From Thermodesulfobacteriota bacterium (GTDB lineage Bacteria; Desulfobacterota; Desulfobacteria; Desulfobacterales; C00003060): a stretch of DNA of 24,068 nucleotides. The notes beneath the pieces are model-generated. The model was not told the DNA's origin. It saw nothing but the letters and a program-made list of their open reading frames with translations, and did no database searches. Location of the stretch: positions 1 through 24,068 of the forward strand of contig JAXHVD010000036.1 in assembly GCA_034189385.1 (NCBI GenBank), in the 5' to 3' direction. A program made the translations under genes and the position numbers. This document shows, piece by piece, positions 1-24,068 of the stretch (positions within the stretch are counted from its first letter, which is position 1; every line of letters begins with the position of its first letter).

Positions 1-128
1 TGCTGCCTGCTGGGGAACTCCGGTCGCCCTATGGGCTCCCTACGTTCCCCAGCCGAGCTCATCATACCATGTAGTGTAATTCATTCCCACTTTTGGGACA
101 CAAACTCGGAAACGGGGGGCCATCCTCA
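1..128. mobile_element. Probable terminal end of an insertion sequence (possibly IS3/IS481-like), cut by the window edge
   Basis: Ends ...CTCGGAAACGGGGGGCCATCCTCA (5'-TG on the other strand). It contains a hairpin CTGGGGAAC...GTTCCCCAG (10-52), and the sequence switches to AT-rich DNA after 128. No transposase is in the window. Confidence 0.4.
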
Positions 129-706
129 ATGGCTTTGCAAAGGCCTTTTATTTGGAGATTTAAATATTCTTCAACTTTTAATATGCAGAATTCTATCTTT
201 TCTAACTTAATCCATGTAGGCATAAGAATCCTGGTTGTTTGCCCACTTGGATTTAATTCTACCTTGCCTCGGCTTGGGGAATGAGGAAGGCAGAACAACT
301 GATGTCTATTAGCCTCAATTCTATGGTGAGCATAAAAACTATGCCTTAATTCCATCGTGTATTCATGCTTATCTATATCTTTTCCAAAAATATTTTCGAC
401 CTGAGCGTTAAGTCTTGTTCTACCAGTTCCTTCAGTAAATGCTTTTGCATATAAAACGACAATATAAGAGAGTATCGACTCAGAAATAGTCCACGGGAAA
501 CAATTAAACAAAGAAATAATTTCTTCGTGGTTTTCATTTTTCAGGCTATTTCGTAATGCAGTTAATGCGACTTTGGTATCTCTAATGTCATGTTCTATTT
601 CTATAAGGGATTCAACTTGTTTAATTTTCTTCAATAATGGTTTGTCGCTCCTAAATTCAGGATGATCTACTGGTATAGGGACACCGACACAATCAATAGT
701 CACCAT
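62..706 (-). CDS. Cassette-borne HEPN-like protein (putative RNase/defence), probably 3'-truncated at about 128
   Basis: AT-rich ORF starting just after the attC at 726-815. It carries an R-x5-H motif (RHSFYAH). The last ~20 aa are read from the putative IS end. Confidence 0.5.
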   Translation of the reverse strand: MVTIDCVGVPIPVDHPEFRSDKPLLKKIKQVESLIEIEHDIRDTKVALTALRNSLKNENHEEIISLFNCFPWTISESILSYIVVLYAKAFTEGTGRTRLNAQVENIFGKDIDKHEYTMELRHSFYAHHRIEANRHQLFCLPHSPSRGKVELNPSGQTTRILMPTWIKLEKIEFCILKVEEYLNLQIKGLCKAIEDGPPFPSLCPKSGNELHYMV

Positions 707-725
707 TTCTACTGTCTTCCATTTT

Positions 726-815
726 TAACAACGTCGCAAATCACCGGGCCGCGACGAATGATTGTCCATTTGAAAACGCCCGGCTTCGCGGCTGCGGTGG
801 ATTGCATTGTTATTT
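726..815 (-). mobile_element. attC site
   Basis: Minus strand: R'' AAATAAC (contains the TAA stop of the 810-1997 ORF), stems ATCCACCG/CGGTGAT and GCCGCGA/TCGCGGC, and R' GTT at 732. Confidence 0.8.
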
Positions 816-1997
816 GCCGTCCGGTTCTTTGAGCAAGTCGCGTATAACCTTTTCGGATTCGGATAATAACGACTGGCTATTCGTGAATTCGATCAACAGC
901 CTGTCAATGGCGTCTACAGCACCTCGTTTGGCCTTGTTTAAAGTAGTGGTCATTCGTGGAAGTGAAGCTATTGACTCACGGAATTCAGCGGTAGATTGCT
1001 TTGATGTCGCGAGCGTACTCCGCAGTGTTATTACGGCATCCAAACCCTCTTGTACATCTCCCGCTTTATTTTCCAAATCTACAGTCATAGTTGCGGCCTT
1101 AATAAATGAATTCATCCCAGTATTCATGGCGTCATTGTACAAAGGCAATTCCGCATCAATTCGCGCCGTGAATTGGTTCATATCTGAAGCAGCCTTAGAT
1201 ATGACACGTTTGGCTTCTTTGGGATTTGCGTTGCCTTTTGAATCTCGGGGAAGGGCGTTCATCTCAGCTGTTCTTGCATTAGTTTTCGCACCGAGGTCTT
1301 CGGTCGCAGTGGCAATTCGTTGTGTTATTTCGAGGAGTTCAGCAAATTTGTCCTGAAAAACCTCCATTAGGTCCAAGATGCCATCATCGTCATATTCGTC
1401 AGTTGCATTTTCGGACTCGTTTTGAGCGGTGTCGTTCTCTTCAGTTGCTGCAACCGATGTTGGCCGCGATTTCCAAGCTTGCACCTGTCGAGTCAAGTGA
1501 AGGCGAATTAGTTTTTCAAAATGGCCGATGTCGGTAAATTTCCAATACAGTCCGCCTTCGTCGCCTAGTGAGTCGCGGAATGCGTTCACGTTCGCAAGCT
1601 CAGCTGGGTCCAACTGGCTTGGAGGAATAGGTTCATCTTTGAAGTAAACCATCAACTGAACGGAGTTGTTGTCAGCGTCATAGCGAGCTTTGGCGCGTTC
1701 AAATTCTTCGACGGTGCCAGATCCCGCCCGTCCAGTTGGTGTTCCATATCGGCACCACATGATTCCAACAAAGAAATCGTAGTCTTCGGGAATCTGGTCA
1801 TTGATTACATCTTGAGCGTCCGCGCCAAATCCGGGATACGCGTGAGTCTCCCATTTCACAAGATCAAGGCGCACGCCAAGTTCGCGGCTCCATGTATTGT
1901 TCAATTCGCGGATTACGTCCTCAAGTTTTCCGCGTTCGGCCTCTACGTCGCCTGGTGAAGCCACGAACACCGTCAATACATGCTCTTGTCGCGCCAC
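810..1997 (-). CDS. DUF4062-domain protein with long C-terminal helical/coiled-coil region (gene cassette)
   Basis: N-terminal VFVASPGDVEAER...FFVGIMWCRYGTP...SGTVEEF is typical of DUF4062. AGGAGG RBS precedes the GTG start. Bounded by GTTATGTGCC and GGCAAATAAC, which are 9/10 complementary. Confidence 0.75.
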   Translation of the reverse strand: MARQEHVLTVFVASPGDVEAERGKLEDVIRELNNTWSRELGVRLDLVKWETHAYPGFGADAQDVINDQIPEDYDFFVGIMWCRYGTPTGRAGSGTVEEFERAKARYDADNNSVQLMVYFKDEPIPPSQLDPAELANVNAFRDSLGDEGGLYWKFTDIGHFEKLIRLHLTRQVQAWKSRPTSVAATEENDTAQNESENATDEYDDDGILDLMEVFQDKFAELLEITQRIATATEDLGAKTNARTAEMNALPRDSKGNANPKEAKRVISKAASDMNQFTARIDAELPLYNDAMNTGMNSFIKAATMTVDLENKAGDVQEGLDAVITLRSTLATSKQSTAEFRESIASLPRMTTTLNKAKRGAVDAIDRLLIEFTNSQSLLSESEKVIRDLLKEPDGK

Positions 1998-2018
1998 AAA
2001 GGCCTCCTCTCGTTAGGC

Positions 2019-2086
2019 ACATAACATGCGGGGGAACGAGTGTGCGGGCGTATTATCCGCACATCCGGTTCAACCAGATGTTGGGC
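2019..2086 (-). mobile_element. attC site
   Basis: Minus strand: R'' GCCCAAC, central stem TGTGCGG/CCGCACA, R' GTTATGT; 68 bp, directly after the stop of 2096-2950. Confidence 0.75.
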
Positions 2087-2095
2087 CGTTCAAGG

Positions 2096-2950
2096 CTATT
2101 GCGCCCATTCAGGTGCTGATGCACGACCTCCAGAATAGAATTCCTTAGCCGCACAGACATCGGCAAAATCCTCCCCCCACTGAGTGATTCGACAGGCCTT
2201 AAAATCGAACATACGATGTACTTCCTGATACCACTCATCGCCTGGCGACCCTCCTTTTTTCGAATGCCAATGTTGAATAGCAAATCTGCGCCAAAGATCA
2301 AAAATCCGGGACACTGGGGGCAAATGGATCGCCTCACGTTCCCATTCGGCATGGTATGGAACAGTGAAGTCAATGAGACCCAGATGCTTCAGGCTTGCCA
2401 AAAACTCCCAGTAGTTGCTGTTATTCACGTTGGCGAGATCGACTTCATCGAAGAAGTGATACGACCACGTGCCGTATCGAATCCACTTGCGCTGAAGATT
2501 CGAGGCATTGATAACCATAACTCGATGGTGTGCGATGGCGGAGAAAAAGCGCGCTTCGTCAGGTAGGATCTGTTGGAGTGCCGTTACGAATGAAGGGTGC
2601 ACGCGACTTGTGCTTTCTTGGTCCATTGCAGATGCCAGAAGGGCCGCAAACATGTTACGTAGCTGAGAATCGTCATCCGGACCAGCAAGTTGAAGGCCTT
2701 GGAGTATTCGACCTTCAATCAATAGGGATGGACTGACAACTCGGTCATGTGCCACCTTTCGGTGCTCAAGACACCTTTCAACTGCGCGAGACACCCAATC
2801 AAAGGCCTGATTGATAGTCCATAAGACACCATCAGCTGGTCGGAGTGCGGTATTGACGGCCTCAGCAAGAGTGCGGCCCACGCGGCGGACACCTGGCTGT
2901 GCCAAATCGTCGTATACTTTCGGAATCAGCTTTTTTAGTTCTTCTTCCAT
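2096..2950 (-). CDS. Abi-alpha / DUF4393 family protein (gene cassette)
   Basis: Motifs VYDDLAQP, LRNMFAALLASAMD and VHPSFVTALQQILPDEA are characteristic of DUF4393/Abi-alpha. Confidence 0.75.
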   Translation of the reverse strand: MEEELKKLIPKVYDDLAQPGVRRVGRTLAEAVNTALRPADGVLWTINQAFDWVSRAVERCLEHRKVAHDRVVSPSLLIEGRILQGLQLAGPDDDSQLRNMFAALLASAMDQESTSRVHPSFVTALQQILPDEARFFSAIAHHRVMVINASNLQRKWIRYGTWSYHFFDEVDLANVNNSNYWEFLASLKHLGLIDFTVPYHAEWEREAIHLPPVSRIFDLWRRFAIQHWHSKKGGSPGDEWYQEVHRMFDFKACRITQWGEDFADVCAAKEFYSGGRASAPEWAQ

Positions 2951-3201
2951 GTTACGTAGACCACATTTTAGATCCGTCTAATCGCGGCGACGCAGTCGCC
3001 GTGAACCAGCTAGTATCTAGTTTTCTTGATAAATACCACCATCAAGAAGCCCTGAGGCAGGGCATTTCAACTTTTCGCGTGTTTCCTAACCGGATAACTC
3101 CACATACTTATAGACGACAGATGGCTGACGACAGATCGCAGATGACTGGGCCATGGCGTTCAAACCTCGTGGCTATTTGTGAGATCCAAGAACCTAAAAT
3201 A

Positions 3202-3249
3202 TCTCGCCCGCTCACTCCGTTCGCTAGAGCTCTCAGAGAGCTCAGAGAT
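3202..3249. repeat. Dispersed repeat, copy A (TCTCGCCCGCTC...TCGCTAGAGCTCTCAGAGAGCTCAGAGAT)
   Basis: 29 nt (3221-3249) are identical to 4575-4603 and the 5' motif is shared. A partial third copy is at 3455-3470. Confidence 0.85.
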
Positions 3250-3256
3250 GAACTTC

Positions 3257-3292
3257 TTGACCTAATTCTTCGAGCACGAAGAATTAGGTCAA
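3257..3292. repeat. Perfect 16-bp inverted repeat
   Basis: TTGACCTAATTCTTCG-agca-CGAAGAATTAGGTCAA, followed by a small TCCGCC-gaa-GGCGGA hairpin (3300-3314). Confidence 0.9.
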
Positions 3293-3295
3293 CCC

Positions 3296-3397
3296 TCAGT
3301 CCGCCGAAGGCGGAGCACTAATAACCCTGGTGATGCCGTCTTTGAGCAAAGCCTCGTTGAAATTTATCAATGGCCAGACGCCCACAGGGATGTTGAG
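3296..3397 (-). pseudogene. C-terminal remnant of a GxxExxY protein gene
   Basis: Translates LNIPVGVWPLINFNEALLKDGITRVI, matching the GxLINFNxxxLKDGIxR C-terminal signature. The N-terminal GxxExxY part is absent. Confidence 0.65.
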
Positions 3398-3529
3398 CGG
3401 ATTACCCTTCTCAGGAAATCGGCTGAAGGCTCTGTGAGAGATAGGCCTTTGTAATCTCTCGCCCGCTCCCGACCGTCCTGGCACAGGCCGGACGAGAGAC
3501 GGGGACAGCATGAATCGGAGAACCGGAGA

Positions 3530-3643
3530 TCATTTGACGAGGCATTTGCCCGCTTCAGCGATCATCTTCACGATCTGCCCCGTTATCTGATCATAGGTTG
3601 AATCCAAACCATGATTTGTCTCATCATTCAGAAATTCACACCC
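3530..3643 (-). pseudogene. C-terminal remnant of a four-helix-bundle (23S rRNA IVP / bAvd-like) protein gene
   Basis: Not in the ORF track. The minus frame reads GCEFLNDETNHGLDSTYDQITGQIVKMIAEAGKCLVK*, resembling the CGYL...YDxIxGxLVKMI end of this family. No start codon or N-terminus. Confidence 0.55.
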
Positions 3644-3663
3644 CTTCTCGGATTCACCGGGCC

Positions 3664-4230
3664 TCAGTTCTTCCCTTTCTTACGCTTACCGTAGGACGCA
3701 CGCTTTTCCTTGACCTCAAAACCTATCTTTCTCTTGGGCTTCTCAGGCGGTGCCATGAGTTGGCGAATCGCCTCAAAAATGACCTCAATCTTCTCATCAT
3801 GATCTTTGATATGCTTCTCCAGTTCCCGGAACTTCCGTGCCAGTTGCTTATGGGTTGCCAGCACCTCTCGAAGCTTCACGAACGCCCGCACCACGAAGAT
3901 ACTTGCCTATATGGCCCTTGGCGTATTAAGGACGCTGGCAGCCATGATGGCCCCATGTTCAGTAAATGCATGTGGGAGAGACCGAGAGAACTTGAGTTTT
4001 GATAGGTGGTTGCAATTTGCAACCACCTCAGCCTTTTCCCCTGCACTGAGGCGAAACATGAAATCCGACGGGAACCGCTTAGTATTGCGCCTCACTTGCT
4101 GATTGAGTCTCTTGGTTGTGACTCCGTAAAGCTCGGCAAGGTCGGTATCCAGGATAACTTTTTGACCTCGCACCAGCAAAATGGTCCTTTCAACCTGTTC
4201 AACCGGAACTATGGCATGCTTACCTGTCAT
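3664..4230 (-). pseudogene. ORF6N-domain (KilA-N-like) DNA-binding protein, split by an in-frame TAG at 3907-3909
   Basis: RGQKVILDTDLAELYGV..KRLNQQVRRN..RFPSDFMF...AFTEHG...VLNTPRAI*ASIFVVRAFVKLRE...RKIGF; both halves are in the same frame. Confidence 0.85.
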
Positions 4231-4344
4231 GAGCCTGTCCCTCGGCAGAACTCACACTTTTCAGGTGCCAAAATGGTGACTCAACTTCTCAATCCCCTGC
4301 TTTTTCAATTCAGATATGTGCTTGGCTGATCACGTTACAGACCC

Positions 4345-4536
4345 CCAAAAAAACAAAACCCCATCTCTCTTAGCGAGAAGCGGGGTCTTTCCACTCAGTT
4401 CATGGCACCCTCTTGGCTTGAGGTTGTTGGGGAAAAAGGGAAACAAAAGCCCATACCACATCATAATGAGAGTATCAATAGCCCAAAGTGACCATTCTTC
4501 ATGCAAAAACTACCTAATTCCCGTGCAAAAACTACG
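4345..4536 (-). promoter_or_regulatory. Leader module, copy 1 (diverged): promoter, RBS, minigene, terminator
   Basis: TTGATA-17-TATGGG; AAGAGGGTGCC ATG AAC TGA (4403-4395); hairpin ACCCCGCTTCTC-gctaa-GAGAGATGGGGT plus T-tract; TGCAAAAACTAC motifs at 4502 and 4524. Confidence 0.65.
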
Positions 4537-4539
4537 GGG

Positions 4540-4603
4540 TCTCTCGCCCGCTCCCCCTTCGACTCGGCTCAGGGTCGCTAGAGCTCTCAGAGAGCTCAGA
4601 GAT
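4540..4603. repeat. Dispersed repeat, copy B, with an internal REP-like CCTTCGACTCGGCTCAGGG
   Basis: Shares the 5' motif and an identical 29-nt 3' block with 3202-3249. Confidence 0.85.
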
Positions 4604-4714
4604 TCTTCCTCATCAGAATCAAACCCTGATGAAGCCTTCGAGGCCAACGAGTCTGGGTGAGCAGCGAAGCCGATAAACCCGAAAAGATGTGCCTACTCAC
4701 GAAGACCCCTGACA

Positions 4715-5944
4715 CTAGGACGCCCCTTCAGTAAAGCTTCCGGCAAAGTGCTTTCGTACCTGTTTGTTGCCGACATGCCTGGATAGCAACTTATAGTTAT
4801 TCTGCTCGTATCGGATTCTTCCTGCAATGATCGCGGGATGAATCTTCAGCTTTGCCGCCAAGGTATACACCTCAGAACTCGTCGCCTTGCCCGCAATGGG
4901 CCTTTTATCCCAAATCCTTTTAGGAATAAGTCCATCCGTTGTCATTTCATCGGCCTCTTTCTCCATTATGTCATCGGCCTCGCCCTCTCTTCCTCGCAAG
5001 TCCAAATCATCGATAATGAGCCGGTCGGATGTCGATAGATGCTTTGAAACATGGGCGAGTTCATGGAGCAGGCAAAACCAGAAATTGTCAATTCTATCGT
5101 AGCGAAGCGTTAGGCCGATGACCGGGGTCTCATCTGACAACAACATGGCGGCTCCATCGAGGTAGGTTTTGGGGAGGTGGGGAACCACAATCAGATGAAT
5201 CCCGTGTTTCTCAAGGTATTCTCTGGCAAGCAAAGGGCCGTTGTCAAAATAGCTCAACCGCGCAACTTCCTGCAACGTACTTAATCTAATTGAGCCCTTC
5301 ATATATCTTGTTTTCAAAGGGTTCTTTCGGGCAAGGGACAGCACGCGAATGCACCACGCGGTGAGGGAATATAGGTCCATCTTAGGATTGTATCTGCCCC
5401 TTATCCCATGGCGAAAAAATCCCGTTGGGACAGACTCCAATCCACCGGCTTGTGTGACAAAATCGCGTATCAATTCCTCGGCCTTTTCCTTTATGTCGGC
5501 CCCCGCCCGAATCCAACCGCGCTTTGCCATTTCAACTACCGGGAATCTAGACCATTCCATGTCCTGCATCTCGTCCGGGAAATCCGCACCTGGCTCCTTT
5601 AGCAGCACTTCGGCAGATATACCCAAGCCTTTGTTCAGCGATCTCATCATGGCCAGGGTAAGCGACCGTTTACCATTCAGGACTTCAGACACCTTGCTTT
5701 TGGTGCCAATGAAGGGAACCATGTCTTTTTGGCTTAATCCCAGCTGCTCCATGCGAAACTTTATGGCATCAATGGGCTCAGGGGGGCTCATAGGGAAGTG
5801 GCGATCTTCATACATTTCTACAAGGGCAGTCAGCAATTCCAACTCATCCATTTCAATGCTGCCCGGTTTGGCCTCCATAAGCTGATCAATGCGCGATAGG
5901 GCCATGTCGTAATCTTCTTCATTTTTTATCAGGCGGTTAATCAT
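4715..5944 (-). CDS. higA: HigA antitoxin: HTH fused to an ImmA/IrrE-type Zn metallopeptidase domain
   Basis: ELELLTALVEMYE...PIDAIKFRMEQLGL...SKVSEVLNGKRSLTL (HTH); YLDGAA, LTLRYDRIDNFWFCLLHELAH (HExxH). Abuts the higB stop. Confidence 0.9.
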   Translation of the reverse strand: MINRLIKNEEDYDMALSRIDQLMEAKPGSIEMDELELLTALVEMYEDRHFPMSPPEPIDAIKFRMEQLGLSQKDMVPFIGTKSKVSEVLNGKRSLTLAMMRSLNKGLGISAEVLLKEPGADFPDEMQDMEWSRFPVVEMAKRGWIRAGADIKEKAEELIRDFVTQAGGLESVPTGFFRHGIRGRYNPKMDLYSLTAWCIRVLSLARKNPLKTRYMKGSIRLSTLQEVARLSYFDNGPLLAREYLEKHGIHLIVVPHLPKTYLDGAAMLLSDETPVIGLTLRYDRIDNFWFCLLHELAHVSKHLSTSDRLIIDDLDLRGREGEADDIMEKEADEMTTDGLIPKRIWDKRPIAGKATSSEVYTLAAKLKIHPAIIAGRIRYEQNNYKLLSRHVGNKQVRKHFAGSFTEGAS

Positions 5945-6244
5945 TTAGATCGCCTCCACGTCAATGCTATCATATTCTCGGTGTGTTCCAATAAAGCGAA
6001 CAAACACCGTTTTCGAATCATAGTTGATTCTGACCACCAATCGGTATTTATTGCCTGCGATATTGAAAACGACCCGATTACCCTTGAGAATGCTTGCAGA
6101 TCCGTACTGAGCCTTTACATCTGCCGGCGATGCCCACTGGGCATGTTTGGCTTCGTAGTACCATGCCTCCAAGGGGCCCTTTGAATCCCCATGCGCTGGC
6201 TGTTGAAAGAACTCGACCAGTGTCTTTCGGCTAATCACATGCAT
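5945..6244 (-). CDS. higB: Type II TA toxin, HigB family mRNA interferase
   Basis: MHVIS...LEAWY...W..PADVK..YGSAS....RVVFNIAGNKYRLVV...VRFIGTHREYD. Confidence 0.93.
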   Translation of the reverse strand: MHVISRKTLVEFFQQPAHGDSKGPLEAWYYEAKHAQWASPADVKAQYGSASILKGNRVVFNIAGNKYRLVVRINYDSKTVFVRFIGTHREYDSIDVEAI

Positions 6245-6303
6245 AGCCTAGTCAGTTCCCTAAAATATGTCAAGCACAAAGTTCCCAATTAGGGAACTTT
6301 GTG
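6245..6303 (-). promoter_or_regulatory. higBA promoter/operator
   Basis: Perfect 12-bp inverted repeat CACAAAGTTCCC-aatta-GGGAACTTTGTG (6275-6303), an extra half site at 6254-6260, and TTGACA-17-TAGGCT abutting the annotated start (possibly a leaderless mRNA with a later start). Confidence 0.6.
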
Positions 6304-6563
6304 GTTCTGCCCATGCAGTAGACAGCCTTTTCTCCCATGTAGGATGCTTCTCATTTTTCCTTTCATTGTCTCGCCCGACGACCACCAAGTTCAGCGGCGG
6401 CATTGGAACGTAGCGCATAACGTCTTTGGGGCCCTTGGGAAGGTCCATGGTTTTATGTATTAGTCACTGCAATTCAACCACTTTTGCCCGTACCACACGG
6501 GAATCGAAGGGGCGGTTTATGGCACGCCCTTCATTTTTCCACATTCGCTTAAGCCCGCAGCCG

Positions 6564-6762
6564 CAAAAAGAGAAAACCCCGTTCTCTTTGGGAGAAACGG
6601 GGCTTTAGCATTTAGTGCATGGCACCCTCTTTGTTTCAGGTTGACGGGTCAGACGCGGACCTTACGGTATCTACCACCAGGAGGTTTTTTTGTCAAGGAT
6701 TCTAATGGGTAACAAATGGTAGAACGGCCTAATCCGGGTGCAAAAAGTACGATATTTGAAGC
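6564..6762 (-). promoter_or_regulatory. Leader module, copy 2: promoter, RBS, minigene, terminator
   Basis: TTGACA-17-TAGATA with a TG extension; AAGAGGGTGCC ATG CAC TAA (6620-6612); hairpin GCCCCGTTTCTC-ccaaa-GAGAACGGGGT plus T-tract. Highly similar to 11592-11790. Confidence 0.75.
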
Positions 6763-6990
6763 AGTGACAAGTGACGAGTGACGAGTGACCAGAGGGGAGA
6801 GCACCGACGACAGACGACAGAGGACGGAGGACAGACTGAAGAGAACAGAGGACCGATCTCGGGAAAGGAAGGGCCGGCGAAACGGGGACGAGGGACGAAA
6901 ACAGAAAGACGACGGAAGACGGAAATGAGACCAAATAAGAGGGGCGAAACGGAGAGCCGGAGAAGGGGGGAAAGGACGAGAGCTTCAGCA
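6763..6990. repeat. Heptamer tandem repeats and purine-rich low-complexity tract
   Basis: AGTGACA AGTGACG AGTGACG AGTGACC (6763-6790), CCGACGA CAGACGA CAGAGGA CGGAGGA (from 6804), then a nearly T-free + strand. Confidence 0.8.
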
Positions 6991-7095
6991 GAAACGATTC
7001 AGGGTATCCTTCAACGTTTCGGAACACACCCGCAGCAGCCGGATTATGAAGACTGCAAGGGGGCTTGGTAACAGCCTGTCTACATGTAACCCTTG

Positions 7096-7341
7096 TTACC
7101 CAGCCTCCACCTCACCGCGCCTTAAGGCCCCACGGTGTCTTCGCTCAAAATAGACCCCTGTCTTTGGGTCCAAAACCGCCTCGTTTTCGTGGATGTACTT
7201 GAGTCCCTCCCACTTTCCGCAGGCCATGACAACAGCGTCTCCAAGGCTGAACTTCTTGCCGCAGGCAAGGCATCCCTCAGCATTGAACCTGTTCACTCTC
7301 TCAAGATCCATGATGGTCCTGTGTTGATGTCTGGTTTTCAT
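7096..7341 (-). CDS. Small hypothetical protein with CxxC (possible Zn-binding)
   Basis: 81 aa, GCLACGKKF...ACG...IHE. AGGGGG RBS and a good upstream promoter. Confidence 0.7.
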   Translation of the reverse strand: MKTRHQHRTIMDLERVNRFNAEGCLACGKKFSLGDAVVMACGKWEGLKYIHENEAVLDPKTGVYFERRHRGALRRGEVEAG

Positions 7342-7386
7342 AAAAACACCCCCTTTTCTAGCCCAAGAAGTCTAGTACTATACTAT

Positions 7387-7415
7387 ACTATAAGGTGCGC
7401 CACCCATTTTGTCAA
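7387..7415 (-). promoter_or_regulatory. Sigma70-type promoter for the 7096-7341 gene
   Basis: TTGACA-17 bp-TATAGT on the minus strand. Confidence 0.6.
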
Positions 7416-7661
7416 AAGACCATGGAGGGGTATTCGTCAACCTTGGCTACCATCTCAAAGGGGGCGTCAAAACCACCCGAACGCTTCTTCCATCCAGGCT
7501 TTTTCTCTCAAACAAGGGCGGAGCCCTTGTGGATAATGGGGACGCCGCCCCTATCTTTTCTAAAGTAGGCCTTCTGGTCAGTTCAAATGACGTATCATGC
7601 TGTGATTGGGCTTAAAGGTTCTGCGGGATAACGTAAAAAGATCATATCTTTCCTACTTTTG

Positions 7662-7726
7662 CGCAGACCGGTAAGGCTCACAGGTCCTGAGCTTGCGAGC
7701 GATCCTTGTGCAGCCGCTGGTTGTAC
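7662..7726 (-). mobile_element. attC site with degenerate R'
   Basis: Minus strand GTACAAC cagcgGCTGCACAAGG...CCTGTGAGCcttaccg GTCTGCG; L boxes with an extrahelical base, R' is GTC instead of GTT. Confidence 0.65.
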
Positions 7727-7767
7727 ATCTATTTGAAATCTTTTAAATAAAAAGACTAAGTTGCCTC

Positions 7768-7810
7768 TTGACATCAGCCAGGTGTGTATATAATATGATA
7801 TTTATACACA
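7768..7810 (+). promoter_or_regulatory. vapBC promoter/operator
   Basis: TTGACA-17-TAATAT overlapped by the inverted repeat TGTGTATA (7783-7790) / TATACACA (7803-7810). Confidence 0.65.
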
Positions 7811-7831
7811 TTCAGCGTCGGAGGTAATGCC

Positions 7832-8026
7832 ATGCGAACCAATATTGTGATAGACGACGAACTCATGAATGAAGCAATGACACTCAGCCGGCTCAAAACC
7901 AAAAAAGCTGTTGTTGAAACCGGACTGAGACTATTGGTCCAAATGAAGAAACAAGAGCGAATCAAAAGTCTGCGCGGGAAACTGAAATGGGATGGCGACC
8001 TCAATAAAATGAGGTTGGATCGGTGA
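7832..8026 (+). CDS. vapB: VapB-family antitoxin (DUF2191 type)
   Basis: MRTNIVIDDELMNEAM...TKKAVVETGL...LRGKLKWDGDL; GGAGG RBS; overlaps vapC at GTGA. Confidence 0.9.
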   Translation: MRTNIVIDDELMNEAMTLSRLKTKKAVVETGLRLLVQMKKQERIKSLRGKLKWDGDLNKMRLDR

Positions 8027-8421
8027 TATTGGTCGACTCATCCGTATGGATCGATTATTTCAACGGCTTGTCCACGTGGCAGACAGACTCACTCGACAAT
8101 TACCTTTCCAATGTGCCCGTCGTCATCGGGGATCTGATTCTCACTGAGGTCCTTCAGGGCTTCAGATCAAACGAGGATTTCGAAACCGCCAAGAGCTTCC
8201 TTAGCGTTCTCCCGTTCCGCCAAATCGGTGGATACAATGTCGCGATTCAAAGTGCCAAAAATTACCGCTCCCTTCGAAAAGCTGGCGTGACCGTAAGGAA
8301 AACGATTGATGTCATTATAGCAACTTTTTGTATCATCGAAGGATTGACTTTGCTCCACGATGATCGTGATTTTGACCCCATGGAATCCCATTTTTCCCTG
8401 AAGACATTCCCACCACCGTAA
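8023..8421 (+). CDS. vapC: VapC PIN-domain toxin
   Basis: ILVDSSVWIDYF...EVLQG...RKTIDVIIATFC....LLHDDRDFD. Confidence 0.92.
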   Translation: MILVDSSVWIDYFNGLSTWQTDSLDNYLSNVPVVIGDLILTEVLQGFRSNEDFETAKSFLSVLPFRQIGGYNVAIQSAKNYRSLRKAGVTVRKTIDVIIATFCIIEGLTLLHDDRDFDPMESHFSLKTFPPP

Positions 8422-8452
8422 ATTCGGCATATCCCCTGCCATTTATTGTTTT

Positions 8453-8553
8453 GACGTACGTCCGAGCTTAGCTGAATGGTGTTCTGTGTCTTTTCAACGT
8501 TTATTAGGAAAAACACGCAAGCGTGACATTTCAGCTACAGCGATATGTTCGCT
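8453..8553 (-). mobile_element. attC site with degenerate R'
   Basis: R'' AGCGAAC at the relE stop, L boxes CTGTAGCTGA / TCAGCTAAG, and GTACGTC at the R' position. Confidence 0.6.
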
Positions 8554-8834
8554 TAAGTGCTTTTCATGTATTTTCTTAAATCTCGGTAGTAATTTTCATA
8601 AGGGCCAATCATTATCAATTCTAGATTTCCTTCAATAATTCTGTAAGCCAAAAGATACTGAGTTGCCCCGATCTTAAACTTGTGTACGTAGATACCTCGC
8701 AAATCGCCCTTCTTTTCAAAGCCGATGGTCGGATCGTCGATAATCGCCTTTACCTGCTCGTCCAACTGTAGCTTTTGTTTTTTGCTGAATTTCCTGACTT
8801 TTCGTTGAAAAGATCTTGATTGGAGGGCTTTCAT
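8553..8834 (-). CDS. RelE/ParE-family toxin
   Basis: FQRKVRK...IIDDPTIG.EKKGDLRGIYVHKFK.....YLLAY....L.MIGPYENYY. Confidence 0.88.
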   Translation of the reverse strand: MKALQSRSFQRKVRKFSKKQKLQLDEQVKAIIDDPTIGFEKKGDLRGIYVHKFKIGATQYLLAYRIIEGNLELIMIGPYENYYRDLRKYMKST

Positions 8835-8840
8835 AGAATC

Positions 8841-9059
8841 CTATCCAAATTTATATTCAGAAGATTCGCCCTGATCCAACTCAGCTACCCCAATCAATAT
8901 TTCTTTAATGAGGCTGTATGTGAGGTCGGGATTTTCCTCTGCGCATTTTCCAATTCTAGCCCAATGTTCAATTTGCCCGGTTATGGATCGTTTGTCGATT
9001 TTGCTATAGATTTTAGCCTCTTTGACCAGTTCACCAGAGACTCTAATAGCTGTTGTCAT
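8841..9059 (-). CDS. ParD-like antitoxin
   Basis: MTTAIRVSGELVKEAK.YS....RSITGQIEHWARIGK.AEENPDL; start moved to ATG 9059. Confidence 0.88.
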   Translation of the reverse strand: MTTAIRVSGELVKEAKIYSKIDKRSITGQIEHWARIGKCAEENPDLTYSLIKEILIGVAELDQGESSEYKFG

Positions 9060-9124
9060 CGTAGCACCCCCGTGTTTTTTGTCGCATTTTACCACAATTT
9101 ATTGCGTATTGCAACCTGGTGGGC

Positions 9125-9196
9125 GGGAAACGCTCTGGCTCAGAGGTGGTGGACACGAAGTGGCCACCATCCCTTTGCAGGCGGGTGTTCGACGCC
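9125..9196 (-). mobile_element. attC site of the inverted vapBC cassette
   Basis: R'' GGCGTCGAAC is the exact 10-bp complement of the cassette start GTTCGACGCC (9938-9929). Central stem TGGTGG/CCACCA; R' GTTTCCC. Confidence 0.75.
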
Positions 9197-9217
9197 TTTA
9201 AAAACCCATTTTTCTAT

Positions 9218-9253
9218 TGAGATACGATAGATGCCATGGTATATATCATGGCA
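9218..9253 (+). promoter_or_regulatory. Second vapBC promoter/operator
   Basis: TTGAGA upstream of a TATATA box embedded in the near-perfect palindrome TGCCATGGTATATATCATGGCA (9232-9253). Confidence 0.6.
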
Positions 9254-9281
9254 AAAAGCTAGTCAGAAAATGGAGGTTCAC

Positions 9282-9509
9282 ATGAAAACAGCACGCCTTT
9301 TTGTCAATGGACGTAGCCAAGCGGTTCGTTTGCCCAAAGATTTCCGGTTCTCGGGGTCTGACGTCTATATTAAAAAGCTCCATGGAGTGGTCATGCTCAT
9401 TCCCAAGGATGACCCGTGGGCCTCACTTGTCAACAGCCTCGACCATTTTTCCGACGATTTCATGACCACCCGGGAACAGCCAGAACATCAGTCGAGGGAA
9501 GCGTTGTGA
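9282..9509 (+). CDS. vapB: VapB antitoxin (AbrB/MazE type)
   Basis: MKTARLFVNGRSQAVRLPKDFRF; GGAGG RBS before ATG 9282. Confidence 0.92.
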   Translation: MKTARLFVNGRSQAVRLPKDFRFSGSDVYIKKLHGVVMLIPKDDPWASLVNSLDHFSDDFMTTREQPEHQSREAL

Positions 9510-9910
9510 TCACCTTTATGCTAGACACCAACATTTGTATCTACATCATCAAAAAGAAGCCGGAACCGGTACTCGGGCGGCTGAAGAACACTCGCATCTC
9601 CGATATCGGGATTTCTTCAATTACACTCAGCGAACTTGCATATGGGGCAGAAAAGAGTTCCCGGCCCGATCAGAACAAAATTGCCTTGGCCGCATTCCTC
9701 GCTCCCCTCGAAATCCTTTCCTATGACGACATGGCTGCCCAGGAGTACGGGAAGATTCGAGCATATCTGGATCGCTGTGGAACGCCGATAGGGACTATGG
9801 ATATGCTCATCGCGGCACATGCACTATCCCTCAATTGCACGCTGGTCACCAACAACGAAGGCGAGTTCAATCGTGTCGTATCCCTAAAGATGGAAAACTG
9901 GGCCAAATAG
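9506..9910 (+). CDS. vapC: VapC PIN-domain toxin
   Basis: MLDTNICIYII...SSITLSEL.YGAEKS...GTPIG.MDMLIAAHA......LVTNN..EF; GTGA overlap with vapB. Confidence 0.93.
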   Translation: MITFMLDTNICIYIIKKKPEPVLGRLKNTRISDIGISSITLSELAYGAEKSSRPDQNKIALAAFLAPLEILSYDDMAAQEYGKIRAYLDRCGTPIGTMDMLIAAHALSLNCTLVTNNEGEFNRVVSLKMENWAK

Positions 9911-9931
9911 TTCTTAGTTTGTTCTTATGGC

Positions 9932-10013
9932 GTCGAACCTTTGAGTTCACTTGCCGGCCCCAAACTAGCCGCGATTAGCGCCGCCGCACCTCTACCGGTC
10001 AAGTGCAGCGATT
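9932..10013 (-). mobile_element. attC site lacking R''
   Basis: AATCGCTGCACTTGACCGG...CCGGCAAGTGAACTCAAAG GTTCGAC; same type as the attC at 10903-11008, but the AAC of R'' is missing. Confidence 0.65.
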
Positions 10014-10069
10014 ACTAAAATGTTTTCTACGATTTTATTCGTCACATTTGCAGTTTTAATTTTTTCACA

Positions 10070-10459
10070 TCATAGCGATTTGTTTGTAAAAACGATGAAA
10101 ATTGCACACCCCCATAAAATCAAGGCAACAGTGATGACCAGCAAAACTGCTGCGCTGCTGAAATCTTTTGCCTTCTTGGCAAATACATGAAATTCCGGTG
10201 AAGCCAGATCAACGATTGATTCTATAGAGGAATTTAAAAGCTCAACAATCAAAACAGATGTGCTCGCAAAGAAAAGGAGCCCTTTCCAAGCAAGAGATAG
10301 AGGCAGAAAAGGGAGAACCACCAAACCAATTACGACTACACACAGCTCCTGGCGAAATGCTGTTTCACTTGAAATAGCTACTCTCAACCCATCCAAAGAA
10401 TAAAAGAAAGCTGCCCATATTCTAGCCAGACCAGTTTTCTGTCGAGGCTTTCTTCCCAT
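10070..10459 (-). CDS. dgkA: Prokaryotic diacylglycerol kinase
   Basis: YSLDGL..A...ETAFRQE...VELLNSSIESIVD......H.FAKKAKD.SSAAV; start moved to ATG 10459 because the longer ORF runs through the attC. Confidence 0.9.
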   Translation of the reverse strand: MGRKPRQKTGLARIWAAFFYSLDGLRVAISSETAFRQELCVVVIGLVVLPFLPLSLAWKGLLFFASTSVLIVELLNSSIESIVDLASPEFHVFAKKAKDFSSAAVLLVITVALILWGCAIFIVFTNKSL

Positions 10460-10464
10460 GTCGA

Positions 10465-10531
10465 AAATAACGCTACGCCTCGCAGGACGCGAGGTGGCGA
10501 GCGGTCCTTTGTGAAGCAGCATGTTAGGTGC
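10465..10531 (-). mobile_element. attC site, right arm apparently truncated
   Basis: R'' GCACCTAAC complements the cassette start GTTAGGTGC (10909-10901). Apex stem CCTCGC/GCGAGG is followed almost at once by GTTATTT, with no L' partner. Confidence 0.6.
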
Positions 10532-10535
10532 TTAA

Positions 10536-10880
10536 CTATCCGAAAAAGCAACCGTAGCTATCTTCATCTATGGTAGCAACCAGGTCCTCAATCTTTCTGC
10601 TTTCTCTATGAGGTTCATACTGGTTCCACTTGCCACTTGCTCGTTTCCAGTACAGTTTCCAAACACCACGACTTTTCACGTAAGTAATTTTGGCAAAATC
10701 CATATCCAGCCACTTACTCGGGTCATCCCAACGCGGCCTGCTTTCGAATATGAAAATATCTTGGTTTTCGATTCGGTAGCCGTTTTTCAACTGGTCGCGG
10801 GCTCTTTCATGGACACGATTATCGCAGAATTTTCCAATTAATCTCTCAATTCGTTTCTTTTCTAATTCTGAAAAGGCCAT
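10536..10880 (-). CDS. DUF3024-domain protein (gene cassette)
   Basis: MAFSELE...IFESRPRWDDP......AK..YVKS...WKLYWKRA..KW..YEP...IDED.YGCFFG. Confidence 0.85.
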   Translation of the reverse strand: MAFSELEKKRIERLIGKFCDNRVHERARDQLKNGYRIENQDIFIFESRPRWDDPSKWLDMDFAKITYVKSRGVWKLYWKRASGKWNQYEPHRESRKIEDLVATIDEDSYGCFFG

Positions 10881-10902
10881 TATTCTCTATTCCCTTCTTT
10901 GC

Positions 10903-11008
10903 ACCTAACGCTTGAGCTTACCTGCCGGCCAAGACCTTTCGAGCGTCCACAGGCATTCTCGAAAAACTACAAAAGTTGCTCCCGGTCAGGTACAGTGATT
11001 TGTTAAGT
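10903..11008 (-). mobile_element. Intact attC site
   Basis: Minus strand ACTTAAC aaatc ACTGTACCTGACCGG...CCGGCAGGTAAGC tcaagc GTTAGGT; 106 bp with canonical R''/L''/L'/R'. Confidence 0.88.
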
Positions 11009-11048
11009 GCCCGCCAACCGTTGCAGTTCTATTCCAGCAAATCTACGG

Positions 11049-11267
11049 CTATTTCATTTTCTCCATCTTTTTCCATTTGAATATTGAAAGATAGAGCAAA
11101 AAGACGCCCACAAATATTGCCAAAGGAGCAAATACCAATCCTCCCCACCAGTTTGAGTAAAACAAATCATTTTTCAACACTAAAGGAATTAATCCAGTTG
11201 TCGTGACCACCAAAGCGGTTATGATAACCCCAGACCTTTTAATTTTCCGTTTAGTCTTTTTTTTCAT
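11049..11267 (-). CDS. Small two-TM membrane protein (gene cassette)
   Basis: MKKKTKRKIKRSGV followed by two hydrophobic helices. Cassette bounded by GTTAAGTGC (11282-11274) and GCACTTAAC (11010-11002); ATG 11267 is the start inside the cassette. Confidence 0.65.
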   Translation of the reverse strand: MKKKTKRKIKRSGVIITALVVTTTGLIPLVLKNDLFYSNWWGGLVFAPLAIFVGVFLLYLSIFKWKKMEKMK

Positions 11268-11273
11268 ACCTTG

Positions 11274-11312
11274 GCACTTAACATTAGTAATTATATGCTT
11301 GCGTTTTTTTGC
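11274..11312 (-). mobile_element. First recombination point of array A; possible attI-like site
   Basis: AAAAAACGCAAGCATATAATTACTAAT|GTTAAGTGC: a GTTRRRY core with no attC hairpin upstream, in an AT-rich context. No intI nearby. Confidence 0.35.
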
Positions 11313-11591
11313 CGCTTTCTTAAACCTGAAACACTTGCAAGAAATAAGAGAAAATAAGGCCCGATAAGCCATATTTGCCTAAATGTTCTAGGCTTAGCGA
11401 ATGTTGGCAGTTCAGACAGAGAATTACACAAATGTAATAAGTGCAGCTTTTGCCCCCTCATAGGGGTAGTTATGTTGCAGCGCGCTAACCTTCACATTCA
11501 CTTATTTCCTGAAAAACCTGAGACACTTTTAATGCAGCGACGTGCTCACATAAGACTCAAAGAGTGCTGAACAGCCTTTGCCTAAGCCCTC

Positions 11592-11800
11592 AAAAGACAA
11601 AACCCCGCCTCTCTTTAGGAGAAACAGGGCCTTTCCATTCAGTGCATGGCAGCCTCTTCTTTTCAGGTTGACGGGTCAGACGCGGACATTACGGTGTCTA
11701 CCACCAGGGGGTTTTTTTGTCAAGGATTCTGATGGGTAACAGATCGTAGAACGGCCTATTTTGGGCGCAAAAAATACGATATTTGGATGCAAAAACTGCG
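11592..11800 (-). promoter_or_regulatory. Leader module, copy 3: promoter, RBS, minigene, terminator
   Basis: TTGACA-17-TAGACA; AAGAGGCTGCC ATG CAC TGA (11647-11639); hairpin GCCCTGTTTCTC-ctaaa-GAGAGGCGGGGT plus T-tract; motifs at 11766 and 11788. Confidence 0.75.
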
Positions 11801-12060
11801 AAGAACGGTTTAACCCCAGTTCCACAGAAGGGTGCAGTCGACTCACCAACAGATCATGCCCGGCCAAATGTTACATGTTCGTATAAGTAGATGTTATCCC
11901 ATTCTCAACAGAATCCGGGGTGCGGCTGCGTGGGAGCATGGGACTGGATTACACTTGATAAATGCCTGTATGTATGGTTGTTTGAAGACGAAGTCTGGGA
12001 AGCGACGGCCTTTCACCTGGGCCTCAAGATCTCACTAGAACAGGGGATAAGGAGCTGGCA

Positions 12061-12816
12061 ATGAAACTGGCTATCAGCGGAAAGGGCGGGGTGGGTAAGA
12101 CCACCTTTGCGGCCCTGCTGATCAAGACACTGAGTGATGAAGGAAAACGGGTCTTGGCCATAGACGCAGACCCGGATGCCAATCTTGCAGCAGCCCTGGG
12201 TATTCCCAATCCTGAATCGATCACCCCCATTTCCGATATGAAGGCACTTATCGAGGAGCGAACCGGGGCCAAGGTCGGGTCCATGGGGTCCTTTTTTAAG
12301 CTCAATCCCAAGGTAGACGACCTGCCGGAAAAGCTCTCCGTGGAGGTGGACCACATCAAGTTCATGCGCCTTGGTGGAGTCAAAAGGGGTGGGGGAGGGT
12401 GCATCTGTCCGGAGAGCACCCTTTTAAAGACGCTGGTCATGCACGTGCTTCTAGCCCGAGACGAAGTGGTGGTCATGGACATGGAGGCGGGGATCGAGCA
12501 CCTGGGCCGGGGCACGGCTACTGCTACAGACAAGCTCATGGTGGTAGTGGAGCCGGGCCGAAGAAGCGTGGAGACCGCTCACAATATCAAGCGCCTGGCC
12601 GAGGAGATCGGCCTTACCAAGATCTTTCTGGTGGGCAATAAGATTAGGGGAGAGGCCGATAGGGCCTTTCTGGAAGAGTACGTCACCGGTTTTGAGTGGC
12701 TCGGTTTTCTGCCCTATGATGAAGAGATCATCGAAGCAGATCTCAAAGGGGAGTCTCCCTATGATCGGGACATTGCGGCCAAGAAGGTGGTGAGAGAGAT
12801 CGTTCGGTCGCTCTGA
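12061..12816 (+). CDS. cooC: CO dehydrogenase nickel-insertion ATPase CooC
   Basis: SGKGGVGKTT, IDADPDANL, GGGCICP (CxC), DMEAGIEHLGRG. Confidence 0.9.
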   Translation: MKLAISGKGGVGKTTFAALLIKTLSDEGKRVLAIDADPDANLAAALGIPNPESITPISDMKALIEERTGAKVGSMGSFFKLNPKVDDLPEKLSVEVDHIKFMRLGGVKRGGGGCICPESTLLKTLVMHVLLARDEVVVMDMEAGIEHLGRGTATATDKLMVVVEPGRRSVETAHNIKRLAEEIGLTKIFLVGNKIRGEADRAFLEEYVTGFEWLGFLPYDEEIIEADLKGESPYDRDIAAKKVVREIVRSL

Positions 12817-13028
12817 AGGGGGGCCAAGGCCACGTTGGCGTTTCTAGCGACCCCTTTTCATCAGCTAATGGAAAGAAGAAGGCTGTCTAATCGGCCTTGG
12901 GGCGTTCGTCTTCATGTCTCAGACAATCCTATCTCATTACGCTTGAAAACGGCAGGGGCAAGACTTATGTTAGGGTATATGGCAGGCCCAACGTAAGGAT
13001 TTACTCACAAAAAAAGGGGGTAGCTGAC

Positions 13029-13268
13029 ATGGGAAACGACCAGATGACCTGTGCCCATTGTGGCCACACTGCTTCGGGAAAATTTGTGGGAGACATTTGT
13101 CCTCAATGTAACTTGACATATTGGAAATGCGGAAGCTGTGGGTTTCTTGTTACGGCAGTAGAACCTCCGGCAAGGTGCCCTTCTTGTAAAGAGACCTGTG
13201 AATTCCTCAACGCCACCTGCTACACACCGGAATGCGGCGGCCCTGGCAATGTTGATCCCCGGATCTAA
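13029..13268 (+). CDS. Small Cys-rich rubredoxin-like / double zinc-ribbon protein
   Basis: 79 aa, 11 Cys, four CxxC pairs, C-terminal CYTPECG; AGGGGG RBS before ATG 13029. Confidence 0.8.
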   Translation: MGNDQMTCAHCGHTASGKFVGDICPQCNLTYWKCGSCGFLVTAVEPPARCPSCKETCEFLNATCYTPECGGPGNVDPRI

Positions 13269-13368
13269 GTCTTTGAAGGCTGAGGTGTGCCAGCACCAGA
13301 AGTCTGCTTCATAGAGTGCTATAGTGGAGCCTCTCTTGCCCTTAACAGGCATGAGAGGCTCCGCCTTT

Positions 13369-14937
13369 TCATGAGGGCGAAACCGAGGGGGGGCTCCCGG
13401 GAAGTTTTACTACATGTGGCCCAGCACCCTCCAATAGGGCCTCTGCGGCCCTGAGGCCGCTTGCCATGGCCATGGGCACCCCACCCATGAAGAGGGCTGA
13501 ATAGGCCTGGTACCCCGCCATATAGAGCCCGTGAATGGGCGTTCTTATGAGTTCTACAGGTTGATAATCTGGATTGTCCTCGTAATCCCATGACCATCCT
13601 GCCGCTGCTCCTTCGCTCCTCCCGCCCCGTTCTTCATACGTGAGGGGGGTGGCTACGTCCATGACGGCAATGGCTTGCTCCAGGTCTGGTATGAGATTCG
13701 TTGTTTCCCTCACAAGGGCTCGGCCCAGGCGCATTTTATATTCACTGTAAGAAGGATTTCTATGGCCTGGCCCAGAGCGATATTTTTCAAAGTGACGATG
13801 CTCTGCTTCTGTGCGAAGAACGATGACAGCGCCACCTGGGGGTGCAAGGGTAGGGTCCTCGTGACTCCAGAGGCTCACCTCCAACTCTTGGCCGGCCAGG
13901 GCGTAGGGGTCTACCTCCAAGGCACGCCAGTCAGGGCCGTCTCTGGTTTCACCTGAATGGCCTGACTTTCCTCTGTAGATGAGTCTGCTTGCCTTTGAAA
14001 AGGCGGAAAGGTCCACTTTGTCACCATCCACACCAAGGGAGACCTGTAAGATGGATCCAGCCTGTTTGGACCCGCGTACTTCCCTGTACCACCCTTGGGG
14101 CAGGGCCTCTCGTCGGATCAATCTCATGAAGGTCGTCTTGAAGTCGGCGTTGGAAATCACGGCTCCCGCCTGGATGTTCGTGCCATCTGACAGGGTCACG
14201 CCTGAGACGGTCTGGTCTTGTATTCTGATTTCCTTTGCCGCTGTGCCAAGCCTCATTTCTACGAGGCCTCTATCTCCTTGTACGGGGGTTGTGGCTGCCT
14301 TGGCAAGCCTTTGACAGAAGGATTGCATGCCCTGTCTGGGGTACCATATTCCATCCCTTGCCATGAGGCGCCACATGGCGGCAAGAAGGGGGAGGCCGGT
14401 ATAGGCCTTGCGGGTGCCGAGGCTTCCCAAGATTCTGCGCAACCCCCAGTCTTTGATGAACTTGCTAAGATAGCTGTAAGCTGACGTCTTTGTTGCCTTT
14501 TCCAGGAGCTTGCGATGTTCTTCTTGGTCCGGGGACTCCATGGCTGTGAGGAGATGGTCTACGTCATGGAAAAAGCGCTTTATGCCGGCTCCGTCTTCCG
14601 GAAAAAGCTGCGCCATTTCTTCCGTCATCTGGCTAAAAGAAAGAGATAAAGACGCGTTCACGTCAAAGGCCCTCACCTGGTAGTGGATCCGACAAAAATC
14701 CAAGCCGTTGCCCTGCCCCAGAGAGGTCAGTGTTTTTCGAACCAGGTCTGGCGAACTAAAGCCAAGTGGGCCCATGGGGAAGGTAAATCCCTTGCGGGAA
14801 AAAACATTGGCCGTGCCGCCGGGATGGAGCTTTTTTTCAAGGACTAAGACTCGCAGTCCCGCCTTTTTGAGCCTGGCTGCGGCAGAAAGCCCTCCCACTC
14901 CAGCACCCACGATGATGGCATCCCACGGTTTAGGCAT
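13369..14937 (-). CDS. NAD(P)/FAD-dependent oxidoreductase, phytoene desaturase-like family
   Basis: IIVGAGVGGL...VLVLEK...PGG, WYPRQGM, DVATPLT, TPIHGLYMAG...GGVP.AM.SG. Confidence 0.88.
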   Translation of the reverse strand: MPKPWDAIIVGAGVGGLSAAARLKKAGLRVLVLEKKLHPGGTANVFSRKGFTFPMGPLGFSSPDLVRKTLTSLGQGNGLDFCRIHYQVRAFDVNASLSLSFSQMTEEMAQLFPEDGAGIKRFFHDVDHLLTAMESPDQEEHRKLLEKATKTSAYSYLSKFIKDWGLRRILGSLGTRKAYTGLPLLAAMWRLMARDGIWYPRQGMQSFCQRLAKAATTPVQGDRGLVEMRLGTAAKEIRIQDQTVSGVTLSDGTNIQAGAVISNADFKTTFMRLIRREALPQGWYREVRGSKQAGSILQVSLGVDGDKVDLSAFSKASRLIYRGKSGHSGETRDGPDWRALEVDPYALAGQELEVSLWSHEDPTLAPPGGAVIVLRTEAEHRHFEKYRSGPGHRNPSYSEYKMRLGRALVRETTNLIPDLEQAIAVMDVATPLTYEERGGRSEGAAAGWSWDYEDNPDYQPVELIRTPIHGLYMAGYQAYSALFMGGVPMAMASGLRAAEALLEGAGPHVVKLPGSPPSVSPS

Positions 14938-15194
14938 GAGGTTCTTCTCCTGAGTAATGAATGCAGAGGATTGGAGGATCTGTTGGAAATGATCGGAATT
15001 GAAATATCACAGTCTAGGTGACAAGAGAAGGGGCATGGCGCAGACATGACAGGGCAGGACCAAAGGTTGTCATCACACTCTGCAAGGGGTTAAGTTTAGC
15101 GTAAGATGTGATAAGGTCTGTTGCAGACCTCAGGAGGGCATAGCAGGACAGGTCAGGAAGTGCTGGCAAAGAGTGGAGTCGGGGTCGGTTTTTT

Positions 15195-15414
15195 ACGGGT
15201 TGTTGCCCAAATGCCTTCTCCCTTAGTTCTGAGCCGTTTGTTGATACATCTAAGGCTTGCTCCAGGCGATGCCGCACGTAGTGAAGCTTTGCGCTATACT
15301 CGCCCTTCGGGCTCAACCAGTTGACATCGCTGATCTTCCGATTCGCCAAGATGTATTGGCAAAAAACTGCTCAATGAACCGGTCGAAAGCATTTTGGTTT
15401 GGGCAACAGCCCGT
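15195..15414. mobile_element. Foldback MITE/REP-like intergenic element
   Basis: 17-bp terminal inverted repeats (ACGGGTTGTTGCCCAAA / TTTGGGCAACAGCCCGT, 16/17) with nested internal pairing and a central GCCC-TTCG-GGC-type hairpin. Confidence 0.6.
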
Positions 15415-15459
15415 TTATGATGGACACAGACTAGAGTACGCGATTGACGGAGGCGCGGC

Positions 15460-16047
15460 ATGGTAAAGTACACGGGGATTAATCACTTGGCAATGGCCAC
15501 AAGGGACATGGATGGAACCATCCGCTTCTGGCGGGACCTGCTGGGCATGCGCCTGGTGGCCGGTCTTGGCAGGCCTGGATACAGGCACTATTTTTTCCAG
15601 ATATCGGAACACGACATGATCGCTTTTTTCGAATGGCCTGACGTGACCGAGGTCCCTGAAAAGGACCACGGGGTGCCTGTGAAAGGTCCCTTTGTCTTTG
15701 ACCACGTCTCTTTTGAGGTGGAGGGCGAAGAAGATCTCTGGACGCTCAAGGACAAACTGGAGGCCGCCGATATCTGGGTTTCAGAGATCATTGACCATGG
15801 CTTTATTCATTCCATCTATGCCTTTGATCCAAATAACATGGCCATCGAGTTCAGTGCCCCTGTGCCGGGGGTGGATGTGAGGAAAGTGCCGAAAATGAAG
15901 GACATTGAACCCACATCTGTCACCCGGGAAGGGTCGGAGCCCCAATCCGGACACTGGCCTGAGGTGACAGGGCCCACACCCGAAGACGAGCGCATGGTCT
16001 ACCCAGGAGAGGGCGTGGTTTGGAGAGAAGGTGACGACACGTGGTAA
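15460..16047 (+). CDS. VOC (glyoxalase/bleomycin-resistance) family protein
   Basis: GINHLAMAT..M..TIRFWRDLLGM...DHVSF...SIYAFDPN...IEF. Confidence 0.88.
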   Translation: MVKYTGINHLAMATRDMDGTIRFWRDLLGMRLVAGLGRPGYRHYFFQISEHDMIAFFEWPDVTEVPEKDHGVPVKGPFVFDHVSFEVEGEEDLWTLKDKLEAADIWVSEIIDHGFIHSIYAFDPNNMAIEFSAPVPGVDVRKVPKMKDIEPTSVTREGSEPQSGHWPEVTGPTPEDERMVYPGEGVVWREGDDTW

Positions 16048-16215
16048 GGGAGGTTATTCGCCCTGATTGTCCTTTCAAGGGTGGGCTCAGGTGTCATCCT
16101 CTTTGACGGTGGCCATGGCCTGCCCATGGTGGCCGAGGCTTGACCTGCCGTGATTGATGCTTAGCTTGTGCTGGAAGAAAGAAGCAGAGTTCATTTTAAA
16201 AAGGAGGCCTCTAAG

Positions 16216-16449
16216 ATGGGTAACTTGAGGTATTACATTCCAGGAATACTATTGATCATGATAGCCATCATGATCGTGGCCTTTCCTGAAATCCTCGTGG
16301 CCTTGGTGGCGGCGGCGATTATCATGGCAGGGATTGGTGCATTGGTCGTGGGTCACATGATCAGAAAGTCAGGGATGCATTTTCAAAACATGGATGGAGG
16401 GCCCTTTGACCATCGCCCGATGTTCAGATGGTGGCATAAGGATTCATAA
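16216..16449 (+). CDS. Small membrane protein
   Basis: AAGGAGG RBS; two hydrophobic segments. Confidence 0.7.
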   Translation: MGNLRYYIPGILLIMIAIMIVAFPEILVALVAAAIIMAGIGALVVGHMIRKSGMHFQNMDGGPFDHRPMFRWWHKDS

Positions 16450-16521
16450 TATCCTTTAGCCTTGTCTTCTTATAACACCCCTTCACAGGCGTGGGCCAAG
16501 CATAAGAGTTCTTTTGTGTGG

Positions 16522-16761
16522 TTATTTCTCTTTGTCTTTCATGCGACGTTTCCAATAGGCCATGAGGCCATCTTTGCCGAAGGAGACCTGGACAAGCTCC
16601 CAGCCTTCCCTACCCCTGTTGTTTAAGATACCCGTCAAGGTCCTGACCTGATCGTGAGAGACCTCGTCAAGGCTGCACTCGCCAGACTCGGAGCAGAAAT
16701 AGACGACCTTGTCAAAGGTCTCGGCTGAGTGCTGGGTAATTTCATATTCAAATCGTTTCAT
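16522..16761 (-). CDS. DUF4177-like small protein
   Basis: MKRFEYEI...LNNRGREGWELVQV......YWKR. Confidence 0.75.
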   Translation of the reverse strand: MKRFEYEITQHSAETFDKVVYFCSESGECSLDEVSHDQVRTLTGILNNRGREGWELVQVSFGKDGLMAYWKRRMKDKEK

Positions 16762-16810
16762 GGGTTCTCCTTGTCTCCTTCGCCTGTTGGTTCGGATCGT
16801 AACGGCAGGC

Positions 16811-18022
16811 CTACATCATATCCTTGTCACTCTCTGCCACTGCGCGATCGATCTCTGCCTTGAGCTGAGGCGGCAAGCCGGGGATATCTACAGTCAAGAA
16901 CCCCCGTACGATGGTAGCTGTGGCTTCATCTTCACTCAAGCCACGAGACATGAGATAGAGAATCTCATCCTGAGCGATCTTGCCCACGGCCGCTTCATGG
17001 GACATCTCCACCCCTTCTGCCTTGCCATTTAGTTCGGGTATAGCGTGAATGGACCCCCCATTTAGAATCAGGCCCCGGCACTCCAGGTGGGCCTTTACTC
17101 CTGGAAGCTCACCTACCAGGTCGCCACGGGCGATAATCTTCCCGCCGTTGCTGATGGTGCGGGCAATAATCTCGGCCCGCGTTTCAGGCTCTTTTAAAAA
17201 GATGCGACCGCCAACGTCCATTTCGGAATCCGGGCTCCCCACAAGGAGGCTGTAGAAGCGGGCCACTGCGCCCTTGCCGACGAGATGGGTGGTGGGGTAC
17301 ATTTGAAGCGATTTCACCGGTCTCATGCAAATGTAGTTGTTTAGAAAAAGGCCGCCTTCTTCAACCTGCCCAACCGATCTAGGGCGCACCATCATCTCCT
17401 CTGCCCAATTATGAATCATGGTAAAGCTCAGCTTGGCGTCTTTTTTGACGTAGAACTCGGAGATCCCCACATGGAGGCCCCCCTTCAGATGGGCAGCCGT
17501 GGCGCAGCCCGTGATGATGTGAAGCTCTGATCCTTCTTCGGCGATAATGAGATTGTGGACATTTTGACTGAGGCCTTCCTTTTCCAAATACAAACAGGCC
17601 TGGACAGGATAGATGACCTTGCTGCCGGGAAGGGCGCGGATCACATAGCCGTCGTGCAGTTCTAGTTGGGCCCTTGCCGTGTATTTGTCTGTATCCACAC
17701 TGACCAGCTTCCAGTAGTAGTCCTTCACCCAGTCGTATTGCTTCAGGGCTTCTTTGATGGGTATCACTTCCAGGCCCTCTTGTTTGGAATGGGCGTGGAT
17801 CACGGCAGAGTCTTTCTGAACGTATGTGCCGGCCCTGTCCTTCTCCTCCGTATCCACCCCTGCCAGGATCATCCGTTTCTTATCATCCTCTGACAGGGTG
17901 CCAAGCTCCGCCACGTAGTCATGGGCAACGGGTTCGCTTGCATATGCCCCAAGGTCAATATCCGGGCCCAGTCCTGCCTTCTTCTCCTTGGCCTCCATGG
18001 CCATTTCGTCTAGACTGCGCAT
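16811..18022 (-). CDS. sufB: SufB/SufD-family Fe-S assembly scaffold (SmsB-like)
   Basis: PVQACL, QNVHNLIIAEEGSELHIITGC, HLECRGL, AIPEL, MSHEAAVGKIA..EI.YLMSRGL; start ATG 18022 overlaps the end of sufC. Confidence 0.88.
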   Translation of the reverse strand: MRSLDEMAMEAKEKKAGLGPDIDLGAYASEPVAHDYVAELGTLSEDDKKRMILAGVDTEEKDRAGTYVQKDSAVIHAHSKQEGLEVIPIKEALKQYDWVKDYYWKLVSVDTDKYTARAQLELHDGYVIRALPGSKVIYPVQACLYLEKEGLSQNVHNLIIAEEGSELHIITGCATAAHLKGGLHVGISEFYVKKDAKLSFTMIHNWAEEMMVRPRSVGQVEEGGLFLNNYICMRPVKSLQMYPTTHLVGKGAVARFYSLLVGSPDSEMDVGGRIFLKEPETRAEIIARTISNGGKIIARGDLVGELPGVKAHLECRGLILNGGSIHAIPELNGKAEGVEMSHEAAVGKIAQDEILYLMSRGLSEDEATATIVRGFLTVDIPGLPPQLKAEIDRAVAESDKDMM

Positions 18023-18765
18023 CTTACACACTCCTCGTATCCCACTTGGCTGATACACTTGAAGATTTCCCCGGGGTTGCTCGTACAGGTGAGTTCACCC
18101 TGGAAGAGTACCTGACCCTTGTCGGCTGTCACATAGTCTAAGATGAATCCAGTATGCGTAATGATCAGCCCCATTTTGGTGCGTTCTTCGTGCAGTTCCT
18201 TCTGGGTTTTTTGTGCATTCACCTTAAAGTCCCGTTGCAGCAAGGAGCTGATGGAGTTTCCTATGAGGGAAATGTTTTCCAGGTCCACTCCTGACTCAGG
18301 CTCGTCAAAAAGCAACAGGTCTGCGTCCTGGGCCATCAACTGCAACAGTTCGGAGCGTTTGATCTCGCCGCCAGAAAAGCCGGCATTGATGTCCCGTTCG
18401 AGAAAATCAGAAAAGTTCACCCTCTTTGCCAAGGCCTCCGTATCTACATCCCCTCTTGCGCAGATATCGACCATCTGTCTTGTTTTTACGCCATTAATGG
18501 TGGGGGGGCGCTGGTAAGACATCCCGATGCCAAGTTGTGCCCGCTCGTTTACCGGCATATAGGTGATGTCTTCCCCTTTAAAGACAATTTTTCCTCCTGT
18601 GACCCTATATTGGGGATAACCCATAATGGTCATGAGTAGAGATGTCTTACCGGAGCCGTTTGGCCCAAATAAGATATGGGTCTCTCCTTGATGAATATCA
18701 AGATCTATGTGTTTTAAGATCTCCTTGTCCCCAAGCTTCACCTCCAAATCTTCAATGACTAACAT
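18010..18765 (-). CDS. sufC: SufC-type ABC ATPase (SmsC-like)
   Basis: GPNGSGKT, GFSGGEIKRSE, LFDEPESGVD, IITHTG, and C-terminal C..GYEECVRC. Confidence 0.9.
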   Translation of the reverse strand: MLVIEDLEVKLGDKEILKHIDLDIHQGETHILFGPNGSGKTSLLMTIMGYPQYRVTGGKIVFKGEDITYMPVNERAQLGIGMSYQRPPTINGVKTRQMVDICARGDVDTEALAKRVNFSDFLERDINAGFSGGEIKRSELLQLMAQDADLLLFDEPESGVDLENISLIGNSISSLLQRDFKVNAQKTQKELHEERTKMGLIITHTGFILDYVTADKGQVLFQGELTCTSNPGEIFKCISQVGYEECVRCAV

Positions 18766-18872
18766 CGTCGGTCTCCCCTTTTTCAGGTTTGTTTGCCTTA
18801 TTTCATATTTTTTGATATACTAAGTATTTGCCTCTTTCAAGGGCCAAGGCCATTTCCTTTGAAGGCGGGCAC

Positions 18873-19730
18873 CTATTTCTTCTTGATCCAGTCCTCGATT
18901 TCTGCTGCTTGAAAGGCCTCCTGCTGGACCATTAAATCCAGATTGATTACCAGCCCTGAATGCTTTTGGACCTCGCTGTCCTGTCTCAATGCCAGGTGGC
19001 GCTCAGGGGCTGATTGAAGGTCTTCCAATGCCCTTTTTAATGCCTGTCCTATGACTGTGCTCCTGTCGATCTTTCCGGCCTTAAAGGTGGGTGCCACGCC
19101 ATCTTCTGCGATATCTTCGGCAAAGTGCGCCAGCTGTTTCATTTTTTCCATGGCCTGATCCATGATGTTCCAGCCCAGGAGGTCCTCTTTTTGGAAGACC
19201 CAGGACGTACGCAGGTGCTGCAGCATCTCCGTGTATTTACTGGTGACTTCTGCCTGCAACTTGTTCAAGAGTTCCTCTGGCAACTCGCCTTGTTCTCCCG
19301 GAAGGCCTGCTGCCTCTTCAGGGCTCAGTTTGTCCAGTTTCCTCTGAAACTTACGGGCATGAATGGCGGACTCCCAGGCCTCTCTCTGGAGAACCCGTTT
19401 GATATGGGGGTCATCTACCTGCTCTGCTTCTTGGTTGTAATGGGGGATCAATTTTTCTTCGTATTCCACGTAGGACTTGAGGATAGTGGCCCGGCTCGTT
19501 GGATCAAAGGGGTAGGGCGCTATGGTGAAGTCGGGCTCGCCTCCCAATTTACCTATGATCATCCCGATCCAGTGGAAATGCCACATCTCCTCCCTGGAGA
19601 TGGAAATAAGGCTGGCCCCCAGAGGGGTGTCTTCTCCTTCCATCCAACCGTGGACAAGATAACGAATGATGGCCGCGTGCTCATCGGCCATATCTTTGTT
19701 GAGCATCTCAATTAGTGCCTGCTTTTCCAT
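18873..19730 (-). CDS. Ferritin/bacterioferritin-like protein with two tandem domains
   Basis: N-domain LNKDMADEHAAIIRY...EEMWH......I.KLGGEP...ESAIH, then a second, more degenerate helical-bundle repeat. Confidence 0.75.
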   Translation of the reverse strand: MEKQALIEMLNKDMADEHAAIIRYLVHGWMEGEDTPLGASLISISREEMWHFHWIGMIIGKLGGEPDFTIAPYPFDPTSRATILKSYVEYEEKLIPHYNQEAEQVDDPHIKRVLQREAWESAIHARKFQRKLDKLSPEEAAGLPGEQGELPEELLNKLQAEVTSKYTEMLQHLRTSWVFQKEDLLGWNIMDQAMEKMKQLAHFAEDIAEDGVAPTFKAGKIDRSTVIGQALKRALEDLQSAPERHLALRQDSEVQKHSGLVINLDLMVQQEAFQAAEIEDWIKKK

Positions 19731-19840
19731 CTAATACCTCCGCCGCAAGATGTGATGAAAATGAACGTTGGTCCCTAGAAAGGAGACTGGGAATTGATTC
19801 CCATGTCGATCAATGAAAAAGGGCTGTGGTACCGGCCATC

Positions 19841-20335
19841 TTAATCAACCCTAGAGAACGCCTTGGCTGTGGCGCCACAGACGGGGCACCTGTCAGGCGG
19901 TTCGCTTTCACATGTGTAGCCGCACACTGAGCACACATAGTAATCCGTCTCTTCCAGGGTTTCCAGATTGTCCAATGCCTTCTGGTAGAGGGCAGCGTGG
20001 ACCTTTTCCACCTCATTGGCATACGTGAACGTTCTCTCTGCCGCCTTGTTTTTCTCTTCCTGGGCTGCTTTGATCATGTCAGGATACATGCTCTTGAACT
20101 CGTGGGTCTCACCGGCAACGGCTTCCTTGAGGTTCTCCGCCGTGCTCTTCACGGTCCCGAGGGCCCTGAGATGGGCCAATGCATGGACCGTCTCGGCCTC
20201 AGCCGCTGCCCTAAAGAGCTTGGCCGCTTGTGGAAAACCTTCCTTGTCGGCCTGTTTGGCAAAGGCAAGGTATCTGCGGTTGGCCTGGGATTCTCCGGCA
20301 AACGCTTCCAGCAAGTTCTCTTCTGTTGGTGTCAT
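19841..20335 (-). CDS. rbr: Rubrerythrin
   Basis: TEENLLEAFAGESQANRRY, EAETVH, GETHEF..MYP, EVEKVH, CSVCG...CPVCG. Confidence 0.93.
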   Translation of the reverse strand: MTPTEENLLEAFAGESQANRRYLAFAKQADKEGFPQAAKLFRAAAEAETVHALAHLRALGTVKSTAENLKEAVAGETHEFKSMYPDMIKAAQEEKNKAAERTFTYANEVEKVHAALYQKALDNLETLEETDYYVCSVCGYTCESEPPDRCPVCGATAKAFSRVD

Positions 20336-20481
20336 CATCCATCTCCTTTCTTCCCTTTCTCTGCTTGCAGTCACCGCTCCGGGAAAGGGACGATTTGGGG
20401 TATGGTCAACCTATATGGGAGACTAAGGGCATTGCCCACTTTCTTCTTGGGCAGTGTTTGGCGGACGCTAATGACAATCGG

Positions 20482-20910
20482 CTACCCTCCCTGGACAAAC
20501 ACGTTATATACCCACCAGCCGCTTTTCACCTGTGTCAACGCCAAGATCACGGCCACAAGATTGTTCAAGCCATGAATCAGAGGAAGGGCCTTTCGTTTCC
20601 GCTTGTTACGGGCCATGTACAGACCCGACACCAGTCCAAAAACCACAAGGGGGAGCATGACTAGTGCGACTCTACCATGGGTCCCTGTAATAAAGAACCC
20701 ATGCCAGTAGAGATAAACCACGGTTGTCCCTGCGGCCATACCGACCAGCCATGTCCCTAGGGACACATACCCCAGGGTCACATGGCGCTTCCATCTAAAG
20801 GCCGTCTTTCTTCTGAGGTGGAGCGAGCCAAAGCGCCCGAGCCCCAAGTAGAGCGCATAGAGGGCCACGAGCGTGGCAGCACATTGTAAAATAGGATGGA
20901 GTATTAGCAA
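20482..20910 (-). CDS. Four-TM membrane protein, DUF4079 / cytochrome b561-like
   Basis: Four hydrophobic helices, each with a His (LHP, KRH, THG, IHG). Start uncertain; TTG 20910 follows a GAGG. Confidence 0.6.
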   Translation of the reverse strand: MLILHPILQCAATLVALYALYLGLGRFGSLHLRRKTAFRWKRHVTLGYVSLGTWLVGMAAGTTVVYLYWHGFFITGTHGRVALVMLPLVVFGLVSGLYMARNKRKRKALPLIHGLNNLVAVILALTQVKSGWWVYNVFVQGG

Positions 20911-20992
20911 GATACGCCTCTTGCCACACATAACTCGGTGTGGACCATGTTGGATTGAACAGGAAAAAGCGCCTTCCCCTGCCATGTGCCGG

Positions 20993-21541
20993 CTATTGAG
21001 CCGTCAGTCTAGCTCCTTTGCCGTCATCAAAACGTAGCGCAGCCGAATTAATGCAGTACCGAAGTCCCGTAGGGGGAGGTCCGTCATTAAAGACATGTCC
21101 CAGATGGGCGTCACATCTGTTACAAAGCACTTCCGTCCTCTTCATGAAGAGGCTGTTATCTGGGGCGGTCTTGACGTGGTGTTCTAATATGGGCTCCCAG
21201 AAACTTGGCCAACCAGTGCCAGAGTCGTACTTGGTTTGCGAGCTGAAAAGTGTCAAGTCACAACACACACATCGATATATCCCTTTTCCCTTGAAGTCGT
21301 GGTATCTGCCTGTAAATGGTCGCTCCGTTCCCTTTTCCCGGGTAATCTCGTATTGCTCTTTTGTGAGTATTTTCCGCCACGCCTCGTTGCTTTTCATTAT
21401 TTTTTCGGGCACATCTGCCTCCTTGTGAAGCGGGGGAACAGGAGTGCTATCCCATGACGCTCCTGTCGGTGCCTGAGTACCACAAAGCAGAAGAAGGACG
21501 AAGGTCAGGCAGACAGAAGGACCAGAGACCCTCGTTGGCAT
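20993..21541 (-). CDS. msrB: Peptide-methionine (R)-S-oxide reductase with N-terminal signal-like segment
   Basis: GTERPFTG, KYDSGTGWPSF, RTEV.C..C.AHLGHVF.DGP.PTGLRYCINS. Confidence 0.95.
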   Translation of the reverse strand: MPTRVSGPSVCLTFVLLLLCGTQAPTGASWDSTPVPPLHKEADVPEKIMKSNEAWRKILTKEQYEITREKGTERPFTGRYHDFKGKGIYRCVCCDLTLFSSQTKYDSGTGWPSFWEPILEHHVKTAPDNSLFMKRTEVLCNRCDAHLGHVFNDGPPPTGLRYCINSAALRFDDGKGARLTAQ

Positions 21542-21897
21542 AGCGCATCTCCTTATCCTATGAGGACGAAATCATGAGAGAAATCCAATGCCTATTTTAA
21601 ATAGATAATACCCTGATGTCATAAGTCAAGGCAAAAACCCCTCTGATCCGAACAAGGCCCTTGTCACCAGATGGGCACCGCCCCATGCTGAAGCCTTCAT
21701 AGCGCCACCGGGTCGCTATCTTGCCCTGAGAGAGACAGGGCCGTTGTCTAGGGGCTCTTCGTCTCAATGATCCTCCATTGAAGTTGGCCTCTCGTGTCAT
21801 GTCCCGGAAATGCTTAGTCCGCCCGGAACATAGCTTGAGGGCGGCACGTTACTTTTCAAAGGAACTTCTAGGACAGTACATTCGAAGGGCCCTGTCT

Positions 21898-22572
21898 CTA
21901 TCTGGCGTCAGGGTAATGGCGGGCCAGAGTGTGAGGAGGGTGGCCCATGTAGTACCGCATCATAAGGGACCAATTTCTCAGGGTGGTGAAGACGGCATTT
22001 TCCCTTTTCCATCGTCGCCCCGAAGTCCGTACCGAACCATGGGCCAACTGGAACCCACCTAGGTGATTTAATCGCCGAACCAGGTCTACGTCTTCCATCA
22101 CGGGCCAGTCTGGGAACCCGCCTGCCTGAAAATAGGCGTTTCTGCGGACAAAGAGGGCTTGATCTCCGTAGGGCATCTTTAAAAGACGGGTGCGGAGGTT
22201 GGCCATGGAGGCGATACAGGCCAGAACCGGTGAAGGGGCGTCAATCTCAAGACGGAAGGCGCCAAAGACAACGCCTGGCTTTTCCAGGGCCTGAGCGATG
22301 AGAGCTTCATATGCCATGGGAAGCTGGGTATCTGCGTGGAGGAAGAGGAGCACGCTTCCATGAGCTTGGCGGGCCCCTGCGTCTTGCTGGGGGCCGCGCC
22401 CCCTTGGAGCAGTCATCACACGAGATGTATATTGACGGGCTACCTCCACGGTCCCATCTTTGCTACCGCCATCTACCACGATGATTTCGTCAGATTGGCT
22501 CGATGGAAGTTGCAAGGTATCTCCCAACGTCTCAGCTTCATTGAGCACGGGAATGACGATTGACAGTTCCAT
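21898..22572 (-). CDS. GT2 glycosyltransferase (TIGR04283-like)
   Basis: SIVIPVLNE, VVDGGS.DGT, LLFLHADT, PYGDQALF, GGFP..P.MED, TS.RRW. Confidence 0.88.
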   Translation of the reverse strand: MELSIVIPVLNEAETLGDTLQLPSSQSDEIIVVDGGSKDGTVEVARQYTSRVMTAPRGRGPQQDAGARQAHGSVLLFLHADTQLPMAYEALIAQALEKPGVVFGAFRLEIDAPSPVLACIASMANLRTRLLKMPYGDQALFVRRNAYFQAGGFPDWPVMEDVDLVRRLNHLGGFQLAHGSVRTSGRRWKRENAVFTTLRNWSLMMRYYMGHPPHTLARHYPDAR

Positions 22573-22697
22573 AGAAAAACGGTAGCGTGTGGTTACTGGA
22601 TTGAAGGCGATTTTCCTTCTTGTCCAGGGTTATTGAAACACGTTGTTTGAAGACTGCGAGTTAAGGTTCATTGCCATGGACAGAAAGGACGGGTAGC

Positions 22698-22949
22698 ATG
22701 GAGATTCCTGTTAAGATCTTCACCCTTAGCACGTGCAGCCATTGCAAGGCCACGAAAAAGTTCCTGGACGAATGTCGGGTGCAATATGAATTCACGGACG
22801 TGGACCTGCTTGATGTGGAAGAACGGAAGGCTATTCTTGATGACGTGAGAAGATGGAACCCCCGGTGCTCCTTTCCTACCATCATCATTGGCGACAAGGT
22901 CGTGGTGGGACACAGAGAGGATGAAATCAAGGAGGCCCTAGGCTTATGA
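22698..22949 (+). CDS. Glutaredoxin / NrdH-like redoxin
   Basis: TLSTCSHC...K.FL, SFPT.II...VVG; AAGGA RBS. Confidence 0.88.
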   Translation: MEIPVKIFTLSTCSHCKATKKFLDECRVQYEFTDVDLLDVEERKAILDDVRRWNPRCSFPTIIIGDKVVVGHREDEIKEALGL

Positions 22950-23281
22950 ACGAGGTAGAGAAGCTATACGAGACGTTGAAGAAGGTTCAAGAACCTAAAG
23001 GCTACTATTTTAACAAGGACAAAGACAGGGTCCTTGAACTCCTTGAAGCCCTTCTTGTGAACAAGAAACGATACGGCTACATGTCCTGCCCTTGCAGATT
23101 GGCCTCAGGGGATCGAAAACAAGACGAAGACATCTTGTGCCCCTGCGTGTATAGGGTCCCTGATGTGGAAGCGTATGGGAGTTGCTACTGTAATCTTTAT
23201 GTGTCCAAGGCCTGGAACGACGACGAGACCACCCACGTCCACGTCCCAGAAAGTAGGCCACCTGAGAAGATGCCGTTCTAA
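22946..23281 (+). CDS. Ferredoxin:thioredoxin reductase catalytic subunit
   Basis: CPC...CPC...CYC motif set; ATGA overlap with the glutaredoxin gene. Confidence 0.9.
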   Translation: MNEVEKLYETLKKVQEPKGYYFNKDKDRVLELLEALLVNKKRYGYMSCPCRLASGDRKQDEDILCPCVYRVPDVEAYGSCYCNLYVSKAWNDDETTHVHVPESRPPEKMPF

Positions 23282-23335
23282 AGGACAGAGATCCCTGCAA
23301 GTCGGGAGAGGGCCCCGTGGATCTGAGAAAGGGGC

Positions 23336-23665
23336 CTAATGATGCCCGCCAGAGGAATGGCCGCCGGCAATGACATAGACGGCCTCTGCGTCGTTCATGT
23401 TCTCCAGCTGGCTCGTTTCTTCTCCGATCAGATGCATCGCCTGGCCTTCCTTGATCGTCCCCGTGACATGGCCGGTCACCAAAAAATCCCCCTTGATGGC
23501 AAGAAAGAGTTCTTCGTGGCCCTTACCCGGTTTGAGGTCCCGACCCTTTTCTTTGGGCTTCATCGTGCCGTAAATCAAGTAACAGGCGTGGCTGCCTGTT
23601 TGTTCGGCACCTAGGATGTACTCTTCCGAATCGCCTACTTCCCCCTTTACGTCGAATAGTCTCAT
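23336..23665 (-). CDS. Cupin-like hypothetical protein
   Basis: HACYLIYG...PG.GHEE; beta-rich pattern; start ATG 23665 or 23692. Confidence 0.65.
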   Translation of the reverse strand: MRLFDVKGEVGDSEEYILGAEQTGSHACYLIYGTMKPKEKGRDLKPGKGHEELFLAIKGDFLVTGHVTGTIKEGQAMHLIGEETSQLENMNDAEAVYVIAGGHSSGGHH

Positions 23666-24068
23666 AGGGTTCCCCTTTTTTTGTCTCCTCATAGAGAGCC
23701 AAGAAGGAAAAAGCTGTCAGTTATTCTGAAGACGAATCTGGTGTTCGGTCGGATCTTCATTCCATGGATCCCTAAAGGATATACGCCGGTCATTGAGGCG
23801 AATGAGGCTCATTTTGGATTAAACAAGATTGTTGCCGTCAATGCGCTTGGTCAAGTGAAGTTCATGATTGTTCAAGCACGATCGAAGCCCATCCGTGTGC
23901 CTATCAAATAAGGGGCTACCTTATCTCCACCTTTGTCCCTCAGATTAATTCCAATCAAAATTTGGTTGCGTCAAAATAATATCGCAGTCTAAATTCTAAT
24001 CGGTAGTCATTTCGCTTTTCACCATATTCCGTGTCCCTTTGCCCGACAATGAAGCCTGCCTTCAATCG

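Follow-up and report, generated by a model that had tools for sequence, protein, structure and literature searches.

A putative ribosome-gated attenuator family in short mRNA leaders of sulfate-reducer relatives

In the pil1 leader of Streptococcus gallolyticus, a leader ORF precedes a premature intrinsic terminator, expression is off by default, and the ribosome itself blocks the terminator stem without an alternative RNA fold, according to the available text of the source (PMC3894217). The vmlR leader of Bacillus subtilis, as described in the available part of its account (PMC9226507), carries a very short, sequence-tolerant upstream ORF, uORF(MIN), on which stalling leads to terminator read-through, and toiL, a uORF of the E. 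coli TopAI-YjhQ operon, senses general translation stress ahead of toxin-antitoxin (TA) genes (PMC12121999, available text). The accessible portions of two further sources describe a two-codon mini-ORF that acts in cis in the TA context of axe-txe, where distance and frame matter (PMC8708949), and CreT RNA toxins, which combine a Shine-Dalgarno (SD) sequence, an AUG, a mini-ORF often ending in UGA and a stable stem-loop (PMC8501985). The “mobile attenuators” of Naville and Gautheret (PMC2965389, available text) are related terminators located 5' of unrelated genes. Here we report a family of short mRNA leaders in relatives of sulfate reducers that is apparently undescribed until now; no description was found in the literature searched, which included the main texts of ncRNA surveys.

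The window analysed is a stretch of 24,068 nt of contig JAXHVD010000036.1 from a Thermodesulfobacteriota bacterium (GCA_034189385.1), in which a preliminary description had noted a triplicated promoter-minigene-terminator module. All three minus-strand copies are present where it placed them (Table 1), and our measurements agree with it: each has a -35 box, a 17-nt spacer, a TG and a -10 box, from which the ATG is separated by 46 nt in copy 1 (ATG 4403) and 47 nt in copies 2 (ATG 6620) and 3 (ATG 11647). The RNA, proposed to be about 90-100 nt long, is predicted to measure 93-94 nt, assuming a start 7 nt after the -10 box. “Triplicated” is accurate for the window but not as a total, the source genome holding 17 copies. 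Copies 2 and 3 share 85% identity across 198 nt, and an 89-nt core is common to all three copies at 72-78% identity; a core pattern, post hoc because it was derived from the same three copies, matched three times in the window and 0.00 times in 100 shuffles. Copy 1, reported to have a diverged leader with kept spacing, does keep the spacing, but its promoter block (45-49% identical to those of copies 2 and 3, 42-46 of 93 positions) belongs to a second promoter family rather than being a merely diverged version of the first, and the family core is retained behind two different promoter families. The -10 boxes of all three copies lack the final T, and a consensus scan of the window called none of the three element promoters and, among the three element terminators, that of copy 3 only.

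Table 1. Positions of the features of the three copies and their surroundings in the window.
Feature	Position	Strand	Basis
Copy 1, chimera of second-family promoter block and family core	4343..4536	-	sequence comparison
Copy 1, predicted sigma70-like promoter, TTGATA(4478)-17-(TG)-TATGGG	4450..4478	-	
Copy 1, upstream repeats, two copies of GTAGTTTTTGC	at 4535 and 4513	-	
Copy 1, SD (GAGGG) and mini-ORF ATG AAC TGA (Met-Asn), ATG 4403	4395..4415	-	
Copy 1, terminator-like hairpin (4386-4358) and U tract	4349..4386	-	
higBA, own promoter-like site, TTGACA 6273-17-TAGGCT 6245, outside the element	6245..6303	-	
Copy 2, full element: main-family promoter block, leader, core	6562..6751	-	
Copy 2, predicted sigma70-like promoter, TTGACA(6696)-17-(TG)-TAGATA	6668..6696	-	
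Copy 2, SD and mini-ORF ATG CAC TAA (Met-His), ATG 6620	6612..6632	-	
Copy 2, terminator-like hairpin (6603-6576) and U tract	6567..6603	-	
Spacer, like the C42 element-to-intI leader, then like the C42 post-intI region	11276..11587	-	three-way alignment
Copy 3, full element	11588..11800	-	
Copy 3, three upstream repeats, 22-bp-spaced	11799, 11777, 11755	-	
Copy 3, predicted sigma70-like promoter, TTGACA(11723)-17-(TG)-TAGACA	11695..11723	-	
Copy 3, SD (GAGG) and mini-ORF ATG CAC TGA (Met-His), ATG 11647	11639..11659	-	
Copy 3, terminator-like hairpin (11630-11602) and U tract	11593..11630	-	

The conserved core of the family is an SD sequence and an AUG approximately 18 nt 5' of a covarying terminator hairpin, that is, the arrangement of an attenuator, with a leader ORF that has its own SD and start codon 5' of a terminator-like hairpin. 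When the hairpin alone was used as the query, an SD and ATG lay 12-25 nt before the stem at 48 of 58 deltaproteobacterial loci, compared with 4/58 on the other side of the hairpin, 1/58 at shifted positions, 14 of 299 other terminators of the source genome and 916 of 20,000 random sites. Stops before the stem are in frame with the start in 103 of 155 members (26 and 21 in the other two frames), and the hairpin-only set gave 45, 20 and 11 of 78 for the three frames. No stop precedes the stem in 52 of the 155 members, about one third, and a called SD plus start is missing from 41 of 196 family matches; both observations count against an attenuator. Most mini-ORFs have 1-5 codons, the distance from their end to the stem ranges from 0 to 13 nt with a mode of 9, and the AUG lies 52 nt (10-90%: 49-55) from the 7th-8th U. 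One sense codon followed by a stop, as noted previously, describes all three window copies and is the modal form without being universal (9 of 17 copies in the source genome, 62 of 155 members family-wide). Across these 62 two-codon ORFs, 21 different sense codons specify 12 amino acids and each of the three stops occurs, and the peptide is not conserved across the family. Among third codons beginning with T, 62 stops were observed and 58 were expected from base frequencies, making that test uninformative. The AUG, the spacing and the stop frame are retained across families that have diverged elsewhere. What the family holds constant is the site where a ribosome would load and how far that site lies from the stem, rather than the dipeptide. 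A classic trp/his-type attenuator was rejected, with 12 amino acids at codon 2 and no common pathway downstream.

Most of the two-codon ORFs end in UGA (45 of 62) and the hairpin follows 9 nt behind it, an arrangement that could suit a selenium sensor, in which UGA and a SECIS-like hairpin would be read as selenocysteine so that the ribosome enters the terminator. Bacterial SECIS elements have an obligate UGA and a conserved G in the apical loop. The remaining 17 two-codon ORFs, including that of window copy 2, end in TAA or TAG, the apical loop of the family hairpin is A-rich, variable and without a conserved G, and the downstream genes show no selenium theme; we consider a selenium sensor very improbable.

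The proposal that the stem is a real RNA structure of the minus strand, made from differences compatible with G-U pairing, is borne out by covariation that includes many G-U changes. In an alignment fitted to the structure (A4), double changes occur in 11 of 13 pairs, pairing reaches 96.5% and none of 500 shuffles was as good, and the arms pair better with their own partners than with swapped ones (0/200); covariation in a pattern-selected seed alignment (A2) was no higher than in shuffles. In each window copy, folding is stronger for the minus strand (z of -1.19, -2.89 and -1.94 for copies 1, 2 and 3) than for the plus strand (-0.84, -1.18 and +1.32), copy 1 by itself not being significant. 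No conserved antiterminator helix stood out above swapped controls, 105 of 200 of which were as good for SD:5' arm pairing and 124 of 200 for anti-SD:3' arm pairing. Pairing of the start region with the 5' arm (4/200 swapped) was discounted, being no better than letter-shuffled sequence. A weak hairpin that may hide the SD, involving an AACC motif ~20 nt before the AUG, scored -4.33 against -3.70 +/- 0.17 for letter shuffles; its contrast with swapped partners was weaker (14/200).

The upper-stem bases are 87-98% conserved over distant families, a value that is partly circular because the search methods select for it, and the ORF spacer drifts. Such sequence conservation is unnecessary for steric occlusion and counts against an attenuator of that kind. 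It would suit factor-dependent antitermination, in which a protein or trans-acting RNA opens the sequence-conserved hairpin and the mini-ORF tunes timing or stability, as would the patchy, multicopy distribution of the family and its association with ORF6N genes. These genes recur directly downstream of the element (4 of 17 copies in the source genome) and were found in 13 of 19 family-positive genomes versus 6 of 21 others (p = 0.025), in a test that grouped genomes by model matches and scored only 29-43 candidates per genome, so that false negatives are possible. ORF6N is nevertheless absent from 6 of the 19 positive genomes, and ESM Atlas yielded nothing further on it. With genomes grouped in the same way, neither NusG paralogues (12/18 vs 11/21 genomes) nor RF3 (9/19 vs 10/21) was linked to the family; the main nusG of genome G000 is probably missing from its assembly, since the single NusG match there (77 bits) has a score typical of the paralogues in relatives. 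Inspection by eye of 51 sites complementary to the 5' arm revealed no evident partner outside the element, and the same hairpin is used at tRNA loci and, in three loci, 3' of Rfam cobalamin riboswitches. We regard a dedicated antitermination factor as unlikely.

The next gene is co-oriented with the element in 69 of 77 cases, compared with 44 of 65 for genes upstream (p = 0.0016), at a median gap of 88 nt (lower quartile 46 nt), and a TTGAC-TA promoter motif lies upstream in 43 of 117 cases and downstream in 2 of 115; family members are related, and these counts are not independent. The suggestion of a duplicated expression-control unit is supported, and the co-orientation disfavours the other one offered, a multicopy free sRNA. 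A related possibility is that the terminated 95-nt RNA is functional in its own right, as a multicopy mini-ORF RNA sequestering ribosomes, release factor or peptidyl-tRNA hydrolase, or as a CreT-like RNA toxin. Its predicted promoter and terminator, its CreT-like order of SD, AUG, short ORF, UGA and stem-loop, a copy number that reaches at least 29 per genome and the promoter-like site that the genes next to copy 2 have of their own are all compatible with such a product. The co-orientation and short gaps argue against it, as do the varied second codons with no rare-codon pair, the members without an early stop and the lack of a consistent cas neighbour (Cas6 at 2 loci), and we rate it quite unlikely.

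The promoter-like site of higBA lies 318 nt from copy 2 and is accompanied by a palindrome with 12-bp arms (6303-6275); HigB/HigA match PD-Lambda-2 A/B. That the operon after copy 2 has such a site counts against control by an attenuator there. After copy 1, an ORF6N gene starts 115 nt beyond the terminator-like hairpin and has an in-frame TAG at codon 108. By eye, palindromes before two LexA-domain genes are unlike the element's upstream block, and a LexA box was rejected; a sigma-54 site (opposite-strand TGGCAC) was dropped because it is kept in one subfamily only.

The family is present in 22 of 150 genomes of the phylum. Consistent with the earlier statement that the module is no recognised riboswitch or sRNA, Rfam gave no match in the window up to an E-value of 1, and at gathering score nothing overlapped the element in the 16 loci examined. 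Lineage-specific expansions with common flanks, decayed copies and unrelated downstream genes could also reflect a promoter-terminator cassette that is duplicated and drifts, such as an IS or prophage end, and that does no more than dampen the genes it lands before, its start codon being vestigial; terminators at the 3' ends of ISs are a precedent in the available text of PMC2965389. Yet none of the 66 nearest upstream ORFs belongs to a transposase family, no terminal inverted repeats were seen by eye in the alignments, blastn against plasmid and phage collections found no match to the element, with IMG/VR giving one match (the exact hairpin), and a vestigial start codon sits poorly with an AUG, spacing and stop frame kept where the families otherwise diverge. 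This reading appears quite improbable.

The module had been described as heading defence/TA blocks, which holds in the source genome, where defence, TA or integron genes follow 12 of the 17 copies. In other genomes the downstream neighbours are mixed, with signalling, transport and metabolic as well as defence functions, and the same mixture speaks against replacement of Pc/intI as a general role; most family members lie away from integrons. On contig C42, which carries an intact integron, an element lies 5' of a co-oriented intI. Copy 3 occupies the place of that intI leader and intI is missing in the window, so copy 3 looks like an old intI leader. The spacer that follows copy 3 ends in an attI-like GTTRRRY core (11282-11276) about 310 nt 3' of the copy; it is probably an integron platform without intI, and read-through from copy 3 into cassette array A is possible. 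The cassette arrays were lightly checked: an attC scan did not recover sites, and hand-picked attC candidates folded modestly. The idea that the family core is an attI-like site was dropped, as no conserved GTTRRRY was seen in it by eye.

The anatomy and its spacing, the conserved start and in-frame stop, the stem covariation and the position in cis are established, and with an SD and a tiny ORF directly before a stop signal, ribosomes probably decide whether the downstream gene is transcribed. We favour, with modest confidence, a cis-acting transcription attenuator that is off by default and gated by ribosome occupancy; that the leader is transcribed and terminated, that ribosomes load on it and sterically prevent termination, and in which direction the signal acts are what we infer from sequence. 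From the sigma70-type promoter, RNA polymerase would produce a leader with an SD and AUG ~18 nt before the intrinsic terminator and would by default terminate, releasing an RNA of ~95 nt. A ribosome that loaded in time and dwelt at the start, the second codon or the stop, 0-13 nt short of the stem, would cover the stem base, the terminator could not close, and the next gene would be transcribed; in stop-less variants the ribosome would enter the hairpin, and leakier expression is expected. Since the peptide appears irrelevant, the leader would respond to the arrival of a ribosome or the length of its stay rather than to one amino acid, with translation stress, slow release or recycling, and loading rate as candidates. 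An initiating ribosome extends to about +16 by toeprint, according to the available text of its source, just short of the G-C stem, which begins at +19; a ribosome held at the start codon would therefore occlude the stem only marginally. E. coli terminators that lie within an ORF's first 100 nt work at ~100% even when the ORF is translated (available text of a review), so a pause or long dwell would be required. Terminators are expected to lie far from stops where ribosomes block nearby ones (a review, available text), and the gene-end terminators of the source genome fit that expectation: they stay clear of stops, with 10 of 75 lying no more than 12 nt away and a median of 36.

If correct, this would be about the simplest possible attenuator, a ribosome at a fixed distance from a terminator with no regulatory codons and no alternative fold, and its recurrence ahead of many unrelated genes, often acquired ones, would reveal how such anaerobes silence foreign and defence genes and how a single physiological signal could release them. 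A broader and more tentative idea, which we think is doubtful as a whole, is a phylum-spanning regulon without a dedicated regulator: minimal start-(codon)-stop gates, up to about 30 per genome and shuffled behind different promoters, through which ribosome dwell at initiation or termination would co-activate integron integrase, anti-phage, TA and other acquired genes when translation is disturbed, e.g., by phage or toxin attack. The two-codon, longer and stop-less variants at fixed spacing offer a natural test set for how ribosomes block intrinsic termination, and the family adds an unannotated repeat that marks accessory genes in Desulfobacterota genomes.

Among the described systems, as represented in the available texts, axe-txe differs in that its minigene acts on toxin mRNA translation and stability within the operon, with no terminator and no repetition described (PMC8708949), and CreT depends on a pair of adjacent rare codons and on a CreA/Cascade partner (PMC8501985), neither of which was seen in the family. 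toiL frees a downstream RBS and involves Rho-dependent termination at a single locus, with no intrinsic terminator adjoining a dipeptide ORF in the text available (PMC12121999). The vmlR leader relies on anti-antiterminator and antiterminator helices and a NusG pause to control one resistance gene (PMC9226507), unlike the family, in which a conserved antiterminator was not found. The pil1 leader has a long GCAGA-repeat ORF, phase variation and a single locus (PMC3894217); the family has ORFs of mostly 1-5 codons, no repeat tract and many unrelated downstream genes. Mobile attenuators are IS or prophage terminators in the available text (PMC2965389), and the family hairpin string is absent from its supplement text. 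In contrast to them, the family lacks a transposase neighbour and has its own predicted promoter and a conserved ribosome-loading site.

All three minus-strand copies in the window carry the module set out in the preliminary description: a sigma70-like -35 box separated by 17 nt, TG included, from a -10 box without the final T; 46-47 nt further on, an SD-led ATG followed by a single sense codon and a stop; a hairpin beginning 18 nt after the A of the ATG; and a T tract. That description recognized no known riboswitch or sRNA, and Rfam covariance-model families likewise gave no match in the window at E ≤ 1. Over 198 nt, copy 2 shares 85% identity with copy 3, and an 89-nt core is common to all three copies. 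Copy 1 had been described as a diverged leader with conserved spacing; the spacing is conserved, but the block upstream groups with a second promoter family (18 matches), and copy 1 is therefore a chimera that retains the core and its spacing. The second promoter block consists of GTAGTTTTTGC repeats spaced by 22-23 bp, followed by -35 and -10 boxes, and it heads three leader types: c-di-GMP-I riboswitches (5 Rfam matches in 7 loci), ME..CLP(G/S)S mini-ORF leaders and copy 1. The combinations suggest that promoters and leaders can be swapped as modules, and a transcription factor may bind the GTAGTTTTTGC repeat. Copy 2 is 318 nt upstream of higB; this gene has a promoter-like site of its own, together with a palindrome. 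The promoter-like site abuts the start codon, which suggests that higBA mRNA is leaderless or near-leaderless. The spacer downstream of copy 3 resembles the element-to-intI leader of contig C42 and then its post-intI region. The copy 3 region appears to be an integron platform that lost intI, and read-through into the downstream cassette array (array A) is possible.

Coordinates of features in the window and on contigs (C) of the source genome, G000
Feature	Location (strand)	Remarks
Element copies 1, 2, 3	window 4343..4536, 6562..6751, 11588..11800 (-)	
Second promoter block	C22:1907-, C22:9447-, C36:493+, C23:1341-, C10:91961-, C34:131050-, C22:34378+; window 4450-4536	
ORF6N gene	window 3664-4230 (-)	PADLOC candidate PDC-S05; codon 108 is an in-frame TAG, and the two halves share one frame
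higBA	window 4715-6303 (-)	HigB and 409-aa HigA-like protein match PD-Lambda-2 A and B
attC-like sites	window 723-815, 2011-2088, 10893-11018	modest folds; flank candidate defence cassettes (PDC-S60, Abi-alpha/PDC-S47, DUF3024/PDC-S43)
Other repeat types flanking copies	window 4537-4603, 3221-3249, 6752-6960	GC-rich repeat with at least 7 further G000 matches; low-complexity pyrimidine-rich short repeats
Integron integrase locus (L029)	C42:1-6803	N-terminal extension of ~100 aa; co-oriented with its cassettes; element precedes integrase, second copy precedes hicBA
Group II intron fragments	L036:2258-2776 (C19)	adjoin two element copies
Helicase gene after hamA	C56	interrupted by IS transposase
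LexA-domain gene	C14:14802-15230 (-)	two GAAC-N4-GTTC palindromes (the Firmicutes-type SOS box) in promoter

Iterated nhmmer gave 20 matches in the source genome below E 1e-6, part of them promoter-only, and the core covariance model gave 17 at E ≤ 1e-3. An ATG or GTG 17-19 nt before the stem is kept in all 17, but the single sense codon followed by a stop, true of the window copies, is not a genome-wide rule (9/17; in the rest the frame ends further on or continues through the hairpin). The next feature is an ORF6N gene or fragment at four copies (an arrangement also found in several other families) and, at one copy each, an integron integrase, the attI-like site of array A, HigB-HigA, HicB-HicA, HamA, DUF3644, a DNA methylase and a TIR protein, together 12/17; the other five precede SodB, a sigma-54 regulator, two unknown ORFs and a contig end. 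The proposal that the module heads each defence block thus holds within this genome (12/17 next to defence, TA or integron features) but not for the family, because downstream genes elsewhere are mixed, with AbiE, RloC-like AAA, caspase, Cas6, HsdM, Fic and ORF6N alongside PAS/GGDEF and cyclase-AAA signalling proteins, binding proteins, hydrolases and metabolic enzymes.

The family was present in 11/40 relatives by blastn and, by covariance model, in 22/150 phylum and 21/100 order genomes, the highest count in one genome being at least 29 matches. An exact hairpin-only pattern, without SD or ATG, returned at least 120 loci across GTDB; among the matches listed, 80 are titled and 58 are classed by title as deltaproteobacterial, including Desulfobacterales, Syntrophales, Desulfatiglandales and others. 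The first downstream ORF of at least 100 aa is co-oriented with the element in 69/77 cases (median gap, 88 nt) versus 44/65 upstream (p 0.0016), and a TTGAC-TA promoter motif lies upstream of 43/117 elements and downstream of 2/115. Promoters with a 17-nt spacer (n=27) have TG in 11 and the final T of the -10 box in 8. A drifting mobile cassette is an improbable alternative reading of the element, as none of 66 upstream ORFs matches a transposase family and the element has no match in plasmid or phage collections.

Among the matches listed, SD and ATG lie 12-25 nt upstream of the hairpin (mode 18) in 48/58 deltaproteobacterial loci, compared with 4/58 on the other hairpin side and 1/58 in a shifted window; the corresponding counts are 7/21 for other titled and 31/41 for untitled hairpins. 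Background was 14/299 at other G000 terminators and 916/20000 at random positions. SD and start are present in 155/196 non-redundant matches, with an in-frame stop before the stem in 103/155 (versus 26 and 21 for the two alternative frames) and a stop-to-stem gap of 0-13 nt (mode 9); the direction is unchanged in the hairpin-only set (45/20/11 of 78, among the matches listed). The two-codon ORFs (62/155) draw on 21 different sense codons for 12 amino acids and end in any of the three stops (TGA in 45); T-starting third codons comprise 62 stops versus 58 expected and hence do not discriminate. Since SD, start and stop frame are kept while codons vary, selection acts on the translation signals and not on the peptide. 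We consider it improbable that the free mini-ORF RNA is the product, and selenium sensing is highly implausible.

The preliminary description's claim of a real RNA stem is borne out: 11/13 pairs covary in 101 matches aligned by, and fitted to, the model (0/500 shuffles as good), and the native pairing was beaten in 0/200 partner swaps; a pattern-selected seed alignment had no covariation above shuffles. In the partner-swap test no conserved antiterminator helix did better than swapped controls; for a hairpin that would hide the SD, the result is no more than suggestive (14/200 controls as good). The family hairpin also follows an Rfam cobalamin riboswitch at each of three deltaproteobacterial loci (L100, L102 and L114), two of which precede cobU and a histidine-phosphatase gene, and behind tRNAs at one locus, consistent with a working terminator. 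A factor that binds the conserved stem and opens the terminator is unlikely, though slightly less so than a mobile cassette; the family is weakly linked to ORF6N but not to NusG paralogues or RF3.

On balance, we lean towards the leader being an attenuator, in which transcription would end at the terminator by default and read through when a ribosome sits on the mini-ORF as RNA polymerase arrives at the U tract. According to reviews, coupling of ribosomes to RNA polymerase can keep intrinsic terminators from acting, and terminators near stop codons mark uncoupled species; Desulfobacterota are absent from the phyla named as uncoupled in the review text consulted. Only 10/75 gene-end terminators in the source genome fall within 12 nt of the stop (median distance, 36), and the family stem, with 52 nt from AUG to termination point, sits in the zone they avoid. 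Because a stop selected before the stem argues against opening by routine translation, ribosome dwell time would be the favoured input; loading rate (growth) may be the input instead, or the leader may be a plain dampener. Two points count against the attenuator reading: the initiating ribosome footprint ends near +16 (PMC9226507), short of the stem G-C pairs at +19, which makes occlusion from the start codon marginal, and in E. coli terminators near the start of an ORF stop transcription efficiently even when the ORF is translated.

The family does not group with the CreT RNA toxin (PMC8501985) or, given the absence of transposases in those 66 upstream ORFs, with IS-derived mobile attenuators (PMC2965389). 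It is a real, widespread and apparently undescribed leader family; no published description was found in the literature covered, mainly open-access papers. With the mechanism read from sequence, it would represent a new form of ribosome-dependent attenuation, alike in mode of action to pil1 (PMC3894217), whose repeats it lacks, to vmlR uORF(MIN) (PMC9226507), whose alternative folds it lacks, and to toiL (PMC12121999), which has a single target whereas this family has many.

What the first reader, a model, noticed from the sequence alone, without database searches (positions are those of the whole stretch)
6570..6640. Met-His/Asn-stop minigene inside a hairpin that competes with the terminator: candidate translation-sensing attenuator
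Seen: ATG AAC TGA GTG (copy 1), ATG CAC TAA ATG (copy 2), ATG CAC TGA ATG (copy 3). The stop is kept despite TAA/TGA exchange and is always followed by a second start codon. An alternative hairpin pairs the RBS and start with the terminator's 5' arm: GGGT-g-CCAT..GTGG-aaag-ACCC (1), GGGT..CAT..ATG..GCCC (2), GGCT-g-CCAT..ATGG-aaa-GGCC (3). It includes a compensatory G-C>C-G change. Inference: a ribosome on the minigene blocks the antiterminator so transcription stops; when initiation fails (phage, toxins, stress) the antiterminator forms and downstream genes are transcribed. The stems are short and only three copies are available.
Basis: partly seen in the sequence, partly recalled or inferred. 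Interest (0 to 1): 0.8.

Follow-up and report, generated by a model that had tools for sequence, protein, structure and literature searches.

The report
Ribosome landing pad gating a terminator
The tiny start-codon gene and the stop-signal hairpin behind it are real copies of a large, uncatalogued leader family of sulfate-reducer relatives that sits in front of defence and other accessory genes and most likely lets transcription continue only when a ribosome has bound, the opposite of the switch first proposed.

Summary
Observation confirmed: three minus-strand copies of promoter, SD, ATG-NAN-stop and terminator hairpin. They belong to a family: 18 copies in this genome, matches in 32/37 genus, 23/121 order and 19/151 phylum genomes, none in Rfam. 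In 120 copies picked by hairpin sequence alone, 103 carry SD plus start 12-23 nt upstream (control 96/1294). The terminator covaries (0/500 shuffles). The stop is optional: 0-13 nt before the stem, or the frame runs into the hairpin (38/103). Ordinary terminators of this genome keep 24 nt or more from stop codons (42/45), and in E. coli a ribosome this close suppresses termination. Best reading (0.55): a ribosome landing pad that blocks the terminator, so ribosome bound means readthrough; default is termination. No RNA data; the signal sensed is inferred. Cargo is often defence, restriction, TA or mobile genes. The scan noted similar SD-minigene-terminator units on other DNA before (e1-7089334, e1-7676351; identity with this family untested). 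New variant of ribosome-dependent attenuation.

The parts
6668..6696 (-). Copy 2 sigma70-type promoter: TTGACA (6696-6691), 17 nt, TG-extended -10 TAGATA (6673-6668); start of transcription inferred near 6661
   Evidence: -35 box called in 82 of 134 set A copies; not listed by the strict promoter scan because the -10 lacks its last T
6639..6642 (-). Copy 2 ACCY motif upstream of the SD (possible anti-SD strand of a small hairpin, P1)
   Evidence: ACCY present in 79 of 119 and 60 of 103 copies, control window 6 and 4; pairing support mixed
6625..6629 (-). Copy 2 Shine-Dalgarno sequence GAGGG
6612..6620 (-). Copy 2 minigene ATG CAC TAA (ribosome landing pad)
6565..6606 (-). Copy 2 terminator: GC core 6602-6577, A-U extension from 6606, U tract 6576-6565
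6697..6758 (-). Upstream promoter-flanking motif shared with copy 3 and most other copies of this genome, not with relatives
4347..4478 (-). Copy 1: -35 4478-4473, -10 4455-4450, SD 4412-4408, ATG AAC TGA 4403-4395, hairpin 4385-4359, U tract 4358-4347
11591..11723 (-). Copy 3: -35 11723-11718, -10 11700-11695, SD 11656-11653, ATG CAC TGA 11647-11639, hairpin 11629-11603, U tract 11602-11591
4715..6244 (-). Genes behind copy 2: HigB toxin (6244-5945) and HTH-containing 409-aa partner (5944-4715); PADLOC PD-Lambda-2 A and B
6245..6303 (-). The higB pair's own promoter (TTGACA 6273-6268, 17 nt, TAGGCT 6250-6245) and a 12-bp-arm palindrome (6275-6303); so copy 2 is not its only source of transcription
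   Evidence: sequence read directly; function inferred
810..4230 (-). Genes behind copy 1: ORF6N gene split by an in-frame TAG (4230-3907, 3894-3664), Abi_alpha (2950-2096), DUF4062 protein (1997-810); PADLOC PDC-S05, S47, S60
10070..11372 (-). Genes behind copy 3: unnamed 107-aa ORF, DUF3024 (PADLOC PDC-S43), diacylglycerol kinase

Best explanation
A portable 5' leader that works as a ribosome-gated intrinsic terminator. RNA polymerase makes about 40 nt, then an SD and start codon, then 12-23 nt later an invariant terminator hairpin. With no ribosome the terminator folds and transcription stops at about 93 nt (computed). A ribosome that binds the SD-AUG in the short time before polymerase reaches the U tract, and sits there through initiation, 0-6 codons and release, covers or crowds the base of the 5' arm, the hairpin cannot close in time, and the cargo genes are transcribed (inferred from geometry and E. 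coli data). The peptide does not matter: only a loading site next to the stem. Readthrough is then set by how fast a ribosome arrives and how long it stays, so it could rise with free-ribosome supply or with stalling at the first codons or at the stop; which of these is the natural signal is not shown. Shown: anatomy, conservation, terminator structure, cis position. Inferred: termination in vivo, direction, signal.
For: Terminator: 91.7% of cells paired, 12 pairs with changes on both sides, 0/500 shuffles; forms with probability over 0.9 in 100 of 103 and 83 of 110 copies without ribosome; the same hairpin ends cobalamin riboswitch leaders in L204 and L206. Start site: 103 of 120 hairpin-only copies vs 96 of 1294; ATG columns 1.6-1.7 bits vs 0.3-0.8 for the spacer; the commonest change is ATG to GTG (12 GTG, 3 TTG). 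Frame length free: start-stop 8, two codons 34, three to six codons 23, into the hairpin 38; all 65 early stops 0-13 nt from the stem; run-in copies keep terminator strength (-19.2 vs -18.4 kcal/mol) and -35 box (19/23 vs 70/96). Genome context: 42 of 45 strict ordinary terminators lie 24 nt or more after a stop, none at 9-23; rho present. E. coli: moving a stop to 5 nt before tR2 cut termination from about 90% to under 10%, uncoupling removed the effect, and terminators in the first 100 nt of a frame still work (PMC4824070). Cis position: next long frame on the same strand in 100 of 123 copies vs 49 of 75 upstream; an SD-led frame starts within 40 nt in 25 of 74, leaving no room for a promoter.
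Against: No RNA, ribosome-profiling or reporter data. The looser terminator scan put 18 of 112 ordinary hairpins within 12 nt of a stop. The E. coli result that early terminators work efficiently means readthrough may always be low, so the module may only damp expression. No pause site that would give the ribosome time was identified. The equilibrium test caught only 1 of 3 riboswitch-linked copies as switchable (L206 yes, L204 and L234 no), so it can miss antiterminators. The model does not explain why the upper stem keeps U-G pairs unchanged (column 102: 76 U-G, 21 U-A, no C-G) or why TGA makes up 81 of 89 codon-3 stops in set A against 40% genome-wide. The higB pair behind copy 2 has its own promoter. 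17 of 120 hairpin copies lack an SD-led start.
Confidence: 0.55

Rival explanations
1. One reading: without a ribosome the SD region pairs with the terminator's 5' arm and transcription continues; a ribosome on the minigene frees the arm and transcription stops, the early stop keeping it off the stem.
For: Hairpins fold in the three copies (-6.0 to -8.6 kcal/mol); early sequestration 0.96 and 0.73 in copies 2 and 3; in another register the SD region resembles the 3' arm and is compatible with the 5' arm in 86.6% of cells; L206 shows that this hairpin can be switched by an upstream purine strand (-13.9 kcal/mol); induction by failed translation suits defence cargo and matches whiB7 and DUF1127 logic.
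Against: No covariation in either register (171/500 and 384/500); RBS:arm duplex -6.5 vs -5.9 for ordinary gene RBSs and -6.9 for shuffled arms, and -5.5 vs -6.2 in set B; early sequestration in only 26 of 110 and 16 of 103; intact-looking copies whose frame runs through the stem; the ribosome lies in the terminator exclusion zone.
Confidence: 0.15
2. Constitutive damper and swap point: a PeSL-like cassette that insulates accessory genes, lets through a fixed small fraction of polymerases (keeping toxic cargo low) and, as a repeat, serves for recombination between islands; ribosome binding only sets the leak and senses nothing.
For: Cargo is functionally unrelated, including pyrF, SOD, PilZ and oxidoreductases; tandem copies between island genes (three in this window; several per contig); flank homology ends at the module in 3 upstream-only and 5 downstream-only pairs among 240 copies, one being window copy 1 vs the C7 copy; sequence-level invariance of the hairpin suits a repeat.
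Against: The leader between -10 and SD is poorly conserved, which limits homology; exchange evidence is a handful of pairs with no empty site; a fixed leak would not need an SD and start codon kept across a phylum; no terminal inverted repeats.
Confidence: 0.17
3. Stability or translation enhancer: the hairpin is a weak pause rather than a terminator; the ribosome on the minigene shields the mRNA 5' end or is handed on to the next gene (as proposed for axe-txe mg2 and LEE minigenes), the 3' arm serving as SD in some copies.
For: Interrupted U tract (TTTT GTG Y TTTT consensus in set A); variants without U tract whose 3' arm is the SD of the next gene (L022, L082, L032, L044); precedent in PMC8708949.
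Against: U positions 1-4 and 9-11 are conserved in 123 copies; the gap to the next gene varies from about 15 to over 600 nt; the same hairpin ends riboswitch leaders.
Confidence: 0.08
4. Trans-acting short RNA of about 93 nt: a minigene RNA that ties up ribosomes, release factor or tRNA (CreT- or lambda bar-like; both recalled).
For: Own promoter and terminator; SD-AUG-codon-stop-hairpin anatomy; up to about 20 copies per genome.
Against: Second codon varies over many amino acids with no rare-codon pattern; fixed same-strand position before genes; many copies lack a promoter call (52 of 134) and lie between genes; no partner antitoxin seen.
Confidence: 0.05

Closest known systems
pyrBI-type coupling attenuation and stop-proximal terminator repression in E. 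coli (PMC4824070, abstract and 12 passages; PMC7858274 passages)
   Same: A ribosome close behind polymerase blocks a terminator directly, with no antiterminator; stop-to-stem distance decides.
   Different: pyrBI has a long leader peptide and UTP-sensing pauses in front of one operon; here 0-6 codons, no pause tract found, and hundreds of copies before unrelated genes.
vmlR and lmo0919 leaders, three-codon uORF (PMC9226507 passages)
   Same: Very short uORF whose sequence matters little; ribosome presence gives readthrough.
   Different: They act through anti-antiterminator and antiterminator hairpins far from the terminator, in Firmicutes, on one resistance gene; here the uORF abuts the terminator and no antiterminator is conserved.
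whiB7 uORF attenuator and S. meliloti DUF1127 attenuator (bioRxiv 2023.06.02.543512 passages; PMC12218461 abstract)
   Different: There efficient translation favours termination, via long uORFs and a defined antiterminator or RBS pairing; the corresponding pairing is not conserved here.
Two-codon minigenes of axe-txe (mg2) and EHEC LEE1 (PMC8708949 passages)
   Same: SD-AUG-codon-stop acting in cis and positively on downstream genes, one in a TA operon.
   Different: No terminator next to them; effect ascribed to mRNA protection and translational coupling; not a repeated family.
PeSL cassettes of T4-type phages (PMC2839356 abstract and section 14)
   Same: Repeated promoter plus stem-loop cassettes between dispensable genes in variable regions.
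   Different: In PeSLs the stem-loop lies at or before the promoter and the SD and start belong to the cargo gene; here a minigene and then the terminator follow the promoter; shuffling was shown for PeSLs and is only hinted here.

Membership tests
Classical ribosome-mediated attenuator (trp/his/whiB7 type) | Translated leader ORF with SD upstream of an intrinsic terminator | tested here: met
Classical ribosome-mediated attenuator (trp/his/whiB7 type) | Conserved antiterminator overlapping the terminator | tested here: not met
Classical ribosome-mediated attenuator (trp/his/whiB7 type) | Control codons matched to the pathway downstream | tested here: not met
   second codon variable, start-stop copies exist, cargo unrelated
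Direct-occlusion (pyrBI-type) attenuation | Ribosome can reach the terminator's 5' base | tested here: met
   stops 0-13 nt before the stem or frame running in; repression at 5-9 nt in E. coli
Direct-occlusion (pyrBI-type) attenuation | Coupled transcription and translation in the host | tested here: inconclusive
   proxy only: 42 of 45 strict terminators 24 nt or more from stops, 18 of 112 loose ones within 12 nt
Direct-occlusion (pyrBI-type) attenuation | Signal-dependent polymerase pause in the leader | not testable with these tools
   no conserved pause tract seen in alignments; needs kinetics
Known Rfam cis-regulatory or sRNA family | Match to a covariance model | tested here: not met
   no match in the window at E 1; in 20 homologous loci only upstream cobalamin riboswitches in 2 and three sub-threshold chance hits
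PeSL-type mobile regulatory cassette | Promoter and terminator repeated between accessory genes | tested here: met
PeSL-type mobile regulatory cassette | Gene exchange by recombination at the cassette | tested here: inconclusive
   8 pairs with homology ending at the module among 240 copies; no empty site
PeSL-type mobile regulatory cassette | Carried by phage genomes | tested here: not met
   no match in viral contigs with two patterns or in phage and plasmid records
MITE or IS end | Terminal inverted repeats | tested here: not met
   none of 7 nt or more around copies 2 and 3
Bacterial SECIS (recalled definition) | In-frame UGA with downstream hairpin, frame continuing in a selenoprotein | tested here: not met
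   TAA and TAG replace TGA, stop position varies, no conserved frame beyond
CreT-type minigene RNA toxin (recalled definition) | Rare codons after the start and a partner antitoxin RNA | tested here: not met
   second codon spread over AAC, CAC, AAT, GAC, AAG and others; no partner looked for beyond the alignments

The most novel reading that the evidence does not exclude
Desulfobacterota use one portable RNA cassette, copied in front of up to about 20 unrelated accessory operons per genome, as a protein-free regulon that reads ribosome supply or stalling at initiation and switches restriction, CRISPR, TA and other defence genes together; the cassette doubles as the exchange point at which island genes are swapped, so a newly gained gene joins the regulon on arrival.
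Probability: 0.22. Interest if true: 0.82.

Novelty: new variant of a known kind. Interest (0 to 1): 0.58.

Why it matters
Known ribosome-dependent attenuators are one-off leaders tuned to one operon. This is a minimal version, a ribosome landing site of 0-6 codons against an invariant terminator, repeated before many unrelated defence and accessory genes across a phylum of slow-growing anaerobes. If the direction inferred here holds, it shows that initiation kinetics alone can gate transcription of horizontally gained genes, gives a natural test of transcription-translation coupling in Desulfobacterota, and offers a 45-nt part for synthetic control. Even as a mere damper it marks island operon starts in these genomes.

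Tried and rejected
RNA evidence: no RNA holder listed for window 4200-6900; no conclusion drawn. RNAalifold on the gappy 134-row alignment returned no structure, so named structures were counted instead. Anti-SD hairpin P1 (upstream CRT and ACCY pairing with SD and AUG): 71% paired, covariation score 1/500 but pair count 109/500; its extension over the minigene unsupported; opening cost above ordinary genes (6.9 and 7.8 vs 5.5 kcal/mol) but above shuffled upstream only in set B (p 0.003; set A p 0.39): kept as a possibility only. Stop-specific selection: 8 of 38 non-TGA codon-3 variants are stops, about what random change would give by my estimate, so not used as evidence. Sigma-54 site on the opposite strand: divergent copies keep SD and ATG but lose the TGGCAC-like motif. 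attC site, IS200/605 end, LexA box, SECIS, known riboswitches: no fitting anatomy (definitions recalled; Rfam). GTG in the U tract as a second start: in frame with the next long ORF in 14 of 123, not clearly above chance. Empty-site test with cooC orthologues: none of 11 other genomes has the module there, but neighbourhoods differ, so uninformative. Phage, plasmid and viral collections: no match. Literature searches found no description of this family; the supplement of PMC11109978, which covers a Desulfobacteraceae genome, could not be read and might list the motif.

Full report
What is there. The finding lies on the minus strand and is one of three copies of a repeat in the window. Copy 2 reads: TTGACA (6696-6691), 17 nt, a TG-extended -10 (6673-6668), about 40 nt of leader, SD GAGGG (6629-6625), ATG CAC TAA (6620-6612), 9 nt, a GC-rich hairpin (6602-6577) and a U tract (6576-6565); copies 1 and 3 have the same layout with ATG at 4403 and 11647. 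The window's left half is a defence island: HigB plus a 409-aa HTH partner (PADLOC PD-Lambda-2 A, B), a split ORF6N gene, Abi_alpha, DUF4062, DUF3024 and three more TA pairs. Rfam has no match at E 1.

A family, not three copies. The genome holds 18 full copies on 10 contigs and 4 promoter-only relatives. A covariance model from 22 copies matched 32 of 37 genus genomes, 23 of 121 order genomes and 19 of 151 phylum genomes, own genome included. I analysed only part of these matches: 12 own regions, 60 regions around the best genus matches and the loci that the searches returned; after dropping hits above E 1e-5, without hairpin anchor or at contig edges, 134 distinct copies remained (set A). 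At least 11 copies occur in both sets. Nothing was found in viral contigs, phages or plasmids.

What is conserved. The terminator: 91.7% of cells paired, 12 of 15 pairs with changes on both sides, no shuffle of 500 as high; the same hairpin closes cobalamin riboswitch leaders in L204 and L206. The start: 119 of 134 set A copies have an SD-led start (104 ATG, 12 GTG, 3 TTG), 93 of them exactly 18 nt before the stem; in set B 103 of 120 have one 12-23 nt before it, against 96 of 1294 control anchors. The stop is looser: in set A 88 at codon 3, 8 elsewhere before the stem, 23 frames running in; in set B 8 start-stops, 34 two-codon, 23 three- to six-codon, 38 running in, and all 65 early stops 0-13 nt from the stem. 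Run-in copies are not decayed (terminator -19.2 vs -18.4 kcal/mol; -35 box 19 of 23 vs 70 of 96). The second codon varies widely. The second start codon is not a family trait (14 of 89; 1 of 65).

The proposed antiterminator fails as a family feature. Its inner stem is complete in 3 of 93 copies and its outer stem in 30 of 93, each pair at the level expected from independent columns; the 'compensatory' change compares different registers. Covariation is absent for it (171 of 500 shuffles) and for the best other register, in which the SD region imitates the 3' arm (86.6% compatible, 384 of 500). RBS:arm duplexes are -6.5 kcal/mol against -5.9 for ordinary RBSs and -6.9 for shuffled arms, and weaker than shuffled arms in set B. 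Without ribosome the terminator forms with probability above 0.9 in 100 of 103 and 83 of 110 copies; upstream RNA captures the stem base early in 16 of 103 and 26 of 110. Against my reading: window copies 2 and 3 are among those (0.96, 0.73), and this test saw the switch in only one of three riboswitch-linked copies (L206, -13.9 kcal/mol). An upstream ACCY motif is conserved (79 of 119, 60 of 103) and may close a small hairpin over the SD, but support is mixed.

Direction. In E. coli a terminator a few bases after a stop codon is almost fully repressed by the ribosome (about 90% to under 10% at 5 nt), the effect fades by about 27-30 nt and vanishes on uncoupling, while terminators in the first 100 nt of a frame still work because the ribosome is usually late (PMC4824070, abstract and passages; reviewed with stop-to-terminator distance as a proxy for coupling in PMC7858274, passages). 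In this genome 42 of 45 strictly called terminators after 2788 long ORFs lie 24 nt or more past the stop, none at 9-23, 3 within 12, with 1 in-gene control hit; a looser scan gave 18 of 112 within 12; rho is present. So the host seems to keep terminators clear of ribosomes, whereas this family always places one within reach, whether at initiation, at an early stop or inside the stem. The simplest reading is that a bound ribosome blocks the terminator and that termination is the default. This is inference; no RNA run was listed.

What it controls. The next long frame is on the same strand in 100 of 123 copies (49 of 75 upstream; crude ORF calls), and an SD-led frame begins within 40 nt in 25 of 74 set B copies, so many genes can only be reached through the hairpin. 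Of 110 downstream proteins scanned (13 of 123 left out: 2 window genes scanned elsewhere and 11 that looked like shadow frames), 95 were same-strand and 73 of these had a Pfam match; by my own sorting 35 of the 73 are restriction, CRISPR, TA, other defence, mobile or DNA-damage proteins (ORF6N, HsdR/HsdM, HamA, TIR, GmrSD, Cas1, Cas6, WYL, Fic, RadC, SRAP, integrase), the rest signalling, envelope and redox or metabolic proteins such as SOD, PilZ and PyrF. No random-gene control was run. The higB pair behind copy 2 also has its own promoter and palindrome. Flank homology ends at the module in 8 pairs among 240 copies, including window copy 1 and the C7 copy, which share ORF6N cargo but not upstream DNA: the leader travels with cargo, and exchange at it is possible but not shown.

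Comparison. It works like pyrBI-type occlusion and shares the short, sequence-tolerant uORF of vmlR (PMC9226507, passages) and the two-codon form of axe-txe mg2 and LEE1 (PMC8708949, passages); it is not a trp- or whiB7-type attenuator (bioRxiv 2023.06.02.543512, passages; PMC12218461, abstract) because the antiterminator test fails, and it differs from PeSL cassettes in layout (PMC2839356, abstract and section 14). The axe-txe paper states that minigenes ending in UAA are more toxic than those ending in UGA or UAG, a possible reason for the TGA bias here. Passages of two ncRNA surveys (PMC11109978, PMC8632094) describe no such motif; the supplement of the first was unreadable; PMC13323073 (passages) had nothing on this lineage. 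Eight literature searches found no description of the family; most subscription papers are not covered. CreT, lambda bar, SECIS, attC and LexA definitions are recalled. Earlier scan notes report similar SD-minigene-terminator units in other genomes (e1-7089334, e1-7676351) and another mini-ORF leader family in this genome (e1-7814726); a sequence look-up found no overlap, so identity is open.

Verdict. Interest 0.58.

Noticed in passing
window 6245-6303 (-): Promoter and 12-bp-arm palindrome directly before higB; the annotated ATG (6244) abuts the -10 box, so the real start is probably GTG at 6238 on a leaderless mRNA.
   Followed up: partly
window 4715-6244 (-): PD-Lambda-2 A and B match strongly; no third gene of that system was seen next to them, copy 1 follows instead.
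   Followed up: no
window 3664-4230 (-): ORF6N gene interrupted by an in-frame TAG at 3909-3907.
   Followed up: partly
window 6760-7000, 3112-3250, 3455-3470, 4540-4603: REP-like arrays of short purine-rich and heptamer repeats and 16- and 29-nt exact repeats between island genes; similar arrays flank other copies in the genome.
   Followed up: no
window 6697-6758, 11724-11785, 4501-4536; G000 C64:87172-87304, C56:67061-67145, C19:47411-47517, C34:59755-59872: A 60-nt motif with about 21-nt periodicity upstream of the -35 box is shared by most copies in this genome and by four promoter-only sites, but not by relatives: possible binding sites of a lineage-specific regulator.
   Followed up: partly
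L022:1473-1570(-), L082:1188-1285(-), L044:1510-1607(-), L032 near 2508: Variants with no U tract in which the hairpin's 3' arm is the SD of a gene starting a few bases later: a translational version of the module.
   Followed up: partly
L204, L206, L234, L255: The same hairpin sequence closes leaders without the usual minigene; L204 and L206 carry a cobalamin riboswitch upstream, and L206 has a strong antiterminator strand.
   Followed up: partly
G000 whole genome: Ordinary terminators show a sharp edge at 24 nt after stop codons (24 of 45 at 26-38 nt), wider than a bare ribosome footprint.
   Followed up: partly
set B, 9 of 38 run-in frames: Frames that enter the hairpin often stop in its loop (12-15 nt in), giving 10-11-codon peptides, reminiscent of the other leader family noted in this genome.
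   Followed up: no
window 7832-9910: Three further TA pairs in 2 kb (VapB-PIN, ParD-ParE, MazE/AbrB-PIN).
   Followed up: no
L002:2882-4126 (G000 C42): A copy precedes a tyrosine integrase with an N-terminal SAM-like domain, on a 6.8-kb contig with a second copy and TA genes.
   Followed up: no
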